A stretch of 54,883 nt of DNA, from contig CAWEXP010000007.1 of assembly GCA_963813065.1 (NCBI GenBank), positions 1-54,883 on the forward strand, written 5' to 3'. The notes under the pieces are model-generated. The model had not been told where the DNA came from, did not search any database, and saw only the letters and a list, made by a program, of their open reading frames with translations. Shown here piece by piece: positions 1 through 54,883 of the stretch. The stretch comes from Candidatus Kaiserbacteria bacterium (GTDB taxonomy: Bacteria > Patescibacteriota > Minisyncoccia > Phycocordibacterales > Phycocordibacteraceae). Both the position numbers and the translations under genes were made by a program. How positions within the stretch are numbered: position 1 is the stretch's first letter; each line of letters starts with the position of its first letter.

Positions 1-561
1 GCATCCGCTGATGGAGAAGTAGGACTCGACGCCGTGCCCTTCAACGATCCGCGGATGGAGGAGTGGCGCGATGCGCTGAGGCGGGGTATTGGGTACCTCC
101 ACACACCGACCAATCTATTTCTGCGCGGTGGCATCGACGACATCTGGGTCACGCCCGCAGGCGAACTCATCGTGGTTGATTACAAGGCGACGAGCAAGAA
201 AACAGGTCCATCGAGCGAAGATGATTTGTATGATTCCTACAAGCGGCAGATGGAAATCTACCAATGGCTCTTCCGTCGCAATGGTTTCGCGGTGCATCCG
301 GCGGGCTACTTTGTCTATGCGAACGGGAAGAGCGACAAAGAAGCGTTCGATGCGAAACTCGAATTCGATATTGAACTGATTCCGTACACCGGGAGCGATG
401 CCTGGGTCGAGCCGAAACTCTTTGAATTGAAAGACATGTTGATAAGTGATGCTATCCCTGCGGTCGGCACCTCCTTTGGTGGTGGCCCGTGCGACTACTG
501 CACCTATCGCGAGAACGCGGGCAAAAAATTGCAAGAATTGCACAAAGCAAATAAAAAATAA
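1..561 (+). CDS. PD-(D/E)XK nuclease family protein (Cas4/AddB-like C-terminal Cys pair), 5'-truncated by window
   Basis: GGIDDIW...VVDYKAT catalytic motif, YxRQMxxY motif, C-terminal CDYC. The reading frame continues upstream (HPLMEK) across an apparent 1-nt deletion near position 20. Confidence 0.75.
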   Translation, partial: ASADGEVGLDAVPFNDPRMEEWRDALRRGIGYLHTPTNLFLRGGIDDIWVTPAGELIVVDYKATSKKTGPSSEDDLYDSYKRQMEIYQWLFRRNGFAVHPAGYFVYANGKSDKEAFDAKLEFDIELIPYTGSDAWVEPKLFELKDMLISDAIPAVGTSFGGGPCDYCTYRENAGKKLQELHKANKK

Positions 562-564
562 CGT

Positions 565-1233
565 ATGGAGGTCAAGATAGACCCGAGCTGGAAGAAGCAT
601 TTAGAGAGCGAGTTTGAACAGCCGTACTTCGCGGAGCTCGTCGCATTCGTGAAGAAAGAATACAAAGATGAGGTGGTGTATCCGGCGCCAAAATATATGT
701 TTCGCGCGTTCGACCTCACGCCCTTTAAGAAAGTGAAAGTCATCATCTTGGGCCAAGATCCGTATCACGGAAAAGGGCAGGCGAACGGTCTCTGTTTCGC
801 GGTCAACGAGGGCGTCACACTTCCGCCTTCGCTCCAAAATATTTACAAAGAAATCGAGAGTGATTTGGGACAAGCACTCGTGCATCGTTCCGGCGATTTG
901 AGCCGTTGGGCCGAGCAGGGCGTCCTCTTGCTCAACGCGACGCTTACTGTCCACGCGCATCTTGCCGGGAGTCACCAAGGCAAAGGGTGGGAACAGTTCA
1001 CCGATGCCGCTATTCGCGCGCTCTCTGAGGAGCGGGAACACCTCGTCTTCATTCTCTGGGGCAATTATGCCAAGCAAAAGGGCGCGCACATCGACCGTTC
1101 GAAACATTTCGTCCTCGAATCCCCGCATCCTTCGCCTTTTTCCGCGTCAAACGGCTTCTTCGGCTCGAAACCATTTAGCAAAGCGAACGCGTACCTTGTC
1201 GAACATGGTATCGAACCTGTAGACTGGCTCTAA
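565..1233 (+). CDS. ung: uracil-DNA glycosylase (family 1)
   Basis: GQDPYH, PPSLQNIYKE, GVLLLN and HPSP motifs. Confidence 0.97.
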   Translation: MEVKIDPSWKKHLESEFEQPYFAELVAFVKKEYKDEVVYPAPKYMFRAFDLTPFKKVKVIILGQDPYHGKGQANGLCFAVNEGVTLPPSLQNIYKEIESDLGQALVHRSGDLSRWAEQGVLLLNATLTVHAHLAGSHQGKGWEQFTDAAIRALSEEREHLVFILWGNYAKQKGAHIDRSKHFVLESPHPSPFSASNGFFGSKPFSKANAYLVEHGIEPVDWL

Positions 1234-2981
1234 TGAAAACTTCCTGGGACCTCTCCGTTTTTTATACAAGTTTGACCGACCCGAAGATTGAAAAGGATCA
1301 GAAGACTGCCGATAGGGTCGTGGCTACTTTTGCGAAAAAATATAGAAAAGACAAAAAACACCTGAAGGATGCGAAAGCACTCGCGAAGGCACTTGAGGAT
1401 TTCGAGAAGCTTATTGAGTTGCCCGATAGTCGTGCCGCCTTCTATGCGGGCTATCGCAAAGAGCTCGACGTCTCTGACAAAGCGGCCGAGGCTCTAGGCG
1501 CCAAGCTCGACGAGCGTGGCACCAAGCGCGGCAATCTCGTTCTCTTCTTCGCGCTCGAGCTCGGGAAAGTGCCGAAGGCGATGCAGAAAAAATTCCTCAC
1601 AGCCGAAATCTTGAAGCCCTATCGCTACTGGCTCAAACAGCTCTTCGAGAGTGCAAAGTACAATCTCTCTGAACCAGAAGAGAAAATATTGTCGCTGAAG
1701 AGTGACGTCTCACACGGCCGCTGGATCCAAGCGACCGAAAATATCTTGCACAAGAAGACGGTTGCACACGAGGGGAAGGAATTGCCTCTGCCCGAAGCGG
1801 AATCGCTCTATGCGAATCTGCCGACCGAGCAACGCCGCGAACTCTATCGCAGTGTGCGCCAGGTCTACGCTGACACGGCTGACATTGGCGAGAGCGAGTT
1901 GAACGCCGTCTACACTGATAAAAAAATAAACGACGAGCTCCGCGGGCTCAAGCATCCGTATGATGCGACCATTCGCGGATATCAGAACGACCCGAAGAGT
2001 ATCCTCGCGTTGGTCGATGCCGTCACGAAGGCGGCGCCCATCGCGCACCGTTTCTATGCCGTAAAAAAGAAACTGCTGAAACTCGACCGCCTGACCTATG
2101 CCGATCGCTCGGCCAAGGTCGGCGAGGTGAAGACGAAAGTGCCCTTCGAGCGCGCGGTCGCTATTGTGCGCGAGGTGTTCACCGACCTCGATCCGCAGTA
2201 TGTAGAAATCTTCGACCGGCTTCTCGACAGCGGCCAAGTCGATGTCTACCCGAAGAAAGGGAAGACCGGTGGCGCCTACTGCTCATCGTCGGTTGGTGTC
2301 CCAACCTTCGTGCTCCTGAATCATCTCAGCGATTTCCATTCGTTGAAGACGCTCGCGCACGAGATGGGTCACGCCATCCACGCCGAGCGGGCCAAGAGTC
2401 AGCGGCCGCTCTACCAGGGCCACCCGATCTCGACCGCCGAGACCGCGAGCACCTTCTTCGAGACGGCAGCGCTCAAGCGACTGATTGCCGAGTTGCCCGC
2501 AGAAGAGCGCGTCGTCGCGCTCCACGACGCTATCCAAGACAACATCGCGACGGTCTTCCGCCAGATTGCATTCTTCCGCTTCGAGCTCGCTCTGCACCAG
2601 GCAGTCCGCGCGGATGGCTACGTGCCGAAGGAGAAAATCGCGGAACTGATGAACAAAGAAATGCAACAATACCTCGGGCCAGCGTTCAAGCTCGAGCCGG
2701 AGGACGGTAACTTCTTCGTCACCATCGGCCACATTCGCCGATTCTTCTACGTTTACTCCTATGCCTATGGCCAGCTCATCAGCTCAGCTCTGCATCGCAA
2801 GCTCGATGCTGATGCGGGGTTCATCAAGAAGGTCGACGGCTTCCTCGCGGCAGGGGAGAGCAAGTCGCCCTACGACATCTTCAAGTCTTGCGGCCTCGAC
2901 ACGCAGAATCCCGCCATCTTCCGCGAAGGTCTCAAAGCAATCGAAGCCAATGTGGCGGAGCTGGAGCGGTTGACAAAGTAA
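1233..2981 (+). CDS. pepF: M3 family oligoendopeptidase F
   Basis: N-terminal WDLS, GKTGGAYC, HEMGH zinc motif, AETAS, FYVYSYAYG. Confidence 0.88.
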   Translation: MKTSWDLSVFYTSLTDPKIEKDQKTADRVVATFAKKYRKDKKHLKDAKALAKALEDFEKLIELPDSRAAFYAGYRKELDVSDKAAEALGAKLDERGTKRGNLVLFFALELGKVPKAMQKKFLTAEILKPYRYWLKQLFESAKYNLSEPEEKILSLKSDVSHGRWIQATENILHKKTVAHEGKELPLPEAESLYANLPTEQRRELYRSVRQVYADTADIGESELNAVYTDKKINDELRGLKHPYDATIRGYQNDPKSILALVDAVTKAAPIAHRFYAVKKKLLKLDRLTYADRSAKVGEVKTKVPFERAVAIVREVFTDLDPQYVEIFDRLLDSGQVDVYPKKGKTGGAYCSSSVGVPTFVLLNHLSDFHSLKTLAHEMGHAIHAERAKSQRPLYQGHPISTAETASTFFETAALKRLIAELPAEERVVALHDAIQDNIATVFRQIAFFRFELALHQAVRADGYVPKEKIAELMNKEMQQYLGPAFKLEPEDGNFFVTIGHIRRFFYVYSYAYGQLISSALHRKLDADAGFIKKVDGFLAAGESKSPYDIFKSCGLDTQNPAIFREGLKAIEANVAELERLTK

Positions 2982-2997
2982 GTAATTGGTGTAACCT
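2970..2997 (+). promoter_or_regulatory. sigma70-like promoter
   Basis: TTGACA-16 nt-TAACCT overlapping the pepF stop. Confidence 0.5.
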
Positions 2998-3070
2998 TCA
3001 CTCAGGTTAGAGGAGCGGCCGTTAACGGCTTGATTGGCAATCTCGCCAATCTGCTGGGCCGATTCGCAGT

Positions 3071-3241
3071 ATGAAAAAGTTGTTCTCCTTGTTGTTTTAT
3101 CCTGTTTCTATGGCAAAAGGATACTTCAGCGCTCTTGCTTTCGATGCCGCTGGTCATAATTGGCTGGTAGCCGTACCTATCGTCCTTGCATTTGTTAGTG
3201 GAGTTCTGTCTCTCGCACCTTTTGTCTCTCGCGAGAACTAG
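3071..3241 (+). CDS. small hydrophobic hypothetical protein (56 aa), not in ORF track
   Basis: Hand translation MKKLFSLLFYPVSMAKGYFSALAFDAAGHNWLVAVPIVLAFVSGVLSLAPFVSREN, lying between a promoter and a terminator. Confidence 0.5.
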   Translation: MKKLFSLLFYPVSMAKGYFSALAFDAAGHNWLVAVPIVLAFVSGVLSLAPFVSREN

Positions 3242-3262
3242 AGGAGTGGGTAACAGATTTTC

Positions 3263-3288
3263 GCGCGCTCGGGTGAGCGCGCTTTTTT
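3263..3288 (+). terminator. intrinsic terminator
   Basis: GCGCGCTC-gggt-GAGCGCGC followed by T6. Confidence 0.75.
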
Positions 3289-3318
3289 ATACCGAGAATG
3301 CGTGGTATGGTTTTGCGT

Positions 3319-5229
3319 ATGACCGTCGCAGAGGTGCGCAAGCGCTACTTAGATTTTTTCGCCAAGCGGGGACACAAAATTATCCCGTCGGCGCCAATCG
3401 TACCCGAGAACGATCCAACGACGCTCTTCACGAGTAGTGGGATGCAACCGTTGGTGCCGTACCTGCTCGGCGCGGAGCATCCCGAGGGTGTGCGGCTCAC
3501 CGATTCTCAACTCTCATTTCGCGCTGAAGATATAGAAGAAGTCGGCGACAATCGCCACACGACCTTCTTCGAAATGTTGGGGAATTGGAGTTTAGGAGAT
3601 TATTTTAAAAAAGAGCAATTGCCTTGGTTCTACGAATTTCTTACTAGCCCGACCGAAGGTTTAGGGCTGAGCGCAGAAAAACTGTTCGTCTCCACTTTCT
3701 CTGGCGACGAAGAGAGCGGGATGTCTGCCGACACTGAATCTAAAGAAATCTGGGAACGCATCGGGATTCCTAAAGAGCGCATCTACTCGTATGGCGCGAA
3801 GAAAAATTGGTGGAGCCGCGCGGGCGTACCGAGCAACATGCCTGCGGGCGAGATTGGCGGGCCGGACTCGGAGGTTTTTTACGATTTTGGTCTCCCGCAT
3901 GACCCCGCGTTTGGCCCCGAGTGCCACCCCAACTGCGATTGCGGCCGCTTCGTCGAGATTGGCAACTCCGTTTTTATGCAGTTCATCAAGCAGGCCGACG
4001 GCACCTTCAAAGAATTGCCGAAGCGCAATGTCGACTTCGGCGGCGGGCTCGAACGCCTCACTGCGGCAACGCGCGGCAACCCCGACATTTTTCTCGTCGA
4101 CGTTTTCGATTCTGCGCGTGCGGTCATTGAACAGCGCTCGGGCATCCAATATGGGGACACGCCGTGTCCGACTTCAGAAGTCGGACACGGCGTGTCCAAC
4201 CTTCGGTCGTTCAGGATAATTCTCGACCATATGCGCGCCGCGAGCTTCATGCTCGCCTCGGGCATCACGCCGGCGAACTCCGAGCAAGGCTACGTGCTCC
4301 GCCGCCTCATCCGTCGTTCCATCCGCGAAGCGGACAAGCTCGGGATTAAAGACGCAGTGCTCGCCGACGTGGCGGAAGGGTACGGCGCTGCATATGCCAC
4401 TGCCTATCCATTTGTTTCCGCGAATCACGACTTCATCCGCGACGAACTCGCGAAAGAGGAGGCGCAGTTCCGAAAAATTCTGAACTCGGGACTTTTTGCG
4501 CTAGAAAACGAAATTAAGAAAATTATCGACATTAAAACTGAGTGGGTTGGGGGCCTAGAAGAGGACGCTCAGGGTAACAACATTGCAACTAGGATGTTGC
4601 CTCGCGATGTTGTGTTCGATTTATATCAGACAAAGGGGATTCCATTTGAGTTAATCAAAGAAATCGCAACCGAGAATAAAGTATTTATCGATGAAAGAGA
4701 TTTTGAGGAACGTAAGTCGCAACATCAAGCCGAGTCCCGTGCCGGCGCAGCGCAAAAGTTCGCGGGAGGATTGGCAGATCATGCGGAGAAGACGATTCAG
4801 TACCACACCGCGCACCACCTATTGCTCAAAGCGTTGCAAATAGTTCTTGGCAAGGATGTCCACCAGCGCGGGAGCAATATCACCAGCGAGCGTCTGCGCA
4901 TCGATTTCTCGTTCTCGCACAAAATGACGCCGGAAGAAATTAAAAAAGTGGAAGACATTGTGAACGAGAAAATTGCCGAGGGAATTCCGGTCGTGCGCAC
5001 CGTGATGAAAAAAGAAGATGCGGAGAAACTCGGTGCCGAGCACGAGTTCGGTGCCTCCTATCCCGAAATGGTCTCGGTGTATTCGGTCGGCCCGCTCGAC
5101 AATGCATTCTCGATAGAATTCTGTGGTGGCCCGCACGTGGCGAACACGAGCGAGCTCGGCCATTTCAAGATTGTGAAGGAAGAAGCGTCATCGGCTGGCG
5201 TTCGACGAATCAAAGCAGTGTTAGAATAA
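3319..5229 (+). CDS. alaS: alanine--tRNA ligase (short form without C-Ala domain)
   Basis: DPTTLFTSSGMQP, HTTFFEMLGNWS, HTAHHLL and EFCGGPHV editing motifs. Start moved to ATG 3319, which follows TGGTATGGT by 7 nt. Confidence 0.96.
   Translation: MTVAEVRKRYLDFFAKRGHKIIPSAPIVPENDPTTLFTSSGMQPLVPYLLGAEHPEGVRLTDSQLSFRAEDIEEVGDNRHTTFFEMLGNWSLGDYFKKEQLPWFYEFLTSPTEGLGLSAEKLFVSTFSGDEESGMSADTESKEIWERIGIPKERIYSYGAKKNWWSRAGVPSNMPAGEIGGPDSEVFYDFGLPHDPAFGPECHPNCDCGRFVEIGNSVFMQFIKQADGTFKELPKRNVDFGGGLERLTAATRGNPDIFLVDVFDSARAVIEQRSGIQYGDTPCPTSEVGHGVSNLRSFRIILDHMRAASFMLASGITPANSEQGYVLRRLIRRSIREADKLGIKDAVLADVAEGYGAAYATAYPFVSANHDFIRDELAKEEAQFRKILNSGLFALENEIKKIIDIKTEWVGGLEEDAQGNNIATRMLPRDVVFDLYQTKGIPFELIKEIATENKVFIDERDFEERKSQHQAESRAGAAQKFAGGLADHAEKTIQYHTAHHLLLKALQIVLGKDVHQRGSNITSERLRIDFSFSHKMTPEEIKKVEDIVNEKIAEGIPVVRTVMKKEDAEKLGAEHEFGASYPEMVSVYSVGPLDNAFSIEFCGGPHVANTSELGHFKIVKEEASSAGVRRIKAVLE
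4155..4197. repeat. 43-bp perfect palindrome (family A) in-frame in alaS
   Basis: GGACACGCCGTGTCCGACTTC-A-GAAGTCGGACACGGCGTGTCC; translates as DTPCPTSEVGHGVS. Confidence 0.95.
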
Positions 5230-5233
5230 AAGG

Positions 5234-6223
5234 ATGAGTCTGTTCGGCACCGATCCACAACCTCGCACCCAATCAGCCGTACTGATCCTGATTACTGGTG
5301 ACACCGTTACCGGTGCCTGCGTTTCGTATCGAGAAGGGGAATTGCCCGCTTTGCTGTATGTGAAGGATGTGCCGCTCCAATCGCGTGCCGACGAGGCGTG
5401 GGAACGTGCGCTCGAACGCGGCCTCGACGAGCTCACCCACGCGCTCATCACGCTCGGCGCGCCACTCCTCCTGCGCGCGACCGGCACTGGTTCGGCGGGC
5501 ATGATTATTGTCTCGATTGACGCACCCGGCGAATCGGCTGCTCTGCGCGTCGAGAAGATAGAAGAGCAACATCCCTTCACTTTCACCCAGCAATTACTCG
5601 CGAAGCACTTGGCCAAGAATCAGGCGCCGCCCGGCATGGTGCTCGCCGACGAGAGCCTCATTGGCGCGATACTCAATGGCTACGAAGTGCCCGCTCCTTT
5701 CGGCAGGCGGGTGACCGAGGCCACGGCGCTCGTGCTGGAATCGCGGATTGCGCGCGAAAGCGCCGAGGTGGTTGCAGAGGTGATTCGTCGCGCGTATCAC
5801 ACTAAAAATATTTTCATCATTGCGGGTACCTCGGCACGGTACCAAGCTCTGCGTGCGGCCTTCGCGGTCGAGCGCGATTGTCTCATCGTCGATTCGCTGG
5901 GCCCTGACACGACGCTCGCACTCGTGCGTCACGGTATGCTCGCCGGTCTCCACCGCTCGGCGGTGCTCCCGGGGATCGCCGCACTCGCGCGCCAGTATCC
6001 CTTGCCGCATCTTGTCTTCAATCTCGCAGGCGAGTCAGGTCCCGCACTTCCGGGTGCCGAAGAGCTCGCAACATTCTGGCCGCCCGAGCACGCACCCAAG
6101 ATTGTCGCGCTGGCGGCGCATCATCTCGGCGCGTTTATTCGCACCGCGAGCGAGGAACGACCAAATCTTGCACTCGCTCTGCTGACGCTCTACGGGCAGA
6201 CGCGTAGCTCGGCGACGAATTAG
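5234..6223 (+). CDS. hypothetical protein, possibly a degenerate FtsA/actin-like fold
   Basis: 329-aa ORF coupled to alaS. The LNGY segment and CLIVDxxxxxTxLAL pattern resemble CPR FtsA-like proteins (weak). Confidence 0.55.
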   Translation: MSLFGTDPQPRTQSAVLILITGDTVTGACVSYREGELPALLYVKDVPLQSRADEAWERALERGLDELTHALITLGAPLLLRATGTGSAGMIIVSIDAPGESAALRVEKIEEQHPFTFTQQLLAKHLAKNQAPPGMVLADESLIGAILNGYEVPAPFGRRVTEATALVLESRIARESAEVVAEVIRRAYHTKNIFIIAGTSARYQALRAAFAVERDCLIVDSLGPDTTLALVRHGMLAGLHRSAVLPGIAALARQYPLPHLVFNLAGESGPALPGAEELATFWPPEHAPKIVALAAHHLGAFIRTASEERPNLALALLTLYGQTRSSATN

Positions 6224-6280
6224 TTTTATCCACCGTTCTTTCCTGCGCACGATTCTTGTAATTCCTGTATACTGCAGGAC

Positions 6281-7482
6281 ATGCGTACTCTCGACGACAT
6301 CATCCCTCCCTCGCGCCGCGCCGCGAGCGAGGCCACTTCTGCTCCCGCTGGTTCGAAGTCATCCCGCCCCCGTTCTCGGTTTCCTTTTACAACCATTATC
6401 ATCGCAGGCATCATTATTGTTGCCGCAATCGGCGGACTCTTTTATTTCTCGGGAGCCAAGGTTGAGGTGACGCCCACCACCGTCTCGACCGCCGTGCAGA
6501 GCTCCTTCACCGCGACCCAGGGCTCGGGCGATTTACCCTTCGTCGTCGTCAGTGTGCAGAAGGTTGCAACCCAGAGCGTGACGGGGAGTGGCACCAAGCT
6601 CGTGAATACGAATGCTTCCGGAACCATCACCGTTTACAACACTCAGTCGAAGACACAGAAGCTCATCGCCAACACCCGCTTCGCAACGACTGCGGGACTC
6701 GTATTCCGCATCCACAGCGCCCTCTCGATTCCTGCCGGCACCGTGAGCAAGCCCGGGAGCGTTCAGGTGACGGTCTATGCCGATCAGCCGGGTGCTACCT
6801 ATAATGTCGGCTCGACCTCTTTCACTCTGCCTGGGTTCGCGGGTACCGCGCAAGCGAGCGAGGTGTATGCGCAATCAAGCGCACCGATGACTGGTGGCGC
6901 GTCAGGCCAAGTGCCTATCATTACTCCGGCGATTGATTCGGCAACGCAATCCGCACTCACCACGGCGCTTGCGCCCGAGCTCACCGCCGCACTCGAGACC
7001 CAGGTACCCGAGGGGTATGTAATCCTCACGGGCGCGGCGACCACGACCTATCAGGAGCTCACGCCCGAACTCTCCGCCACGACGGGCAAGGTCGATGTGA
7101 AGGAGCAGGGAACTATCTCGGCCGTCGCATTCCCGAACGCGGCGCTCGCCAAGGCAATTTCTGCGTCGGTCCCGGGTCTCGGCTACAACGGCGAGCCGGT
7201 CACCCTCTCCTCGACCGATGGCCTTGCGATTGCGCTCCCCGGCATTCCTGACGCCTCGAAACCGACCGTTTCCTTCACCCTCTCGGGCACGGCGGCGCTG
7301 GTCTACACGGTCGATCCGACCCGAATTGCCTCGGCCGTAGCGGGGAAGACGCGTTCGGCGGCCGAGGTCGCGCTCTCCAATTACCCGAGGTCAAGCGTGC
7401 GGTCCTCGTGCTTCGCCCCTTCTGGCGGGGGAGCTTCCCCGAGGACCCGGCCTCGATTACGGTCGTGGTCGACCAGCCATGA
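6281..7482 (+). CDS. membrane-anchored baseplate-J/gp47-like domain protein (frameshift near 7385)
   Basis: N-terminal TM helix, ASGTITVYN, TRF, VYADQPGATYN. Restoring 1 nt near 7385 gives the C-terminus ...VLRPFWRGSFPEDPASITVVVDQP ending at TGA 7482. Confidence 0.65.
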
Positions 7483-7537
7483 GAAAGCGCGATTTGACGT
7501 TTTTTGGCCTACCTGCTAGATTGATGACTGCATCTGC

Positions 7538-7771
7538 ATGAGAGAAAGCGAGGATACCAAAACGGCGGTAGGCGTCGTGGAAGAAGTGTTGCCGAACTCT
7601 TTATTTAGGGTTCGATTAACGGCTGAAGAGTCGGCTGACGCACCTCTCGTTCTCGCGTATCTCGCCGGCAAGATGCGACTCAATCGTATCCGCGTCTTGG
7701 TCGGCGACCAGGTGGATATGGTGATCGATCCCTACGGCGGCCGCGCGCGCATTGTGCGCCGACTGACCTAG
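7538..7771 (+). CDS. infA: translation initiation factor IF-1
   Basis: GVVEEVLPNSLFRV, LAYLAGKMR, IRVLVGD; position before rpmJ. Confidence 0.95.
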   Translation: MRESEDTKTAVGVVEEVLPNSLFRVRLTAEESADAPLVLAYLAGKMRLNRIRVLVGDQVDMVIDPYGGRARIVRRLT

Positions 7772-7802
7772 GTTTAACGGTTTCAACACTTACAGATAAA
7801 AA

Positions 7803-7919
7803 ATGAAAGTCCGCGCGTCTATCAAGAAACAGCAACCAGGAGATATCATCGTCCGTCGCGGCGGGCGCCTCTACCGTATCAATAAGAAGAATCCTCGTCG
7901 CAAAGCGCGCCAAGGCTAA
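7803..7919 (+). CDS. rpmJ: 50S ribosomal protein L36 (cysteine-free type), not in ORF track
   Basis: Hand translation [38 protein letters not shown]. Confidence 0.95.
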
Positions 7920-7948
7920 TATTTTTAAATAGTTAAATCCTTATCAAC

Positions 7949-8329
7949 ATGCGTATCTCCGGCGTCACCATCCCCGATAACAAACAGCTCGCATATTCTC
8001 TGCCGCTCATCTTCGGCATCGGTCCGACGCGTGCCCGCGAGATTTTGAAGCAGGTGGGCGTGCCGGCGACGAAGAAGGGCAGTGAGCTCACCAGCGATGA
8101 GGAGCAGAAGATTCGCACGCTCGCTGAAGGGTTCACCATCGAGGGCGAGCTCCGCCGCGAGATCGGTCAGAACATGAAGCGTTTGAAGGATATTCGTTCG
8201 ACGCGCGGGATGCGCCACGAGCGCGGCCTGCCGGTGCGTGGCCAGCGGACCAAGACCAATTCGCGTACCCGCCGTGGCAATGTGCGCAAGACGATGATGT
8301 CGGGTCGCCGCACTTTGGAGAAAACCTAA
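7949..8329 (+). CDS. rpsM: 30S ribosomal protein S13
   Basis: MRISGV, IFGIG, GLPVRGQRTKTNSRTR. Confidence 0.97.
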   Translation: MRISGVTIPDNKQLAYSLPLIFGIGPTRAREILKQVGVPATKKGSELTSDEEQKIRTLAEGFTIEGELRREIGQNMKRLKDIRSTRGMRHERGLPVRGQRTKTNSRTRRGNVRKTMMSGRRTLEKT

Positions 8330-8334
8330 ACATG

Positions 8335-8419
8335 AAGTACCAAATTACAAGCATCAAGTGCCAAATGAATTCAAAGCTCGTTTCCGGGTTTGGTTCTTGG
8401 TGCTTGAGTATTGAGATTT
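8335..8419. repeat. inverted repeat with 7-nt periodic arms between rpsM and rpsK
   Basis: AAGTACC AAATTAC AAGCATC AAGTGCC ... TTTGGTT CTTGGTG CTTGAGT; 8348-8365 pairs with 8389-8406. Confidence 0.7.
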
Positions 8420-8429
8420 CTAAATAATT

Positions 8430-8864
8430 ATGGGAAAGAAACGAATCATCAAGAAGAGCGGGCGCGGCATGGATGCAGGGCGCAAGGAGCGCGCCCTCTC
8501 CAAGGTCAGCAAGCGCCATCTCGAGAAGGGTGTCTTGCACATCGAGGCCACCTTCAACAATACGAAGGCGACCCTCACCGACGAGAAAGGCAACGCCGTC
8601 ATCTCGAGCTCGGCGGGCGCGCTCGGCTTCTCCGGTGCGCGCAAGTCGACGCCCTACGCCGCGGCCAAGGTTGGCGAGCTCATCGGCGAGAAGGGTGCAA
8701 TGATTGGGCTCAAGGAGGCGACGGTGATTATTCGCGGCGTCGGTGCCGGCCGCGAGAGTGCGCTCCGCGCGTTCGTCGGCAAGGGCATCACCGTGCGCTC
8801 GATTAAGGACGCGACGCCGATTCCGCACAACGGCCCGCGTCCGCCTAAGCCGCGTCGCGTGTAA
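8430..8864 (+). CDS. rpsK: 30S ribosomal protein S11
   Basis: HIEATFNNT, RKSTPYAA, DATPIPHNG. Confidence 0.97.
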   Translation: MGKKRIIKKSGRGMDAGRKERALSKVSKRHLEKGVLHIEATFNNTKATLTDEKGNAVISSSAGALGFSGARKSTPYAAAKVGELIGEKGAMIGLKEATVIIRGVGAGRESALRAFVGKGITVRSIKDATPIPHNGPRPPKPRRV

Positions 8865-8892
8865 TCACATTTAAATATTTAAACTTTTAAAC

Positions 8893-9511
8893 ATGATTAC
8901 CGGACCACGATACAAAATTGCTAAGAGACTCGGCGCGAGCGTTTTCGAGAAGACGCAGTCGCAGAAATTTGCGATCTCCGAAGGAGCGCACCGAAAAGAA
9001 CAAGAAGCGCGGCCAGGGCGCGGGCGCGGTGGCGAGTACGGCAAGCAGATTCTCGAGAAGCAGAAGGTGCGCATCACCTACGGCGTGACCGAGAGTCAGT
9101 TCGGCAACTATGTGAAGAAGGCACTCGAGAGCGAGAAAGGCAATCCGCTTGAGCGCCTGCACGAGTCGCTGGAGCTCCGCCTCGACAACGTCATCTCGCG
9201 CCTCGGTCTCACGTCGACTCGCCGTTCTGCGCGCCAGATGGTCGCGCATGGTCACGTGCTCGATCGACGGCAAGCGCGTTCGCGTCCCGTCGTACCAGGT
9301 GGCGCTCACCGACAAGATCTCGGTCCGCGAAGGCTCTAAGAAGCATGGCTCGTTCGTCGGCTTCGAGGAGCGTTTTGCGGAGCGCACGCTCCCGTCGTGG
9401 CTCTCCTGGGACGCCAAGAAGATGGAGGGTAAGGTCGTGAACCTGCCCACCGTTACCTCGGCGGATCCGGCGGGTGACCTCGCGATGGTGCTCTCGTTCT
9501 ACACTCGTTAA
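8893..9511 (+). CDS. rpsD: 30S ribosomal protein S4 (frameshift near 9262)
   Basis: EYGKQILEKQK, LELRLDNV, ARQMVAHGHV; continues as IDGKRVRVPSYQV in the next frame. Confidence 0.93.
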
Positions 9512-9542
9512 TAATTTATAAACCAGGTAATACGATTGAGTT

Positions 9543-10484
9543 ATGGAATACCAAATTACACTTCCCAGCAAACCGCGCGTCGTTTCTGAAGAGGGCCTCC
9601 AGGGCGTCTACGAGATTGATGCGCTCTATCCCGGCTACGGCCACACGCTCGGCAACAGTCTTCGCCGCATCATTCTCTCCTCGCTCCCGGGCGCGGCGGT
9701 GACGCAGGTCAAGATCGAGGGCGTCCCGCACGAGTTCGCGACTCTCGAGGGCGTCCGCGAGACCGTGATGGAAATTTTGCTTAACCTCAAGCGCGTTCAC
9801 TTCGTCCTCCACGGCGATGAGCCGCAGACTATCGCTCTTTCCGCGAAAGGCCCGAAGGCGCTCACGGCCAAGGACTTCAAGCTCCCGAGCCAGGTCGAAA
9901 TTATGAATTCTGATCAGGCTATCGCCGACCTCTCGGGCAAGGCAGAGTTCGAGCTCGAGGCAACGATCGAGCGCGGCCTCGGCTACGTGCCGCGCGAGAC
10001 GCTGACCAAGGACAAGGTCGACATCGGCACCATCGCACTCGACGCGACCTTCACCCCGATTCGCCGCGTGAACTATGAAGTCGAGAACATGCGCGTGGGC
10101 GATCGCACCGACTTCAACCGTCTGCGCATCCTGATCGAGACCAACGGCACCGTCGCTCCGCGCGCCGCACTCGAGAAGTCGATCGAGATCATGATTCACC
10201 AGCTCAAGAGCGTGATCGGTTTCCAAGAAGAGCCCGTCGTCGAGACCTCCTCGGCGAAGTCGCTCGAGAGCGCGGCATCCGACGCGAGCAAGATCAAGGT
10301 CGCTGACCTCGGTCTCTCGGCGCGTATCGTCTCGGCGCTCGAAGAAGCGGGCGTCAAGAGTGCGGCTGGTCTCGCACGCAAGACTGCGAGCGCCCTCAAA
10401 GAGCTCGACGGTATTGGCGACAAGGCAATCGGCGAAATCTCTTCTGCTCTCGCTGAGCGCGGTCTCACCCTCAAGGGCGAATAA
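9543..10484 (+). CDS. rpoA: RNA polymerase subunit alpha
   Basis: GYGHTLGNSLRRIILSS, HEF, RVGDRTDF, C-terminal LGLSAR/GIG. Confidence 0.97.
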   Translation: MEYQITLPSKPRVVSEEGLQGVYEIDALYPGYGHTLGNSLRRIILSSLPGAAVTQVKIEGVPHEFATLEGVRETVMEILLNLKRVHFVLHGDEPQTIALSAKGPKALTAKDFKLPSQVEIMNSDQAIADLSGKAEFELEATIERGLGYVPRETLTKDKVDIGTIALDATFTPIRRVNYEVENMRVGDRTDFNRLRILIETNGTVAPRAALEKSIEIMIHQLKSVIGFQEEPVVETSSAKSLESAASDASKIKVADLGLSARIVSALEEAGVKSAAGLARKTASALKELDGIGDKAIGEISSALAERGLTLKGE

Positions 10485-10489
10485 TCACC

Positions 10490-10843
10490 ATGGCTTACAC
10501 TCGCGTTAAACGCATCTTCAATCGTCCGCGCAATCAGCGCAAAGCGCTCCTCAAGAGCCTCGCGCGTTCGCTGGTCATCCACGAGCGCATCTCGACCACC
10601 GAGGCCAAGGCCAAGGAGCTCCGCCCCTTCATCGAGCGCCTCATCACTCTCGCCAAGAAGGGTGGCCTCGCCAATCGTCGCCTGCTCAAGAGCCGCCTCG
10701 GCGATTCGGCCGCGGTGAAGAAGCTCTGCGACGCCATCGCGCCGCGCTATGCCGACCGTAAGGGCGGCTACACGCGCGTGGTCAAGCGCACCAAGCGGGG
10801 CGCGAACGACGCCCGCAAGCTTGCGTATATTGCTCTCGTCTAG
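10490..10843 (+). CDS. rplQ: 50S ribosomal protein L17
   Basis: ISTTEAKAKELR, RKGGYTRV. Confidence 0.97.
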   Translation: MAYTRVKRIFNRPRNQRKALLKSLARSLVIHERISTTEAKAKELRPFIERLITLAKKGGLANRRLLKSRLGDSAAVKKLCDAIAPRYADRKGGYTRVVKRTKRGANDARKLAYIALV

Positions 10844-10844
10844 T

Positions 10845-11222
10845 ATGCCTAAAGCTATGAAAGACGTTATCAAGCCCACCGAGCACACCATCGACGCGAC
10901 CAACCGCACGCTTGGCCGTGTCTCCAGCGAGGCGGCACACGCGCTCCTCGGCAAGCGCTCGGTCCACTTCGCGAAGAATATCGCCCTGCCGATCAAGGTC
11001 ACCATCGTCAACGCGCACAAGCTCCATCTCCCCGAGCGTCGCACCAAGGGCAAGGTCTACACGCGCTACACCGGGTACCCGGGCGGCTTCTTCAAGACGT
11101 CGATGGCCGACATGGTCGCGAAGAAGGGCATCGCCTTTGTTATCACCAAGACCGTCGACGGCATGATCCCGCGCAACAAGCTCCGCGTTCCGCGCATGAA
11201 GAATTTGATAGTCAAAAATTAA
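10845..11222 (+). CDS. rplM: 50S ribosomal protein L13
   Basis: IDATNRTLGR, YTGYPGG, GMIPRNKL. Confidence 0.93.
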   Translation: MPKAMKDVIKPTEHTIDATNRTLGRVSSEAAHALLGKRSVHFAKNIALPIKVTIVNAHKLHLPERRTKGKVYTRYTGYPGGFFKTSMADMVAKKGIAFVITKTVDGMIPRNKLRVPRMKNLIVKN

Positions 11223-11223
11223 T

Positions 11224-11619
11224 ATGGCAACACACATTATTTCCGCAGTCGGGCGCCGCAAGACCGCCATCGCCACCGTCCGGATGGAGAAGGCCGCCAA
11301 GGCGAGCCTCGTCGTCAACGGCAAGACGCCCCGCGACTACTTCGAGACCGAGGAGCGCGCACACATCGCCTTCGAAGCCCTCGCCACCGCCAACAGCGCC
11401 GAGCACTACGCGGTCATCGCGCACGTCGAGGGCGGCGGCAAGTCCGCGCAGGCAGACGCGGTCCGCCACGCCATCTCTCGGGCGGTCATCAAGGCCGAGC
11501 CGAACACCCGCGCGGTCCTCAAGTCCGCGAAGTTCCTCATGCGCGACCCGCGCGCCAAGGAGCGCAAGAAGCCAGGTTTGGTGAAAGCCCGTAAACGTAA
11601 ACAGTGGTCGAAGCGTTAA
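11224..11619 (+). CDS. rpsI: 30S ribosomal protein S9
   Basis: GRRKTA, GGGKSAQA, RDPRAKERKKPG, C-terminal SKR. Confidence 0.97.
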   Translation: MATHIISAVGRRKTAIATVRMEKAAKASLVVNGKTPRDYFETEERAHIAFEALATANSAEHYAVIAHVEGGGKSAQADAVRHAISRAVIKAEPNTRAVLKSAKFLMRDPRAKERKKPGLVKARKRKQWSKR

Positions 11620-11630
11620 TCCACTTTTTG

Positions 11631-11657
11631 AAAAACTCCCACATCCAGGGAGTTTTT
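11631..11657 (+). terminator. intrinsic terminator (bidirectional type)
   Basis: AAAAACTCCC-7 nt-GGGAGTTTTT. Confidence 0.75.
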
Positions 11658-11676
11658 CTTATGTCATGATGGGCGC

Positions 11677-11910
11677 GTGGAAATTCATTTTACTGACCAC
11701 GCGTTGTTTAAAATGGGTCAACGCAAGATATCTCTTTCGTCGGTGCGGCAAACGGTTCTCTCGCCCGACATTCGTCGACCTGGCCACACCGCTCCGCATG
11801 AAGAATGGTATCGGCATTATGGCGCTCGTTATCTCAATGTTGTGGTGGTGCGAGGGCCTTCGCGCATTGTCGTGATTACCGCACATTGGATAAAGAGGTT
11901 GCCAATATGA
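11677..11910 (+). CDS. DUF4258-like putative toxin
   Basis: FTDHALxKMxQRxI N-terminus and VVITAH C-terminus; paired with downstream DUF2283-like gene. Confidence 0.7.
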   Translation: MEIHFTDHALFKMGQRKISLSSVRQTVLSPDIRRPGHTAPHEEWYRHYGARYLNVVVVRGPSRIVVITAHWIKRLPI

Positions 11911-11923
11911 TATAATGGTTGCC

Positions 11924-12154
11924 ATGAGGATAACCTACGACAAGCAGGCGAACGCGCTCAATGTGTCAATCCGTCCAGGCACGGTAGCTAAGACCGTAGA
12001 AGTAGCCACAGAGGTCTTGCTCGATATCGACAAGAAGGGCAGAACGCTTAATCTCGAGATTCTTGGCGCGCGCGAGAAAGTGGGCATCCGCAATTTTGGG
12101 ACCGTTCGCGTCGGCGATATTCCGGTTAAGCTTCAGGCCTTTGCAGAGATTTAA
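11924..12154 (+). CDS. DUF2283-like putative antitoxin
   Basis: MRITYDKQANAL...LLDIDKKG...LEIL pattern. Confidence 0.75.
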   Translation: MRITYDKQANALNVSIRPGTVAKTVEVATEVLLDIDKKGRTLNLEILGAREKVGIRNFGTVRVGDIPVKLQAFAEI

Positions 12155-12175
12155 AGCGCAAGCAGGGGTGTTTGC

Positions 12176-12616
12176 TTAGATACAATATAGATTGATGGAT
12201 GCAAAAATCAGAAGTAAAACTATTCCCACAAATAAGCCAGTGTAGGAAATATAATTTGCCCGAACTACACATTCTTTTATTCTAGTGTTTTCCGGATCTG
12301 AATTGAGATTGAAAGGCTGAGGGAAGCCATGGGACTCCCATTCGTTAAGTTTAGTTTGCACATAGTCGCTAGCCTTGATTGCAAAGAAATAACTGACCGC
12401 GTGAGAAATTATTGAAATCACAAGTGCTACCCACGAGCAGACAATTAACCAACGATGCTGGAGAGGCGCTCCTTTCGAACCTAGGATAAAATCGATCGAA
12501 AGTACAAATAGGCCGGTTCCTATCACGAATATAATATTGTCCAACCCTCTACCATTAATCTCCTTTGATTTATCCATTCTGGCCCATTCCATTTGTTTGT
12601 GTTCTTGCGGAGTCAT
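12176..12616 (-). CDS. hypothetical membrane protein (about 3 TM, AT-rich)
   Basis: Three hydrophobic stretches; TGGTATAGT 6 nt upstream of the ATG. Confidence 0.7.
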   Translation of the reverse strand: MTPQEHKQMEWARMDKSKEINGRGLDNIIFVIGTGLFVLSIDFILGSKGAPLQHRWLIVCSWVALVISIISHAVSYFFAIKASDYVQTKLNEWESHGFPQPFNLNSDPENTRIKECVVRANYISYTGLFVGIVLLLIFASINLYCI

Positions 12617-12640
12617 GTGGGCACTATACCATAAAAGTCA

Positions 12641-12668
12641 TTGACAGAATCATCGCATCGTGTATACT
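12641..12668 (+). promoter_or_regulatory. sigma70-like promoter
   Basis: TTGACA-16 nt-TATACT. Confidence 0.7.
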
Positions 12669-12673
12669 ACCCC

Positions 12674-12840
12674 TACCGACCAAAGCGACGGAACGGCCCG
12701 GTGACAGTGAGGCAAAGATCCCTCCTGCGAACAGTTCCCACGCTCGCGCGGACGACGCCTTGAGCAAGCAAAGTCCAAACGAGGTGAACCAACCACAAAT
12801 GCTCCCCCGGTGACCGAAAGGTCCCGGGGTTTATCTTTTT
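12674..12840 (+). ncRNA. candidate small non-coding RNA 1 (unassigned)
   Basis: About 165 nt between a near-consensus promoter and a GAAA-loop terminator (12805-12840); no convincing ORF. Confidence 0.45.
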
Positions 12841-12852
12841 CATACAACGGGC

Positions 12853-12880
12853 TTGCACCTTGCGGATAGGTTGCTATTCT
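12853..12880 (+). promoter_or_regulatory. sigma70-like promoter with extended -10
   Basis: TTGCAC-16 nt-TATTCT with TG at 12872-12873. Confidence 0.6.
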
Positions 12881-12886
12881 TCCAGT

Positions 12887-13082
12887 AGGGAAGTAGGTGG
12901 AATACATCAAACGAGATTCCCCAATTCTAGAGACGGGGAACGAGGCACGCCTCTGGTGGATCTGGTTAAGCCGTAAGGTGCAGCCAAATGGTTCGACCCT
13001 CGCCATCGCGCGAGAAGAGCTTCCATCAAAGCCTAAACCCTTACTTCCGTTCCTTTCCCGCCGGCGCTCTGCGCCGGTTTTT
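12887..13082 (+). ncRNA. candidate structured RNA 2 (end-paired; 6S-like size)
   Basis: 5' GGAAGTA pairs with TACTTCC (13042-13048); internal TTCCCC/GGGGAA stem; terminator CCGGCGC-tct-GCGCCGG-T5 at 13061-13082. Confidence 0.5.
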
Positions 13083-13151
13083 GTATATTGACATCAGAGA
13101 GGCGATATGCGATTATACACGTCGGCAATTCGTTATTTGAGGGAAAGAAAA

Positions 13152-14160
13152 ATGGCAGCAACCTGCACAATTAACACCCGTGGCCGTTCCTGGAACCCCA
13201 AGGTGATTAAGGAGTTCGACGAATGCCTCGATTTGTTCGTGGACACGTTGGCCGAAGCGGGCATCAGCACTGGTGACTTCACACTCGAAGTGATCGAGGG
13301 CACCCGCGGTTCCGCACAGAGGAAGGGCGTCACGGTCTGTCGCGACGATGGCATTCTGGCCATCCAGCCCGGATCGAACGACAGCGCCTGGAAGTTCCAA
13401 CTTCGGATTCCGCCGAGCTCTACCATGGCGGAAGTCCTCGCGGCCCTCAAGGCCGTGCGCGAGAAGAAGTTGGATAAGCTCGCTAGGGAACCGGCGAAGC
13501 CAGCGGCACCCGCGCAGGAATCCGAACGATTGCCCGAGGGCATCTGCGAGGATTACGACACGCTCGCTCTCGCGAGCTACGGGGCGTTCACCTACGTGAA
13601 CGAGCCTATTACGCTCGACCGCTGGAACAACTGCGTGCAGAAGGCATTGGGGTATTCGTTCGACCTCATAGCCCAACTCACTCAGGCGCTGATGAATCGC
13701 AAGATTCTGAAGCAGTCGATGTTTTGCGGTGAGCTCTGTGTCGGCCTGTTGCCGAGCACATTCGCCGACTTCCTTGTGGAGCACAAGTTCGTCGCTCTAC
13801 ACCCGCCGGCGAAAGCGGTTGGTCCCGAAATCGTCGTGGAGTCACCCAAGGCCGCCGCGCGTAAGGAGGACGTCTTGAAGGAAGTCGACGGTGCCGGTCA
13901 AACACGGCCCGCCGACGAGGAGCGACTTCAGGGGCGCACGCAAGCAACCGCCCCCAAGGCACGTACCGATTCTGAACGAAGCGATCCACAAGGTCGCTCC
14001 GACTCCCGAGCCAGTGGTCGCGCCGCCTGCGCCCGCCGATGGCCTCACCGAGGCCGAGGCAATGCTCCGCGCGCAGCTGGACCAGATCCAGCAGATTCGC
14101 GCGCGTCGCATCGCTCTGGCGGAAGAGGAGGCCGCACTGCTCGCTCTGGTTCTGAAGTAA
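13152..14160 (+). CDS. hypothetical protein with Pro/Ala-rich linker and C-terminal coiled coil (probable frameshift within 13876-13970)
   Basis: GAGGGA upstream of ATG 13152. The alternative-frame C-terminus (EAEAMLRAQLDQIQQ...LVLK) stops just before the terminator. Confidence 0.6.
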
Positions 14161-14167
14161 CGTAACC

Positions 14168-14194
14168 ACACCCGCCGCAAGGCGGGTGTTTTTT
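14168..14194 (+). terminator. intrinsic terminator
   Basis: ACACCCGCC-gcaa-GGCGGGTGT followed by a T run. Confidence 0.85.
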
Positions 14195-14220
14195 ATTCTA
14201 GATTTCGGTATATTGGAGGG

Positions 14221-14766
14221 ATGGATTGGAAAGGCGACGACATAGACGAGGAGAGCATTGTGGAGCCGGAGCCCGAAGAGGGTGGCGATGCTGTCGTAGC
14301 CAAAATAAAGAAGATGAAGGATGAGCTCGCCGAGGTGAAGAAGGAGAAGCAGGACTATCTCGACGGCTGGCAGAGGAGCAAAGCGGACTATGTGAACTTA
14401 CTGAAGCGGACCGAGGGAGATGCGAAAGTGTCAGAGTTGAAAGGAAAAATAAAATCGGTTGAAACCTTGCTGCCCGCGTTTGATGCGCTCGAACGCTCCA
14501 AGGAGCATGGCGAAGTACCCGAAGGGTTCATGGCCATCGCGAAGGAACTTGAGAGCGCCTTCGCCGCGCTCGGGATCGAGGAGGTGGGGAAGGTCGGCGA
14601 AGCATTTGATCCTGCATTCCACGACGCGATGGGGCAGGACGTGGTGGAATCGGCAGAAGAAGATGAGAAAATAACTGCCGTATTAGAAAAAGGATGGAAG
14701 ATTGGCGAGCAGGTGATTCGCCCCGCAAAAGTCAGAGTCGGAATGTTAGGACATCCGATGTCCTAA
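14221..14766 (+). CDS. grpE: nucleotide exchange factor GrpE
   Basis: QRSKADYVN, FDPAFHDAM, KGW...IRPAKVRV. Confidence 0.95.
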   Translation: MDWKGDDIDEESIVEPEPEEGGDAVVAKIKKMKDELAEVKKEKQDYLDGWQRSKADYVNLLKRTEGDAKVSELKGKIKSVETLLPAFDALERSKEHGEVPEGFMAIAKELESAFAALGIEEVGKVGEAFDPAFHDAMGQDVVESAEEDEKITAVLEKGWKIGEQVIRPAKVRVGMLGHPMS

Positions 14767-14789
14767 TTGCACGGGGACATCGGATGTCC
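14749..14789. repeat. family A palindrome pair at the grpE 3' end
   Basis: GGACATCCGATGTCC-11 nt-GGACATCGGATGTCC; the two units are exact reverse complements. Confidence 0.9.
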
Positions 14790-14850
14790 GGCCCCGCTTG
14801 CAGGAGTGAGTGAGTTTACGTAAAATTACTAACGAATAACAATTTTAACC

Positions 14851-16740
14851 ATGGCAAAAATACTTGGGATCGACTTGGGCACCACGAACTCCGCGATGGC
14901 AATCGTCGAGGGCGGCGAGCCGCGCGTACTAGAGAACGCCGAGGGCGCGCGCACCACGCCTTCGATTGTTGCGATCGGGAAGAACGGCGAGCGCATCGTC
15001 GGCACCTTGGCCAAGCGCCAGTCGGTGACGAATCCGCTCAACACCATTTTCCAAATCAAGCGTTTCATCGGCCACAACTTCGACGAGGCTGATGTCCAGA
15101 AGGACAAGGCGGTGGTTCCGTTCGAAATGAGAAAGGCAGAAAATGGTGGCATCGAGGTCAAGATGAGCGAGAAATGGTATCGTCCTGAAGAAATCTCCGC
15201 GATGATATTAGGGAAGCTTAAGGCCGATGCCGAGACCAAGCTCGGCGAAAAGATTACCGAGGCCGTCATCACCGTGCCCGCCTACTTCAACGACGACCAG
15301 CGGAGCGCGACCAAGGCCGCGGGCGAGATCGCGGGGCTCAAGGTCTTGCGCATCATCAACGAGCCGACGGCCGCCGCGCTCGCGTATGGATTTAATAAAA
15401 AGAAGGACGAGAAGATCGCGGTCTTCGACTTCGGCGGCGGGACCTTCGACATCTCAGTGCTCGAAGTGGGCGATGATGTCATCGAGGTCAAATCGACCGA
15501 CGGCGACGCCCACCTGGGCGGTAAGGATATCGACCAGAAGATTATCAACTGGCTCGCCGACGAATTTAAAAAGGAGAGCGGCATCGACGTGCGCACCGAT
15601 GCCCTCGCGCGCCAGCGCCTCGACGAGGCCGCCGAGAAGGCGAAGATTGAGCTCTCGACTGCGGTCGAGACCGAGATCAATATTCCGTTCATCACCTCCG
15701 ACGCATCCGGCCCGCGACACCTTTTGATTAAAATGTCGCGAGCTAAACTCGAGGAGCTCTCGGCCGAATTCATCGACCGTGCGCTCGCGATCACCAAGCG
15801 CGCGATGGAAGCGTCGCCCTTCAAGATTGGCGATTTGCAGGAAGTGATTCTCGTTGGTGGCCAGACGCGCATGCCTGCGATCCAAGCGGCGGTCGAGAAC
15901 TATTTCGGCAAGAAGCCGAACATGACGGTGAACCCCGACGAGGTCGTCGCGATGGGCGCGGCGATCCAGGCCGGCATTCTCCAGGGCGACGTGAAGGACA
16001 TTCTCCTCGTGGACGTTATCCCGCTCTCGCTCGCGATCGAGACGGCGGGTGGCGTTGCGACCAAGCTCGTCGAGCGCAACACCGCAATCCCGACCAGCCG
16101 CTCGCAGACCTTCTCGACTGCGGCCGACAATCAGCCGGGCGTCGAGATCCACATCACGCAGGGCGAGCGCGCGATGAGTGCCGACAATAAGTCGCTGGGC
16201 AGGTTTATGCTTGATGGTATCCCGCCGGCGCCACGTGGCTTGCCGCAAATCGAAGTCAGTTTCGACATCGACGCCTCCGGTATTTTGACCGTGAAGGCCA
16301 AGGAGAAGACGACGGGCAAAGAGCAGTCGATAAAAATTTCTGGTTCGACCGGCCTCTCGAAAGAGGATATCGAGCGGATGCAAAAGGATGCCGAGGCGAA
16401 CTCTGCGGAGGACGCAAAGCGCAAAGACCTCGCCGATGCGCGCAATCTCGCCGACCAGATGGTCTATGCCGCCGAGAAGGCGATTAAGGACAACGGCGAG
16501 AAAGCGGGCGCTGAGGTGGTGAAAGAGGTGCAGGATAAAATCGACGCCTTGAAGACCGCACAGAAGAGTGATGACCTCGCGACGCTCAAGTCTGCGACCG
16601 ATGCACTCTCCTCGACCATGTCGAAAATTGGCGAGGCGATGATGAAGAATCAAACCCCGCCGGCCGGAGGCGGAGCCGCAGGCCCCGATCAGAATGGAGG
16701 GGAGGCTGGAGCGACCGACGCGGAATTTAAAGAGAAATAA
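14851..16740 (+). CDS. dnaK: chaperone DnaK
   Basis: [31 protein letters not shown]. Confidence 0.99.
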
Positions 16741-16798
16741 TTGCAAAATATATAGTGTGTGTTAATATGCCTGAAGGTTCACTAGAGGAGTGTTCTCA

Positions 16799-16903
16799 AT
16801 GGATTCATTGACCGCGTTCGCCATTGGTAAATTTGCTGGGTTTGTTCTACTGCTCATCGGTGGCGGTGTGTATTTCTTTTCGGTAAGACAAAAACCAAAG
16901 TAA
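16799..16903 (+). CDS. small single-TM protein (34 aa), not in ORF track
   Basis: MDSLTAFAIGKFAGFVLLLIGGGVYFFSVRQKPK; GAGGAG RBS, TTGCAA...TAATAT promoter at 16741-16768, and hairpin terminator near 16930-16955. Confidence 0.65.
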   Translation: MDSLTAFAIGKFAGFVLLLIGGGVYFFSVRQKPK

Positions 16904-16979
16904 CTTACTAGGAGAAATTCCGAGCGAGACGGCGCGAGCAATCGCGCCGCTTTTATTTTGAATGTGGTATACTACGAGC

Positions 16980-17198
16980 ATGACCACGCTGACCATACCA
17001 AAACAACTTGCCGCCCTCGGTGATTTGGTGTTGATTCCTCGCAAAGAATACGAGGAGCTTTCTTCACGACCACGTGTGCGCGAATTTACTCCGACAAAGT
17101 CGGAATTACGCGCTATTGCGCGCGGACGTAAAAATTATCGACTCGGTAAAACAATTTCTCTCGATGAACTCGAACGGCGATTGGCGCGTAAGGGTTGA
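16980..17198 (+). CDS. putative antitoxin
   Basis: 72 aa, LVLIPRKEYE...G..ISLDEL; overlaps the downstream RelE-like gene. Confidence 0.7.
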   Translation: MTTLTIPKQLAALGDLVLIPRKEYEELSSRPRVREFTPTKSELRAIARGRKNYRLGKTISLDELERRLARKG

Positions 17199-17433
17199 TC
17201 CTTTTGTTTGGAAGAAACTCGATCGGATTCCCCGCAAAGATGCGGAGCGTGTTCGATTGGTTCTCCGAGAGTTGGAAACTGATCCGTATCTCGGAGATGT
17301 GCAGAAGATGAGGGGGAGCGAAAATACTTGGCGCAGACGTGTCGGATCGTACCGACTCTTATATGAGGTTGTTACACAAGACAACGCAGTAATCGTGCAT
17401 GAAGTGGTGCGTCGCGGCTCAAATACCTACTGA
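17164..17433 (+). CDS. RelE/ParE family toxin
   Basis: DVQKMRG...[12 protein letters not shown]...RR....Y. Confidence 0.85.
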
Positions 17434-17474
17434 TTTTTGCATCAAAAAACGCAAAAGCGTATACTGCGATAATT

Positions 17475-18605
17475 ATGGCAAAAGATTATTATCACGTGCT
17501 CGGGATAGACAAGAAGGCAAGCGCCGAGGAGGTCAAGAAGGCCTTCCGTAAGCTGGCGCAGAAGCACCACCCCGACAAGGGCGGTGACGAAGCGAAATTC
17601 AAGGAGATTACCGAGGCCTACTCGGTCTTGAGCGATGCCAAGCGCCGCCGCGAGTACGACGCCTATGGGCAGTCGTTCCCCGGCGGTAATCCAGGTGCGG
17701 GCGCCCAAGGGAATCCATTTTCGGGCTCTGGTCCGAGTGGTAATCCATTTTCGGGCTTTGACTTCTCACAATTCCAGCACGCGGGTGGCGGCTTCGGGCA
17801 AGGCGGCGCCGAGTTCGACTTCGGTGATATTTTCGGCGATGTCTTCGGTGGCCGCGCCAATCGTGCGCGCACGCCGCGGGGCCGCGACATTTCTATCGAC
17901 CTCGAGATTCCCTTTAAAGAATCCATTTTCGGCACCACGCGCAAAGTGCTCATCGCAAAAGTTTCGACCTGCGAGCTCTGCAAGGGTTCGGGCGCCAAGC
18001 CCGGTACCGAGCTTGAAACGTGCAAAACCTGCAACGGTTCGGGCCGCATCCACGAGACGCGCAATTCTATTCTCGGCCAGTTCAGCACCGTGCGCCCGTG
18101 CGACGCTTGCGGTGGCACGGGCAAAGTGCCCAAGGAGAAGTGCCCGGAGTGCAAGGGTCACGGCACGCGCCGACGCGAAGAAGAAATCACTATCACCATT
18201 CCTCCGGGCATCGAGAGCGGCGAGATGATTCGTTTGCCTCAGCAGGGCGAGGCGCTGAAGGGCGGCGTCGCGGGTGACCTCTATGCAAAAATTCATGTCC
18301 CCAAGCATCCGACCTTCCGCAAGGAGGGTTCGAATCTCGTCATGCGTCTGCCGGTTAAGCTCACCGATGCTCTGCTCGGCGCGAAAGTCGCCGTCGAGAC
18401 TCTGGAAGGGAAGACACTCGAAGTCACCTTGCCACAGATGAAGAAGACCGAGGAAATCTTGCGCGTGCGCGGCCGTGGCGTCCCCCTCGACTCTCGCTCG
18501 GGGCAAGCCGGAGACCTTTTGATTTATGTTGAAATAGTTCTACCGCAAAAACTTACCAACAGGTTGAAGAAATCGCTCGAAGACTTGCGCGACGAAGGGG
18601 TATAA
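17475..18605 (+). CDS. dnaJ: chaperone DnaJ
   Basis: J domain with HPD, G/F region, four CxxCxGxG repeats. Confidence 0.98.
18483..18507 (+). repeat. family D hairpin element in dnaJ
   Basis: CCCC-TCGAC-TCTC-GCTC-GGGG-CAAG; translates as PLDSRSGQ. Confidence 0.6.
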
Positions 18606-18612
18606 TCGGCGC

Positions 18613-19134
18613 ATGCCCGTCCAGACGACGCTCACGCAGGTCAACACCATCGCGACGCATACCGCACTCTCGACCTGGAATTCGGCCGAAGAATTCCTCG
18701 CGGTCCTCGTGCTCTTCGGTATTTTCTTCCTTATCGCGTGGTACGTGGGGAAGGGTACGTTCTTTTCTATCCTCATCGCCTTCTATCCTGCGTACGCGCT
18801 CTACTCGATTTTCCCCTACTTCTCCTCTCTGCCCAGCACGCCGCCTCTGACGGCGCTTGTCGCGCAGGTCGGGACCTTTATTGCGTTCACGGTCGTCGCG
18901 TTCATCATCCTGCGCCGCGTCGTCGTTTCTGATTTCCTCTACGTCGGCATTATCGGCATGAGTATCCTCAGCTTCCTCGGCGCGGGCTTCGTCCTCGCGC
19001 TCGCGTACCACACCTTCCCGGTCACTTCGATTTACCAGTTCACCCCGGCCGTCAACGCACTCTTCGCGCCTAAGCAATACTTCTTCTGGTGGTTCGTTGC
19101 TCCCCTCATTGGCCTCCTCTTTTTCGCACATTAA
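18613..19134 (+). CDS. hypothetical membrane protein (about 5 TM)
   Basis: Hydrophobic 173-aa ORF with host-like codon usage. Confidence 0.8.
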   Translation: MPVQTTLTQVNTIATHTALSTWNSAEEFLAVLVLFGIFFLIAWYVGKGTFFSILIAFYPAYALYSIFPYFSSLPSTPPLTALVAQVGTFIAFTVVAFIILRRVVVSDFLYVGIIGMSILSFLGAGFVLALAYHTFPVTSIYQFTPAVNALFAPKQYFFWWFVAPLIGLLFFAH

Positions 19135-19156
19135 AAAAGCCCCGCGTGAGCGGGGC
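19133..19156 (-). terminator. intrinsic terminator between convergent genes
   Basis: A6-GCCCCGC-gtga-GCGGGGC on the plus strand. Confidence 0.7.
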
Positions 19157-19162
19157 AGGAAA

Positions 19163-19793
19163 TTATTTTGTTGAAGTAGTTTGGGGAGCTAGGAGAGCGA
19201 CCTCAGCTTCAATCACGCTTGCGATATTACAGGCATAATCAAGCGCAGCTACTCGACGGTGCTTCCATTCAAGAATGGCCTCACCTATACGTTCCCAAAG
19301 ATCGCGCGGAGTGATCTCAAGAGTGCGACACAATCCGATTGGTAAGATCGGAGTGATACCGCGTACTTGATGAGTACGTCTGCCGAGATGGTCTTCAGAA
19401 ACAATCTCGACCAAAAACCATTCTCCGTCACGGCTCAGTCCCCAAAACTTACTTATAAATCCAAAGGGTAGAGCGTCATCTGATTCTCGTAGAGACGTTC
19501 TCTTGGATACAAGCGACCCTATGCGATGTTCTGCAGGGAAAATGCCTCGTGTCTTGAAGGAGAACGTAGTATCAGATGCTGGTCGATAGTTAGGAATGAT
19601 ATCTCGAAGTTTGCTGTACTGATCTTCTTCACGCACCGCGCCCTCAATATCACCAAGCTCTTTGAGAGTCATTTCGCGCGCAAGAAACAAAAAGCTGACT
19701 TCTCTTGTGAAGTAAAACAAGCCAATCTAGTTCGGTAAGCGGTTCCTGGCGGGCCAGGATACGAATACCGTCTAAGTGCTGTCTCGGAAACAT
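19163..19793 (-). CDS. hypothetical protein (probable frameshift near 19690)
   Basis: AAGGAG RBS and ATG at 19793, promoter TTGACA-17 nt-TAGACT at 19903-19875; joins the 19163..19720 ORF across a T homopolymer. Confidence 0.55.
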
Positions 19794-19944
19794 GCACTTT
19801 CTCCTTACTTAGAATCGAGCGGCGGGCCGCTAGATTCGGCGCTATTCCACCATTGGAACAGCTTTCCATACAAAAGTCTACATTGCTCTCGAATATCTGT
19901 CAATTTTGTGCGACCCGCATAAGGAGCATGGTAAAGTGCATCGC

Positions 19945-20388
19945 ATGGCACTCGTAGAGGGATTATGGGAAATTAAACCGATCGCTCCTGAATGTTTTGA
20001 CGATTTCTTCTCAATTCTTGCCGAGAGCAATGAAGAGCCCCTCACGGATGCTAGCAAAGATCAGTTGCGAGCTGATTTTACGGAAGGTCGCTACCTAGGT
20101 TGGCTACTGTATTCGACAGATGCACTCGCGGGAATGGCGATTGTTATGAGTTCCTACTCCGTCGCGCACGTCCGGTCTGTCCTCTATCTTGATGAGCTAT
20201 TTATTCGCGAACCTTTTCGTGGCAAAGGTTTCGGCAAAAGCCTGTTTGAATACGTCGTGGCCTATGCCAAAGAGGAAAAATATATGCGTCTTGAATGGCG
20301 CACAAAGAAAGATAACGTGGTTGCCCAGAGCCTCTATGCGCACTACACCACCGACACAAACTGGATTTGGTACGGAATGGCGCTTTGA
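19945..20388 (+). CDS. GNAT family N-acetyltransferase
   Basis: LYLDELFI..PFRGKGFGK acetyl-CoA motif, N..AQSLY. Confidence 0.9.
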   Translation: MALVEGLWEIKPIAPECFDDFFSILAESNEEPLTDASKDQLRADFTEGRYLGWLLYSTDALAGMAIVMSSYSVAHVRSVLYLDELFIREPFRGKGFGKSLFEYVVAYAKEEKYMRLEWRTKKDNVVAQSLYAHYTTDTNWIWYGMAL

Positions 20389-20993
20389 TGATGATAAAAC
20401 TCATAATTGACTACGGCGCCGAGCGAGAAGTCCGTCGTGTCGAACGGCTCGTCCCGCGCATCCCATGGTTCAAAGAAAACGGCTATGCAATAACACTACC
20501 TGAAGGAATAGCTGAAGATAGTACGGAAACCGACATTAATACGGCGATAAAAAACGAATATTCAGAAGCATCTTATCTTGCCTACGCACACTCAGTGCAA
20601 GAACCATGGGAAAAGTTTTTGCCGCGTCTAACTGAAATCCGGAGTACCCTCCCTTTTGCCTTACGCGATGCGTACACGCTCGTACTCACGAGATACGGCA
20701 CTGGCGGTAGTTATGATGCCATCTCGGGCACTATCGTTATCAATATTGTCACACGATCCCAAGAACGCGCGCTCGGCACCCTTATTCATGAAGCCATTCA
20801 TATTGCAGTTCAGCCGCTCATCGAAAAATATAAAGTCTCGCATTGGCGAAAAGAACGCCTAGTTGATCTTATCGGCGAGAGATATTTCGCGAATCTACGA
20901 AAAATGCAGAATCTTAAAGAAGATGTTTCAGTGGTGGATGTAGCTTTCGCCAACTTTTACCCCGATATTGAGAAGATTTGTAGCGTGGTATAG
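20388..20993 (+). CDS. hypothetical protein with HExxH (putative zincin)
   Basis: YGTGGSY...IHEAIH...KERLVD. Confidence 0.7.
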   Translation: MMIKLIIDYGAEREVRRVERLVPRIPWFKENGYAITLPEGIAEDSTETDINTAIKNEYSEASYLAYAHSVQEPWEKFLPRLTEIRSTLPFALRDAYTLVLTRYGTGGSYDAISGTIVINIVTRSQERALGTLIHEAIHIAVQPLIEKYKVSHWRKERLVDLIGERYFANLRKMQNLKEDVSVVDVAFANFYPDIEKICSVV

Positions 20994-21001
20994 TTTCCCC
21001 T

Positions 21002-22327
21002 ATGACCCCCATTAGAAAGCTCGAGGACTCGCGTTCAAACGGGGCGAGCCTCGCAGAAGAACTGAAGGCGCGCGGGCTGGTAGAGGTGAGCTCGAAGCCC
21101 ATTGAGGAGATACTGGGCACGCCGCGGACGGTGTACCTCGGCGTTGACCCGACCGCGGATTCTATCCAGGCGGGGAATCTCGCGGTCGTGCTCCTGATGA
21201 AGCGCCTCGCCGACGCCCGCCCGAACGACGGTTCAGTCGGGCGGGCAGGGCACAAGCTGATTTTCCTCGTCGGTGGCGGCACCGGCATGATTGGCGACCC
21301 CAAGGAGCGCGGCGAGCGCGCCATGCTTGATGCCAAGGTCGTCGCGAGCAATACGCGCGCCATCACGAAGCAGTTGAAAGGTATTCTCGGCCGCACACCT
21401 TTCAAGATGGTCGACAACGCCGACTGGCTCCTCGCGGAAAAATTGGTGCCCTTCCTGCGCGACGTGGGGAAATATTTCACCGTCAACGATTTGATAAAGC
21501 GCGAACTCATCGCCAAGCGCCTCGCGACGCCCGACGAGAGCATTTCGTACACCGAGTTCACCTACGCGCTTCTGCAAGGCTTCGATTATTTCACTCTGCA
21601 TAAAAAATATGCGTGTGATTTGCAAATTGGCGGCTCCGACCAGTGGACCAACATCCTCTCGGGCGTTGACCTGATCCACAAGCGCACGGGTGACCTCGTG
21701 TACGCGTTCGCGATGCCGCTCGTCACGGATACCGCAGGGAAAAAATTTGGCAAATCAGAGGGCAATGCCGTCTGGCTCGATCCCAAGAAAACCTCGCCGC
21801 TCGCGTTCTATCAGTTCTGGATGAACTTGCCGGATGAGGGCATCGAGAAATATTTGAAGGTCTACACCTTCCTGCCGCTGGTCGAGATTGAAGCGCTGAT
21901 GGAGCTCCACAAGCAGGCGCCGCAGAAACGCCAAGCGCAGGAGACCCTCGCGCGGCTCGTGACCGAGATTGTTCACGGCCCCGCGACGACCGCGCAGGTG
22001 ATCGCCGCAACCGATGCGCTCTATGGCGGCCGTTCGTTTTCGACCCTTTCGAAACTTGAGCTTGATGTCGTTCGTGCCGAAGCACCTTCCATGCAAATAT
22101 CGAGGTTAAACCTCGATACCGGATACTCGCTGGCAGAAGCTCTTGTCGCGGGTGGTCTCGCTACCTCCAAGAGTGACGCACGTCGCCTCATCGAAGGGAA
22201 GGGCATCACGCTCTCCGGCCTGCCGGTCGAAAATCCGGATTTGAAATTATTTGCGCACGACCTGCCCGGCGGCATCGCACTGGTGCGCAAAGGCAAGCAG
22301 GGCGTGCTCGTGCTCATCGCTCGCTAG
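21002..22327 (+). CDS. tyrS: tyrosine--tRNA ligase
   Basis: YLGVDPTADS, QIGGSDQW, KFGKS, C-terminal S4 domain. Confidence 0.97.
   Translation: MTPIRKLEDSRSNGASLAEELKARGLVEVSSKPIEEILGTPRTVYLGVDPTADSIQAGNLAVVLLMKRLADARPNDGSVGRAGHKLIFLVGGGTGMIGDPKERGERAMLDAKVVASNTRAITKQLKGILGRTPFKMVDNADWLLAEKLVPFLRDVGKYFTVNDLIKRELIAKRLATPDESISYTEFTYALLQGFDYFTLHKKYACDLQIGGSDQWTNILSGVDLIHKRTGDLVYAFAMPLVTDTAGKKFGKSEGNAVWLDPKKTSPLAFYQFWMNLPDEGIEKYLKVYTFLPLVEIEALMELHKQAPQKRQAQETLARLVTEIVHGPATTAQVIAATDALYGGRSFSTLSKLELDVVRAEAPSMQISRLNLDTGYSLAEALVAGGLATSKSDARRLIEGKGITLSGLPVENPDLKLFAHDLPGGIALVRKGKQGVLVLIAR
21215..21249 (+). repeat. family C palindromic insertion in tyrS
   Basis: GCCCGCCCGA-12 nt-TCGGGCGGGC-AGG; adds RPNDGSVGRA inside LADAGHK. 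Confidence 0.85.
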
Positions 22328-23404
22328 CGGAAAATAATTCGATAGACGAAGAAACTCTCGAAGGCGATAAGCGCCGAGGCGATAACTTGCGCCAGGATGT
22401 ACCAGAGGCCAAAGAATTGGACGAGCGCGTAGAGAATCGCCGTATTGAGTGCGAGATTGAAGATGTTTATCAAAAGGAAGAAGAATCCCTGGCGCGTGGG
22501 CGAACCGCCGGTGCCGCCAAAGGCCCAGAGTTTCTGTAGGGTGAAGTTATAGGCGACCGCGATGATGAACGCCACGATTTCCGACGCGAGGTACCAGAGG
22601 CCGAGGCCAGCGGTCAGCGCATAGAGCACGACGAGATTCACCAGCATGGCGGTGGTGCCTACGACGATGAAGCGGAATATCCGCGCGTGCGACTCGACGA
22701 AGAGCGTTACGATGCGCCAGACACAGCGGACGCCGTGCCGCCAATTTAACTTTTTCCCTTCGCTCGCGCTCCGCGCGTGGTAGTGAATCGGCACCTCGAC
22801 AATGCCGTGACGAGCCACGACGCGCGAGAGTTCGATGACGTCGAAGACGAAATCGGAACCCGGTTGCGCAAGGAGCTCGGGCACGAGCGAACGCGGGAAA
22901 ATTTTATAACAGGTCGAGAGATCGGTGAGGTGCGTCCCGAAGGCGATGTTGAAAAGCTGGTTCACCGCCCAACCACCCCAGTAATAGAAAAGGGCCGGGC
23001 ACATTGTTGTGAATCATCTGGCGAGAACCGAAGACGATGGATGCGCCTTCTTGTGGTGAGCCTGTCGAACCAGATTCGATTCGCGCCAAGAGGGCAGGCG
23101 TGTCGGCGGGATCATATTCGAGATCCGCATCTTGGATCATCAGGTAGTCGCCGCTCGCTCGGGCGAAGCCATCCTTGAGCGCCGCGCCCTTGCCGCCATT
23201 TTTTGCTCGGGTGAAAAGAATAATGCTCGGATATTGACGCGCTACTTCGCGCAGAGATTGTTTGGTTTCCTCGTTGCTCCCATCATCAACAATAATCACC
23301 TCGCGTTCCCAACCCGAAGGCAGAGGAACTTTTTGGACACGGCTCACAAGCTCGCCGATACTGTGCGGCTCGTTGTAGCAGGGGATGACAATGGAGAGCT
23401 TCAT
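22324..23404 (-). CDS. GT2 polyprenol-phosphate glycosyltransferase fused to GtrA-like domain (frameshift near 22990)
   Basis: LSIVIPCYNE, IVDDGS, NGGKGAA, QDADLEYDP; second frame has TDLSTCYK, EGKKL and a 4-TM GtrA-like tail. Confidence 0.85.
23050..23072 (-). repeat. family D hairpin element in the GT2 gene
   Basis: Minus strand TGGT-TCGAC-AG-GCTC-ACCA-CAAG; translates as GSTGSPQ. Confidence 0.65.
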
Positions 23405-24451
23405 ACTTCTGCACCGTGCAGAGCGAGCACGAGCCACGCGAGATTAGTCAGTATCACAAGGATCAGCGTACCCGCTCGCGCCCAGGGCGGCAAGTGATTG
23501 AGTCCCCAGACCGCGAGCAGGAGCGGGACCGGCGCCATCACGTAGAAGAGTCGGCTCGAGACTCAACCCCCAGCCGAAGACGATGAGCGAGGACGGGAGC
23601 GCGAACGCGAGAAAGCGCCGCTGTGCCGCCGGGAGCTCGGGCAAATGCCAGATCCCGACCGGCACCAGGAACCACGCGAGGCCGAGCAGAGCGATGGTGC
23701 TCTTGATGAGATTCTGCAGGGTGAACTGCGTGGTGAAGCCACGAACCGCGCCCACGGTGTACCAGGTGAGATAGGTGTAGTGATAGGCAAAATAGACCCA
23801 CACTTGTACGGCAAGCGTTGGCACGAGCGTGATCAGCGCAAGCAACGCAAGATTTTTTATGCGCGCTCGCCACGGCACGTTTTCAAAAAGTAAAACAAAA
23901 CCGAAAATAATCCCCGCGACGACACTGTATTCCTTCCACAAGAGACCGATTGCAATGACTGCACCGTTGAGAACCAAATGTTTGCGCAATGGCCAGCGAA
24001 TATAGAGAAGGGTGAACACGAGCGAAAGCAAGTAGAAAAATTGCGCACCAGTCTCGGTGTAGAGATCGAGACCATAGCGCAGGAGCGGATACGAGAGTGC
24101 GCCGAGAAGCGCGGCAACGAGCGCGCGCCAGTAATCCTCGAAAAAAGAATAAGCGAGCCAGTAGAGCACGAGCACGAAGGCGAAATAGAAAATCAGGACT
24201 TCGAGCAGGAACGCGGTGGGAAAGCCGAGGTAGGGTGCCGCGAGCGCGACACCGAGCGGCGCGAGCGGCTTCAAAATCCGCTGTGGATAGATTGGTGCGG
24301 GGAGGCCCGAGAAGATTTTTGCCGTCGAAATGTAATCCACATAGTCACTATTGGGCGCGGTGCCAAGCACCCCAATCTTAAAGGTGGCCGCGAGCGCGCA
24401 GACAATCAGCAGGAACACCAGCGGCCACGCATGGGCCTTCAGCGTCGTCAT
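23401..24451 (-). CDS. polytopic membrane protein, putative GT-C glycosyltransferase (frameshift near 23560)
   Basis: Many TM helices, D...Y in first loop, LLWKE. The corrected frame ends with TGA overlapping the GT2 ATG. Confidence 0.65.
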
Positions 24452-24549
24452 CGCGCCATCATACCACCCAGTCTCAGTGGCACCCGCAGGTTATTGACAA
24501 ATAGCATAAGAGCGTGTATATAAAATGAGGACAAAAGAAGGAACCTACT

Positions 24550-25014
24550 ATGTCAGAGTCATGGCGCACTGCCGCACAGCGGTATCGCAACCCGACGCCG
24601 CAACCAGCATCACACAAAGCGTCTCCGCAACCTCGTCAACCTCGGACCTCAACGTCAGTCGACGTCCAGGGCCTCATTGAACAGTTGTCACTTTTCCTTG
24701 ACGGCGACGAAGGTGCTACCGCACGCGAACTGCTCGCGGCAAGCAAGTCACATATCAACCTCGGTGAAGATAAGCCGACTATGGGCTACGGGCGAGTCTA
24801 CTTTCTCGACGGCACTGGCCTTCATTGTTCAACCGAAGCGATGGGCATGTTGATCGCATATTCCGGATCATCGAGGCCTACGATACGTGACCTGCCGATT
24901 AAAGACCTCGTCGAGGGTATCGCTGCGTGCGACTACCCCTCAGCTCCTCTCGCCAACATGCTCTCGTGGATCCGCGGGCGACTCGATGGGATTGCCCAAC
25001 ACGCACCCGCATAA
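24550..25014 (+). CDS. hypothetical protein
   Basis: 154-aa ORF with TTGACA promoter near 24494, AAGGA RBS and downstream terminator. Confidence 0.7.
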   Translation: MSESWRTAAQRYRNPTPQPASHKASPQPRQPRTSTSVDVQGLIEQLSLFLDGDEGATARELLAASKSHINLGEDKPTMGYGRVYFLDGTGLHCSTEAMGMLIAYSGSSRPTIRDLPIKDLVEGIAACDYPSAPLANMLSWIRGRLDGIAQHAPA

Positions 25015-25029
25015 TCTTTCTTCACCCTC

Positions 25030-25054
25030 GGGGCAGCACACGCTGCCCCTTTTT
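25030..25054 (+). terminator. intrinsic terminator
   Basis: GGGGCAGC-acac-GCTGCCCC-T5. Confidence 0.8.
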
Positions 25055-25111
25055 CATAAAAAGTATCTGTGCATCGTGGGGGACGAGACTAGAACGGTTT
25101 TGAGTGCATAG

Positions 25112-25143
25112 AAAAAAGCCGTCGGGTTGTACCGGCGGCTTTT
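25112..25143 (-). terminator. intrinsic terminator (bidirectional type)
   Basis: A6-GCCGTCGG-6 nt-CCGGCGGC-T run. Confidence 0.7.
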
Positions 25144-25160
25144 CGAAGCACGTAGCGGGC

Positions 25161-25460
25161 TTACGATCTCTTGCGGCTGGCCGACGATGAACCACCAAGA
25201 GTGATAATTGTCCCGAGCCAATAACCGAAGTTGTACCAGCCACCGTTGTTGTGAACCTCGTAGATCGAAATGTTGCTGTCGAACAACGAGAAAATGAAAG
25301 TGAATGGCATGACGAACCCTTGCCAGAGGCCCATCCAGAATCCTGCCGTACTTCCGTGAACATCTGGCACATGCGCCATCGGATTAGGACCTGCGCACGC
25401 GGTCAATATCAGCGCCGCGCCAATAATGCAAGCGACACTTAGAACGGTGCGAATTTTCAT
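25161..25460 (-). CDS. putative lipoprotein / small membrane protein
   Basis: Lipobox LTAC, GFWMGLWQG...IYEVHNNGGWYNFG; GGAG RBS. Confidence 0.75.
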   Translation of the reverse strand: MKIRTVLSVACIIGAALILTACAGPNPMAHVPDVHGSTAGFWMGLWQGFVMPFTFIFSLFDSNISIYEVHNNGGWYNFGYWLGTIITLGGSSSASRKRS

Positions 25461-25542
25461 CGCTATCTCCATTGAAGGGACACACGGGCGGGACTGCTAC
25501 CCAAAGACCATTGTGCACATGAAAATATTTCTGTCAATTCTG

Positions 25543-25626
25543 TGCGCCGGGAAGGATTCGAACCTTCGTAGGACTATGTCCGACAGGTTTACAGCCTGTT
25601 GCAATTGACCACTCTGCCACCGACGC
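25543..25626 (-). tRNA. tRNA-Tyr (GUA), CCA not encoded
   Basis: GCGTCGG/CCGGCGC acceptor stem with A73, anticodon loop CTGTAAA, long variable arm GGAC-ATA-GTCC, GGTTCGAATCC T arm. Confidence 0.96.
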
Positions 25627-25627
25627 A

Positions 25628-25870
25628 TTACGCACGAAGTAACTTCTTAAAAGCTTCTCCGCCCTTGTAACTTTTTATTTGTTTTTCGCGAGCATACGCC
25701 ATTGACTGCTCGGCGAGTACTTCTTTATATACCACAGACCAAGGTTTATGCCACTTCGTTGCCGCGCTGTAACCCGCATTATGTTCACTCAAACGACGAC
25801 TGAGATTGGAGGTACAGCCGATATAAAAACGATTCGTTTTTTGACTCTGGAGAATGTAAACCGTCCACAT
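25628..25870 (-). CDS. small GIY-YIG nuclease family protein
   Basis: VYILQS...FYIGCT..L.RRL.EHN...RE.QIK. Confidence 0.92.
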   Translation of the reverse strand: MWTVYILQSQKTNRFYIGCTSNLSRRLSEHNAGYSAATKWHKPWSVVYKEVLAEQSMAYAREKQIKSYKGGEAFKKLLRA

Positions 25871-25873
25871 ACC

Positions 25874-25934
25874 TTACAGCCTGTTGCAATTGACTTCACC
25901 CCGCCAACGGCGGGGCAAGCTCTGCCACCGACGC
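25874..25934 (-). pseudogene. duplicated 5' half of tRNA-Tyr with a 25-nt palindromic insert in the D loop
   Basis: Blocks of 15 nt and 21 nt identical to the tRNA 5' half, separated by TTCACCCCGCCAACGGCGGGGCAAG (plus strand, 25895-25919). Confidence 0.9.
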
Positions 25935-25982
25935 GATGGGGAAGAGTATACCAGTTTCTCCCATTTCTGCTATAGTTTTCCC

Positions 25983-26936
25983 ATGGCGAAGCCCATCATG
26001 CTCTCGGGGATTAAGCCCTCCGGCACGATCCATATCGGCAACTATTTCGGCGCGATGCGCCAGTTGGTCGAGCTCAGCAAGAGCGGGAAGTACCAGCCCT
26101 ATATTTTCGTCGCGGATTATCACGCGCTCAACACCACCCAAGACGCCGACGCGATGCGCGCTCAGACCCGCGAGCTCGTGATGGCCTATCTCGCCGTCGG
26201 CCTCGACCCGAAAGAGGTCGTCCTCTTCAAGCAGTCAGAGGTATCGGCGCACACCGAACTCGCGTGGATATTCGACGCCATCACCACGATGCCGTATCTC
26301 ATGCGCGCACACGCCTACAAGGATGCCGAAGCGAAGAATAAAGAAATCACCGTCGGCACCTTCAACTATCCGATGCTGATGGCGGCCGACATTTTACTCT
26401 ACGACACCGCACTCGTGCCCGTCGGCGCGGACCAGAAGCAACACGTCGAGTATGCGCGCGACACCGCGGAGAAGTTTAACCGCATTTTCAAACAAGAAGT
26501 GTTCAGCTTGCCCGAGCCGTACATCCTGCCCGATGTCGCCGTCGTCCCCGGCACCGACGGACAGAAGATGAGCAAGAGTTACGGCAACATCATCCCGCTC
26601 TTCGCTAGTCACGATGAGCTCGCCAAGTGCGTGATGAGCATTGTGACTGATTCGAGCGGCGGCCGACCGGAAAATGTCTATCAAATCCACAAGCTCGTTC
26701 GCGGTGCAGAAGAGCTCGACTCGATATATGAGGAACACAAAGGCAGTTACAAAATTTTGAAAGAATTACTGATTGCGGACCTCGACCGCTACTTCGGCCC
26801 GATGCGTGCCAAGTATGAGGAATTGAAAAATAATCCCGACATCGTCGAGCAGGTTCTGCTGGAGGGGAAGCACGCGGCCCGTGCCGCGAGCGAAGCAAAG
26901 ATGGAGCAGGTGCGCAAAGCTATCGGGGTCGCATAA
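25983..26936 (+). CDS. trpS: tryptophan--tRNA ligase
   Basis: SGIKPSG..HIGN, YPMLMAADILLY, VPVGADQKQH, KMSKS. Confidence 0.97.
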   Translation: MAKPIMLSGIKPSGTIHIGNYFGAMRQLVELSKSGKYQPYIFVADYHALNTTQDADAMRAQTRELVMAYLAVGLDPKEVVLFKQSEVSAHTELAWIFDAITTMPYLMRAHAYKDAEAKNKEITVGTFNYPMLMAADILLYDTALVPVGADQKQHVEYARDTAEKFNRIFKQEVFSLPEPYILPDVAVVPGTDGQKMSKSYGNIIPLFASHDELAKCVMSIVTDSSGGRPENVYQIHKLVRGAEELDSIYEEHKGSYKILKELLIADLDRYFGPMRAKYEELKNNPDIVEQVLLEGKHAARAASEAKMEQVRKAIGVA

Positions 26937-26946
26937 TTTTTATACT

Positions 26947-28332
26947 ATGGAACGCACACTCATTGGGGAATTGGGGAAACACGTCGGCGAGACAGTGCGC
27001 ATCAGCGGCTGGGTGGATGTGCGGCGCGACCAGGGGAAGATGGTGTTCTTCGACTTCCGCGACCGCTCGGGGATTGTGCAGGGCGTGACTCTGCCGAATT
27101 CGCCCGCGCTCGAGACCGCGAAAACGCTCCGCAAGGAATTCGTTGTGAAAGTGTCGGGCACAGTCAATAAGCGCCCGGAGAAGAATGCGCAGACAGAGAA
27201 GCAGAACGGCGATATCGAGCTCGAGATTAAGGGCATCGAAATTCTCGCCGAGGCCGAATCACTACCCTTTGACCTCTCGGTCGACGGATTCAATCTCGAC
27301 CTGACGACTCAGCTCGACCATCGCGCGCTCGTCTTGCGCCACCCGCGCTTGCGCGCCATTTTCAAAATCCAGAACGTCATCATCGACTCCTTCCGCGAGT
27401 TTATGAAGAGCCAAGGCTTCTTCGAATTCCAGGCGCCGACCATCACTCCCGCCGTCGCTGAGGGCGGTGCTGAAGTGTTCCGCGTTGATTACTTCGGCCA
27501 ACCGGCGTATCTCTCCCAGTCGCCCCAGCTCTACAAGCAGATTGTGATGACCGCCTTTGAGCGCGTGTTCTCGGTCAACAAAATTTTCCGCGCCGAGCCC
27601 TCTGCGACGACGCGCCACTTGACCGAGGTGGTCTCGCTCGATGCCGAATTCGGCTTCATCGAGTCGTGGAAGGATGTGCGCGACATATCCGAAGAGACCG
27701 TGCGCTACATTTTGAAAAAAATTGAGGAGACCTGCTCTGCCGAGCTCGCCTTCCTCGGTGCTGAGGTGCCGGTGATGATTGAGAAGACGCCGACGCTCTC
27801 CTTGGCCGAGGTGCAGGAGCGCATTTTCCAGGCGACCGGTCGCGATGTGCGTGGCGAGAAGGATACGAATCCCGAGGACGAGCGGACCATCTGCGAAATT
27901 ATTAAAAAAGAAACCGGTTCCGATTTCGTCTATGTCTATGGCTATCCGACGCGTCAGAAGCCTTTTTACGTCTACCCGAATCCCGAGGATCCCGAGTTCA
28001 ACGAAGGCATGGACCTCCTCTGCCGCGGCGTCGAATGGCTCTCAGGTGGCCGTCGCATCAACAATTACGCTCAGCTCTTGGAGCATGTCGAGAAGTGGGG
28101 CATGGACCCGAATAAAATTTCAATGTTCCTCGAGGCGTTCAAATATGGCGCGCCACCGGAAGGCGGCTTCGCCTTCGGCGCCGAGCGCATGACCATGCAG
28201 ATTCTCGGACTGAAGAACGTGCGCGAAGCCAGCATGTTCCCGCGTGATCTCAATCGTATCGACGAACTCTTGTCGCTCTCTACCGATGGCTCGACTCCAC
28301 TCACCATACATGGACCCGCTGACCAAAAGTAA
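26947..28332 (+). CDS. aspS: aspartate--tRNA(Asp/Asn) ligase, archaeal-type short form
   Basis: OB-fold N-terminus, YLSQSPQLYKQ, FRAEPS.T.RHLTE, YGAPPEGGFAFGAERM; no GAD insertion. Confidence 0.88.
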   Translation: MERTLIGELGKHVGETVRISGWVDVRRDQGKMVFFDFRDRSGIVQGVTLPNSPALETAKTLRKEFVVKVSGTVNKRPEKNAQTEKQNGDIELEIKGIEILAEAESLPFDLSVDGFNLDLTTQLDHRALVLRHPRLRAIFKIQNVIIDSFREFMKSQGFFEFQAPTITPAVAEGGAEVFRVDYFGQPAYLSQSPQLYKQIVMTAFERVFSVNKIFRAEPSATTRHLTEVVSLDAEFGFIESWKDVRDISEETVRYILKKIEETCSAELAFLGAEVPVMIEKTPTLSLAEVQERIFQATGRDVRGEKDTNPEDERTICEIIKKETGSDFVYVYGYPTRQKPFYVYPNPEDPEFNEGMDLLCRGVEWLSGGRRINNYAQLLEHVEKWGMDPNKISMFLEAFKYGAPPEGGFAFGAERMTMQILGLKNVREASMFPRDLNRIDELLSLSTDGSTPLTIHGPADQK

Positions 28333-29050
28333 TTTCGAAATAAAGACCGATGCGTACCAGGGGCCGCTGGAGCTCGTGCTCGACTTGATCGAAGCGCGCA
28401 AACTCCTCGTCAACGATCTCTCGCTCGCGCAGATTACCGACGACTTCATCGCGCATGTTCGCGCACAAGAGACGTTCCCGATGGAAGAAACCGCCGCGTT
28501 CGTGCAAATCGCGGCGATGTTGCTTCTCGTCAAATCGAAGTCGCTCATTCCCGATCTTGAACTCTCGGACGAGGAGAAGGAAGATGTCGACGACCTGAAG
28601 CGACGCCTCGAAGCATACGAGAAGGTGCGCGAAGCGGCACGCGAGCTTGGCAAGATTTTTGGCAAGCGGATGATGTTGCCAGCGGGGGAGCGGAAGGTGG
28701 AACCGTTCTTTGCGCCTGCGCGTGACTTCTCGACCTCTGCGCTCGCCGAAGCGCTCGCGCACGTGCTCGCGGCGCGTGAGGCGGTTGAAGAATTGCCCGA
28801 GGCGCGCGTGAAGCCCCTGGTCACCATCGAAGAAATGATGGCGCGACTCGCGCGGCGTGTCGAGAACGCGCTCTCGCTCTCGTTTAAAGATTTCACTGGC
28901 TCGGCCAAGGAGAAGGTCGAAATTGTCGTTTCCTTTTTGGCATTGCTTGAATTAATAAAACAGGGCGCGGTTGCCGCCGAGCAAGCCTCGCCCTACGGCG
29001 ACATCCAGATTAGCCAGACTGCGCCTTCGGTCGTGCCGCACTACGGCTGA
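28310..29050 (+). CDS. scpA: segregation and condensation protein A
   Basis: YQGPLELVLDLI, KSKSLIP, VSFLALLEL. Confidence 0.93.
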   Translation: MDPLTKSNFEIKTDAYQGPLELVLDLIEARKLLVNDLSLAQITDDFIAHVRAQETFPMEETAAFVQIAAMLLLVKSKSLIPDLELSDEEKEDVDDLKRRLEAYEKVREAARELGKIFGKRMMLPAGERKVEPFFAPARDFSTSALAEALAHVLAAREAVEELPEARVKPLVTIEEMMARLARRVENALSLSFKDFTGSAKEKVEIVVSFLALLELIKQGAVAAEQASPYGDIQISQTAPSVVPHYG

Positions 29051-29112
29051 TTGACAATTACCCTTAGTAAGGTTAGTGTCATTCCAGACTTCCAACCAAA
29101 GGAACGGAAGAA

Positions 29113-29628
29113 ATGTTCGAAAGACTCGACAATAAACGCCTGACCCGTGGGCAAACTGCGGTCTTGCGCGCATACTTCGACCAGCCGGTCGACGAGTACG
29201 ATTTGCCCGAGAAATTGGGTTGCGCCGTTCGCGCGGACTGTTGTGGCACCAACGGGTTAGTAGTACGGAATCGTTGGGTGCCGGGCACATCGGCCCTGCA
29301 ACAACAATTCGCACTCTTCCGCGACCTGGTCGATGACGAAGCGATTCTCGTGGGCCGTTGGTCAGAGAAAAATCCTGAGCCGGAGACTGCAGAGTTCGCG
29401 ATGCTTATCTTCGCGGCACGTGACGATCTGCGTAAGAAAACGTGGCGAAATCTGCGGACGTCAAGCGGTCTATGGGCGGCTGCTCTTCTCATCTTCAGTG
29501 TATTCGCCATCGCTCATCCTTCACCGCCTGGCATCTGGATCTTCCTCGTCCTTGTCGTGGGTATCGTGGGATCGTATAACTGGTTCGGCATCGCGCGGAG
29601 GCAATTCAAAATTGCGAATCTGCCATAG
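29113..29628 (+). CDS. hypothetical protein with two C-terminal TM helices
   Basis: Own promoter (TTGACA at 29051, 17 nt, TAGTGT) and terminator; sits between scpA and scpB. Confidence 0.7.
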   Translation: MFERLDNKRLTRGQTAVLRAYFDQPVDEYDLPEKLGCAVRADCCGTNGLVVRNRWVPGTSALQQQFALFRDLVDDEAILVGRWSEKNPEPETAEFAMLIFAARDDLRKKTWRNLRTSSGLWAAALLIFSVFAIAHPSPPGIWIFLVLVVGIVGSYNWFGIARRQFKIANLP

Positions 29629-29647
29629 AAGTGATTATCGATAGTAT

Positions 29648-29672
29648 GCGGCGCCAAATGCGCCGCTTTTTT
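29648..29672 (+). terminator. intrinsic terminator
   Basis: GCGGCGC-caaat-GCGCCGC-T6. Confidence 0.75.
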
Positions 29673-29723
29673 GTACACGGGCGCTCGTTGCCGCGGGGGC
29701 CAGAAACGGCTAGTATGGAGGGA

Positions 29724-30269
29724 ATGTTGACGCCGCCGAATGCTGTCGAAGCGCTCCTCTTCGCCGCCGGAGAACCCTTAGAAAAAACGCGGGTCGCGAA
29801 CCTGCTTGGGATTAAGCGCGCCGAGCTTGAAGTCGCTCTCGAATCGCTCGGCGAACAGCTCGATGGCCGCGGCATCGCGCTCGTCGAGACCGAGCTGACC
29901 ATCGAATTGCGCACCTCGAGCTCGGCGGCCGAAATTGTGAAGCAGTATCGCGCGAGCGAACTCTCCCGCGACCTCGGGCGCGCGAGCCTCGAGACGCTCG
30001 CAGTGATTGCGTATCAGTCCGGTACCACGCGCGGTGAGATCGACTGGGTGCGTGGCGTGAATTCCTCGGCGAGCATCCGCACGCTCCTCATGCGCGGGCT
30101 TATCGAGGGGAGAGAAGATCCCGCCGACAAGCGCCGTATGCGCTACACTCTGACCACTGAGGCGCTCGCGCATCTGGGCGTTACCCGAGCCGCTGACTTG
30201 CCACGCTTCCAGGAGCTCGCGAAGTCGGCGCACGAAGTCATCGCGGAAAGTGTTGCCGTTGAAAATTAA
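29724..30269 (+). CDS. scpB: segregation and condensation protein B
   Basis: VEALLFAAGEP, SLETLAVIAY, IDWVRGVNS, LP at C-terminus. Confidence 0.93.
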   Translation: MLTPPNAVEALLFAAGEPLEKTRVANLLGIKRAELEVALESLGEQLDGRGIALVETELTIELRTSSSAAEIVKQYRASELSRDLGRASLETLAVIAYQSGTTRGEIDWVRGVNSSASIRTLLMRGLIEGREDPADKRRMRYTLTTEALAHLGVTRAADLPRFQELAKSAHEVIAESVAVEN

Positions 30270-30270
30270 T

Positions 30271-31218
30271 ATGGACAGCTCCGACCTCCAAGCTATTGCT
30301 CAGCGCACGCGCTCTCTGCGCGAGGCGGGCATTGCGATGCTAATCGCCTCTGGACTTCTCGCGCTATTCCTTTTCATTCCGCTTGCACCAGAGAAGTCGG
30401 TTGCAGTCGCGCCCGTCGTCGCAACGTCGACCACGCCCGACGCTTTCGCCGCTGTCCCGATTACCGCGCGCGCGGCGATTGTCTACGATCTTTCGACGGG
30501 CAACATTTTGTATGCAAAAAATGCTGATGCGCAATTGCCGCTCGCGTCGCTCACCAAACTCCTCACCGTGTACGGTGCACTTGCTGAACTCTCACCCGCG
30601 ACACCCATCACCGTCTCTGTCGCCGATACTCAGGTCGATGCCCCGCGTGCCTTTGCAGTAGGGGATACGCTGGCGCTCGCCGACCTCGCGCGCATTACCC
30701 TGACCGCCTCGCTCAATGACGGCGCCGCCGCTATCGCCGACGCTACTGCCTCGCGTGAGAACGCTTCGACTGCTGCCATGATGGCGAGCGCCGCCTCGGC
30801 ACTCGACCTCGCGCAGACCTATGCCTTGAATGGTAATGGCCTTGATGTTTCCACGACGGTGTCGGGAGGGTACGGCTCGGCGCACGATATCGCAGTCCTC
30901 GCCGGCGCATTGGTTGCCAAAGCGCCGGACATCGCCCTCGCAACGACTGAATCTTCAGCTTCCGCCACCGACGCACATGGCAAATCGTTTACGGTCACGA
31001 ACACAAATCCGGGTGTCGACGGCATACCGCACCTCCTCCTCTCCAAGACCGGCTACACCGACCTCGCGGGCGGTAATCTCGCACTCGTCTTCGATGCTGG
31101 TCTCAATCATCCCATCGCCGTTGTGGTGCTCGACTCGACCGAGAAGGACCGATTCACCGACGGCGAGGCGCTCGTGTCAGCGACGCTTGCGCACTTCGCG
31201 GGCGTTGCCTCACTATGA
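30271..31218 (+). CDS. D-alanyl-D-alanine carboxypeptidase (peptidase S11)
   Basis: ASLTK (SxxK), SLN (SxN) and KTG motifs; N-terminal TM anchor. Confidence 0.9.
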   Translation: MDSSDLQAIAQRTRSLREAGIAMLIASGLLALFLFIPLAPEKSVAVAPVVATSTTPDAFAAVPITARAAIVYDLSTGNILYAKNADAQLPLASLTKLLTVYGALAELSPATPITVSVADTQVDAPRAFAVGDTLALADLARITLTASLNDGAAAIADATASRENASTAAMMASAASALDLAQTYALNGNGLDVSTTVSGGYGSAHDIAVLAGALVAKAPDIALATTESSASATDAHGKSFTVTNTNPGVDGIPHLLLSKTGYTDLAGGNLALVFDAGLNHPIAVVVLDSTEKDRFTDGEALVSATLAHFAGVASL

Positions 31219-32288
31219 TTGCCGACCTCGTCAAAGTATTTATTCCGGCCGCGGCAACCTTCGTCATCGGTATTGCCTGTGCGCCTATCCTCACGCACTA
31301 TCTCTACAAGCATAACGTGTGGAAGAAAACGGTGTCGAGAACAGCGCTTGATGGCACGCCTGCAGTCGAATTTGAAAAACTCCGCAACACCGTGCATGCG
31401 GGCACCGAGACGCGCACGCCCCGCATGGGTGGCATTCTGGTCTGGGGAAGTGTGGCGCTCGTGACACTCACGTTCTTCTTCGCGGCACAGGCACTCCCGT
31501 TTGCCTTCGCACAAAAAATAGATTTCTTGAGCCGCAACCAGACTTGGATACCATTCTTCACTCTCATCGCCGGTGCACTCATGGGCCTCGTGAACGATGC
31601 ACTCGACATCCTCCCTGGTGGCGAGCGTGGCGTGCGACTCTCGGTGCGGCTCTTGTTCGTGGCACTCATTTCTGGCTTCATCGGTTGGTGGTTCTATGCC
31701 AAACTCGGCGTGACCGCCATATCGGTGCCAATCAACGGCCAGCTCATGCTCGGGTGGGGTATTGTGCCGTTCTTCATATTGGTCTCGCTCGCCTTGTACG
31801 CAGGCGGCGTGATTGACGGTATTGATGGACTTTCGGGCGGCGTCTTCACCGCGATCTTCAGCGCCTATGCGACGATCGCGTACTCGCAGGGCCAGGTGAA
31901 TCTCGCCGCCTTCTGTGCCGCGATGGTTGGTGCTCTGCTCGCATTCCTCTGGTTCAACATACCGCCCGCGCGTTTCTGGATGACCGAGACGGGCACGATG
32001 GGGCTCACGATGACGGTTGCCGTGGTGGCATTCATGACCGACCGCCTCGGCGGCGGCTATGGCGTCGTGGCACTGCCGATTATCGCGTTCCTCCTCTTCG
32101 CAACGGTCGCTACCAACGTACTCCAGATTCTCTCAAAGAAATTCCGTGGCAAAAAACTGTTTCGCATCGCTCCATTGCATCATCACTTCGAAGCGATTGG
32201 GTGGCCCTCCTACAAGGTGACGATGCGCTACTGGGTACTCGCGATTATGTTCGCCATTGTCGGCATGACCATCGCTCTGCTCAAATAA
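31215..32288 (+). CDS. mraY: phospho-N-acetylmuramoyl-pentapeptide transferase
   Basis: TPRMGG, DGIDGL, FLWFNIPPA, APLHHHFE. Confidence 0.95.
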   Translation: MIADLVKVFIPAAATFVIGIACAPILTHYLYKHNVWKKTVSRTALDGTPAVEFEKLRNTVHAGTETRTPRMGGILVWGSVALVTLTFFFAAQALPFAFAQKIDFLSRNQTWIPFFTLIAGALMGLVNDALDILPGGERGVRLSVRLLFVALISGFIGWWFYAKLGVTAISVPINGQLMLGWGIVPFFILVSLALYAGGVIDGIDGLSGGVFTAIFSAYATIAYSQGQVNLAAFCAAMVGALLAFLWFNIPPARFWMTETGTMGLTMTVAVVAFMTDRLGGGYGVVALPIIAFLLFATVATNVLQILSKKFRGKKLFRIAPLHHHFEAIGWPSYKVTMRYWVLAIMFAIVGMTIALLK

Positions 32289-32289
32289 T

Positions 32290-33388
32290 ATGAAGCGCGT
32301 CAGCGGCGACCGAATTTTTTTTATTCTCGTAGTCGCACTCGCGATCGGCGGTTTCGCCATTTTTTCTTCAGCATCACTCGGACTCCTCGCGCGCGAGAGC
32401 GGTTCGGTCTCGCGCGATATCCTCCTTCAGGCGGGGCTTGGTCTTGGTCTCGGCGCACTGGCGCTCCTCGCGGCGCGCGCTATCCCACTCGCGTCACTCA
32501 AGAAACTCTCGCCGTGGGCCTATGGGGCGGCTCTTGCGCTCACCGCACTGGTCTTCCTGCCCGGCATCGGGACGCACGCCGGTGGCGCCACGCGGTGGAT
32601 CAACTTGGCTTCACCACCGTCCAGCCGGCAGAGTTCTTGAAGATTGGTGTCGTGCTCATGCTCGCCTGGTGGCTTGCGCCGCGTGCGCGTCAGCTGAAAG
32701 ATTTTAAACGCGGACTCCTGCCATTCCTCGGTCTCCTCATCCCACCCGTAGCGCTCCTCGTCCTCCAGCCAAATAATTCGACGACAATGCTTCTCCTCGC
32801 CACCGCGATGGTGATGTACTTCGGCGCGGGCGCTCCCTGGCGCGACTTCGGCATCCTTGCACTCGCAGTGATTATTGGCTTCGGCGCCATCGTGGCAGTG
32901 CGTCCCTACGTGCTCCAACGCGTCGAAACCTTTCTTAATCCCGCCGCCGATTCGCTCGCGAGTGGCTACCAGATTCAGCAATCCCTCATCGCGGTCGGCT
33001 CCGGCGGTCTCGTGGGCAGAGGCTTCGGGCAGAGTGTGTTGAAAAATTTAACTACCTCCCCGAGCCCGATGGCGACTCGGTCTTCGCTGTCTTCGCTGAA
33101 GAAACCGGGTTCGTCGGGAGCCTCATCCTGCTCGCGCTCTTCGTCGGTCTCGCGGCACGCGGCATCGTGATAGCGGGGGATTCGCGTGACCTCTATGGTG
33201 GCCTCGTCGCGCTCGGACTCTCGTTCCTCATCATCCTCCAAGCCTTCATCAACATCTGCGCGATGCTCGGCATCATCCCGCTCACGGGCTTGCCCTTACC
33301 CTTTGTCTCGCACGGCGGTACCGCACTTCTCGCCGTCCTCTTCTCCTGCGGCCTCGTCCTCAATGTTGCCGCGCACCGTAAGGCGTAA
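32290..33388 (+). CDS. ftsW: FtsW/RodA (SEDS) protein, two compensating frameshifts near 32605 and 33040
   Basis: GATRWI, QPAEFLK, GYQIQQSLIAVGSGG, PLTGLPLPFVSHGG spread over three ORF-track segments; between mraY and murG. Confidence 0.9.
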
Positions 33389-33406
33389 CGTTGTATAATT
33401 GCCGCC

Positions 33407-34543
33407 ATGACCATCGTGTTTACGGGGGGTGGGACCGGCGGGCATTTCTATCCGCTGATTGCCATCAGCGAAGCGCTCAAGGACTTGGTCCGCGAAGAGC
33501 GCGTGCTCGAGCCCAAGCTCTATTTCCTCGCGCCGAACTCTTTCGACCCGCGAGCGCTTTTCGACAACAGCATCATCTTCATCCAAATTCCGGCGGGGAA
33601 GATGCGCCGCTATTTTTCTTTCGCGAATATCACCGGCCTCATCACCACGTTCTTCGGCACGCTCTCCGCACTCGTGACGCTCTTTCGCATCTATCCAGAT
33701 GTCGTCATCTCGAAAGGCGGCTATGGGAGCGTACCGACTGTCCTCGCCGCGCGCATTCTGCGCATTCCACTCATCATTCACGAATCAGATGCGAAGCCGG
33801 GTCGCGCGACCCTCATGGCCGCCAGATACGCTTCGAAAATCGCCATTTCCTTCGATTCAACCGCCGCATTTTTTCCGAAAAAGTTCCAGAAGAAAATTGC
33901 ACGCACTGGTATCCCGATTCGCAAAGCGCTCATGCGCGTTGAGGCGGAGGGCGCTCGGCAGTATCTCGGGCTCGAGAAGGATGTCCCGACCGTGCTGATT
34001 CTCGGCGGTTCGCAGGGCTCGGTGCGTATTAACGATGCCATCGTTTCTGCGTTGCCCGACCTCGTCTCCTTTGCAAACGTGATTCATCAGACTGGCGAAA
34101 ATAATTTCAAAGAGGTCAAAGGTGTCGCCGAGGTGACGCTCGCCGGCAATCCGCACGCGGACCGCTATCATCCCTTCGACTACCTTTCTGAAGTCTCGCT
34201 CCAGCGGGCGGCCGGTGCCGCAGACGTGGTCGTCTCGCGTGCAGGGGCGACGTCTATTGCCGAGATTGCGCTCTGGAAGAAGCCTGCGGTATTGATTCCG
34301 ATTCCCGAGGCCGTGAGTCACGATCAGCGCACCAACGCCTACGCCTACGCCGGCACGGGCGCCGCGGTCGTCATCGAGGAGGAGAATCTCACGCCGCACG
34401 TCATCGCCTCCGAGACCAAGCGCATCGCAACGAATCCCGAATTGGCAAAACAAATGGGTGCCGCGGCCGCCGGCTGGACCGACAAGGACGCGGCCCGCGT
34501 GCTCGCCAACGCCGCCCTCACCATCGCGCTTTCCCATGAATAA
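33407..34543 (+). CDS. murG: undecaprenyl-PP-MurNAc-pentapeptide GlcNAc transferase
   Basis: TGGGTGGH, KGGYGS, HESD, GGSQG, SRAGA, DQRTNA. Confidence 0.96.
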   Translation: MTIVFTGGGTGGHFYPLIAISEALKDLVREERVLEPKLYFLAPNSFDPRALFDNSIIFIQIPAGKMRRYFSFANITGLITTFFGTLSALVTLFRIYPDVVISKGGYGSVPTVLAARILRIPLIIHESDAKPGRATLMAARYASKIAISFDSTAAFFPKKFQKKIARTGIPIRKALMRVEAEGARQYLGLEKDVPTVLILGGSQGSVRINDAIVSALPDLVSFANVIHQTGENNFKEVKGVAEVTLAGNPHADRYHPFDYLSEVSLQRAAGAADVVVSRAGATSIAEIALWKKPAVLIPIPEAVSHDQRTNAYAYAGTGAAVVIEEENLTPHVIASETKRIATNPELAKQMGAAAAGWTDKDAARVLANAALTIALSHE

Positions 34544-36008
34544 AAAAGTGGTCACCCGTTTCGCACCGTCGCCGACCGGCTTCATGCATGTCGGAGGTGT
34601 TCGCACCGCGCTCTATTCCTGGCTCTATGCGCGTAAGAATCAGGGCATTTTTATTTTGCGCATCGAGGACACCGACAAGGCGCGCGAAGTCGAAGGCTCC
34701 ATCCCGCACATCATTGAATCCTTGCGTTGGCTCGGCATCGAATGGGATGAGGGCGTCGACAAGGGTGGCCCACGTGCGCCCTATCTTCAATCAGAACGGC
34801 TTGAATTATATAGAACATACGCGCAGAAATTACTCGACGCCGGACACGCGTATCCCGATCCCTATTCTGAAGAAGAGCTCGAGGCTCTGCGAAAGAAAGC
34901 CGAGGATGAGCATCGCGCATTTCTCTTCCGCGATCATAGGCCGAGCGCGGTGGGCCAGTGGGATGGGCAATCGCCGCTCCGCTTCCGCACGCCGGTCCTG
35001 AAGCGCTATGCCTGGCAGGACGCCGTTCGTGGCGAACTCTCCGCGGGAGAAGAGGCCCTCGACGATTTCATATTGATGAAAGGCGATGGGTATCCGACCT
35101 ACAACTTCGCACACATCGTCGACGACATCGAGATGCAGGTCACTCACGTCATGCGCGGCGAAGAATTTATTTCGTCGACCCCGAAGTTTCTTTCACTCTA
35201 CGAAGCACTCGGTGTCGAGCCGCCCATCTTTGTAACGCTCCCCGTCATCCTCGGACCAGATGGCAAAAAGAAATTGAGCAAACGCGATGGTGCGAAAGAT
35301 CTCCTCGATTATCGTGCTGATGGGTACATGCCCGAGGCGCTGATGAACTTCCTCGCGCTCCTCGGCTGGAATCCAGGTACTGAGCAGGAATTCTTCTCGC
35401 CCCAGGAACTCATCGAAACGTTTACGCTCGAACGAATCCAAAAGTCCGGCGCGCACTTCGACGAGGCGAAATTACTCTCCTTCAACCAGCATTGGATGCG
35501 CACACTCTCGGATGAGAAATTCGCGGAATGTTTGGACATCGAATGTCCAACATCTGATGTTGGACATTCGATGTCCCTAAATTCAGCAATGCTTTTTAAA
35601 GCCATTCCGCTGATCAAAGAGCGCGCACGCACCTTTGCCGAGGCCCGAACAATGCTCCTAGGCGAGCTCGCCTGCCTCTTTTCTGCCCCTACCCTCGACT
35701 CAGCCATCCTGGTCGCCAAGGAGCAAAAAGACCGCCCTGGAGCCACAAAATCGCTCCTCGAGAGCCTCCGAGAGCCCTTGGGAGCCTTGCCAGCGGGCAT
35801 CTCTGCCGATGCGGTTAAACAGGCCCTCATGCCCCTCGCCGACGCCGAGGAGGCGCGGGGCAAGGGCGGCCGCGGTGCGCTCCTCTGGCCACTCCGCTAT
35901 GCGCTCTCGGGGCGAGAGAAATCGCCTGACCCTTTCACCCTTATTGCACTCCTTGGTAGGGAAGAGTCAGTCGCCCGCGTACAAAAAGCAATTGCTATAC
36001 TGGGTTGA
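34536..36008 (+). CDS. gltX: glutamate--tRNA ligase
   Basis: TRFAPSPTG.MHVG, LRIEDTD, KLSKR. Confidence 0.97.
   Translation: MNKKVVTRFAPSPTGFMHVGGVRTALYSWLYARKNQGIFILRIEDTDKAREVEGSIPHIIESLRWLGIEWDEGVDKGGPRAPYLQSERLELYRTYAQKLLDAGHAYPDPYSEEELEALRKKAEDEHRAFLFRDHRPSAVGQWDGQSPLRFRTPVLKRYAWQDAVRGELSAGEEALDDFILMKGDGYPTYNFAHIVDDIEMQVTHVMRGEEFISSTPKFLSLYEALGVEPPIFVTLPVILGPDGKKKLSKRDGAKDLLDYRADGYMPEALMNFLALLGWNPGTEQEFFSPQELIETFTLERIQKSGAHFDEAKLLSFNQHWMRTLSDEKFAECLDIECPTSDVGHSMSLNSAMLFKAIPLIKERARTFAEARTMLLGELACLFSAPTLDSAILVAKEQKDRPGATKSLLESLREPLGALPAGISADAVKQALMPLADAEEARGKGGRGALLWPLRYALSGREKSPDPFTLIALLGREESVARVQKAIAILG
35534..35576. repeat. 43-bp perfect palindrome (family A) in-frame in gltX
   Basis: GGACATCGAATGTCCAACATC-T-GATGTTGGACATTCGATGTCC; translates as DIECPTSDVGHSMS. 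Confidence 0.95.
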
Positions 36009-37345
36009 TGCGTCGCGCGCTATTTTTTTTCTTTCTCTTACTCATCCCGTCGTTTGCGCACGCCCAGTCCGCCGCTGATCTCCAATCACAGATTGATGCG
36101 CACAACGCGCAGATAGCGGCACTCAATGCCGAGATTGCGGGCTACCAGAAGCAACTCGATGCCACCGTCGCGACTAAGAGCACTTTGCAATCAACTATCA
36201 ATTCGCTTGCGCTCTCGCAGAAACAGCTCGCCGCGCAAATCCAGGTAACACAAAATAAAATTGCCTCGGCGAATCTCCAGATACAGCAACTCACCTCCTC
36301 GATTGGTGATAAAGAGTCAGCCATCGCCGCCGATCAGCTTGCGATAGGGAAGGGGCTCGAGAGCATCGCCGAGCGCGACGCGACGCCACTCGTCGCCACG
36401 ATTCTCTCGAGCAATACCTTCGGCGACGCGTGGGAAGCGGCCGATGCGGCCATCCAGTTCAATCGTGCACTCGGCAGTGATGTACAGAATCTGTCTGACA
36501 CGCGCACGGCGCTCGCGAGTAATCGTGATGCCGTCTCGGCGACCAAGGCCCAACTTGTCTCGCTCGCGAGCGACCTGTCTCTACAAAAGAAATCAGTAGA
36601 TGCCACCACCGCGGCGCAGAAATCACTCCTCGCCCAAACCAAGAATACCGAGGCGAACTACCAGGCACTCATCAAGAGCAAGCAGGCCGCCGAGAAATCT
36701 TTCGAGCAAGAACTCACCGATCTCGAGAGTCAATTGAATCTCATCGTGAATCCGGGCTCTCTGCCAAAGGTTGGCTCGGGCGTACTCTCGTGGCCCTTCT
36801 CGCTCGCGTATATGCAGAATTGTGCGACGCGCCAAAGCGTCTTCAAGAATCTTTTCTGCATCACGCAATACTTCGGCAACACGCCCTTCGCTACCAAGAA
36901 TCCGCAAATCTACAACGGCATGGGCCACGACGGCATCGATATCAGCGCCGCCATTGGCACACCCATCGAGGCTGCGCTCACGGGCGTGGTGCTCGGCACG
37001 GGGAATACCGATGTGCGCGCACCCGATGGGCGCATGTGCTACTCCTTCGGCAAATGGATCATGCTCCAGCACGGCAATGGTCTCAACACGCTCTATGCGC
37101 ACCTTTCAGAAATCGACGTGACGAAAGGGGAGTCGGTGACGACCGGCGAAGTCATCGGGCTCTCGGGCGAGACCGGCTACGCGACCGGGCCGCATCTCCA
37201 CTTCGGCGTCTATGCCTCACAAGGCACCGAGATCATGGATCTCGGCAAGTTCCGCGGCTCGGGCGGCACGCCCTGTACCGATGCGGGTGCGGTCCTCCCG
37301 GTCGCCACCAAAGATGCCTACCTCAACCCGCTTTCGTACCTTTAG
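36008..37345 (+). CDS. secreted coiled-coil M23 family peptidase (EnvC/CwlO-like architecture)
   Basis: Signal peptide, long coiled coil, HDGID, LYAHL, TGPHLHF. Confidence 0.9.
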   Translation: MRRALFFFFLLLIPSFAHAQSAADLQSQIDAHNAQIAALNAEIAGYQKQLDATVATKSTLQSTINSLALSQKQLAAQIQVTQNKIASANLQIQQLTSSIGDKESAIAADQLAIGKGLESIAERDATPLVATILSSNTFGDAWEAADAAIQFNRALGSDVQNLSDTRTALASNRDAVSATKAQLVSLASDLSLQKKSVDATTAAQKSLLAQTKNTEANYQALIKSKQAAEKSFEQELTDLESQLNLIVNPGSLPKVGSGVLSWPFSLAYMQNCATRQSVFKNLFCITQYFGNTPFATKNPQIYNGMGHDGIDISAAIGTPIEAALTGVVLGTGNTDVRAPDGRMCYSFGKWIMLQHGNGLNTLYAHLSEIDVTKGESVTTGEVIGLSGETGYATGPHLHFGVYASQGTEIMDLGKFRGSGGTPCTDAGAVLPVATKDAYLNPLSYL

Positions 37346-37961
37346 CATCCCGCGCACGCCAGAGGGCGAGCGATGCGAAGGTGCGATAGGGAATCCAGCG
37401 TTCGGAAATCTCCACCAGTTTTTCGCGCGAGACATTTTTTGGTAATTCATAAATAGTTTCGATAGAACGAGCGAGGCCTAAGTCGCCAGGGGAGAAGACA
37501 TCGGCGCGACCGAGTGCGAACATCAGGAACATCTCGGCGCTCCAGGGGCCGATACCCCAAATCTCGGTCAGCCGAGATTTTGCCATTTCCTCAGGTATTT
37601 GCTTGAGTTCTAAGAGGTCTATTTTCCCCGAGTTCACCGCATCGGCCAGCGACTTGAGTGTCTTGAGCTTCGAGCCAGACAAACCCGCGGCGCGCATCTT
37701 GGCCTCTGGCGCTTTTAGGATTGCCTGTGGCGTTAACTTCCCTCCTGCGCAAACTTTTTTCACGCGCACCCGTATCGTATCGGCCGCCGCCCCGCCCAAT
37801 TGCTGAGAAATGACCGTCGATGCCAGGGCCGCAAAAAGGTCGGCGCGAGTCCTCTTGGCCGGCAGTTCCTCGGGTAAGGCTCGGATATGGGCAGAAACGG
37901 CCTTGTGCAGGCGCGGATCCGCCTTCTGTAGGTGTTGAAAGGCTCTGGTGCGGGTGTCCAT
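37323..37961 (-). CDS. DNA-3-methyladenine glycosylase II (AlkA-like HhH-GPD)
   Basis: VISQQL, GIGPWSAEM, D..SPGDLG, W.PYR. Confidence 0.9.
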   Translation of the reverse strand: MDTRTRAFQHLQKADPRLHKAVSAHIRALPEELPAKRTRADLFAALASTVISQQLGGAAADTIRVRVKKVCAGGKLTPQAILKAPEAKMRAAGLSGSKLKTLKSLADAVNSGKIDLLELKQIPEEMAKSRLTEIWGIGPWSAEMFLMFALGRADVFSPGDLGLARSIETIYELPKNVSREKLVEISERWIPYRTFASLALWRARDAKGTKAG

Positions 37962-37982
37962 AGGTGGTATTCTACAGGAGCC

Positions 37983-38159
37983 ATGCTCAAACTCATCGTC
38001 TTGATCATTATCGGCGTTCTGGCGCTCTCATTCTTCGGCATCTCGCTCCAATCCATCATCCAGTCGCCCGCGGCGCAGACCAACTTTGCCTACCTGGGCC
38101 AGCTCATCGCGAGCCTTTGGCACTCGGTGACGACAGTCTTTATTCACACACCGAATTAA
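37983..38159 (+). CDS. small membrane protein (58 aa)
   Basis: MLKLIVLIIIGVLALSFFGISL...; AGGAG upstream. Confidence 0.7.
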   Translation: MLKLIVLIIIGVLALSFFGISLQSIIQSPAAQTNFAYLGQLIASLWHSVTTVFIHTPN

Positions 38160-38168
38160 GTTTGCCTC

Positions 38169-39548
38169 ATGTCCGAAGGATTGCCCGATCAGGATGCTAC
38201 ACAGCGCAAAGAAGATCACGACACCTACACGCGCCGACAAGCGCTTGGCGTACTCGGTATTGCGGCACTCGGCGGCGCGAATTACCTTGGCCGCCACATG
38301 CAAGAAGACGCTGATGTGCCACCCGGCACCATCATCGACCTGCCTAAGCGCGGACTGGAGGCGCACAGCGACCGAGAGATTGATCTACGCAAACTCGAAC
38401 CAGAAATGATTGGGAAGTTTGTTGGCCCCATGTACGCAGAACCGCTCAATTTGCCACTCCATCGACGCGCACATAAAAATCATATCGGTAAACACCATGA
38501 GGGAGAATTGGTTGCCGAGATTCCGCCGATACTCACGATCAATGGTCCGGACATATTGAATCGACTCACGGCACAGAAGATCGCCCGTTGGACTGCTATC
38601 CTCAAGAAACGAAACCCTCCGCGCACACTAAGCTCCGAAGTGAGCCGACTGGCTGAGGAACGTATTAGCAACTACGAGATACGCTGGAACGATCGTGAGA
38701 AGTTTCCATCACGCGATGAGGCAATTCGTCGAACTTCGTTGCCAAAACTGTTGGGTGAGATAGATGGCCGCATTGCACCTTTGAAAAGTGCTCTCGCCGA
38801 ACCCCAGACACGTGCACATCTGATAGGGAAATATGGTCTTCGGCATGCACCTGAGGTGCTCGATACCGCGCTCGGACTCGCCGATCGTATCGACTCCAAT
38901 TTTCTGCAGGCGTATTCGATGACCGAGATTTGTCCCGGAATTACCGATGGTCTCTTCAACGCACAATTTACAAACGTAGAGCTCGAATCCCTTGGCCAAG
39001 AAGGCATCGCCAATTGGCCGTCGAGCGACCAGTGGCCCTCCTTCGGTCCATTCCAATTCACCTCGCTCGCAATCGACGATAATCCACTGGTCGGCGCTGG
39101 CGTGGTCAATAGTGCGCTCCCGTCCGAGCTCCAAATACCGACCACGCTCGACGACCTGTATAACATCGAGGACCACTACGCGGCCGCGTATCTTTTTGCC
39201 ATCAACAATTTGATTCACGCCGCGGCACATCTGCCTGAAGAATTGGCGCAATTGGCCCAGCTCGACCCGGAAACCCTAACTGAGTTCATCTCCACAAGCC
39301 ATAATGGGCCCACCGCGGCTCTTTCTATCCTCCGAATGTATCTTCCGTCACAAACGGGCCCACGACCTGCAACTTATCTCGAATGTTGTCAGGCGTATGA
39401 TGCGGCGCATCTCAAGCGCGATAGAAATCTGCACGAGAGAGAGGGGAAGCATTATCAACCGCATATTATTGTCTCCATGGCGGATTATGCGACGAAGACC
39501 GTGAACAATGCGGCGGGTCTGCAGGAGTATCTAGCCACGCACGGCTAA
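38169..39548 (+). CDS. hypothetical membrane-anchored protein, possible lytic transglycosylase-like domain
   Basis: TRRQAL followed by a hydrophobic segment; YSMTE, SFGPFQF and SHNG in SLT-like order. Confidence 0.55.
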   Translation: MSEGLPDQDATQRKEDHDTYTRRQALGVLGIAALGGANYLGRHMQEDADVPPGTIIDLPKRGLEAHSDREIDLRKLEPEMIGKFVGPMYAEPLNLPLHRRAHKNHIGKHHEGELVAEIPPILTINGPDILNRLTAQKIARWTAILKKRNPPRTLSSEVSRLAEERISNYEIRWNDREKFPSRDEAIRRTSLPKLLGEIDGRIAPLKSALAEPQTRAHLIGKYGLRHAPEVLDTALGLADRIDSNFLQAYSMTEICPGITDGLFNAQFTNVELESLGQEGIANWPSSDQWPSFGPFQFTSLAIDDNPLVGAGVVNSALPSELQIPTTLDDLYNIEDHYAAAYLFAINNLIHAAAHLPEELAQLAQLDPETLTEFISTSHNGPTAALSILRMYLPSQTGPRPATYLECCQAYDAAHLKRDRNLHEREGKHYQPHIIVSMADYATKTVNNAAGLQEYLATHG

Positions 39549-39791
39549 TCGCCCTAGGCTTTGTTCGTAAAAGATATATTGTGCGAAGTCTGTCTATTGA
39601 GGAAAGGCGGCCTCTAGACGGTGCCCTGCTGTCGGCTTGGCTCGGGAAAAGTTCGATCTATCCACATTCCACTTGCGCACAATTGTGCGTATACTTCTAT
39701 GGCAAAGACCCCTTGTTGCGAGCCTTGGGGTCTTTGCATTTCCTGAGCGGGGCAGACGGGCGATCTAAAACTACGGGTATTTGTGGGGGAG

Positions 39792-40181
39792 TCACTTCCC
39801 TACTCCACCTGCTCGGATGGGCACGGATGTGACCTGAGGAATGCTTAATTCTCTAAGTGAGGGATCTGTTTGACTCGGGAGAGACATTTGTACAGATACT
39901 TTTCCATCCACTTTATCCAACAAGCGATCATTAGAATCCGTCCAGGAAAGCAGGACCATAATAAATACTCCGATAATCGCAGTAACCATTGCCGCGGCAG
40001 TAAATACAAGAAGAACAAAACCACCCACAATCCAGTTTTTCTGTTCTTTGAAATCTTCTTTAAGACCTACAATTGTATTTACGATTCGGGCAAGCTCTGC
40101 CGGGTTAATCGGAGTATCGCCACCAACGTAAGATTTCCCTAGACTCTCACCCGACGACGGTAAGTTATTGAAGTCCGCCAT
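39792..40181 (-). CDS. hypothetical membrane protein
   Basis: AT-rich ORF with a long hydrophobic segment; overlaps the upstream gene end. Confidence 0.55.
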   Translation of the reverse strand: MADFNNLPSSGESLGKSYVGGDTPINPAELARIVNTIVGLKEDFKEQKNWIVGGFVLLVFTAAAMVTAIIGVFIMVLLSWTDSNDRLLDKVDGKVSVQMSLPSQTDPSLRELSIPQVTSVPIRAGGVGK

Positions 40182-40584
40182 GAACTTGGAAAGATCCGAA
40201 ACGTTCGTCCTTTGTAGGCTTCTCATCGTTTAGAAGCACTTCTATCGAATATTCCCCAGGCATAGAGAAGTCTACAAGAGAGAAATAAGCAATGAATTGA
40301 ACCCCTCGACCTTTTTCGAATCCTCCATTTAGTTCTGCGGAACGGTGCTGGGCGCCATCCGGATTTAATATTTTTACCGTTACTTTGCCTTTCGTGCCTA
40401 CAGGCACATCAGTTTTTGTATAAAGCTGTCCTGCAATCACGAAATTCAATGCAACAGATCTTTCCCCTTCTGGAATTTTTATATCAGTAAAAATCCCTAT
40501 AGCACTCAACTTCTGGGTTTTCTCATCAACAAACGCAGCGTCCGCAACAAACAAATACTTTAGGCTACTGGGCATATGCTTCAA
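40165..40584 (-). CDS. DUF6941-like beta-rich hypothetical protein
   Basis: LFVADAAFVD...KLSAIGIF N-terminus and PGEYSIEV C-terminus. Confidence 0.6.
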   Translation of the reverse strand: MKHMPSSLKYLFVADAAFVDEKTQKLSAIGIFTDIKIPEGERSVALNFVIAGQLYTKTDVPVGTKGKVTVKILNPDGAQHRSAELNGGFEKGRGVQFIAYFSLVDFSMPGEYSIEVLLNDEKPTKDERFGSFQVHGGLQ

Positions 40585-40634
40585 GTATAGATTAGTTATT
40601 TGTCTAATGCCATAGGTGTATGATAGAGCCTATT

Positions 40635-40877
40635 ATGAACATCAACGACATCCCAAAGAAAGTGATGGACTCGGCAACCATTGGCCACAACGCTAACCTT
40701 TTTTTAGTGGTATTCACCACTGGGAATGAGAATCATGGGTTTGCTCTACTGCCCGAAGGAGCGAAGGCATTTTACCAAAATCTAGGCAATCACATAGTCG
40801 AATACGAAAAGACTGTGCGACCAATCAATACGGCAGGTCTTGCTCCAGAAATTGTTTCCCCATTTCAAAAGCAATAA
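40635..40877 (+). CDS. DUF3467-like hypothetical protein
   Basis: LLPEGAKAF..NL...I.EYEK....I pattern. Confidence 0.55.
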   Translation: MNINDIPKKVMDSATIGHNANLFLVVFTTGNENHGFALLPEGAKAFYQNLGNHIVEYEKTVRPINTAGLAPEIVSPFQKQ

Positions 40878-40887
40878 AAGACAGGTT

Positions 40888-40998
40888 TTACTTCGTCGCG
40901 ATGATGACGACTTGGACGAGGCTGATGAGGGTGCTCAAGAAGCCGGTCCAGAAGGCGTAGATCTCGAGTTTGTCGCCGAATCCTTTTTTACGAGCCAT
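40888..40998 (-). CDS. small single-TM protein (36 aa), not in ORF track
   Basis: MARKKGFGDKLEIYAFWTGFLSTLISLVQVVIIATK; paralogous to the neighbouring gene. Confidence 0.75.
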   Translation of the reverse strand: MARKKGFGDKLEIYAFWTGFLSTLISLVQVVIIATK

Positions 40999-41017
40999 AT
41001 ATAAAGAGTGTAGCAAA

Positions 41018-41179
41018 TTATTTCTTGATTGCGATGATAATCACATCGGCGAGCGAAATGATGGTGCTGAAGAGGCCGGTGAAGAACGCGTACATTTGGA
41101 GGCGGTCGGAGCGACGCGACTTCTTCTTGTGGGATAGTGGCGCGCCGACGAGGCGTCTCTGGCTGTAGTCGAGGCTCAT
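41018..41179 (-). CDS. small single-TM protein (53 aa), not in ORF track
   Basis: MSLDYSQRRLVGAPLSHKKKSRRSDRLQMYAFFTGLFSTIISLADVIIIAIKK; ATGA overlap with the LOG-family gene. Confidence 0.75.
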   Translation of the reverse strand: MSLDYSQRRLVGAPLSHKKKSRRSDRLQMYAFFTGLFSTIISLADVIIIAIKK

Positions 41180-41914
41180 GGTTGGCGTGGCGTATGCGCA
41201 AGCACGTAGTCATAGGCCTCGTCGACCGAATCGACGACGTGATAGAGCTCGCGATCCTCGGGGTTGATGTTGTGATGCTGTTCGAGGATGGTCGTGTCGA
41301 TGAAGGCGAGGAGCGGTGCCCAGTATGCCCTACCGAAGAGGATGATCGGGACAGGCTGGATCTTCTTGGTCTGGACGAGCGTGAGGATTTCAAAAAATTC
41401 ATCGAGCGTGCCGAAGCCGCCGGGGAAATAGATGTAGACCTGCGAGGCGTAGGTCAGCATCACCTTGCGCACGAAGAAATGATCGAAGCTGAACTCGTCG
41501 GTGAGATATTTGTTGTAGGCCTGCGCACTCGGCAGATTGATATTCAACCCTACCGATGCCCCACCAGCCTCGAAGGCGCCCTTATTTGCCGCCTGCATGA
41601 TGCCCGCCGCCGCGCCGGTGATGACCGCAAACCCTTGCTTGGACAATCGGCTCGCGAGCTCGGATGCGGCCTTGTAGTCAGCGTCCTCGGGCAGAGTGCG
41701 CGCAGAGCCGAAGAAGGATACGGCGAGCCCGTAGCGGCTGATGAGGTCAAAGCCTTCGACGAATTCGCTCATGATACGGAAGATGCGCCACGACTCGATG
41801 CGCTCGGGCTTGCGCACGAGGCATCGGGCGCTCGGCGGGCAGAGTCGCGTGACCGTCTTGGATAGTCCCGACGAGGTCGGCGGCACGGGCGTGCGAAGAA
41901 GGATCAGGATTCAT
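41176..41914 (-). CDS. LOG family (TIGR00730-like) Rossmann-fold protein, probable frameshift near 41821
   Basis: SWRIFRIMSEF, FFGSAR, GIMQAAN, PGGFGTLDE. ATG 41914 lies 7 nt after TGCTAGAAT. Confidence 0.88.
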
Positions 41915-41932
41915 GTGGGTAATTCTAGCAGA

Positions 41933-42280
41933 TTACGGCACGCTACAGCCGCTCGCGCGTTGATAGCCAAAGGCCTCGGCTTCGGCAGCAGAGTCGAAGT
42001 AGACTTTATTTGCCTCGGCAATGCGCCCCGCGCCCGCGCACCCAATCGGATAATACTTCGTACTATTCTTCGAGGCGACGAAGAGCGCGGTCGAGGAGCT
42101 GATAGTGGGTGGCGCCTGGGTGATTGAGATTGGCTCTGCCCCACTGCCCTCTTGCCCCGCGAGGAATCCGAGCCCGAAGGAGGCACTGGAGGCGAGGAGC
42201 AGAATGGCGAGCAGGAGGAGGTCGCGCGGCACCCGGGCGAGCGCCGTTTTGCATTTTTCCCGCACATTTGCTATAGTCAT
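41933..42280 (-). CDS. membrane-anchored protein with Ada-like metal-binding domain remnant
   Basis: TM helix then FVASKNSTKYY..C....I...N..YF.S..EA...GY. Confidence 0.7.
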   Translation of the reverse strand: MTIANVREKCKTALARVPRDLLLLAILLLASSASFGLGFLAGQEGSGAEPISITQAPPTISSSTALFVASKNSTKYYPIGCAGAGRIAEANKVYFDSAAEAEAFGYQRASGCSVP

Positions 42281-42299
42281 CAGGTAAAACTATACCACT

Positions 42300-42575
42300 A
42301 TGGCATCAACTAAAGCCGGCGGATCAGCAAAGAACCTCAACGACTCGAACCCGAAATATCTCGGTGTCAAACTCGCGGACGGTGCCTCTGCCCGCCCAGG
42401 GATGGTGATTGTCCGCCAGCGCGGCACGCGCATCGAGGCCGGCAAGAATGTCCGCGTCGGCAAGGACCACACCCTCTTCGCTATCGCCACCGGCAAGGTG
42501 AGCTACCGTACCCGCCGCAAAACCTCCTTTGACGGTCGCGTTTCGCAGAAGAAAGTCGCGGACGTGATTGCGTAA
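42300..42575 (+). CDS. rpmA: 50S ribosomal protein L27
   Basis: KAGGS..N..DS..KYLGVK, IVRQRGT, GKDHTLFA. Confidence 0.97.
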   Translation: MASTKAGGSAKNLNDSNPKYLGVKLADGASARPGMVIVRQRGTRIEAGKNVRVGKDHTLFAIATGKVSYRTRRKTSFDGRVSQKKVADVIA

Positions 42576-42580
42576 CGAAC

Positions 42581-42624
42581 AAGAAAACCCCGCGCTCGCC
42601 TCTCGGCGAGCGCGGGGTTTTCTT
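42581..42624. terminator. bidirectional terminator between rpmA and rplI
   Basis: 20-bp perfect stem AAGAAAACCCCGCGCTCGCC-tctc-GGCGAGCGCGGGGTTTTCTT. Confidence 0.85.
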
Positions 42625-42628
42625 TTAC

Positions 42629-43072
42629 TTATTCCGCTTCAATAGTGATGGAAAACTTGCCGAATGTTTCGCCCGCAGAAACAGGGATGTCGAACGCGCC
42701 GAGCTCCTTGATTGGCTTCTCGAGCTTGATGGCATCTTCGGGGAGATCGATATGCGCCTGCTCCTTGGCCGCGAGAGAAATCTCGGGAGCGCCGACGGCG
42801 TCGTAAAGGTGACCCTTCTCGTTTGCCTTGGCTTTCACCACGATGCGCGCTTCGGCGAGGCTCGCGATATTTTGCTCGAGCAATTTTGCATCCACCTGCT
42901 TGCGCTCGGCGGCCTGCGTGCGGTGGAGCTCGGCCTTCTTCAGCTCTGCGGGCGTCGCGGCGACCGCGAGCTTCTGCGGTATCAAATAATTAAACGCGTA
43001 CCCGTCCTTGGTCTCGATGACCTCGTGTGCGCGGCCCATCTTCTTCACATCCTTCAGCAATATGACTTTCAT
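42629..43072 (-). CDS. rplI: 50S ribosomal protein L9
   Basis: MKVILLKDV..G, KDGYAFNYLIP, PIKELG. Confidence 0.96.
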   Translation of the reverse strand: MKVILLKDVKKMGRAHEVIETKDGYAFNYLIPQKLAVAATPAELKKAELHRTQAAERKQVDAKLLEQNIASLAEARIVVKAKANEKGHLYDAVGAPEISLAAKEQAHIDLPEDAIKLEKPIKELGAFDIPVSAGETFGKFSITIEAE

Positions 43073-43089
43073 GGTGCTACCCTACTCTA

Positions 43090-44337
43090 TTATTTTCCGG
43101 TAGTCAAAAACTGCACCGCGCGGGCGTATTGCGGGTCGCCACTGGTGTCGGCGGTGAAGTGCGGCGTGGAAGTCGCGATGCCAATCTTAATATCCGGCGT
43201 GACGCCGTTGCCCATGATCCAGTGGCCCGCGGGCGTAATCCACCGCGCGACCGTCACCTTGAGCGAGCCGCCATCAATGGTAACCAACTGTTGGACCGAG
43301 CCCTTGCCGAAGGATTGCGCGCCGATAATTTCTGCAGAGTGAGAATCTTGGAGCGCACCGGCCAAAATTTCTGATGCGGAGGCCGAGCCGCCGTCGACGA
43401 GCACCGCGACCTTGGTCCCTGCGGGCAGGTCGCTGTAGCCGAGGCTCGTGTGCGTGTCGCTCGGCTGTTTGCCATCGAAGTCTTCGGTCACGATAGTCGC
43501 CCCCTTGGGCAGGAAGTGACTCGCGATGTCCACCGCCGCATCGAGATACCCGCCTGGGTTGCCGCGCAAGTCGATGACGAGCAGTTTCGCGCCCGAAGCC
43601 TTGAAGCGCGCGTAGGCCTGGTCGAAGAGGTCGGCAGAATTAGAGGTGAATTCGTAGAGCGCGATATGGTAGACGCCGCTCGCGGCATCGATACCATCCT
43701 CGGTCTCGGGGACTTGGATAGTCTGGCGCACAATTTTAATATCGAGCAATTTCCCGTTACGCACAATCGAGAGATCGACGGTAGTGCCAATGGGCCCACG
43801 AATGTTGCTTACCGCTTCATCGACCGACATGCCATCGGTCGCTTTACCATTGATTGCCGCAATCTGGTCGCCCGCGAGGACGCCCGCAAGCATCGCCGGG
43901 GTCCCCTTCAAGGGCGCGGTCACGGTCAGCACATTATTCTTAATATCGATCTCGGCACCGATGCCCGCGAAACTGCCGGAGATAGTGTCGGAGAATTGTT
44001 TCGCTTGCACGGGCGGGAAGAAGACGGTGTACGGATCGCCGTAGCTCGCCGCGAGTCCTTGGATCGCGCCGTAGATGCGCGTTTGGACCGAGGGCATGGT
44101 CGACGATGCGTGCGTGATGACGTAGTCGGCATTGAGCTCGTTCCACGCCTTCCAGAAATCGGCGAGGTCGGCAGATTGGTCCGGCGTGGCGTCGAGCCCA
44201 TCGCCAATCAAGGGGACGTGCGAAATAACCGACGACGTGCCGCTCCCGCCGCCGCTCACGAACATCCCGAGACCGAAAGCGACCGCCGCCACGAGCGCGT
44301 AGGATACGCCCTGTATCAAAATCTTTTTCAACGCCAT
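43090..44337 (-). CDS. S41 carboxyl-terminal processing protease with PDZ domain
   Basis: DPYT, GIG, IDLRGNPGG, SASASEI, SFGKGSVQ. Confidence 0.95.
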   Translation of the reverse strand: MALKKILIQGVSYALVAAVAFGLGMFVSGGGSGTSSVISHVPLIGDGLDATPDQSADLADFWKAWNELNADYVITHASSTMPSVQTRIYGAIQGLAASYGDPYTVFFPPVQAKQFSDTISGSFAGIGAEIDIKNNVLTVTAPLKGTPAMLAGVLAGDQIAAINGKATDGMSVDEAVSNIRGPIGTTVDLSIVRNGKLLDIKIVRQTIQVPETEDGIDAASGVYHIALYEFTSNSADLFDQAYARFKASGAKLLVIDLRGNPGGYLDAAVDIASHFLPKGATIVTEDFDGKQPSDTHTSLGYSDLPAGTKVAVLVDGGSASASEILAGALQDSHSAEIIGAQSFGKGSVQQLVTIDGGSLKVTVARWITPAGHWIMGNGVTPDIKIGIATSTPHFTADTSGDPQYARAVQFLTTGK

Positions 44338-44379
44338 TCTTGGAGAGTATAGCATCTTGCCCTACATTAAGTCATGGAC

Positions 44380-45351
44380 TTATTTCTCGACACGGAATTT
44401 CATCCGCCCATGATTCTCCTCGTATTCTAATTCCTCGATTTTCAATCCCTCCATCGGATTAAGAAGGCCGCTGGTCTTTCCTCCGTCGCAACGGATGATT
44501 GGCACACGTTTCTCGCGTAGCACCTCCGCAAGATGTTTCGCATAATTTGAATTCCTGCCGCTCTCCTCGCGAGCGAGGTGCCATAACGTATCGAGCCATT
44601 CATCAAAACGTCTTTCTCGCGCTTCGCGAGAATCGGACTCGGCAACATAATATTCTGAACTAGGGTCGTTCTTAGTGTCGTCAAGAATATGATCGAAATT
44701 ATCGTCCCTGAGCATCTCGGCACGCACTTCGTCGCGGGAAATATTTGGATTCGCGAGGCCGAGCATGCGATATTTTAGATACGGATCGTCTCCTTCCCGT
44801 GATGGGTTGTAGATGACATCCACTCCTTCCAAGTCTTCCGGTTTGAGATCGTGTATCTCGCCACAGATGGTGACACCAATATTGGTCTCGGGAATACGGT
44901 GCATCGGCTTTATCTCCCACGCTTTTGGGAATGCATATATGAAGCCGTCCGCACCGAAATAAAAACCAACAGTCTCGATCCGACCGTCATTTGGCGCGAC
45001 ATCGCCTTCGAACCGGATACCAGCACTACTGAGTTGTTCTCGGCGGGTCTCCCATGCAACTGGGAGATGATTTATCCCGATGTTGGTGGGGGCCATTACA
45101 ACGTTCGTTCCGTGTTCTTGCGCCAATCGAGAAATTTCGTGAGCAAATTTAACTACATCGTCAACCGATAACTCATACTCGTCCAACATAAGGGTCTTCC
45201 CTCCACGTTCCGAGAGCAATTTCTCCGCGATATTCAGAAACTCTTTAACTGTCTCGCAGTAATGCAAGAAGACGACATCGTCCTCAAAAAACCGATGCTT
45301 TTCGATATTATCTTCTGACGGCTGGGGAATTCCATTCGGGACCGCTTCCAT
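44380..45351 (-). CDS. hypothetical protein, probable divergent nitrilase-superfamily fold
   Basis: LDEY, FPK and IGVTICGE in E-K-C order, followed by DVIYNPS. Confidence 0.55.
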   Translation of the reverse strand: MEAVPNGIPQPSEDNIEKHRFFEDDVVFLHYCETVKEFLNIAEKLLSERGGKTLMLDEYELSVDDVVKFAHEISRLAQEHGTNVVMAPTNIGINHLPVAWETRREQLSSAGIRFEGDVAPNDGRIETVGFYFGADGFIYAFPKAWEIKPMHRIPETNIGVTICGEIHDLKPEDLEGVDVIYNPSREGDDPYLKYRMLGLANPNISRDEVRAEMLRDDNFDHILDDTKNDPSSEYYVAESDSREARERRFDEWLDTLWHLAREESGRNSNYAKHLAEVLREKRVPIIRCDGGKTSGLLNPMEGLKIEELEYEENHGRMKFRVEK

Positions 45352-45392
45352 ACACTTAGGATAGCACTTTACCTGATGCTATACTTTTCACC

Positions 45393-46313
45393 ATGATCTT
45401 CCGGCACGAGCACAAGGGCGGAGTCTGGATCGATATCGAACAGCCGACCGACGAGGAGATACGGAAAGTCTCGCGCGAGCTCGGCATCAATGAGCGCGTC
45501 GAGGCCGAGCTCCTTGCGCCGACGCCGCTTCCACTCGTCACCGGCGACGCCGATTTCATGCTCCTCGTGCTCCACTTCCCCACTCACGATATCGAGGCCG
45601 AGACGACCAAAGACCAGGAGGTCGACTTTGTCGTGGGGCGGAAGTTTGTGCTCACCGTACGCTACGAGGTCGTGGCGCCACTCCACCACCTGCGCAAATT
45701 GCTCGAGACCGAACAGCTCGTCGGCGGTGGCACCGACTTCCCCACCGACACCCTGCTCGAGATACTCTTCGCACACCTCTTCAGCGCCGTGCGTGATCAC
45801 ACCAACCACATCGCGACGCGCCTCGGCCACATCGAACGCGACATGTTCAATGGCCGCGAGCGCGAGACCGTCCGCGAAATCTCGAACGTCAGCCGCGAGT
45901 TCCTCCATCTCGAAGCGGCGCTCGCGAGCCAGGAGGAGCCGCTCTCACGCTTTTTTAAGGCGCTCGGGGCGCGCCATTTTTTCGACGGGACGCTTGCCGA
46001 GCGCTCTGCCCGCATCCTCGCCGAGCGCGCACAAGTCGCACGACTCATCGGCACCCACCGCGCGGTCGCGACCGAACTCCGCGAGACCAACGCCGCACTT
46101 CTCAATGCGACCCAGAACGAGATCGTCAAGACGCTCACCGTCGTCACCTTCATCATTCTGCCGCTCGAGCTTGTGGTAAATATATTCGGCTTCGACTTCG
46201 TCGATGCACCCTTTGCACATCTGCCGCATGAATTCTGGATCGTTATGGCAATACTCCTTGCTATCGCGGGCATCTTAACGATCTTTTTCGCGCGTAAGCG
46301 TTGGATTTTCTAG
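45393..46313 (+). CDS. CorA family divalent cation transporter
   Basis: WIDIEQP, NEIVKTLTVVT.I.LP, two C-terminal TM helices ending RKRW. Confidence 0.88.
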   Translation: MIFRHEHKGGVWIDIEQPTDEEIRKVSRELGINERVEAELLAPTPLPLVTGDADFMLLVLHFPTHDIEAETTKDQEVDFVVGRKFVLTVRYEVVAPLHHLRKLLETEQLVGGGTDFPTDTLLEILFAHLFSAVRDHTNHIATRLGHIERDMFNGRERETVREISNVSREFLHLEAALASQEEPLSRFFKALGARHFFDGTLAERSARILAERAQVARLIGTHRAVATELRETNAALLNATQNEIVKTLTVVTFIILPLELVVNIFGFDFVDAPFAHLPHEFWIVMAILLAIAGILTIFFARKRWIF

Positions 46314-46314
46314 T

Positions 46315-47760
46315 ATGGCTTGGTTCTCTCGATTCTTCACGACTCGCTCTGCGCAGGAACGACCGAAGCCGCAACTCTTTTTCCACAACACACTCTCGGA
46401 CAAAAAAGAACTGTTCATCCCGCTCAAGCCCGGTCGCGTGAGCATGTATTCTTGCGGCCCGACGGTCTATAACCGTCAACATATTGGCAATCTGCGCGGT
46501 AACGTCTTTTCCGACACCATCGCACGGACACTGGAGGGTGCCGGCTACTACGTGCGTCGCGTGACCAACATTACCGACGTTGGCCACTTAGTGAGTGACG
46601 AAGACGAAGGAGAAGATAAAATGGCGCTCGGTGCCGCGCGCGAGAAAAAATCTCCGGACGAAATTGCCACACGCTACACCAAACTTTTTAAAGACGATCT
46701 CGCTGAGCTGAACGTCGCGATTGAAGATATCGAATTTCCTCGCGCAACCGAATACATCAAAGAGCAAATTGCGCTCGCCAAGACGCTTGAAGAAAAGGGT
46801 TTTGCATATCGTTTGCCTGACGGCCTCTATTTCGATATCGAAAAGTTTCCTGGCTATGGCAAGCTGGGTGGCATTCATGCGGACACGCGCCCCGTCCGCG
46901 CACGCATCGGCGCGGTAGCCGGAAAGAAGAATCCTCATGACTTTGCACTCTGGCGCACTGCAAAGCCACACGATCTCCAGCAGTGGGATTCGCCCTGGGG
47001 CCGTGGCAATCCGGGCTGGCACATCGAATGCTCGGCGATGATTCGCGCTCTCCTTGGCCCCGAAATCGATATTCATACGGGCGGCGAGGATTTGGTGAGT
47101 GTGCATCACAATGACGAGATTGCACAATCGGAAGCCGCAGGGAGTCGGACGTTCGTGCGCTACTGGATGCACAACGCCTTTCTCACGATGAACGGAGACA
47201 AAATCTCGAAGTCACTCGGCAATGTGGTGTATCTCTCGGACGTTGTTGCGAAGGGATACGCGCCACTCGCGCTCCGCTATTTCTTCCTCCAGGCGCACTA
47301 TCGCACGCCGATGAGCTTCTCCTGGGACGCCCTCGCCGCCGCAAATGAGGCATTGAGTCGACTCGAGCGCATCGCGCGCGAGGTCCAGGCCGATGCGCGC
47401 GGCAGGAGCAAGGATTCGCCCATTCGCGACCGCTTCCTCGCCCTTATCCGCGACGATCTCGCGACGCCCCAAGCCATCGGCTCACTCTGGGAATCGCTGA
47501 AGAGCGAAGACTATACGCCAGAAGAAAAGTGGGGTCTGATTGAGGATGCCGACCTGCACCTCGGTCTCTCTCTCATTAATGATGATGTGACCGCTGAGCC
47601 TGTACCCGCTCCCGTATTGGAACTCCTCGCCGAGCGGGAAAAGGCTCGTGCCGGGCGAGATTTTGCCTCTGCAGACCGTTTGCGCGCCCTGATTGAGCGC
47701 AGTGGATATCGTGTGGAAGACGGCCCGAACGGCGCGGTGTTGACCAAACGCGTTCGATGA
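46315..47760 (+). CDS. cysS: cysteine--tRNA ligase
   Basis: YSCGPTVY..HIGN, NITDVGH, PGWHIECSAM, KISKS. Confidence 0.97.
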   Translation: MAWFSRFFTTRSAQERPKPQLFFHNTLSDKKELFIPLKPGRVSMYSCGPTVYNRQHIGNLRGNVFSDTIARTLEGAGYYVRRVTNITDVGHLVSDEDEGEDKMALGAAREKKSPDEIATRYTKLFKDDLAELNVAIEDIEFPRATEYIKEQIALAKTLEEKGFAYRLPDGLYFDIEKFPGYGKLGGIHADTRPVRARIGAVAGKKNPHDFALWRTAKPHDLQQWDSPWGRGNPGWHIECSAMIRALLGPEIDIHTGGEDLVSVHHNDEIAQSEAAGSRTFVRYWMHNAFLTMNGDKISKSLGNVVYLSDVVAKGYAPLALRYFFLQAHYRTPMSFSWDALAAANEALSRLERIAREVQADARGRSKDSPIRDRFLALIRDDLATPQAIGSLWESLKSEDYTPEEKWGLIEDADLHLGLSLINDDVTAEPVPAPVLELLAEREKARAGRDFASADRLRALIERSGYRVEDGPNGAVLTKRVR

Positions 47761-47772
47761 TAGAATCGGGCG

Positions 47773-49134
47773 ATGAGTGCCGCTGATCGTGTCCCGCCCC
47801 AGAGTCTCGAATCCGAGCGTGCCTTGCTCGGTGCACTTCTCCTCAAGCCCGACGCCATCCATGACGTCTCGGACCTTATCAAGGCCGATTCTTTTTATGC
47901 AGAAAAACATCGTTTGATTTTCTCGGCGATGCGCGAGCTCGCGGAACGCGGCGAGCCCATCGACCTCCTCACTCTTTCAGAGAGACTCACCGGCCAGGGA
48001 CTGCTTGAGCGCGCGGGTGGCCGGAGTTACTTGGCTGAATTGGCTGCTTCTGCTCCTGCTCCTGGCAACTTCTCTCACTATGCCGATCTCGTCTCGCGCA
48101 AGTTCCTGATGCGTTCGCTCATCGACGCGTCCTACAGCATCACCGAGAGTGCCTACGACGAAGCGCGCGATACGCTCGAAGTGCTCGACACCGCCGAAAA
48201 AGAAATTTATGCCGTCGCGAATAATTCGACCGCACATAAGTTCACCGCCATCGCGGACAAGCTCCACGAAGTCTGGGATCGCATCGAAATGCTGTCGAAG
48301 CAGAAGGATGGCATTCGCGGCGTGCCCTCCGGCTTCCCCGACCTCGACCACCTGCTCTCCGGCTTCCACCCTTCGGACCTCGTCATTCTCGCCGCACGCC
48401 CGTCGGTTGGTAAAACTTCGCTCGCGCTCGATATTGCGCGCAATGCCGCGGTGCGCCACAACGTCCCCGTCGGCATCTTCTCGCTCGAAATGAGTTCCGA
48501 GCAGATTATCGACCGTATGCTCGCGGCCGAATCGTTCGTCAACTCGTGGAAACTGCGCACCGGCCAGGTCAAAGAGGGCGAAGATTTCGATCGCATCCGT
48601 GATGCGCTCGAAGTGCTCTCGAAGGCACCCATCTTTATCGACGACAAGCCAGGTAATAACATTCTCTCGATGCGCGCAGTGGCACGCCGCTTGAAGCGCG
48701 AGAAAGGCGTCGGCCTGATTATCGTCGACTATCTCCAGCTCATGGCGCCGACGAATACGAAAAATTCCGACTCGATGGTCCAGCAAGTCACCGAGATTTC
48801 TCGCTCACTGAAGGGGCTCGCGCGCGAGCTCGAAGTCCCGGTCATCGCGCTCTCCCAGCTCAGCCGCGCCGTCGAGCAGAGAGGCGGCCGCCCGCGCCTC
48901 AGCGACCTGCGCGACTCGGGCTCCATCGAGCAGGATGCCGACGTCGTCATGTTCATCCACCGCGACGACAAGACCAACAAAGAGAGCGAGCGCCCGGGCA
49001 TCGCCGAGATCCTTATCGAGAAACACCGCAACGGCCCGACCGGATCGATCGAACTCTTCTTCGACGAAAAGCGCACGACCTTCCAGCCCGTCGACAAGTC
49101 GGGCTACGGCGAGCTCGCACAAGAATTCGCATGA
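47773..49134 (+). CDS. dnaB: replicative DNA helicase
   Basis: AARPSVGKT, FSLEMS, IVDYLQLM, LSQLSR, SGSIEQDAD. Confidence 0.98.
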   Translation: MSAADRVPPQSLESERALLGALLLKPDAIHDVSDLIKADSFYAEKHRLIFSAMRELAERGEPIDLLTLSERLTGQGLLERAGGRSYLAELAASAPAPGNFSHYADLVSRKFLMRSLIDASYSITESAYDEARDTLEVLDTAEKEIYAVANNSTAHKFTAIADKLHEVWDRIEMLSKQKDGIRGVPSGFPDLDHLLSGFHPSDLVILAARPSVGKTSLALDIARNAAVRHNVPVGIFSLEMSSEQIIDRMLAAESFVNSWKLRTGQVKEGEDFDRIRDALEVLSKAPIFIDDKPGNNILSMRAVARRLKREKGVGLIIVDYLQLMAPTNTKNSDSMVQQVTEISRSLKGLARELEVPVIALSQLSRAVEQRGGRPRLSDLRDSGSIEQDADVVMFIHRDDKTNKESERPGIAEILIEKHRNGPTGSIELFFDEKRTTFQPVDKSGYGELAQEFA

Positions 49135-50387
49135 ACCGCGACACCACAAGCGGATTACTCCGTTTTTTCTGGGCCTTCTGGCTCTTCCTCGCGTTCTACA
49201 AGTTCGCGGCGGCACTCCACTATTCCCTCCTCTCGCCACTCGGCGAGCGCCTTCTGCCGCTCTGGATTGTCGGCCTGCTCATTGGCGGCGAATCATTCTT
49301 CCAGATGCTCTTCGACGTGCCTGCGGGCTATCTCGTCGACCGTTTTGGCCGGCGACGAATGCTCGCAGTGGGTTGGATTTCGTTCGTCATCTCGGCACTG
49401 CTCCTGATGCAATTCTCGCTCGTGCACTATGTCCTCAGTATCGCGTTCTCAGTCGTCGGCTGGCTCTTCTTCGCACCGGGGGCCAACGCGTATGTGCTTT
49501 CCTATGCAAAAAAAGAAACGAGCGGCCGCTTCATCGCACTGCGCGACACTTTTTATTCTGTCGGCGTGGTGCTTGCGAGCATTTCGCTTCCCTTCGTGCT
49601 TCTCTATGCGCCGTTTATCATGGGAGCGATTCTGCTCGTGCTCCTCGCCTTCGCCATCGTTGCGCTCTCTGCAAGTCCGGTCGATGCGCCGGTGGTGCAC
49701 GGCCAGTCCATCCTCCCCGCCGAGCCCTACCACATCCGCCGAACCGCGATTATAAAAACATTCCGCGCGCTCAAGCGGCTTAATCCGGCCAGTGGCACAC
49801 TCGCCGCCTACTCCTTCGCTGGTTCTATTTTCTATGGTGCAATCTGGTTCGTGGTGCCACTCGCTATCGTGAGCCAGCCGGAGAACGGAAGCTTCCTGGG
49901 TGTTGGTCTCGCTATCTTCGACATTTCTGTTGTTGTCTTGGGCGTCGCGCTCGGGACGCTCGTCGATCGCGGCAATAAACGCTTGCTCGTCTTCTGGGGT
50001 CTCCTGCTCTTCGCGCTCATGGGCCTGATACTGGGCGCAACACTGGGGCCGCTCTTCCTCCTCTTCGGCTTCCTCGCGACGGCGGGTGATGAGACCGCCG
50101 GTCTCTCGCTCTGGAGCTGGCTCCACTCGCTCGATAAAGAACATGCGCACGATGGCGCCATTGCGGGCGTTATCTCCTTCTCTGAGGACTTCGGGTACGC
50201 TATCGGCCCGGTCATCGCCGGATTCGCTTTCGTTGCCTTCGGCGCCGGTTGGGCCATCGCTATCTCGGCCATCCCGCTCTGCGTCGCCTGGGTGATGTAC
50301 ACCATCTATATCCGCCCCATCGCCACCTTCCCCACTTCTCTGCTCGGCATCCCGGCAATGCCCCGGCGTCGTCGCCACAAATCATGA
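49131..50387 (+). CDS. MFS transporter
   Basis: About 12 TM helices; motif A GYLVDRFGRR. Confidence 0.88.
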   Translation: MNRDTTSGLLRFFWAFWLFLAFYKFAAALHYSLLSPLGERLLPLWIVGLLIGGESFFQMLFDVPAGYLVDRFGRRRMLAVGWISFVISALLLMQFSLVHYVLSIAFSVVGWLFFAPGANAYVLSYAKKETSGRFIALRDTFYSVGVVLASISLPFVLLYAPFIMGAILLVLLAFAIVALSASPVDAPVVHGQSILPAEPYHIRRTAIIKTFRALKRLNPASGTLAAYSFAGSIFYGAIWFVVPLAIVSQPENGSFLGVGLAIFDISVVVLGVALGTLVDRGNKRLLVFWGLLLFALMGLILGATLGPLFLLFGFLATAGDETAGLSLWSWLHSLDKEHAHDGAIAGVISFSEDFGYAIGPVIAGFAFVAFGAGWAIAISAIPLCVAWVMYTIYIRPIATFPTSLLGIPAMPRRRRHKS

Positions 50388-51025
50388 GTGACCGCATCGA
50401 AGAACTCGCGAGTGCCTTCGCCCGTCTGCCCGGTATCGGACCGCGTCAGGGTAAACGCTTCGTCTATTATCTCCTCGCGACGGGCGCAAGCGAACGTTCG
50501 AAACTCGCCGAACTCATTTCTGCACTGGGAAAAGAAGTGCGCCAGTGCCCGGACTGTTTACGATTCTTCAACGGCTCTTCCGCACTCGTCTGCGGGTATT
50601 GCACCGACAAAACGCGCGACGATGCACAGCTCATGCTCGTCGAGAAGGATCAGGACCTCGCCGCCATTGAACGCGCAGGCACCTATCGCGGTCGCTACTT
50701 TGTGCTCGGCGGCGTTTTGACGCTCTCGGGTAAAGGTGCCATCCGTGAAAAAGAATTGGTACGGCGCGTGGAAAAAGGTTTGAAGGCTAAAACCGCCGCA
50801 GGCGGTTCGCCCGGCGCACAAAGTGCGCTTAGGGAAGTTGTGCTCGCGCTCTCGGCGACGAGCGAGGGCGAACACACCGCCGACCACGTCCGCGAACTCC
50901 TCGCCCCCTTCCGCGACCACTTGAAACTCTCCGCGCTTGGCCGCGGCCTCGCTACCGGAAGCGAGCTCGAATACTCCGACGCCGAGACCCTCCGCGCGGC
51001 GCTTAGCAATCGCAAAGAGGCATAA
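50384..51025 (+). CDS. recR: recombination mediator RecR
   Basis: LPGIGPR, CxxC...CxxC zinc finger, YFVLGG, Toprim EGEHTA, LEYSD. Confidence 0.95.
   Translation: MSDRIEELASAFARLPGIGPRQGKRFVYYLLATGASERSKLAELISALGKEVRQCPDCLRFFNGSSALVCGYCTDKTRDDAQLMLVEKDQDLAAIERAGTYRGRYFVLGGVLTLSGKGAIREKELVRRVEKGLKAKTAAGGSPGAQSALREVVLALSATSEGEHTADHVRELLAPFRDHLKLSALGRGLATGSELEYSDAETLRAALSNRKEA
50787..50817 (+). repeat. family B hairpin element in recR
   Basis: CTAAAACCGCC-GCA-GGCGGTTCGCCCGGCGC; translates as KTAAGGSPGA. Confidence 0.8.
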
Positions 51026-51058
51026 AAGAAAAACCCGGGATAGTCCCGGGCTATGATT

Positions 51059-51349
51059 TCAAACTGGTTTGCGCGGAAGACATTCCTTCTCTTTGACTGA
51101 AAAGATGCCAATACCTCCACCAAGCAATATGATAAGGACTGCTATAGGTGTCCATATCGATTGCTTGAATATCTCGAAGGCACAAGTCATATCGATACTT
51201 ACCAATATGCAAGCCAGTGCGATAGAGAGAACATATACGAACGTGTAGCGGTCAACTGTATTCGCATCCCGTATCCCCCAGATTTGGAGATATCTTCCGG
51301 CCAAGAATGCGACAGTCGCCATGACTGCCAGAATACCGATATTGAGCAT
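51059..51349 (-). CDS. small membrane protein (3 TM)
   Basis: GGGAG RBS; CCCGGGA/TCCCGGG terminator at 51034-51050. Confidence 0.65.
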   Translation of the reverse strand: MLNIGILAVMATVAFLAGRYLQIWGIRDANTVDRYTFVYVLSIALACILVSIDMTCAFEIFKQSIWTPIAVLIILLGGGIGIFSVKEKECLPRKPV

Positions 51350-51453
51350 TGGTTTCTCCCGTTTATGCTCCGAATGTACAGTACACAAACTTATTATAAA
51401 CGTCAAACCGCTCTTCCGAGCGGCTTGTTCAGCGAGGTTTAACCTCGATATTT

Positions 51454-52836
51454 TTAAGCGGAAACAAAGGTGAGTGCCTTGCCCTTCATATCCGCGCGGC
51501 CGGTGCGGCCGATGCGGTGGACATAATCCTCGTAGGTCGAGGGGAGGTCGTAATTGATGACGTGCGAGACGGCCGGGATATCGAGGCCGCGCGCGGCGAC
51601 ATCGGTCGCAACGAGCGCCTGGATCTTGCCGGCCTTGAAGTCCTCGAGAGCGCGGATACGCGCGTTGTGCGACTTGTTGCCGTGGATGCTCTCCGAGTGG
51701 ATATGCATGCGCGAGAGGAGCTTCGCGAGCTTCTCGACGCCGTGCTTGGTGCGACCGAAGATGAGCACGCGATGGAACTCCGGGTTCTTGAGCATTTCAA
51801 CAAGCACGTCGAACTTGTCCTTGCCGCGCGGAATGCGGACAACGTCCTGATCAACGTTTTTCGAGGTGTCGCGGGTCTTGACCGAGATAATCGCGGGCTT
51901 GTTGAGGAAGTCGCCGATGAGTCGCTCGATATCCTTCCCCATCGTGGCGGAGAAGAAGAGGGTGTGACGTTCGCTCCGCATCTTGCCGAGGATGAAGCGC
52001 ATATCGTCGATGAAGCCCATGTCGAGCATGCGGTCTGCCTCGTCGAGCACCACGGTGCTGAAGCCAGAGAGGTCAAGCGCGCCGCGCTCCATGAGGTCCT
52101 TGAGTCGCCCGGGTGTGCCGATGACGAACGAGGGCTTGTGGCGAAGTTGAGAAATCTGCGGCTGGATATTCGCACCACCGACCGCGACCATGCCGCGGAA
52201 GCCGAGTCCGCGCGCAAACTTGGCGAGCTCCTTCTCGATCTGCACGGCGAGCTCACGCGTCGGTGCCATGATGAGCACGCGCTCTTCGTCGATATTCTTG
52301 ATGACTTTGTCGATAAGCGGAATGAGGAAGGCCGCGGTCTTGCCGGTGCCGGTCTCCGCGAGCCCGACGACATCTTCGCCGCGCAGGAGGTGCGGAATCG
52401 CGCGATCCTGAATCGGGGTCGGCGAGACGTACTTGTGCGACGCGATATTTTTCTTGAGTCGCTCGTCGATGTCGAAATCAGCGAAGGTGTGCTCGGGCAC
52501 AAAGTGCTCGACCTTCTCGGTAATCTCGGCCTTGTTTATAAAACGACTGAACTCTGCCTCGGTCTCGCCGAAAGAGCCGAAACCTCGCCCACGACCACCA
52601 CGCGAGCCCCCGAAGGAGCCCCCGCGACTGGGAGCGCGCGAGGGGTAGCCACCGCGCGAGGGGAAACGGCCTGCGACGCGACTGGCTGACCCACTCCGGT
52701 GGGGCCCGAAGGAGCTAGCGGGGCGTTTGCCCTCGCGCGAACTTGAGTTATGAGAAAACGACTCGCCCTGCGAGCCATGCCCGGCAGGAGACGGGCTCCC
52801 GCCTACGCTTTGATGATTCCAACGCCCGTATTGCAT
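51454..52836 (-). CDS. DEAD-box RNA helicase with N-terminal RGG-rich tail
   Basis: Q motif, AETGTGKT, PTRELA, DEAD, SAT, HRIGRTGR. Confidence 0.97.
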   Translation of the reverse strand: MQYGRWNHQSVGGSPSPAGHGSQGESFSHNSSSREGKRPASSFGPHRSGSASRVAGRFPSRGGYPSRAPSRGGSFGGSRGGRGRGFGSFGETEAEFSRFINKAEITEKVEHFVPEHTFADFDIDERLKKNIASHKYVSPTPIQDRAIPHLLRGEDVVGLAETGTGKTAAFLIPLIDKVIKNIDEERVLIMAPTRELAVQIEKELAKFARGLGFRGMVAVGGANIQPQISQLRHKPSFVIGTPGRLKDLMERGALDLSGFSTVVLDEADRMLDMGFIDDMRFILGKMRSERHTLFFSATMGKDIERLIGDFLNKPAIISVKTRDTSKNVDQDVVRIPRGKDKFDVLVEMLKNPEFHRVLIFGRTKHGVEKLAKLLSRMHIHSESIHGNKSHNARIRALEDFKAGKIQALVATDVAARGLDIPAVSHVINYDLPSTYEDYVHRIGRTGRADMKGKALTFVSA

Positions 52837-52843
52837 TTTTGTT

Positions 52844-53194
52844 TTAGTTTATCGAATCGATTCTAATTTTGAGGAAAGGTTGGCGGTGGCCACGGCGCTT
52901 GTAGTAGCGGCTCTTGGCCTTGTATTTGACGACGTCAATTTTCGGCGCCTTGCCCTCGAGGAGGACGGTGCCCTTCACCTCCGCGCCCGCGATCGTGGGG
53001 GCGCCGATAGTCGTGTCGGAACCGTTGTCTACGAGCAGGACTTCGTTAAAGACAACAGTGTCGCCAGGCCTAAACGCCGCAACGGCGTCGGCCGAACCGC
53101 CTTTGGCGGTTTTAGGCAATTTCTCAATGAAAATAGTGTCGCCCTTGCTGACGACATACTGCTTCCCGCCGGTCTTGATAACCGCAATTTCCAT
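52844..53194 (-). CDS. rplU: 50S ribosomal protein L21
   Basis: AVIKTGGKQY, GHRQP; true start at 53194. Confidence 0.96.
   Translation of the reverse strand: MEIAVIKTGGKQYVVSKGDTIFIEKLPKTAKGGSADAVAAFRPGDTVVFNEVLLVDNGSDTTIGAPTIAGAEVKGTVLLEGKAPKIDVVKYKAKSRYYKRRGHRQPFLKIRIDSIN
53085..53115 (-). repeat. family B hairpin element in rplU
   Basis: Minus strand CTAAAACCGCC-AAA-GGCGGTTCGGCCGACGC; translates as KTAKGGSADA. Confidence 0.8.
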
Positions 53195-53235
53195 GTAGAG
53201 ATACACTAGCATTCTCCTATCTAAAGAGCAAGCGC

Positions 53236-53492
53236 TTAACGATAGGCGTCTTTGCGGTGCCTTATGCGATAGATACGCACCTCGTCCTCCACAAGGGTAT
53301 ACAAAATGCGGTATTCTCCAACGCGCAATCGATATCCGGCAACGGCGGTCGTAATTTTCTGATGTTGAGAATTGCGGAAAATGGATTGTGTGCGAATTCG
53401 TCAAGCAATACATTGTCGATTGTGAACCGAACATCTTCCGGCAACTTTTGATATTCTCGATTTGCAATCGAGTTGAGTGTAATGCGAGCCAT
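53236..53492 (-). CDS. RelE/ParE family toxin (frameshift near 53337)
   Basis: IRKLR then, in the shifted frame, GYRLRVGEYRILY...IRHRKDAYR. Confidence 0.85.
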
Positions 53493-53504
53493 CTCAACGA
53501 GATT

Positions 53505-53771
53505 CTACCGCGTGGAGGGCTTGAAGGGATAGAACTTTTTCCCCTTCTGCTCCTTGACGAGCTGTTCAAGCGTCCGCGAGGCTTCTGCGTCCTCCCACAA
53601 TTCGAGCAATTCGTTATAAATATCAGCGTCAAGAACCACGTAGCTGTCACTTCCGCGCCGATCGGCAACCACGAGAGGCGACTTCTTTGCCGCGGCAAGA
53701 TGTCCCGCCAGTCCAGCACGAAACTCGCTCACCCCTATGGTCTTCGGCACTTTGGTCAAAATGGCATTCAT
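53505..53771 (-). CDS. Phd/YefM family antitoxin
   Basis: IGVSEFR...PLVV...YVVLD..Y..L.E..ED; directly upstream of the toxin. Confidence 0.8.
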   Translation of the reverse strand: MNAILTKVPKTIGVSEFRAGLAGHLAAAKKSPLVVADRRGSDSYVVLDADIYNELLELWEDAEASRTLEQLVKEQKGKKFYPFKPSTR

Positions 53772-53822
53772 GCGGCTATTGTACACGTATCTGTACGTTA
53801 TGCAACCATCCTTGTGGATAAT

Positions 53823-53846
53823 AAAAAAGCCGCGGTTTCCCGCGGC
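53823..53846 (-). terminator. intrinsic terminator
   Basis: A6-GCCGCGG-tttc-CCGCGGC on the plus strand. Confidence 0.7.
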
Positions 53847-53858
53847 CTGATTTTAAGT

Positions 53859-53877
53859 TAGGACATCGAATGTCCTA
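53859..53877. repeat. solo family A unit
   Basis: TA-GGACATCGAATGTCC-TA; the 15-mer is identical to the first unit in gltX. Confidence 0.85.
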
Positions 53878-54333
53878 GTTTGCATTCACCCTATCCTTCG
53901 GAGTAGACCACGGCGGCAAGATGACATCGAGAAAAGCAATGGTCATGGCCACCACGTATCCTAATGTGATGAGGGCGTAGGGCCAGAGCTCTGCTACCGA
54001 ACCAGCGGTCGCTGGACTGCCCTGTCGGAGCCAACTCGCAATCAGGCCAATGCCGATGGAGGCCGCACATAGGACCAATGCGCCAATCGAGGTCTCTCGC
54101 CACGGACCGTGGAAACGAACCATAGACAGGAAGCTGGCCACGCTCACATACAACGCCAGCATCCCAATGAACCACGGAGCGAACGAAAGGTAGTCGCCGA
54201 GTGTCCAAGGCAACATGTCCGCAGTGGGCGGAATTGGCTCGAGTTGCCAGAGACGAAACAAACCATACTGAGCACTAGCGACGCCGGCGAATCCAACGAT
54301 ACCGAGTACACAACGAATTCTACCAATGATCAT
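53875..54333 (-). CDS. hypothetical membrane protein (about 4 TM)
   Basis: GGAGG RBS, hydrophobic segments. Confidence 0.7.
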   Translation of the reverse strand: MIIGRIRCVLGIVGFAGVASAQYGLFRLWQLEPIPPTADMLPWTLGDYLSFAPWFIGMLALYVSVASFLSMVRFHGPWRETSIGALVLCAASIGIGLIASWLRQGSPATAGSVAELWPYALITLGYVVAMTIAFLDVILPPWSTPKDRVNAN

Positions 54334-54404
54334 GGAATCCTCCCAGATTCACGAGAGCGGCCGAATTGCCACTATCCGGTTAGGATTCTACATAAAAACT
54401 TTTT

Positions 54405-54883
54405 TCAATCAAGCTCCGCGTTCGGCTTCTCCAAGAGCGACGGCTCGATGCCAATCTTCGAATCGGCGATGCGGTAGACATCTTTATCTATTTTTCCTAA
54501 TTCCTTGTAGCCGGCATTGTAGTGCGAGACGGTCGTGCCGAGCGCCGTGCCAAGTTTTTTATAAAATTCCTCATACGAGCCGATGTGTTTACCGAGTTCG
54601 CCGACGCGCTTCTGTATCTCGACGGCCTTTTCTTCAATCTGGAGCGCTTTTAATCCCTGCATGACGGTCTGTAAATACGCGAGGAACGACGTCGGTGAGA
54701 CGATGATGACCTTGTACTTCCCTGCCGCGCGCTGGATCAGGTTCTCATCTTCTCCTCCACCCACTTGGTTCGTCAGGAGATCATAATAAATACCTTCAGA
54801 AGGAATAAACATGAAGGCGAAGTCCATCGTGTTCTCCTCCGGCCGGATATATTTCGCCGTTTCCTGTATTCGCAATTTCAACG
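54405..54883 (-). CDS. rmuC: DNA recombination protein RmuC, 5'-truncated by window
   Basis: KYI.P..T.DFAFMFIPSE, VIIVSPTSF.AYL. Confidence 0.92.
   Translation of the reverse strand, partial: LKLRIQETAKYIRPEENTMDFAFMFIPSEGIYYDLLTNQVGGGEDENLIQRAAGKYKVIIVSPTSFLAYLQTVMQGLKALQIEEKAVEIQKRVGELGKHIGSYEEFYKKLGTALGTTVSHYNAGYKELGKIDKDVYRIADSKIGIEPSLLEKPNAELD

Follow-up and report, generated by a model that had tools for sequence, protein, structure and literature searches.

A short hairpin repeat, usually of 24 nt, carried in frame by housekeeping genes of an ultra-small bacterium

Introduction

Several classes of small dispersed repeats offer points of comparison for the element analysed here. The small dispersed repeats SDR1-8, which Elhai and colleagues reportedly described in 2008 from Nostoc punctiforme and its relatives, are 21-27 nt long and include some hairpin families; they are said to be cyanobacterial, to lie mostly outside genes and to insert without target duplication. 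The Rickettsia palindromic elements (RPEs), which Ogata and colleagues are said to have described in 2000, are reportedly palindromes of about 100-150 bp that occur in Rickettsia only; inserted in frame, they are said to add surface peptides to the products of conserved genes. REPs, the subject of Bertels and Rainey 2011 (PMC3116915), lie outside genes, on the flanks of their own RAYT gene. Finally, Chenal et al. 2025 (PMC11893778) describe Ssn nucleases together with hairpin repeats, NTS/SRM, which are 20-50 nt long, occur in many phyla and act as single-stranded DNA; SRMs flank the ssnA gene, and their stem matters whereas loop identity does not.

Here, we analyse a stretch of 54,883 nt (contig CAWEXP010000007.1; the window, to whose positions all coordinates refer) from the gene-dense 0.8-Mb genome of an ultra-small bacterium (G000). 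A sequence-only reading had pointed to three hairpins of one family, designated family D, in dnaJ (18483-18507), a GT2 gene (23072-23050, minus strand) and aspS (28286-28307); in each case, the positions and the sequence that it gave are exact. Overall, its observation is partly confirmed and its interpretation partly supported.

Results

Family D has a conserved loop and tail and a covarying stem

The consensus of family D is N4-TCGAC-N3-4-CTC-N4'-CA(A/G)G-C, in a unit usually 24 nt (8 codons) long. The loop, TCGAC-N3-4-(G)CTC, is conserved, as is the 3' tail, CA(A/G)G-C, whereas the 4-bp stem between them is free in sequence but complementary. When the genome is searched with N4-TCGAC-N3-5-CTC-N4' and stems complementary at 4/4 positions, 12 copies are found, compared to 0.9 +/- 1.1 expected from 40 second-order Markov simulations (maximum 5); with the CA(A/G)G tail added, there are seven copies in the genome and none in any of the 40 simulations. 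Across the genus (61 genomes), 208 matches to the pattern contrast with 26 for a reversed-pattern control, and copies per genome range patchily from 0 to 22. A covariance model trained on 60 copies, all from relatives, gives 10 matches in this genome at E < 0.01, among them the dnaJ and GT2 copies, while the aspS copy is missed even at E <= 10.

Pairing of the stem is evident from 73 copies, of which 39 have stems complementary at 4/4 positions and 24 at 3/4, a mean reached in 0 of 2,000 permutations. As the sequence-only reading had it, the outer stems vary yet remain complementary: 86.8% of stem cells are paired, versus 59.0 +/- 2.2% when shuffled (0/500 as high), and sliding the stem partner by 1-3 columns lowers pairing to 29-51%. 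All four stem pairs vary on both sides, with at least 10 distinct pairs represented. Folded as free DNA, the hairpin has little stability and does not outdo its shuffles (-3.5, -0.7 and -2.0 kcal/mol, with z of 0.84, 0.87 and -0.44); the case for pairing is covariation alone.

The CA(A/G)G tail follows the 3' stem, with C as the next base in 47 of the 73 copies, and differs from the GTAG of known REPs. It had been proposed as a tag common to several hairpin families; it proves to be a conserved part of family D and not a tag uniting different families, since hairpins at large show no excess of it on their 3' side. Among 5,423 perfect hairpins of the genome (stem >= 6), CAAG follows 23 (23.3 expected) and CAGG 19 (15.9 expected). 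A tRNA-fragment hairpin ending in CAAG, also noted earlier, is indeed present:

25899..25919, plus strand: separate hairpin, not family D, CCCCGCC-AAC-GGCGGGG-CAAG, within a duplicated tRNA-Tyr 5' fragment

A tyrS hairpin said to end in CAGG was not located, there being none in 21002-22327 with a stem of at least 5 bp and a CA(A/G)G tail. A search of 15 loci against Rfam at E <= 1 yields no match to family D, the sole match being Acido-Lenti-1, on adjoining hairpins. Because it is read in three frames, family D is a nucleotide-level element and not a protein motif, and as such it is real.

Three copies lie in loops and tails of conserved genes

The three copies in the window and their host genes are as follows.

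17475..18605, plus strand: host gene dnaJ (Pfam DnaJ, DnaJ_CXXCXGXG, DnaJ_C)
18483..18510, plus strand: family D copy in dnaJ, CCCC-TCGAC-TCTCG-CTC-GGGG-CAAG-CCG, read PLDSRSGQA (sequence and covariance-model match)
22324..23437, minus strand: host gene for a GT2 glycosyltransferase with a GtrA-type membrane domain, in two frames
23047..23072, minus strand: family D copy in the GT2 gene, TGGT-TCGAC-AGG-CTC-ACCA-CAAG-AAG, read (S)GSTGSPQ (sequence and covariance-model match)
26881..28332, plus strand: host gene aspS, a class II D/K/N synthetase (Pfam tRNA-synt_2, tRNA_anti-codon)
28287..28310, plus strand: degenerate family D copy in the C-terminal tail of aspS, TGGC-TCGAC-TCCA-CTC-ACCA-TACA, read GSTPLTIH

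The gaps that the earlier reading proposed to verify in orthologue alignments are present for all three proteins. In the GT2 gene (covariance-model E 2.0e-4), the hairpin coincides with a gap of 7 residues in four homologues and of 8 residues in one more, a gain of 21 nt or seven codons. The Pfam domains of this gene are Glycos_transf_2 (22904-23437) and GtrA_DPMS_TM (22324-23004), and its frame change, near 22995-23005, lies downstream of the hairpin. The dnaJ copy (E 4.7e-5) sits in a loop that is longer by three codons than in 16 of 27 relatives, a gain of only 9 nt, and related copies occupy this loop in three species, one of them reversed in orientation. The aspS block is an insertion of 24 nt (eight codons) relative to the orthologue of G011, whose tail runs unbroken as GATGGACCCG, and removing exactly 24 nt regains a 10-nt match to that orthologue. 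This copy departs from the consensus in lacking the G ahead of CTC and in having TACA where CA(A/G)G is expected. The dnaJ and GT2 copies are clear members of family D; the aspS copy, though degenerate, still marks an insertion of 24 nt.

Copies and empty sites differ between species of the genus

Elsewhere in the genome, tsaD is longer by 24 nt than in four of five relatives, with a decayed copy at the same site in the fifth, and FBA is longer by 24 nt than in all four relatives compared. In the opposite direction, eight copies in relatives are exactly +24 nt relative to empty sites of this genome in codon alignments. Empty sites in the window include the following.

3891..3898, plus strand: empty site; copy in relative G014, net +21 nt (codon alignment L117)
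5160..5161, plus strand: empty site; 24-nt family D copy in relative G049 (codon alignment L102)
16500..16501, plus strand: empty site; 24-nt family D copy exactly there in relative G062 (codon alignment L081)
26657..26664, plus strand: empty site in a class I W/Y synthetase gene (Pfam tRNA-synt_1b); 24-nt copy in G005 and G014 (codon alignments L069, L119)

These alignments show what appears to be copying of family D as a unit into new sites, with gain and loss between species of one genus. We infer mobility from presence and absence at the species level because no fresh insertion was seen between near-identical strains. The clean 24-nt insertions have unrelated flanks, target duplication is not consistent, and the stems bear no consistent relation to the flanks. 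Other copies are overlays, such as those in nth and rplL of relatives, where native sequence is replaced with no change in length; together with the +9 nt of dnaJ, these point to copying guided by homology more than to an enzyme that cuts and pastes.

In this genome, each of the 12 copies whose host was identified is intragenic and in the coding sense, and the open reading frame continues through every one. One frame, rich in Ser-Thr-(Ser/Gly), is used by 9/12, and three frames are used overall. In relatives, at least 19 copies are sense versus 4 antisense, and in genes such as glyS and secD, several species retain a copy at the orthologous site. A few tail-less variants sit at gene ends or in intergenic sequence.

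The module is dispersed across phyla

Dispersed copies of a near-identical 24-mer also occur in other CPR groups, in Acidobacteriota, Alphaproteobacteria and Cyanobacteria, and on viral contigs. A single stem variant occupies at least 122 loci in genome_contigs, versus an estimated ~4 by chance; in viral contigs, 109/136 matches have stems pairing at 3/4 or better; and four genomes of other phyla hold 47-90 copies each. In these phyla, family D copies are mostly modules within intergenic composite repeats. Tandem arrays with a 24-nt period occur, one copy pair of a cyanobacterial MAG (locus L220) is nested in tandem heptamer repeats, and some copies of genome G073 form inverted pairs 60-77 nt apart, which are REPIN-like.

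Discussion

We consider it rather probable that family D is a tiny dispersed DNA repeat of mobile type, its unit usually 24 nt (8 codons), and is presumably mobilised in trans. A conserved loop and tail with a covarying stem are what would be expected if a sequence-specific enzyme reads a single-stranded DNA hairpin, and the presumed enzyme would act in trans, encoded away from the copies. With intergenic space scarce, the surviving copies would be in-frame landings in tolerant loops or tails of housekeeping proteins, where they are predicted to be read through as about eight extra residues. Beside family D, no mobilising gene was found among the eight RAYT-like and the small GIY-YIG genes of this genome, the flanks of the seven small GIY-YIG genes examined holding no copy. 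Three of these seven directly adjoin tRNA genes or tRNA fragments.

More tentatively, we suggest that the near-identical 24-nt module found from CPR to Acidobacteriota, Alphaproteobacteria, Cyanobacteria and viral contigs may spread without a transposase of its own, via an overlooked, widely shared single-stranded-DNA enzyme or via replication itself. If this is true, a transposase-free module writes 8-residue loops into essential proteins of gene-dense genomes, and family D and its sister modules would be among the smallest known mobile elements and would supply proteins quite generally with short insertions.

It is unlikely, in our view, that family D is a REP-type element whose hairpin is bound by one of the RAYT-like Y1 (HUH) transposases of the genome and mobilised through cleavage at the CA(A/G)G tail. 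The sequence-only reading had drawn a link to REPs, and the link stands insofar as PF01797 (Y1, RAYT-like) is matched eight times in the genome, by frames 214-279 aa long in which HUH-type (H-hydrophobic-H) motifs and Tyr motifs can be made out by eye. PF01797 is also matched in 11/11 genus genomes with at least 7 copies versus 27/50 others, and one RAYT subtype (>= 50% identity to the G062 protein) in 9/11 of the high-copy genomes, associations that are overstated since the genomes are kin. The subtype is missing from high-copy G049 and G069, yet found in G017 and G050 (0 copies each) and in G012 and G004 (2 each). The inverted pairs of G073 resemble REPINs, and in the Acidobacteriota genome G074, family D adjoins IS200-like Y1 genes at 2/4 loci; the constant flanks of those genes, however, are other hairpins, matching Rfam Acido-Lenti-1. 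Against the link, no family D copy lies in the flanks of any of the eight PF01797 genes of this genome or of those examined in G062, G069 and G049, each being bordered instead by its own long perfect palindrome, and a PF01797 search gives no match in G073 (90 copies) or G075 (56 copies), both of other phyla.

High-copy genomes without any Y1 gene would suit an enzyme-free process, in which the hairpin stalls replication and existing copies are duplicated through microhomology by template switching or short-patch gene conversion; we find this doubtful. Intrastrand template switching would re-perfect stems and would explain compensatory changes without selection. The inconsistent target duplication, the tandem 24-nt arrays and the related copies in one dnaJ loop of three species, one reversed, all agree with it, as do overlay copies where native sequence is already part-similar (dnaJ, and nth and rplL of relatives); the dnaJ of one relative has native CCG CTC GAT at the family D site. 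There is also a weak match of the 5' stem to the 4 nt that follow the element (1.38 versus 1.17; reached in 8/1,000 permutations). However, a loop and tail that are letter-identical across phyla while the stem is free suggest sequence-specific recognition, which this process lacks; a weak hairpin is a poor replication block; and most insertions are a constant 24 nt with unrelated flanks.

A host function is very improbable; family D would then be a signal for regulation or processing, such as the binding site of a conserved protein, acting in mRNA or DNA and maintained by selection in the genes that carry it. Covarying stems, the sense bias and retention at orthologous sites could be read in its favour, but copy number ranges from 0 to 22 across the genus, orthologues function without the insert, copies decay in place (tsaD of G006), and other phyla carry them mainly in intergenic composite repeats; the weak fold and the want of a matching Rfam family also speak against it. 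That the three hairpins are coincidences in coding sequence or a protein-level motif has hardly any probability: the stems are a mere 4 bp, the covariance model misses the aspS copy and the ~26 reversed-pattern matches in 61 genomes imply that a minority of single matches are random, but the evidence from enrichment, covariation and insertion is strong, three frames are read and the restored 10-nt match argues against chance for aspS. For the dnaJ and GT2 copies, chance is refuted by enrichment, covariation, covariance-model matches and insertion evidence.

If a 24-nt unit moves, mobile DNA can be as small as that, and undescribed machinery or an undescribed copying process is implied. Proteins of ultra-small bacteria look odd for their short insertions rich in Ser/Thr/Gly, some of which would be accounted for as well. 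Family D is a marker of recent gene-level change between close species, and its 8-residue inserts should not be annotated as protein motifs. The conserved loop and free, paired stem provide a concrete substrate for a biochemical search for the enzyme.

Comparison with known systems

In general description, family D resembles the SDRs in being a tiny dispersed unit (24 nt here) without target duplication, some SDR families also being hairpins, and its copies lie within tandem heptamer repeats at one cyanobacterial MAG locus, L220. It differs from them in lying in frame within housekeeping genes of a CPR bacterium and in spanning many phyla. With RPEs it shares in-frame palindromic insertion in conserved genes, with translation predicted for family D, but at 24 nt it does not match their length, and it is multi-phylum. 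The likeness to REPs consists of a short hairpin and tens of copies per genome, perhaps also of the conserved tetranucleotide beside the stem, and the inverted doublets of one genome, G073, recall REPINs. Unlike REPs, family D is intragenic here and beside none of the eight RAYT-like genes, its conserved loop is closed by a variable stem of just 4 bp, and high-copy genomes exist without Y1. Like the SRMs, family D is a small hairpin repeat of many phyla, and this genome has small GIY-YIG genes. SRMs flank the ssn GIY-YIG gene, whereas family D lies beside none of the seven examined here, and the published SRM search pattern is not fitted by family D when compared by eye. Family D keeps its loop and leaves its stem free; in SRMs it is the stem that matters, not the identity of the loop.

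A hairpin repeat with paired but variable stems

The genome under study (Candidatus Kaiserbacteria bacterium, G000) is assembled as 814 kb in 10 contigs with 56% G+C, the window being contig C7. Three genes of the window, assigned by Pfam to DnaJ, a GT2 glycosyltransferase with a GtrA-type membrane part and a class II Asp/Lys/Asn-type synthetase, contain the following hairpins, with letters and positions exactly as first noted.

Hairpins in three genes of the window
18483-18507, plus strand, family D in dnaJ, CCCC-TCGAC-TCTCG-CTC-GGGG-CAAG
23072-23050, minus strand, family D in the GT2 gene, TGGT-TCGAC-AGG-CTC-ACCA-CAAG
28286-28307, plus strand, hairpin in the aspS tail, ATGG-C-TCGAC-TCCACTC-A-CCAT

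The GT2/GtrA gene also has a single frame change on the minus strand at about 22995-23005, by a short C/T run roughly 50 nt downstream of its hairpin.

In a genome-wide scan, the recurring forms of family D differ only in the stem: the CCCC...GGGG and TGGT...ACCA stems are found with identical loops (AGG, TTCG) and identical tails. Twelve copies have fully complementary stems (4/4), compared to 0.9 ± 1.1 expected from 40 second-order Markov simulations, and the seven that also have the CA(A/G)G tail compare with none simulated. Within 61 genomes of the genus, the pattern TCGAC-N3-5-CTC-N4-CA(A/G)G matches 208 times versus 26 for the reversed pattern, ranging from 0 to 22 per genome (13 in G000). 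Across sixty copies taken from five relatives, the flanks bear no relation to one another and at least 10 different stem pairs occur, nearly all complementary. The sequence-only reading had described the outer stems as unlike yet complementary, and this holds over 73 copies, of which 39 pair at 4/4 and 24 at 3/4, a level reached by none of 2,000 permutations. When the 60 relatives' copies are aligned, all four stem pairs vary on both sides and 86.8% of cells are paired, versus 59.0 ± 2.2 after shuffling (0/500), while sliding the partner reduces pairing to 29-51%. A covariance model trained solely on these 60 copies and run on G000 recovers the family, a kind of scan that the earlier reading had proposed, with 10 sites at E < 0.01 that include dnaJ (4.7e-5) and GT2 (2.0e-4); the aspS copy is missed.

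As free DNA, the hairpins fold weakly and no better than shuffles, and the case for pairing thus rests on covariation. Readings as a bulge-helix-bulge mini-intron, a tRNA T-arm fragment or an alternative 6-bp stem register were dropped by eye, as none agrees with that covariation. The G000 copies fall in three different reading frames, and family D is therefore not a protein motif; an Rfam search returned no family matching it.

The CA(A/G)G tail, mostly with a following C (47 of the 73 copies), is part of family D. It had been proposed as a tag uniting several hairpin families, a role the genome does not bear out, there being no enrichment of CAAG/CAGG 3' of the perfect hairpins of G000. GC-rich 4-bp hairpins followed by this tail are, when listed, mostly noise and terminators. 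The tRNA-fragment hairpin with a CAAG tail is indeed present, at 25899-25919.

Insertions relative to orthologues

The host genes in G000 encode TsaD, a PspC-like protein (named by eye), an aldolase, a trypsin-like peptidase, DnaJ, GT2, SecD, RNase HII, Tgt, a CCA-adding/poly(A) polymerase-type enzyme, GlyRS and AspRS. Compared with orthologues, tsaD is longer by exactly 8 codons than in four of five relatives, and the class I aldolase (FBA) by 8 codons than in all four. In the fifth relative (G006, locus L491), tsaD has a decaying orthologous copy, with the 3' half intact, the 5' half diverged and the 8 extra codons retained. Indels had been anticipated at the three hairpins of the window. 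GT2 is longer by 7 codons than four homologues and by 8 than a fifth, and aspS, without the 24 nt TGGC-TCGAC-TCCA-CTC-ACCA-TACA, reads GATGGACCCG like the G011 orthologue. Because this deletion restores the G011 sequence, the aspS block is taken as a putative degenerate copy of family D; a coincidental resemblance is the less likely reading, though not a negligible one. For dnaJ, the anticipated indel is not a full unit, as 16 of 27 relatives have a GVP-to-GD loop that is shorter by just 3 codons. In relatives, the native sequence (CCG CTC GAT...) is already similar to the 5' half of the element, and the same loop has a copy in reverse orientation in G005 and a related copy in G015.

Conversely, relatives have copies at sites that are empty in G000, the difference being exactly 24 nt in eight two-flank alignments.

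Sites empty in the window and filled in relatives (window positions)
3891/3898, filled in a relative
5160/5161, filled in a relative
16500/16501, filled in a relative
26657/26664, filled in more than one relative

The nth and rplL copies of relatives (genes named by eye) instead overlay native sequence with the length unchanged. No consistent target duplication accompanies family D insertions. Copying of the stems from the host flank was rejected as a general rule, with 36 stem-versus-flank comparisons giving one weak signal.

All 12 G000 copies lie in the coding sense, nine of them in the Ser-Thr frame, and in relatives at least 19 copies run in the sense direction and 4 in the antisense. This bias may reflect a filter for harmless peptides or, alternatively, may stem from the strand of insertion.

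Occurrence beyond the genus

The CCCC...GGGG variant occurs at 122 or more loci in a collection of species-representative genomes, with about 4 expected by chance by our own estimate. Among the matches listed, record titles name Acidobacteriota, Gemmatimonadota, Chloroflexota, Cyanobacteria, Alphaproteobacteria, Planctomycetota, Verrucomicrobiota, two Bacteroidota isolates and several CPR groups; the flanks of these listed cross-phylum loci show no relation to one another, and some of the copies stand in tandem with a 24-nt period. Four genomes from other phyla have 47-90 copies each, versus 1-6 control matches. In one of these, G073, composite repeats contain family D copies as modules, both as tandem dimers and as inverted pairs separated by 60-77 nt; at loci L336-L349, family D units and further short words that recur there make up modular composites of about 100-300 nt. 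Viral contigs contain at least 129 family D loci, and stems pair at 3/4 or better in 109 of the 136 matches listed.

Candidate mobilisers

G000 has eight RAYT-like Y1 genes, all matching PF01797.

RAYT-like Y1 genes of G000 (contig:coordinates)
C5:2624-3337
C6:112761-113435
C10:49106-49813
C10:111876-112520
C10:132445-133149
C10:143626-144465, no long palindrome found beside the gene
C10:151852-152529
C10:166377-167054

For most of these genes, a long perfect palindrome of their own lies directly upstream, downstream or on both sides (for example, TAGGACACGCCGTGTCCTA, AAGGAAGTCAGACTTCCTT and TATCGAGGTTTAACCTCGATA). No 14-mers of the genome are more over-represented than these palindromes, which are without CA(A/G)G tails; together, genes and palindromes resemble several REP/RAYT-type systems existing in parallel in 0.8 Mb of genome. 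The frame at C10:132445-133149 holds its flanking palindrome in frame in more than one copy, and one peptide stretch occurs twice in the protein. RAYT-like genes of relatives are likewise flanked by their own long perfect palindromes. As carriers of family D, the RAYT-like genes were rejected, since neither in G000 nor in the relatives examined do their flanks contain the repeat; the ordinary IS200-type genes of the genus also lack flanking copies. Within the genus, whose genomes are kin, PF01797 matches occur in all 11 of the high-copy genomes versus 27 of 50 others; 9 of the 11 share one RAYT subtype, and there are exceptions in both directions. The high-copy genomes G073 (90 copies) and G075 (56 copies), from other phyla, have no PF01797 match.

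In the Acidobacteriota genome G074, family D adjoins IS200-like genes at two of four loci, and the constant flanks of these genes are other hairpins, matching Rfam Acido-Lenti-1 (RF01687; six above the gathering score, at L324 and L325). As these copies flank Y1 transposase genes, their arrangement suggests that the Acido-Lenti-1 "RNA motif" is the REP-type repeat of the transposase. The Acidobacteriota Y1 protein adjoining some family D copies has no match in G000 or the relatives G005, G009, G062 and G049. Small GIY-YIG (Ssn-like) genes were also rejected as partners, their flanks being without family D, and by eye their counts per genome do not track copy number.

For the mode of spread, copying that would be guided by microhomology is favoured by the tandem arrays and the overlay copies, while a putative enzyme that would read the single-stranded hairpin sequence-specifically is favoured by a stem that is free yet paired, next to a conserved loop and tail. 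Such a reader has the edge.

Separately, a small GIY-YIG gene on the minus strand (25628-25870) abuts tRNA-Tyr (25542-25626), and upstream of it, within 25542-25940, lies a duplicated 5' fragment of tRNA-Tyr with a 7-bp hairpin insert (25899-25915) in the D-loop region. This arrangement resembles that of a homing-type nuclease residing within a tRNA gene. A further small GIY-YIG gene is followed downstream (C4, about 40400-40580) by what is, by eye, a tRNA-like sequence whose anticodon loop has GCA, along with another, similar copy; the D-loop region of that second copy has a palindromic insert some 45 nt long.

Comparison with known repeats

In a non-exhaustive literature search, we found no description of the family D sequence or of in-frame hairpin or palindromic repeats in Patescibacteria; its peptide words gave nothing relevant, and 11-12-nt core strings returned primers or unrelated sequences among the matches listed. 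Rickettsia palindromic elements (RPE) are among the kinds of repeat closest to family D. So are REP/REPIN elements (PMC3116915) and the SRM hairpins of Ssn nucleases (PMC11893778). Family D lacks features that define membership in REP/RAYT, in SRM and in RPE. The small dispersed repeats (SDR) of cyanobacteria, also among the closest kinds, are reportedly 21-27 nt long, and family D agrees with their definition in both size and mode of insertion.

Follow-up and report, generated by a model that had tools for sequence, protein, structure and literature searches.

How did a perfect hairpin come to lie within the coding sequence of an essential tRNA synthetase, at a position where the enzymes of close relatives have no corresponding residues? 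The gene concerned is located in the 54,883-nt stretch of DNA analyzed here (hereafter, the window). Its 441-amino acid product contains the class I catalytic domain of TyrRS/TrpRS (Pfam PF00579, E = 2.1e-68) and the TyrRS C-terminal domain (PF22421), matches solved TyrRS chains (2jan_A, E = 2.3e-85), and has close homologs labelled tyrosine--tRNA ligase from Patescibacteria-type bacteria. On these domain and chain matches, we assign the open reading frame at 21002..22327 to tyrosyl-tRNA synthetase (tyrS). The HIGH and KMSKS motifs are the signatures of TyrRS. The protein carries an intact KFGKS at residues 248–252 and an intact GDP motif at residues 98–100, and its HIGH position reads QAGN (residues 56–59), with QxGN found at that position in 67 of 120 relatives as well. 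The features of the locus are as follows.

21002..22327, forward strand: tyrS, predicted tyrosyl-tRNA synthetase coding sequence and host of the insert (open reading frame of 441 amino acids plus stop; Pfam; solved chains).
21215..21246, no strand assigned: perfect hairpin of 32 nt with 10-bp arms and a 12-nt loop, holding the 30-nt insertion (sequence, folding).
21215..21224, forward strand: left arm of the hairpin (sequence).
21237..21246, forward strand: right arm of the hairpin (sequence).
21216..21245, forward strand: short-form 30-nt core of a dispersed hairpin element, corresponding to residues 72/73–81/82 (nhmmer profile).

The DNA at 21215–21246 reads GCCCGCCCGAACGACGGTTCAGTCGGGCGGGC. 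The two arms are fully complementary, as the first-pass annotation of this DNA had quoted them, and enclose a loop at 21225–21236. Folded as single-stranded DNA, the 32-mer reached −13.7 kcal/mol (z = −3.76), a value equalled by none of 200 shuffled sequences; for the 66-nt RNA context of the hairpin, the z score was −2.25 and six of 200 shuffles were as good. The exact hairpin occurs a single time in the 814-kb genome. The 10-nt arm word was not enriched in the window (eight matches with up to one mismatch; 9.67 expected); the G+C content of the window is 56%, and the arm word alone is unremarkable there. The unusual feature is the coincidence of the hairpin with an indel.

The inserted residues can be read as ARPNDGSVGR or RPNDGSVGRA (residues 72/73–81/82 of 441). 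Removal of 30 nt restores LADAGHK, and relatives indeed read ...LAD|AGHK... at this site. Because GC both precedes the insert and ends it, the junction is known only to within 2 nt: the insert may span 21215–21244, 21216–21245, or 21217–21246, and the two flank-derived bases of the 32-mer are either its first two or its last two. The possible 2-nt GC duplication that had been proposed is nothing other than this boundary ambiguity, and other copies of the element show no constant flanking duplication. The annotation had also ranked the insert among the coding copies in the window, which implies one family. The other coding palindromes of the window (4155–4197, 35523–35587, and 22098–22118) come from 15-nt REP-type hairpin families that are unrelated to the insert and flank genes for Y1 transposases; the tyrS insert represents a separate, GC-rich family.

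Comparison with relatives placed the gain of the segment on a single branch. The ten residues were missing in all 29 aligned tyrS products of relatives (23 congeners and six genomes of the same order), which read ...L-x-x|A-G-H/N-K... over the insertion site, and solved TyrRS chains likewise showed a 10-residue gap there. In a search of 5.8 billion clustered proteins, the segment was missing in 118 of the 120 best homologs (query included). The sole other carrier among them was P0002, a 90% identical protein from a different assembly with RPNDGSVGGA at the same site. The segment is thus absent from 29/29 relatives and 118/120 best homologs rather than broadly conserved in TyrRS, the pattern that the first-pass annotation had named as speaking against an insertion; its description of a precise, in-frame, lineage-specific 30-nt insertion of palindromic origin agrees with the gap against relatives, database homologs, and solved chains. 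In a tyrS tree built without the insert columns, the protein of this organism (P0001) and P0002 were sisters (support 0.987), and the insert-free P0003 branched next (0.997); one gain on the P0001–P0002 branch therefore explains the pattern. According to this tree, the lineage shared by this organism and P0002 acquired the tyrS copy in a single event.

Sequences related to the insert defined a family of GC-rich hairpin repeats of 27–38 nt, with a canonical form of 36 nt and short forms of 29–30 nt. Their ends do not vary (pattern CCCGCCCGA...TCGGGCGGG) and enclose a conserved inner stem, a variable loop of 3–4 nt, and a one-sided bulge of 4 nt; all 82 copies read start with CCCGCCC and end with GGGCGGG, and their flanks are not conserved. 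The canonical form, exemplified by CCCGCCCGAACGACTGAAGTCGTTCAGTCGGGCGGG (L200:910-945), reaches −15.3 kcal/mol (z = −6.2) on folding; its outer stem has 9 bp and its inner stem 5 bp, and its variation is confined to the 3–4 loop bases. As the 4-nt bulge is on one side only, the two strands differ in shape. The 29–30-nt short forms lack part of the inner stem.

Scanning GTDB with one genome per species, using the arms and five inner bases as the query, retrieved at least 120 loci. The 80 loci listed hold 82 copies and, by record title, comprise 38 Patescibacteria-type loci (including Nomura-, Uhr-, Yanofsky-, Kaiser-, Taylor-, Peregrini-, and Saccharibacteria), 32 Bacteroidota-type loci (isolates included), three from Ignavibacteria, one from Planctomycetota, one from Eubacteriales, and five titled only "bacterium". 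The G+C content of the host loci ranged from 34 to 59%, and the family is present in complete isolate genomes. Five genomes held 11, 8, 28, 2, and 2 copies, and the reversed control gave none. The exact 30-mer of the window recurred in a single-cell genome (L246), and four metagenome contigs (L180, L184, L188, and L192) carried the same sequence as the window element at loci other than tyrS. A metagenome scan with the codons of the insert returned 26 stretches: none was tyrS, four held the exact element elsewhere, and one held it with one change.

Within the genus and family, copies were also found at several identifiable genes. Gene names were taken from Pfam, and gaps were determined by alignment to the orthologs of the present genome.

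G162 secD: 36-nt copy, 12-amino acid gap.
G162 infB: 36-nt copy, gap of 11+1 amino acids.
G162 uvrD, C-terminal tail: 36-nt copy, outside the aligned part.
G162 tgt (G162:C7:29359): 32-nt hairpin, 30/32 nt identical to the window, 10-amino acid gap relative to the Tgt of the present genome.
G019 recR: 27-nt copy, 9-amino acid gap relative to the gene at 50384–51022 of the window.
G234 DUF1801 gene: 30-nt copy.
G127 DEAD-box helicase gene: 27-nt copy.
G254 (another genus) P-type ATPase gene: 36-nt copy.

The tgt copy, GCTCGCCCGAACGACTGTTCAGTCGGGCGGGC, was retrieved by searching for the insert peptide with degenerate codons. The Tgt proteins of the present genome and G162 are 73% identical, and further orthologs compared between G000 and G162 are 67–71% identical, far below the 94% of the element. 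Three G162 copies lie within long open reading frames and share the same 9–11-nt arms. By patterns that require intact arms, the element is present in at least six of 259 genomes of the family. A pattern of 8+8-nt arms matched 24 of the 151 genomes of the genus, compared with three for the reversed control, and pattern searches in the other sets likewise showed enrichment over reversed controls (30 versus 7 of 222 genomes and 6 versus 1 of 259 genomes); most of the matches in the 151 genomes looked like terminators, with A-rich sequence before and T-rich sequence after. One candidate, L130 in G015, had the same arm pattern but no gap relative to its ortholog and was set aside, and a match in G224 looked unrelated.

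In the present genome, a blastn-short search for a donor with the insert as the query returned only matches of 11–14 nt. An nhmmer profile of 56 distinct copies, all from other genomes, gave two matches: the tyrS insert (21216–21245, 30.1 bits, E = 3.3e-7) and a 36-nt copy beginning with CCTGCCCG at C6:61980-62015 (25.7 bits, E = 8.2e-6). The latter lies in the gene downstream of infB and corresponds to a 12-amino acid gap relative to the G162 ortholog. Its host gene matched Pfam RBFA (E = 9.5e-6) at 26.3 bits, below the curated cut-off of 34.7, and is for this reason referred to as rbfA-like. The genome-wide search for related ends that the first-pass annotation had recommended thus recovered the rbfA-like copy here and many copies in other genomes. 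Its guess that the insert is mobile was borne out: copies lie at unrelated loci, both here and in congeners, and also in Bacteroidota and many other Patescibacteria. Together with the profile match at tyrS, this makes it very probable that the tyrS insert belongs to a dispersed hairpin repeat family and is translated.

To what extent the copies are read through was addressed by their length and frame. The length is divisible by three in 50 of the 82 copies, and an open frame of at least 40 codons on both sides was found for 17 of these 50 compared with five of the 32 others. All 27 open reading frames of at least 90 amino acids that extend 60 nt or more beyond a copy in both directions were then compared with Pfam (E ≤ 1e-5): a family was present in 17 of the 21 frames with 30-, 33-, or 36-nt copies and in none of the six with 29- or 35-nt copies. 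The 17 supported hosts were Dus (twice), Wzy_C, SurA/PPIase, SecA, PheRS alpha, PheRS beta, Pif1, aldehyde dehydrogenase, an aaRS OB-fold protein, PolA, TPR/Wzy, Mfd, PurA, PRTase, UPF0102, and EF-P. All but one (16/17) are in Patescibacteria records, and the copies of Bacteroidota are nearly all intergenic. In Patescibacteria, multiple-of-three copies thus sit in frame within housekeeping genes, which fits with coding copies being plainly translated and under selection for open frames. The 17 hosts read the element in five of the six strand/phase combinations, and the resulting peptides differ, being rich in Pro, Arg, Gly, and Ser. In our reading of these sequences, a stop would arise if a 36-nt copy with the common loop word were read in the phase used by tyrS, and copies in that phase have other loops.

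We modelled the TyrRS with AlphaFold2 from a 120-sequence alignment (mean pLDDT, 84.1; pTM, 0.81). The model resembled solved TyrRS (2jan_C, TM scores of 0.78/0.84; catalytic-domain entries, TM scores up to 0.88 on the target) and showed a helix at residues 57–71 after the HIGH position, a coil at 72–84, and a strand at 85–90, with pLDDT below 50 at residues 77–80. RPNDGSVGRA, which had been suggested to form a surface loop, was accordingly placed in a low-confidence loop between the helix and the strand. In Rossmann folds, the helix-to-strand turn lies away from the substrate-binding ends of the strands; since this turn would face away from the substrate side, a floppy 10-residue loop should be tolerated, and the TyrRS insert is most likely harmless.

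The insert might instead have been kept for a function, either as a surface loop of TyrRS contacting a partner or tRNA or as an mRNA or DNA hairpin regulating tyrS. It has outlasted approximately 10% of protein divergence between P0001 and P0002, the window copy has kept every pair of its hairpin stem, and the stems of the element are conserved across phyla. On the other hand, the loop was modelled as disordered, 118 of 120 relatives do without the insert, and the Arg-to-Gly change in P0002, if it reflects a single-base change, would break one stem pair without compensation, as judged at the protein level. Unrelated proteins read the element in five strand/phase combinations, so that its peptide is a by-product. 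We therefore regard a retained function as unlikely. The reading that we prefer is that the tyrS copy would be transcribed and translated as is, yielding a flexible 10-residue loop between the post-HIGH helix and the next Rossmann strand that is tolerated, and would be a passenger, selfish or neutral, and not a functional addition to TyrRS.

A second alternative accepts a repeat family and assigns the element to the REP/REPIN families of the genome itself, moved by its own RAYT-like Y1 transposases. The genome has eight PF01797 matches, and REP-type hairpins flank such genes and also occur in frame in genes. The element, however, shows no sequence similarity to the 15-nt hairpins of the genome and has neither the GTAG nor the CGTC end tag described for REPs in the relevant sections of PMC3733652. 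The Y1 genes of the genome are flanked by other hairpins, and the element was found at none of 12 Y1 loci. PF01797 was moreover absent from the element carriers G162 (four copies), G275 (11 copies), and G277 (28 copies), so that element-rich genomes exist without this domain. Membership in these families is accordingly improbable.

Whether the palindrome arose de novo by local mutation, through template switching or hairpin-primed synthesis and with no repeat family behind it, was considered in light of the donor search, in which no long match was found in the genome (best partial matches, 12–14 nt) and the exact hairpin proved to be single-copy. Against such an origin, the same 30–32-nt sequence, loop included, is present at other loci in other genomes, and a 36-nt relative lies in the rbfA-like gene of the same genome; we judge it very unlikely. 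Similarly improbable is that the element is removed from the RNA or skipped by the ribosome to give a TyrRS without the ten residues. The hairpin is strong, and some copies adjoin tRNA-like sequence. These flanks are 5' fragments of tRNAs, however, and deletion of the element yields no tRNA, for which reason insertion into a tRNA D-loop was also rejected as a description of those loci. The copies in Pfam-supported frames always measure 30, 33, or 36 nt and contain no stop (17/17); lengths of 29 or 35 nt never occur there (0/6), and on these length and frame statistics, splicing or bypass is rejected. An assembly or sequencing artefact is hardly credible, even though chimeric reads can yield palindromes and the window comes from a 10-contig draft, given that P0002, from a separate assembly, has the insert with one substitution, that a 151-nt contig of the public run X2 spans the insert exactly, and that the insert is in frame and its family is found in complete isolate genomes. 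The X2 contig, perhaps from the source sample, covers 21098–21248 with zero differences; the remaining runs gave only fragments less than 90% alike, from other organisms.

If the tyrS insert is a copy of a dispersed element, it would have arrived by insertion as DNA. We found no constant target duplication or target motif at tyrS, at recR, or at 11 flanks in G275. The 93 open reading frames flanking 34 copies were ordinary genes, including one phage integrase and one NUMOD4 endonuclease, and neither a recurring linked gene nor a transposase was present among them. Recognition of a folded single strand, as in REP/RAYT and IS200/IS605, is suggested by stems that are conserved around a free loop, by the bulge on one side only, and by the lack of target duplication. 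We give roughly an even chance, the highest among the routes considered, to movement of the hairpin by non-autonomous transposition, with the enzyme encoded elsewhere and acting in trans. A less probable route would be that a further copy served as the template during repair or replication, through template switching or gene conversion with microhomology, and a RAYT or IS200-type Y1 enzyme as the mover appears rather doubtful.

In its behavior, the element is comparable to the Rickettsia palindromic elements (RPEs) and intragenic REPs. RPEs are palindromic repeats of approximately 150 bp described as a feature of Rickettsia in PMC10969869; according to PMC10969869 and PMC3733652, they lie in frame in unrelated housekeeping genes, are translated, and are presumed to be accommodated at the protein surface. 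The present element resembles them as a palindromic repeat in frame in the open reading frames of unrelated genes, but at 27–38 nt, it has a fifth of the length of an RPE and is set apart by this described size (100–150 bp for RPEs); it is also GC-rich, near-identical across phyla, and low in copy number. For REPs, the sections of Di Nocera et al. (2013) drawn on here (PMC3733652) describe GTAG and CGTC stem-loops of 20–40 nt between and inside genes, often genes for replication or repair, with CGTC REPs having 8–9-bp stems and no dedicated transposase. Our element is likewise an imperfect palindrome within 20–40 nt, dispersed, with 1–28 copies per genome. Set against the REPs described in those sections (PMC3733652), it carries neither GTAG nor CGTC at its ends, its stem is bulged and two-step, and it is shared by Patescibacteria and Bacteroidota. 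On the sequences in hand, near-identity across phyla appears to be a further difference from both RPEs and REPs.

As in REPIN/RAYT systems, the repeat is a short hairpin whose stems are conserved and whose loop is free, possibly handled as single-stranded DNA, but the element has no flanking RAYT and no link to PF01797, and it occurs as single units, not inverted doublets. It resembles MITEs in being non-autonomous with terminal inverted repeats (9–10 bp here), but is smaller than the usual 50–500 bp and showed no target-site duplication and no parent IS. Mitochondrial GC clusters and double-hairpin elements are small GC-rich or perfect palindromes that spread in compact organellar genomes. 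The element is like these, and like the coding palindromes of Nematomorpha (PMC6649704), in being a small palindrome that can lie in frame in protein genes; those systems are organellar, and the element is not known to be related to them in sequence. A scan of eight element loci at Rfam gathering thresholds returned only neighbouring tRNAs and no family for the element. A search of the main texts of 8.4 million papers and preprints found the sequence strings of the element in none, and nothing on such elements in Patescibacteria appeared among the papers that word searches listed.

We tentatively propose that the 27–38-nt bulged hairpin could constitute an undescribed class of ultra-small mobile DNA, which would spread between phyla without a linked transposase and repeatedly write loops of 9–12 residues into essential proteins of Patescibacteria. 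If true, no smaller transposable unit would be known, and genome-reduced bacteria would have in it a constant supply of new protein loops. The lineages concerned are Bacteroidota, Ignavibacteria, and many classes of Patescibacteria; the essential proteins include aminoacyl-tRNA synthetases, SecA, PolA, IF-2, EF-P, and Mfd. The interest of the locus lies in the element family and not in TyrRS itself: a repeat of approximately 30 nt colonises the coding sequence of essential genes in tiny, streamlined genomes, and it is common, near letter for letter, to Patescibacteria and free-living Bacteroidota. The element offers a concrete explanation for some lineage-specific protein loops of Patescibacteria, and such indels are homoplastic. 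It is also easily traced and could mark DNA exchange between phyla. Among the viral contigs of IMG/VR, only five stretches matched the element. In one Chitinophagaceae genome, an intergenic composite repeat approximately 110–130 nt long has the element as its middle hairpin.

The TyrRS encoded by tyrS (window 21002..22327, plus strand; 441 aa) carries QAGN at the class I HIGH position (aa 56–59; window 21167–21178). Among the 120 best relatives, this position reads QxGN in 67, HxGH in 51, and HVGS in 2. A search of the organism's own genome with the TyrRS query returned a single further match, a 30%-identical gene on contig C8. Identity to the TyrRS of the window, determined by tblastn, was 28–31% in families other than its own within the same order (loci L027–L031), whereas it was 48% for the genome G025 and 55–74% inside the genus; therefore, two TyrRS types occur in one order.

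In addition to the 30-nt in-frame insert, tyrS contains a second, REP-type perfect palindrome at window 22098–22118, in the codons for ISRLNLD. Different perfect hairpins were found at these codons, with length unchanged, in five of 22 other relatives (loci L003, L006, L012, L015, and L016), and the others had none there. The varying hairpins may reflect either replacement by REP units or inheritance accompanied by compensatory changes.

A second palindrome class in the window, unrelated to the GC-rich element, comprises 15-nt hairpins with a 6-bp stem (GGACAC, GGACAT, GGACTT, GGAAGT, CGAGGT, or CAAGGT) and a 3-nt loop. These hairpins are frequently arranged as inverted doublets of 40–50 nt, and roughly one copy in two falls in frame within an ORF of at least 150 aa. 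Palindromes of this class are located as follows:

window 4155–4197, inside the AlaRS ORF (3298–5229)
window 14749–14789
window 35523–35587, inside the GluRS ORF (34458–36008)
window 53848–53888

At the GluRS site, congeners carry different variants, half units, or none.

The own 814-kb genome (G000) contains eight matches to the Y1 transposase family PF01797, seven of them above the cut-off, including the following:

contig C10, 112131–112355 (locus L157)
contig C5, 2849–3070
contig C6, 112995–113216

The same GGACAC-type hairpin lies on either side of the Y1 gene of L157, an arrangement resembling a REP-RAYT unit, in which a hairpin repeat flanks its Y1 gene.

Four copies of the GC-rich element (loci L207, L253, L274, and L247) are positioned directly 3′ of 5′ fragments of tRNA genes consisting of the acceptor and D arm; when the element was deleted at these loci, the flanks still did not form whole tRNAs. 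The recR gene of the window (50384–51022) represents an empty site, with a 9-aa gap, for a 27-nt copy of the element in the congener G019. Further upstream, the window recR has its own 12-aa segment, which is missing from that of G019.

Genomes G183 and G147 carry a conserved 39-nt hairpin, with CCCGCCCG ends similar to those of the GC-rich element, that is present as inverted pairs:

L135, 1501–1539 and 2971–3009 (genome G183)
genome G147, contig C2, 29539 and 31300

The paired hairpins are spaced 1.4–1.8 kb apart within longer inverted flanks and enclose a Glu/Lys-rich ORF of 350 aa; together, the pair and its ORF may constitute an invertible or mobile unit.

Follow-up and report, generated by a model that had tools for sequence, protein, structure and literature searches.

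A stand-alone GIY-YIG nuclease gene nested at a tRNA-Tyr gene behind a hairpin-bearing partial tRNA copy: a probable homing-type selfish cassette

Examination of a 54,883-nucleotide stretch of a Candidatus Kaiserbacteria genome (the window, by which we mean this whole stretch) revealed that its tRNA-Tyr gene, the single complete one found by ARAGORN in the 814-kb assembly, is preceded on the minus strand by a gene for an 80-residue GIY-YIG nuclease, and that this gene is itself preceded by a partial copy of the 5' part of the same tRNA gene (the stump), whose D-loop is interrupted by a GC-rich hairpin. We propose, with a probability of roughly 60%, that this unit is a tRNA-nested, homing-type selfish cassette with a minimal SLX1/YhbQ-like nuclease, its movement and the role of its hairpin being what we infer from the comparisons below. 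The combination of tRNA stump, hairpin and nuclease points to a kind of selfish DNA for which we found no description: a full-text search of the literature, its scope being publications outside the subscription journals, returned nothing that links GIY-YIG genes with tRNA stumps or hairpins.

Read along the minus strand, the locus consists of tRNA-Tyr positions 1-15, a 25-nt hairpin insert, positions 18-38, GGT, the ORF, a single T and the complete tRNA-Tyr, and the layout of tRNA fragment, hairpin, ORF and tRNA-Tyr given in the initial annotation of this DNA is correct to the base (tRNA positions are written t1, t2 and so on):

25935-25979, minus strand: native upstream flank of tRNA-Tyr, now joined to the stump; common to the divergent trpS; 33/45 nt identity to the flank in G005
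25950-25945, minus strand: TATACT, a -10-like box in the native flank, read by eye
25920-25934, minus strand: stump block A, tRNA-Tyr positions 1-15, GCGTCGGTGGCAGAG; 15/15 identity to the full tRNA
25895-25919, minus strand: 25-nt insert CTTGCCCCGCCGTTGGCGGGGTGAA in place of TG (t16-17), read from the sequence as CTTG, a 7-bp GC hairpin and TGAA
25899-25915, minus strand: hairpin core of the 25-nt insert, 7-bp GC stem
25874-25894, minus strand: stump block B, tRNA-Tyr positions 18-38; 21/21 identity to the full gene
25871-25873, minus strand: 3-nt spacer GGT between stump and ATG, from the sequence
25628-25870, minus strand: 80-aa stand-alone GIY-YIG ORF, catalytic domain only, ATG to TAA (Pfam PF01541)
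25627, minus strand: 1-nt spacer T between TAA and tRNA position 1, from the sequence
25542-25626, minus strand: complete tRNA-Tyr(GTA) (ARAGORN; Rfam tRNA 60.2 bits)

Exact 15- and 21-nt copies of the tRNA 5' half right upstream of the ORF are far beyond chance, and given that the same architecture recurs in well over 100 independent contigs, an assembly artefact at this locus is very unlikely. No public sequencing run listed contained more than 0.11 of the sampled words, none of the runs is recorded as RNA, and four contig runs covered the tRNA and trpS parts of the locus but neither the ORF nor the stump; an exact 22-nt flank pattern gave no match in metagenome contigs. Block B ends one base 3' of the canonical 37/38 anticodon-loop junction, and the ORF occupies the whole space from there to the tRNA without lying in an intron or intein. 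The palindrome CCCCGCCNNNGGCGGGG is found a single time in the window, against an expectation of 0.02. The neighboring genes are tyrS, GtrA, a PMT_2-like gene, two unknown ORFs, trpS, a class II (D/K/N) aminoacyl-tRNA synthetase, scpA, scpB and a DD-carboxypeptidase; no integrase or transposase is present among these 10 ORFs, within about 5 kb, and the initial annotation was right that an integrase is lacking here. An Rfam search of 24500-27000 (E<=1) returned the tRNA as its sole match and no intron RNA family. In 25400-26100 a strict sigma-70 scan called no promoter upstream of the stump and a terminator scan found none; no properly spaced Shine-Dalgarno sequence precedes the ATG. The RNA from the stump through the ATG to 15 nt into the ORF is predicted to fold at -28.9 kcal/mol (z = -1.33), which as a whole is not unusually stable.

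Two genomes of the same genus (G005 and G078) have an intact tRNA-Tyr divergent from trpS without the ORF, which constitutes a presence/absence polymorphism at a conserved tRNA-Tyr site. The 45-nt flank 5' of the intact gene in G005 is identical to the flank of the stump here at 33 of 45 positions, and the flank on the ORF end of the full tRNA matches it at 19 of 45. The nuclease unit is thus an insertion relative to its congeners. The claim of insertion made from the letters alone is therefore borne out by the empty sites, but not on the ground first offered, that the hairpin is direct evidence of a mobile palindrome: the same insert is present at the same D-loop position in 10 of the 26 Tyr-linked loci of the family, which come from different lineages, and is old and selected. 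The stump and the full tRNA are identical and both of the resident type, a state that gene conversion fits as well as a recent event. The closest relative is 74% identical and hence provides no evidence of very recent transfer, and the best protein match among 24 same-genus genomes searched reaches 47%; vertical descent with repeated loss in the genus could also have produced this pattern.

The protein matches the Pfam GIY-YIG profile (PF01541; E 6.6e-16, 58.8 bits against a cut-off of 22.6), with residues 1-67 aligning to profile positions 1-70 of 78. Y5, Y16, G18, R26, H30 and E62 are invariant across 13 aligned homologs, and of these we take Y5 and Y16 (the GIY and YIG tyrosines), R26, H30 and E62 (the metal-binding glutamate) to be catalytic, going by the literature on I-TevI and UvrC. 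No DNA-binding module is attached to the nuclease domain, and all 80 residues make up the catalytic domain. The dN/dS of the ORF against its relatives is 0.11-0.30 (pairwise among the Tyr-lineage ORFs, pS 0.62-0.95 and pN 0.15-0.35), on which grounds the protein is under purifying selection. All seven PDB sequence matches at E<=1 are to SLX1 or UPF0213 proteins. The best of them, to the nuclease domain of SLX1 and to EF2693 and BH0048 (both UPF0213), are weak, with E about 0.01 and a lowest value of 0.0099. Other databases yielded a weak sub-threshold match to a group I intron endonuclease family (NCBIfam), only weak PDC-S14 matches (PADLOC, E 7e-4) and no match in PHROGs; a phage collection gave 12 weak matches of at most 42% identity, and the one phage locus checked (H9) does not lie beside a tRNA. 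At E<=1e-3 the wider protein family comprises 6363 representatives of 50%-identity clusters, and most of the best 150 of these are 80-130 residues long.

A profile search from a 3-sequence alignment was used to collect related loci, of which the 80 closest in reference genomes were kept. A same-strand tRNA abuts 74 of these 80, lying -40 to +250 nt after the stop codon in 58 and within 250 nt upstream in 16, and a replicate on metagenome contigs gave 72 of 80 (65 downstream, 7 upstream). Chance adjacency at a random site in this genome is about 0.8% (45 tRNAs x 295 nt over 2 x 814 kb). The tRNAs involved represent 25 anticodon types in the reference-genome set and 11 in the metagenome set. When 80 homologous ORFs were sampled without bias from 41 genomes of the same order, only 22 abutted a tRNA, and the tRNA habit is accordingly a property of a clade, not of the whole family. 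Colinear blocks that begin at t1 or t2 and match over 14 nt or more were counted as a stump; 90 of 130 loci with a downstream tRNA have one, 87 of the 90 stumps being interrupted, and in 65 of the 90 the first uninterrupted block ends at t6-17. An exact t1-10 seed is found in 31 of 58 upstream regions of comparable loci versus 2 matches in 284 kb of control sequence. A gapped stump score with very cheap gap extension proved noisy (99th percentile of shuffles, 37.2) and was set aside for these exact-seed and colinear-block tests. Where stump blocks remain, they match the live tRNA at 100% identity; at two loci (L078 and L117) the acceptor stems of the dead copy and the live tRNA differ, which suggests that the cassette may be able to bring its own tRNA. 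Some Bacteroidota loci (L075, L080, L116) have full tRNA copies on both sides of the ORF. Stump ends range from t14 to t60, so that no single insertion or cleavage site emerges; the end just after the anticodon, noted for the tRNA-Tyr copy, holds there and is not general.

Hairpins of the consensus (C/T)CCCGCC-N3-4-GGCGGG(G/A) are about 40-fold enriched beside these ORFs (60 in 31.2 kb of flanks versus 9 in 180 kb elsewhere), lie upstream in 41 cases versus downstream in 19, and are followed by a T-tract in 0 of 60; stems of CCCGCC/GGCGGG elsewhere in this genome are mostly terminators with T-tracts. An unbiased scan for GC-rich hairpins found 72 near ORFs versus 39; of the 72, 66 have a C-rich 5' arm and 6 a G-rich one. 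Four loci (L009, L062, L063, L069) carry the same insert at the same place as the tRNA-Tyr stump. The outer stem pair covaries from C-G to T-A in 3 of 9 sequences, G-U pairs extend the stem, and one locus (L029) has a pair of adjacent hairpins, each the reverse complement of the other. Since the 22 non-loop bases of the insert are identical in five elements whose ORFs are saturated at synonymous sites, the hairpin is an old, conserved and selected part of the unit, and not a recent arrival of a genome-wide palindrome. The initial annotation had seen in the nuclease the best local candidate for a spreader of palindromes found in coding sequence. These belong to a different, two-hairpin element, with 8 copies here and 0-1 in 40 relatives, and nuclease presence does not track their copy number, as 35 of the 40 palindrome-poor relatives have GIY-YIG homologs.

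The tie of tRNA fragment, hairpin and minimal nuclease to tRNA genes, by contrast, was correctly perceived, and the unit is found twice in this genome. At tRNA-Glu(CTC) (G000:C6) the order is t1-12, a 29-nt GC-rich insert, t12-36, T and the ATG; this ORF is split at an A8 run (frameshift) and continues into the full tRNA. Four of seven paralog loci in the genome abut a tRNA. No flanking target duplications were found at the non-tRNA paralogs (C10, and C2 twice) or at the C5 paralog, which sits 130 nt downstream of tRNA-Phe, and paralogs within the genome are at most 41% identical.

Homologs at E<=1e-15 are present in 26 of 300 other genomes of the phylum. In the protein tree, changes of tRNA label number 32 versus 50.0 in shuffles and changes of host label 21 versus 27.8, and 5 of 88 copies have in-frame stops. 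The family is sporadic, crosses host groups, spans many phyla and involves many types of tRNA; the identity of the tRNA is followed in part by the nuclease clades; and decayed copies exist.

Among the closest known counterparts are the Seg enzymes, with which the unit shares a GIY-YIG ORF outside an intron or intein, insertion at conserved genes and sporadic occurrence among relatives. Seg enzymes have DNA-binding regions beyond the catalytic domain, whereas the protein here is a catalytic domain of 80 residues only; furthermore, seg genes lie between genes, whereas the cassette lies inside a cellular tRNA gene with a duplicated 5' part and a conserved hairpin, and its hosts are cells of many phyla, not phages. 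A passage in PMC2988022 describes SegB of T4-like phages as free-standing and active, lying between tRNA-Arg and tRNA-Ile, with the tRNA intergenic region as its target, and one in a 2026 paper (PMC13096335) links it to a tRNA-Tyr locus. The SLX1/YhbQ/YazA (UPF0213) proteins provide the best, though weak, matches among solved structures and have in common with the nuclease a single-domain size of 80-100 residues. SLX1 possesses a zinc-finger domain and needs Slx4, and YhbQ-type genes are, to our knowledge, ordinary chromosomal genes not embedded in tRNA genes. Slx1, YhbQ and YazA form one family according to a passage in PMC7017083.

Islands and prophages borne into tRNA genes by integrases measure 9-23 kb with their integrases, as opposed to an insert of about 250 nt without one. 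Such islands duplicate part of the attachment site, usually the tRNA 3' end, whereas the duplicated part here is 5'; an integrase-type island was rejected on these two counts, no integrase being found in the 10 neighboring ORFs. A short GC-rich hairpin accompanying a single small nuclease gene recalls REP/RAYT systems. RAYTs, however, belong to the HUH/Y1 enzymes and REPs exist as tens to hundreds of dispersed copies, whereas the enzyme here is GIY-YIG and the hairpins lie only inside the tRNA stump beside the gene. This system was rejected too, the hairpin occurring once in the window and similar ones elsewhere being mostly terminators, and the RAYT/REP analogy drawn at the outset fails for want of its defining parts, an HUH transposase and dispersed copies. 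Homing-type nuclease genes that interrupt conserved genes ("fractured genes"), and tRNA anticodon loops as intron sites, are described in passages of PMC2677866 and PMC3984707. The present case differs in that the ORF fills the entire insert and function is restored by partial gene duplication, not by splicing; a group I intron was rejected in view of the absence of an intron family in Rfam and the complete, uninterrupted tRNA downstream.

In light of these observations, we envisage the cassette as a gene of about 250 nt that is nested in the sole tRNA-Tyr gene and encodes no more than a GIY-YIG catalytic domain of SLX1/YhbQ type. Upstream of it, the tRNA gene's own promoter and first 38 nt persist as a dead stump, whose D-loop is broken by the conserved GC hairpin. 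Since only 3 nt separate the stump from the ATG, the tRNA promoter presumably drives the ORF as well, and because the complete tRNA-Tyr begins 1 nt after the stop codon the host would lose nothing. The unit would spread as a free-standing homing endonuclease gene: the nuclease would break or nick a cassette-free tRNA gene, and repair would then copy the cassette from the filled allele. Flanked by tRNA sequence, the stump on one side and the complete gene on the other, the cassette would have homology arms usable in any host because tRNAs are so conserved. The hairpin might "poison" the repeat, in that the ORF would be lost if the stump recombined with the full copy 3' of the hairpin, but the tRNA left behind would be dead and hairpin-bearing, and most deletions would therefore be lethal; it may also lower expression or protect the stump against the nuclease. 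A further safeguard against loss of the cassette would be its close linkage to a tRNA that is essential and present in a single copy. Several points count against homing: 1) characterised GIY-YIG homing enzymes have a DNA-binding domain, which the protein here lacks; 2) the filled locus keeps an intact tRNA, and were the target wholly within the tRNA, cutting of its own genome would be expected; 3) in 65 of 90 loci the uninterrupted 5' block measures just 6-17 nt, a short stretch for homology of the RecA type.

An unlikely alternative is a hairpin-directed, transposon-like insertion, wherein the nuclease would recognise the GC hairpin, or a single-stranded cloverleaf or cruciform of the tRNA gene, and cut at landmarks (position 1, the D-loop, the anticodon arm), the unit being pasted in and the 5' duplication arising as a long target-site duplication from staggered cuts. 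It amounts to the earlier RAYT/REP-like idea restricted to tRNA genes. The start of the duplication at t1 or t2 in 90 of 130 loci, the clustering of interruptions at arm junctions and loops (with first blocks ending at t6-17 in 65 of 90), the structure-specific SLX1 nucleases as nearest solved relatives and the mutually complementary hairpins of L029 all fit this idea, as does the conserved sequence and polarity of the hairpin (C-rich arm first in 66 of 72), which would be expected of a protein recognition site. Yet the hairpins are not dispersed, the motif being unique in the window; paralogs of at most 41% identity imply no recent intragenomic spread; the hairpins are mostly one-sided (41 upstream, 19 downstream) and not at both ends as in IS200/IS605; and we know of no GIY-YIG transposase in prokaryotes.

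More doubtful is the idea that the hairpin-bearing pseudo-tRNA might be a cis-encoded specificity module that recruits the SLX1-like nuclease, itself devoid of a DNA-binding domain, for structure- or nucleic-acid-guided homing retargetable by swapped tRNA-derived flanks. The pseudo-tRNA, either as RNA from the tRNA promoter or as DNA folded to mimic a cloverleaf or junction, would pair or stack with the matching tRNA gene. This would account for the exact match between flank and resident tRNA, the conservation of hairpin sequence and polarity across phyla, the boundaries at tRNA structural landmarks and the frequent switching of tRNA targets by nuclease clades.

It is improbable that the unit serves the host, the nuclease and hairpin pseudo-tRNA leader regulating or protecting the adjacent tRNA gene (by transcript processing, attenuation or local repair) and being kept for reasons other than spread. 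Purifying selection on both protein and hairpin, the tRNA promoter apparently common to the ORF and stem-extending G-U pairs that suit structure at the RNA level are in keeping with such a role, but it sits poorly with the sporadic distribution (26 of 300 phylum genomes, and nothing closer than 47% among the 24 same-genus genomes searched), the pseudogenised copies, a tRNA-Tyr that works without the unit in G005 and G078, the many different tRNA types and a protein tree that crosses host phyla. Lastly, a passive scar, in which an old tandem tRNA duplication decays and gathers terminator-like hairpins in its dead copy with the GIY-YIG gene merely lying between the copies, could draw on the full tRNA copies either side of the Bacteroidota ORFs (L075, L080, L116) and on CCCGCC/GGCGGG being the usual terminator stem of this genome, but is very improbable in the face of stump blocks 100% identical to the live tRNA and disrupted by hairpin inserts instead of scattered substitutions, of T-tracts in 0 of 60 flank hairpins, of hairpin conservation where synonymous sites are saturated, and of recurrence at 25 (reference genomes) and 11 (metagenome) anticodon types.

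If the homing-type cassette is the correct reading, it would represent a compact class of selfish elements, about 300-350 nt in all, residing in tRNA genes of many bacterial phyla, which needs no promoter, DNA-binding domain or integrase of its own, restores its target through partial duplication and includes a conserved hairpin. It would account for many "partial tRNA" and low-scoring pseudo-tRNA calls as well as over-extended GIY-YIG gene models, and would supply a function for part of the large UPF0213/YhbQ-like protein family. It would also offer a very small nuclease-plus-hairpin system with a targeting rule open to bench work, and would mean that streamlined 0.8-Mb genomes of the symbiont type tolerate several such parasites in essential single-copy genes.

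Re-reading of the minus strand confirms the anatomy described in the initial annotation, in which a stump (a duplicated 5' part of the tRNA-Tyr gene, interrupted by a hairpin insert) is followed by a nuclease ORF and the full tRNA-Tyr.

Parts of the tRNA-Tyr cassette in order (t1, t15 etc. denote tRNA positions)
5' of the stump, minus strand: native upstream flank
25934-25920, minus strand: stump block, tRNA-Tyr t1-15
25919-25895, minus strand: 25-nt insert CTTG-CCCCGCC-GTT-GGCGGGG-TGAA, replacing t16-17
25894-25874, minus strand: stump block, tRNA-Tyr t18-38
between stump and ORF, minus strand: spacer GGT
25870-25628, minus strand: 80-aa GIY-YIG ORF (Pfam, E 6.6e-16)
between ORF and full tRNA, minus strand: 1-nt spacer T
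25626-25542, minus strand: complete tRNA-Tyr(GTA) (ARAGORN and Rfam)

Neither ARAGORN nor Rfam calls the stump; both detect just the complete tRNA, the one tRNA-Tyr among the 45 tRNA genes of the source assembly (G000; 814,325 bp in 10 contigs, estimated completeness 92%), of which the window is contig C7. The ten neighboring ORFs are housekeeping genes, with no integrase or transposase among them. The invariant residues of the window protein and its homologs are compatible with an active GIY-YIG site.

In an 80-genome sample of the genus, the stump-ORF interval has no DNA-level match in any other genome, all matches outside G000 being to tRNA or trpS. Two same-genus genomes, G005 and G078, possess an intact tRNA-Tyr in the same orientation as in the window and lack the ORF. 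The 45 nt 5' of the window stump are identical to those 5' of the G005 tRNA at 33/45 positions, and this common flank takes in a TATACT box as well as the shared leader of trpS. By contrast, what lies 5' of the window's full tRNA is the ORF's end, where only 19/45 positions agree with G005. Thus, the native promoter side has stayed with the stump, and the extra material consists of the ORF and a second copy of t1-38, which indicates that the cassette is an insertion into a resident tRNA gene. Given that the variable arm has the same sequence in the window, G005 and G078, the window's complete tRNA-Tyr looks resident rather than imported. In most genus relatives (loci L052-L061) tRNA-Tyr lies directly upstream of trpS in the same direction and is preceded by an ORF resembling the end of tyrS. 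In the window (22324-25626), G005 and G078 alike, tRNA-Tyr and trpS point in opposite directions; in the window about 3.2 kb, holding GtrA, a PMT_2-like gene and two uncharacterized ORFs, separate tRNA-Tyr from tyrS.

Apart from the tRNA genes themselves, a short-word BLAST search of all 45 tRNAs against G000 recovered just three partial copies of note, namely the Tyr stump, a second stump from tRNA-Glu(CTC) on contig C6 and, on contig C2, a split tRNA. On C6, t1-12 is followed by a 29-nt GC-rich insert, then t12-36, a T, the ATG and a GIY-YIG ORF (C6:119137-119356, minus strand). This ORF occupies two frames, split at an A8 run, and its second part enters the full tRNA-Glu, where a TAG in the D-arm is its stop; the split could be a true frameshift, a homopolymer assembly error or slippage. 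A third GIY-YIG paralog, on contig C4, is of low GC and stops at the TAG at t8-10 of tRNA-Ala(TGC); beyond this tRNA come a scrambled fragment and a second tRNA-Ala whose D-arm is odd (73.2 bits for the first copy versus 37.9 bits for the second). A fourth lies 130 nt downstream of tRNA-Phe, and three further paralogs have no tRNA nearby. The C2 split tRNA (C2:36109-36359, minus strand; outside the window) has an anticodon loop interrupted by about 177 nt, has no Rfam group I intron match at E<=0.1, and is found by ARAGORN, as Arg(GCG), only when introns are allowed. In light of its acceptor-stem similarity and the lack of any other tRNA-Thr(GGT) in the genome, we read it as tRNA-Thr(GGU), on which reading the last base of the 5' exon would be U and that of the insert G.

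In a library of representatives (one sequence per cluster at 50% identity), 6363 relatives pass E<=1e-3 and 384 pass the stricter limit of E<=1e-10; the best 150 of the 6363 are mostly 80-130 aa long. Homologs at E<=1e-15 occur in 26 of 300 other genomes drawn evenly from the phylum. By record titles, the hosts span many Patescibacteria lineages, Bacteroidota, Omnitrophota, Planctomycetota and MAGs labelled Gammaproteobacteria, though bin labels may be wrong. We sampled (a) 41 same-order genomes, taking every homolog at E<=1e-3 (at least one in 36 of the genomes); (b) the 80 closest loci in one-per-species genomes; and (c) 80 metagenome contigs. Among the 80 ORFs or ORF fragments of sample (a), a same-strand tRNA starts -45 to +250 nt from the stop in 18, a same-strand tRNA ends at most 250 nt upstream in 4, and 58 show neither arrangement; hence, the tRNA habit belongs to a clade, within which the closest relatives of the window protein fall. 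The tRNA is downstream, upstream or absent in 58, 16 and 6 loci of sample (b) and in 65, 7 and 8 of sample (c), where a contig end at most 136 nt away truncates 4 of the 8 tRNA-less loci. From tRNA counts, a random G000 site would have such a downstream tRNA with a chance of about 0.8%. Among the matches listed, many database homologs have annotated N-termini that run 20-50 aa beyond the conserved domain, and in one homolog (L009:1456-1743) an upstream in-frame GTG would read through stump and hairpin; such ORFs are probably over-extended into the tRNA stump by gene callers.

An exact t1-10 seed is present within 230 nt upstream of the ATG in 31/58 downstream-tRNA loci of sample (b) and 36/65 of sample (c); in 284 kb of control sequence taken from the sample (b) loci, that sample's seeds match only twice. 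When colinear exact blocks were sought in 130 downstream-tRNA loci (the sample (b) series minus the duplicate L074, plus sample (c)), 90 displayed a stump that begins at t1 or t2 and matches over 14 nt or more. One or more interruptions occur in 87 of these stumps; 65 have a first block ending between t6 and t17, and in 68 the ATG lies no more than 17 nt beyond the stump. Their ends fall anywhere from t14 to t60, so that termination just after the anticodon, singled out initially, is no family rule. Frequently the ORF overlaps the live tRNA (gaps of -10 to -39), its stop being the TAG of the D-arm. In a mirror arrangement (live tRNA, ORF, dead copy) a hairpin takes the place of entire arms of the dead copy; among the examples are L078, L103 and L117, where CCCCGCC-N2-3-GGCGGGG occupies exactly the position of the dead copy's anticodon arm. 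The acceptor stems of the dead and live copies differ in L078 and L117, and the cassette there thus seems to have brought its own tRNA. In one nested locus (L010, identical to L074; 1430-1990) the stump, which carries a hairpin, derives from one tRNA-Ser; after it come the ORF, another copy of that tRNA's 5' half, some 70 nt of other DNA, a different tRNA-Ser(GGA) in complete form and the 3' half of the first tRNA-Ser, an order that suggests successive invasions or replacement of the resident tRNA. Together, the second case in G000 and this large tRNA-linked family with stumps and hairpins support, and greatly extend, the initial proposal of a selfish tRNA-targeting unit.

Hairpins built on a CCGCC..GGCGG or CCCGC..GCGGG core, with stems of 6 bp or more, number 60 in 31.2 kb of 200-nt flanks, none of them with a T-tract, versus 9 in the other 180 kb of these loci; a replicate set gave 76 in 30.7 kb of flanks versus 18 in 63.7 kb elsewhere. 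A motif-unbiased scan for GC-rich perfect hairpins found 72 in flanks versus 39 elsewhere, the 5' arm of the flank hairpins being C-rich in 66 and G-rich in 6. The motif is present in 65/122 stump inserts. In the Tyr lineage a hairpin-bearing insert sits exactly between t15 and t18 in 10/26 loci, six inserts have identical CTTG...TGAA flanks, and one stem pair covaries (C-G/T-A, 3/9 sequences). The ORFs of these elements show pS of 0.62-0.95 (saturated synonymous sites), pN of 0.15-0.35 and, where computable, dN/dS of 0.11-0.30. Nevertheless, the insert's 22 non-loop bases are identical in the window, L009, L062, L063 and L069, which argues that selection or repeated copying has preserved the hairpin, and the earlier view of it as a recent insertion is rejected.

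Hairpins are in excess in G000: the window contains 33 perfect ones (6-15 in shuffles). Those with a CCCGCC stem are mostly terminators followed by T-runs. Separate from these is an element of about 50 nt with two hairpins: GGCTAA, hairpin 1 (A(A/C)CCGCC-N3-GGCGG(G/T)T), CGCCCGRC, hairpin 2 and YTTAGGG. It is found within long stop-free frames in both orientations.

Sites of the two-hairpin element
window 50785-50834, plus strand
window 53069-53117, reverse orientation
elsewhere in G000: C3:14679, C4:74345, C4:86234, C6:123201, C8:12741, C10:68701, C10:154993

Its core pattern has 8 copies in G000, 4 per strand, as though a palindromic element had recently proliferated by insertion into coding sequence. 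Among 40 relatives, three genomes have one copy each and 37 have none, whereas GIY-YIG homologs are present in 35 of the same 40; the correlation proposed between nuclease and palindrome copy number thus fails for this element, and the nuclease is dismissed as the spreader of such coding palindromes. Two other palindrome families, TAGGACA-N5-TGTCCTA (12 copies with this stem in the genome) and ATCGAGG-TTAAA-CCTCGAT (10 copies), with sites in the window (14747-14765, 35532-35564, 53859-53877; 22099-22117), may be operator-like sites or repeats.

Sequence matches of the window protein in PDB are confined to SLX1 nuclease domains and the UPF0213 proteins EF2693 and BH0048, all weak (E 0.0099-0.2), and its only NCBIfam match, sub-threshold, is to a group I intron endonuclease family. 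Slx1, YhbQ and YazA are grouped as one family in a passage of a review (PMC7017083). A quick maximum-likelihood tree was computed for 83 proteins, from 88 candidate loci minus five with in-frame stops (L070, L083, L101, L112, L140), the frameshifted L003 having been left out beforehand. The tRNA amino-acid label changes 32 times on it (200 shuffles: mean 50.0, minimum 45) and the host super-group label 21 times (shuffles: mean 27.8, minimum 24), these counts being upper bounds since an 80-aa alignment resolves poorly. As the changes lie below the shuffles yet are numerous, the tree indicates that nuclease clades are partly faithful to tRNA type, with frequent switches of tRNA and host group. 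The closest relative (74% identity) lies within a tRNA-Tyr gene whose upstream flank resembles that seen in the window's genus.

A full-text literature search, with subscription journals and supplements outside its scope, found no paper tying GIY-YIG genes to tRNA stumps or hairpins. A paper on prokaryotic tRNA gene fragments, in which the word "endonuclease" is absent, attributes them to CRISPR spacers and 9-23-kb integrated elements. The tRNA-nested GIY-YIG cassette is thus apparently without earlier description, though one may exist. Several features are difficult for a homing reading: the nuclease has no DNA-binding domain, the live tRNA of a filled locus should be a target too, the 5' homology block is short and the stump end is variable. 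Given that the boundaries coincide with tRNA landmarks (position 1, arm junctions, loops) and that the nuclease has SLX1-like affinities, a structure-directed mechanism stays in play. We infer, and favor, a homing-type spread of the cassette, in which the tRNA sequence would serve as portable homology and the hairpin would be a device that turns most ORF-deleting recombinants lethal.

Follow-up and report, generated by a model that had tools for sequence, protein, structure and literature searches.

Rickettsia palindromic elements (RPEs) are repeats of ∼150 bp that lie in frame within housekeeping genes and are translated with them, as recounted in the review that we draw on (Ogata et al. 2000, 2002, via PMC10969869). 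A different kind of small mobile DNA is represented by IS608, in which, according to its description, guide bases 5' of the foot of a hairpin base-pair with the sites of cleavage and specify the target (PMC3201880). A third group, the REPs, is described as single extragenic palindromes of 20–40 nt that carry a GTAG or CGTC tag and adjoin a RAYT gene (PMC6006769, PMC8266576, PMC3733652). The repeat analyzed here shares features with all three, and two of its copies lie in recR and rplU of the window, that is, the whole stretch of 54,883 nt of DNA that was analyzed. The literature searched contained no account of an element of this kind from CPR or Patescibacteria.

A two-hairpin unit in recR and rplU

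An earlier note on this DNA had proposed that recR (50787–50817, forward strand) and rplU (53115–53085, reverse strand) share one 31-nt hairpin element, and the two segments do differ at only 4 of 31 positions (27/31 match). AACCGCCNNNGGCGGTT, allowing at most one mismatch, occurs exactly twice in the window against an expectation of 0.03, and none of 100 shuffles reached two occurrences. The proposed hairpin is real, but the 31-nt segment turned out to be only the 5' two-thirds of a 48-nt unit with two hairpins, because it is followed by another hairpin, which also covaries, and by YTAGG as a conserved 3' end.

The complete recR copy occupies positions 50787–50834 of the forward strand (48 nt; 77.3 bits, E = 1.2e-18 with the covariance model) and is made up of CTAAA (50787–50791), hairpin 1 (50792–50806), the linker TCGCCCG (50807–50813), hairpin 2 (50814–50828), TTAG (50829–50832), and a terminal GG (50833–50834). 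Directly 5' of it on the same strand is the presumed target dinucleotide, also GG (50785–50786), the second G of which is complementary to the C that forms the fourth base of the linker. The host gene (50384–51025, forward strand; 213 aa) matches Pfam Toprim_4, RecR_HhH, and RecR_C, and the copy, with the conceptual translation (A)KTAAGGSPGAQSALR, falls in a loop of the Toprim domain (residues ∼199–219, within a Toprim_4 match at 148–239, open-frame numbering). This loop is shorter in most relatives in the ortholog alignment, which agrees with the insertion into a Toprim loop that the note had suspected.

The rplU copy (53068–53115, reverse strand; 48 nt, 73.3 bits with the covariance model) has the equivalent parts, CTAAA (53115–53111), hairpin 1 (53110–53096), linker TCGGCCG (53095–53089), hairpin 2 (53088–53074), TTAG (53073–53070), and a terminal GC (53069–53068), and is directly preceded on its strand by a presumed target dinucleotide GC (53116–53117), whose C is complementary to the G in the linker. 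This copy is a symmetric variant with C, G, and C at the 5' flank, linker, and 3' end, and its architecture fits both strands, with a 27.6-bit match on the opposite strand as well. Its host gene (52844–53194, reverse strand; Pfam Ribosomal_L21p) encodes ribosomal protein L21, and the insert, conceptually translated as KTAKGGSADAVAAFR(P), is located in the loop between IEKL and GDTV. That L21 is enlarged here was confirmed by its length of 116 aa and by the ortholog alignment, in which all 28 aligned relatives have a gap at the insert site; other full-length L21 matches measure 303–327 nt, compared with 348 nt for rplU. The predicted structure gives the inserted residues low pLDDT values and models them as a low-confidence loop. 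Translation shows that the two copies are read in the same frame, as the note had it, giving KTAAGGSPGA in RecR and KTAKGGSADA in L21. When contigs of four DNA runs were compared with positions 50384–53200, one 252-nt contig (run X2) spanned the recR copy, and none had a joint that skips either copy, an empty site, or a circle junction.

Covarying stems, reading frames, and insertion history

Across the family the unit reads G-N / CTAAA - hairpin 1 - TCG-N'-CCG - hairpin 2 - YTAG-G-N and is 48–66 nt long, with 45–66 nt as the range counted from CTAAA to the terminal G-N. Hairpin 1 (6–10 bp) begins 5 nt inside the 5' end and hairpin 2 (5–11 bp) lies 4–6 nt from the 3' end, giving a sub-terminal hairpin near each end and no long terminal inverted repeats. 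The stems differ from copy to copy yet remain paired. Among 31 distinct copies the two hairpins are 99.5% and 98% paired, changes on both sides are seen in 10 of 12 stem pairs, and double-change cells number 78 versus 17.2 in shuffles, with none of 500 shuffles as high; at least 5 bp are present in both hairpins in 95 of the 117 exact-pattern matches listed, which were collected with no structure filter. The outer helix CTAAA/TTTAG has zero covariation and one position that is unpaired in 11 of the 31 copies, and we therefore do not count it as a supported helix.

The genome (814 kb, 92% complete) contains at least 23 copies by census and gave 18 covariance-model matches at E ≤ 1.8e-4; with further copies in related genomes and orthologs of L21 that lack the insert, the insertion family put forward in the note holds up. 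Some 16–17 of the 23 copies lie within real genes, among them recR, rplU, gatC, topA, uvrD, dnaX, pheS, nusA, and smc, and the remainder includes intergenic copies. Nearly all of the coding copies here have a length that is a multiple of 3 nt and contain no stop codons. An autonomous version, sought in this genome as left and right half-sites bracketing a gene, was not found. Over the wider set, length is divisible by 3 in 89 of 129 copies, open frames continue through the copies in Pfam-confirmed genes, and most coding copies share one frame that gives similar peptides (AKTAxGGSPD..FR). Of the 79 copies that could be placed in an ORF of ≥100 aa, 57 are in sense orientation; among the 22 antisense hosts, 14 match Pfam families, with L223 a likely chance match. 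The frame bias that the note wished to see tabulated is strong but not absolute, because copies in other frames (pheS and a pilin leader in this genome), antisense copies (nusA among them), and intergenic copies exist. Judged from the open frames, in-gene copies are predicted to be read through as 16–20 additional residues in loops.

Comparison of orthologs indicates that the copies arose by insertion. In YqeY, a copy is present only in G000 and G024 among 22 same-genus orthologs; in GatC the sites differ between these same two genomes, and in TopA between G000 and G017. Clean insertions add the element plus 2 nt net, and the GatC site of G024, an exact gain of 51 nt, is compatible both with no target duplication and with a 2-bp duplication. 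Some copies share a codon position in diverged genomes with stems kept perfect through two-sided changes, as in ArgS, YqeY, and a group of four hosts at a LAPFAPH..W motif, which we take to be leucyl-tRNA synthetase. Decayed copies occur in dnaX of G017 and yqeY of G024.

The distribution is patchy. Exact-pattern matches come from assemblies assigned to several named lineages of Patescibacteria (CPR); the strict pattern had no match in viral contigs or in an even draw of 200 genomes from the phylum. With the variant-linker pattern, 400 evenly drawn genomes returned, besides rplU, only hairpin-less chance matches, at about the level of the reversed-pattern control. One genome, G475, has two symmetric copies 2.3 kb apart, at least the second inside an ordinary ORF (a Mur ligase by eye), and no transposase-like ORF in the stretch examined, which stopped short of the first copy. 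As to replication strand, GC skew is flat and noisy, with the top strand G-rich at 10 of 23 copies.

Boundary complementarity and the proposed mode of movement

The fourth linker base, N', is complementary both to the base before the element and to its last base. Among 130 tabulated readings the triple of 5' flank, linker, and 3' end is (G,C,G) in 123, and the unit lies between direct repeats of G-N in 128. Variant-linker copies were obtained by searching 151 same-genus genomes with the flanks unconstrained, and both boundary bases are complementary in 9 of 11, with one wobble and one mismatch. The T-linker copies read (A,T,A) in five of six cases and (G,T,G) in the sixth, although these five may belong to a single sub-lineage and so do not count as independent tests; all four G-linker loci read (C,G,C), a variant for which an extended outer stem would be an equally good explanation. 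The single A-linker copy, from G017, is (G,A,G) and breaks the rule. Further exceptions are the copies in dnaX (G,C,A) and pilin (AG on the 5' side) and one end of C10:53582. As a correlation, these data support recognition of the boundaries by a linker guide base.

Enzymes that might act on such ends are encoded in the genome, which has eight PF01797 matches (RAYT/IS200-like, Y1) carrying the HUH and Tyr motifs. Each of these Y1 genes is arranged like a REPtron, with a hairpin of its own beside it. Further copies of some of these hairpins are scattered through the genome, but their sequences differ from that of the element. No Y1 gene adjoins any copy, the nearest being 3.1 kb away, and Y1 counts among relatives do not follow element counts (G001, for example, has 10 Y1 matches and no element). 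The genome also encodes one reverse transcriptase and two tyrosine recombinases, which nothing ties to the element.

We consider it probable that the element is a non-autonomous single-strand-DNA transposon of the IS200/IS605 "peel-and-paste" type, mobilized in trans by a Y1 enzyme and inserted at a guide-selected G-N target. The two hairpins would then be its left and right ends with no gene between them, and integration would take place 3' of a G-N dinucleotide chosen by pairing with the linker guide base, the identical base recognizing the element's own 3' G-N. Mobilization would be the work of a Y1 HUH enzyme, for which the eight RAYT/IS200-like genes are candidates, and selection would leave the intergenic copies and those in frame in tolerant surface loops, with small compensating deletions beside the insert sometimes following. 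A bolder version, possible but rather doubtful, would make this 48-nt, gene-less single-strand transposon the smallest known guide-bearing mobile DNA, moved by one of the RAYT-like Y1 enzymes, with one linker base programming by Watson-Crick pairing both the dinucleotide beside which it integrates and the site of its own 3' cleavage. Given such programming, sub-families with C, G, or T in the linker would be expected to land at GG, GC, or GA. If this were true, the element would owe its length classes and its frames free of stops to adaptation to the ORFs of minimal genomes with almost no intergenic space, and the ORFs so inhabited would include those of ribosomal and replication proteins.

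The boundary data also have to be set against a classical cut-and-paste MITE, with CTAAA/TTTAG as a 5-bp TIR, a 2-bp duplication of G-N, movement by a DDE transposase, and hairpins that are incidental. Its ends do form an inverted repeat, and both the direct G-N repeat and the net gain of the element plus 2 nt would follow, since a 2-bp target-site duplication would look identical to an IS200-type insertion. However, duplication alone leaves the complementarity between flank base and internal linker unexplained, as well as the covariation of two internal stems, and the genome has no matches to DDE_Tnp_1 (PF01609) or DDE_3 (PF13358), nor to TnpB, although with 92% completeness a DDE transposase could be missing from the assembly. 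The sole IS-like repeat, two identical 1066-bp copies with an rve-like match below the Pfam cut-off, has ends unrelated to the element. We regard a MITE of this kind as unlikely.

The copies that keep perfect stems at shared codon positions in diverged genomes bring up a structure maintained by the host at the DNA level and domesticated like REPs. Selection would keep the inserted copies for the use of their folded DNA to the cell, for instance as a protein-binding or replication/repair site, and the spread would be ancient and no longer ongoing. The stem mismatches (10 G.T versus 16 A.C, with no RNA-type bias) would fit such a constraint acting on both strands. Template switching at quasi-palindromes can, however, regenerate perfect palindromes in the absence of selection, and the closest relatives usually lack a copy at a given site, so that occupancy looks like recurrent insertion and loss rather than conserved function. 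With the decayed dnaX and yqeY copies and the empty draw of 200 phylum genomes also against it, we think host maintenance quite unlikely.

Two strongly covarying helices with conserved single-stranded junctions, mostly in sense orientation, could also describe a functional RNA, a cis-acting three-way junction in mRNAs through which the host transcripts would be regulated, for instance by protein binding or processing. Such a junction is difficult to reconcile with an outer helix that does not covary and is often open at one position, with A.C mismatches as frequent as G.U, with antisense copies in real genes (the chance-like Pfam match of L223 aside), and with positions that close relatives do not share. 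When 18 element loci were scanned against Rfam 15 (E ≤ 1), no family matched at the elements, and the scan returned only tRNAs and two weak unrelated matches elsewhere; a role as RNA is in our estimation very unlikely. Least credible of all, and close to dismissed, is a selected peptide motif or a chance likeness with no nucleic-acid element behind it, since the similar peptides of the one prevailing frame are outweighed by the identical DNA unit in other frames, antisense, and between genes, by stem covariation at the nucleotide level that includes non-synonymous paired changes, and by the low expectation for the core motif in the window.

Comparison with described elements

Classical bacterial MITEs such as the ERIC and Correia elements, as treated in the review (PMC10969869), are small, non-autonomous elements with inverted ends and short flanking direct repeats that occasionally lie in frame within genes, all of which holds for the element. 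In contrast to them, it is much shorter, its internal hairpins covary, its flank base is linked to a base within the unit, and the genome contains no parent IS with matching ends. With the REP/REPIN-RAYT systems, as far as they are described (PMC6006769, PMC8266576, PMC3733652), it has in common that short GC-rich palindromes are dispersed in a genome with RAYT-like Y1 genes; unlike REPs, it is a two-hairpin unit with the motifs CTAAA, TCGCCCG, and YTAGG, is mostly intragenic, and has no Y1 neighbor.

Like IS200/IS605 elements, as exemplified by the account of IS608 (PMC3201880), the element has a hairpin close to both ends and integrates next to a defined short sequence, and the bases that precede the foot of a hairpin on its 5' side are complementary to the boundary sequences; Y1 HUH genes are also present in the genome. 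IS608, in that account, relies on a pair of distinct 4-nt guides and on two different cleavage tetranucleotides, which lie 19 nt and 10 nt from the hairpins, whereas in the element both ends appear to depend on a single 7-nt linker, with pairing over only 2–3 bases. The hairpin sequences of the element also vary freely, and no transposase gene with its ends was found; its single-strand character and a circular intermediate are hypothetical. The flank/linker complementarity offers a hypothesis that can be tested at the bench, that of a minimal programmable single-strand integration signal, and the element suggests a possible substrate for the many RAYT-like Y1 genes of CPR genomes.

Like the RPEs, the element is a palindromic selfish repeat of a reduced genome that sits in frame in unrelated housekeeping genes and also between genes, and in both cases the added peptide segments are compatible with the function of the host protein. 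It differs from the RPEs of the review in length (48–66 nt against ∼150 bp), in hosts that belong to another phylum, the Patescibacteria, and in its two short separate hairpins with conserved single-stranded junctions; flank/linker complementarity is not mentioned in the RPE descriptions available there. In-frame selfish DNA in essential genes has hitherto been a Rickettsia curiosity, and an apparently unrelated, far smaller element in CPR shows that reduced, gene-dense genomes acquire it recurrently. Genes for L21, S10, L19, RecR, TopA, DnaE, DnaX, and several tRNA synthetases are among those affected in CPR; the element explains a part of the unusual loop insertions of CPR proteins, which can mislead alignments, phylogenies, and structure predictions. 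The element behaves like the Rickettsia palindromic elements, with a target dinucleotide that is apparently set by an internal guide base, as in IS200/IS605.

A two-hairpin unit in recR and rplU

The two 31-nt segments that the earlier note had paired, 50787-50817 (+) in recR and 53115-53085 (-) in rplU, were both found, with mismatches at 4 of the 31 positions. Each lies inside a long open frame, which Pfam assigns to RecR (Toprim_4, RecR_HhH and RecR_C) in one case and to L21 (Ribosomal_L21p) in the other, and the readings KTAAGGSPGA in RecR and KTAKGGSADA in L21 were confirmed. In the 54,883-nt window the stem motif AACCGCCNNNGGCGGTT has exactly two occurrences where 0.03 are expected, and 0 of 100 dinucleotide shuffles of the window gave as many as two. 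The whole genome (G000; 814,325 bases in 10 contigs, ∼56% G+C, 92% complete) has four perfect copies of the motif, and on aligning these we saw a second hairpin, differing in sequence and length among the copies with its pairing kept, and 3' of it a conserved end, YTAGG. The sequence match claimed for a 31-nt single hairpin therefore stands but its extent does not, the inserted unit being 48 nt in both genes (50787-50834 (+) in recR and 53115-53068 (-) in rplU). Its layout is G-N, CTAAA, hairpin 1, TCG-N'-CCG, hairpin 2 and YTAG-G-N, where N is the variable base at each boundary and N' the fourth base of the linker.

In 31 distinct copies aligned with a covariance model, and so fitted to it, 99.5% of cells in hairpin 1 and 98.0% in hairpin 2 are paired, and 10 of the 12 pairs of the two hairpins have changes on both sides. 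Double-change cells number 78, compared with 17.2 in shuffles (0 of 500 shuffles as high), and shifting the partner by 1-3 columns lowers hairpin pairing to 24-47%. As an unfitted check we used the 117 listed matches of an exact-motif search, with no pairing imposed; 95 of them have at least five consecutive pairs from the foot in both hairpins. Arms of the same copy form on average 6.9 (hairpin 1) and 7.7 (hairpin 2) pairs in the hairpin-filtered set, and a 5' arm set against the 3' arm of a different copy forms 1.2 and 2.3. The putative outer helix CTAAA/TTTAG showed no covariation in the 31 copies, one of its positions being unpaired in 11 of them.

Insertion, copy number and distribution

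The earlier note took the segments to be an insertion family, and comparison with orthologs bears this out: L21 relatives lack the segment, and the copies in GatC and TopA lie at differing positions between species. An L21 match was found in 40 of 41 genomes, the other full-length matches measuring 303-327 nt compared with 348 nt in G000, and none of 28 aligned relatives (one partial match and rows without a locus being left out) has the element segment. The G000 gene reads TTG C/CT AAA...TTT AGG C/CT GGC GAC, a 48-nt insertion within the Pro codon of L-P-G-D, and is without the 15 nt (L-K-K-G-D) found between two G-D repeats in relatives, so that the net gain is 33 nt. In the RecR loop, which is K-N-G-L-K-E in most of 27 aligned relatives, G000 (AAG G/CT AAA...CTT AGG G/AA) is without 12 nt between two L-K repeats. 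For RecR, the loops GQTALK (G015) and PAEGG (G010) look similar to parts of the element peptide and may be decayed copies; four other relatives (G023, G001, G007 and G011) have a different insertion of ∼6 residues (SDGHSVSIKL-like) at the same loop. GatC copies occur at different positions in G000 and G024, and at its site, ACG A/AG, G024 is longer than G000 by exactly 51 nt. TopA copies likewise lie at different positions in G000 and G017. Among 22 same-genus orthologs of YqeY only those of G000 and G024 carry a copy, which replaces an 8-residue loop; in the YqeY of a third genome (L222) the copy sits cleanly beside that loop. Decayed copies were seen in G017 dnaX and G024 yqeY.

The family extends to further copies in the genome. 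A covariance model built from the four perfect copies found 20 places in G000, 18 of them with E ≤ 1.8e-4, and a motif-plus-hairpin census brought the total to 23. With the model, matches below E 1e-9 were obtained in 5 of 24 other same-genus species (G013, G024, G017, G009 and G014), and none better than E 2.8e-4 in 16 genomes of the same order but other families; at E ≤ 1 the element had no counterpart in Rfam. At least 115 stretches in contigs representing one genome per species fitted an exact pattern (GGCTAAA, gap, TCGCCCGRC, gap, YTAGGG). The 80 matches listed come from 62 assemblies by hand count, 52 bearing Patescibacteria lineage names (Saccharibacteria, Paceibacterota, Parcubacteria, Nomura-, Kaiser-, Zambryskii-, Lloyd- and Vogelbacteria, Minisyncoccia) and 10 named only "bacterium," with none named for another phylum among the matches listed. 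A few matches without hairpins look like chance, for instance that in a PapD-type chaperone gene (L223). In an even sample of 200 other genomes of the phylum the pattern had no match, versus 12 in G000, and it was likewise absent from a viral contig collection. The element is thus rare and patchy across distant lineages, and G000 is unusually rich in it. Some genes in other genomes hold two copies that share a frame: on a public metagenomic contig (L121) the two are separated by 111 nt, and in L134 both lie within a 750-aa ORF.

Host genes, reading frames and the fate of copies

Pfam confirmed as hosts in G000 RecR, GatC, L21, an NAD-dependent epimerase, topoisomerase I, YqeY, a UvrD-type helicase, DnaX, a DNA_pol3_delta2 protein, an SMC_N protein, a PrgI-family protein, PheS, NusA, a PIF1-type helicase and a type IV pilin-like protein. 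The reading frame common to recR and rplU, "AK...FR," recurs in 12 of the 23 copies, but the frame is not universal: three copies are read in sense as "LK...LG," one (PIF1) in a mixed frame and one (NusA) antisense, and six are intergenic, terminal or unassigned, one of the unassigned abutting the 5' end of a tRNA gene. The PIF1 copy (C6:34378-34432) is 55 nt, which is no multiple of 3, and the PIF1 and HTH_40 domains flanking it lie in one common frame, which calls for a compensating indel nearby; the peptide switches from one element frame to the other along its length. The copy at C8:55999-56053 makes up the larger part of the pilin-like protein's leader peptide (MKLKQLRSNCSPERAEARFRG followed by FTLIE); a start codon lies 4 nt upstream of it, and this gene seems to have taken up the element as the coding sequence of its N terminus. 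AlphaFold models L21 with a mean pLDDT of 84.7 and places the insert between two strands; residues 31-35 score below 50. This loop tolerates changes in length, since in five relatives it holds an unrelated insertion of 5 residues.

A frame-keeping length class accounts for 86 of the 117 listed exact matches. No ORF of at least 100 aa runs through 38 of the 117, and the other 79 divide into 50 sense "AK," 7 sense "LK," and 14 and 8 in the two open antisense frames, hosts being assigned by longest ORF, which is error-prone in GC-rich DNA. Pfam matches were obtained for 14 of the 22 antisense hosts, including BipA, RecR, DnaE (twice), PheS, L19, deformylase, TsaD, MraZ and a Mur ligase. Under a null in which every stop-free site is equally likely, derived by counting GG and CC in each codon phase of 637 long G000 ORFs, the expected shares are ∼32% (sense "AK"), 14% (sense "LK"), and 31 and 24% (antisense). 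The observed sense "AK" share of 63% therefore needs a further cause; tolerance of the peptide could supply it, as could a preference of insertion for one strand.

In three groups (ArgS, YqeY and a group of four hosts presumed to be LeuRS), diverged genomes share a copy at one codon position, and its stems are perfect even though both arms have changed, in part non-synonymously. Selection on folded DNA could account for this, as could repeated re-insertion at favored sites or a non-selective correction of quasi-palindromes by template switching; that the copies are kept by the host seems to us rather improbable. A motif acting in mRNA is made less likely by the antisense copies, by the lack of positional conservation among close relatives and by the internal stem mismatches (10 G.T, 16 A.C and 9 others), in which RNA-type wobble tolerance is absent.

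Boundary bases, candidate enzymes and known systems

The base before CTAAA, N' and the last base are G, C and G in 123 of 130 readings, a biased set in that most copies came from a pattern fixing these bases. For this reason we made a fresh search of 151 same-genus genomes for non-C linkers with the flanks left free. Linker T gave six copies, five (A,T,A) and one (G,T,G), a wobble; linker G gave four loci, all (C,G,C); and linker A gave one copy, (G,A,G), a mismatch. Thus 5'-G-N-C would pair with linker G-N'-C, and 3'-G-G-N with linker N'-C-C, two pairings that overlap and cannot form at once. Because clean insertions add only one G-N, the other was already in the target, and the internal base therefore correlates with the integration site. 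Four copies or ends break the rule, and two caveats bear on reading the linker as a guide, namely that the outer stem, too, is longer in the (C,G,C) form and that the (A,T,A) copies may belong to a single sub-lineage.

In IS608, as described in PMC3201880, the transposase binds sub-terminal hairpins, guide bases lying 5' of each hairpin foot identify the cleavage sites by pairing with them, insertion occurs 3' of a tetranucleotide with no DNA gained or lost, and changing the left guide changes the target. By analogy, the element looks like a minimal, gene-less version of this arrangement with one shared guide. Eight G000 proteins match Y1_Tnp, the HUH transposase family, with HUH (LMPNHFHLL-like) and tyrosine (YIHxNP-like) motifs; their genes are paralogous, encode 214-279 aa and lie at C5:2624-3337, C6:112761-113435 and C10:49106-49813, 111876-112520, 132445-133116, 143626-144465, 151852-152529 and 166377-167054. 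The search for Y1 genes covered G000 and 40 relatives; 29 of these 41 genomes have them, with a maximum of 10 in one genome. Several points count against the link to Y1: no Y1 gene adjoins an element copy in G000, their own hairpins differ from those of the element, Y1 counts do not track element counts among relatives, and no autonomous form was found in G000. Most G000 Y1 genes have their own hairpin on both sides in a REPtron-like manner, and some of these hairpins are dispersed: a single REP-like hairpin, CGAGGTT..AACCTCG, occurs 12 times in G000, on both sides of the RAYT-like Y1 gene on contig C6 (112755 and 113449) and in the window at ∼22101 and at 51433-51447, just downstream of the ORF 51454-52836. 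No match to DDE_Tnp_1, DDE_3 or TnpB was found in this 92% complete genome. Its one IS-like repeat, two 100% identical 1066-bp copies (C8:66104-67169 and C9:42260-43325), encodes a 326-aa rve-like protein scoring below the Pfam cut-off and has ends unlike those of the element. A reverse transcriptase domain (RVT_1, E 8e-28) lies at C10:30047-30661 within a 300-aa open frame. Next to rplU, two small adjacent ORFs (53262-53492 and 53505-53786, both -) look by eye like a toxin-antitoxin pair, the upstream one with a Phd/YefM-like N terminus.

A literature search, made also with the motifs themselves, found no description of such an element, and it does not show the features that define REP/RAYT or DDE-type MITEs. 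By analogy, its integration logic resembles that of IS200/IS605. Rickettsia palindromic elements are described in PMC10969869 as in-frame selfish DNA in housekeeping genes, and our element behaves in the same way. It is one third the size of those described there, occurs in another phylum and has a different architecture, which together set it apart as no member of that family.
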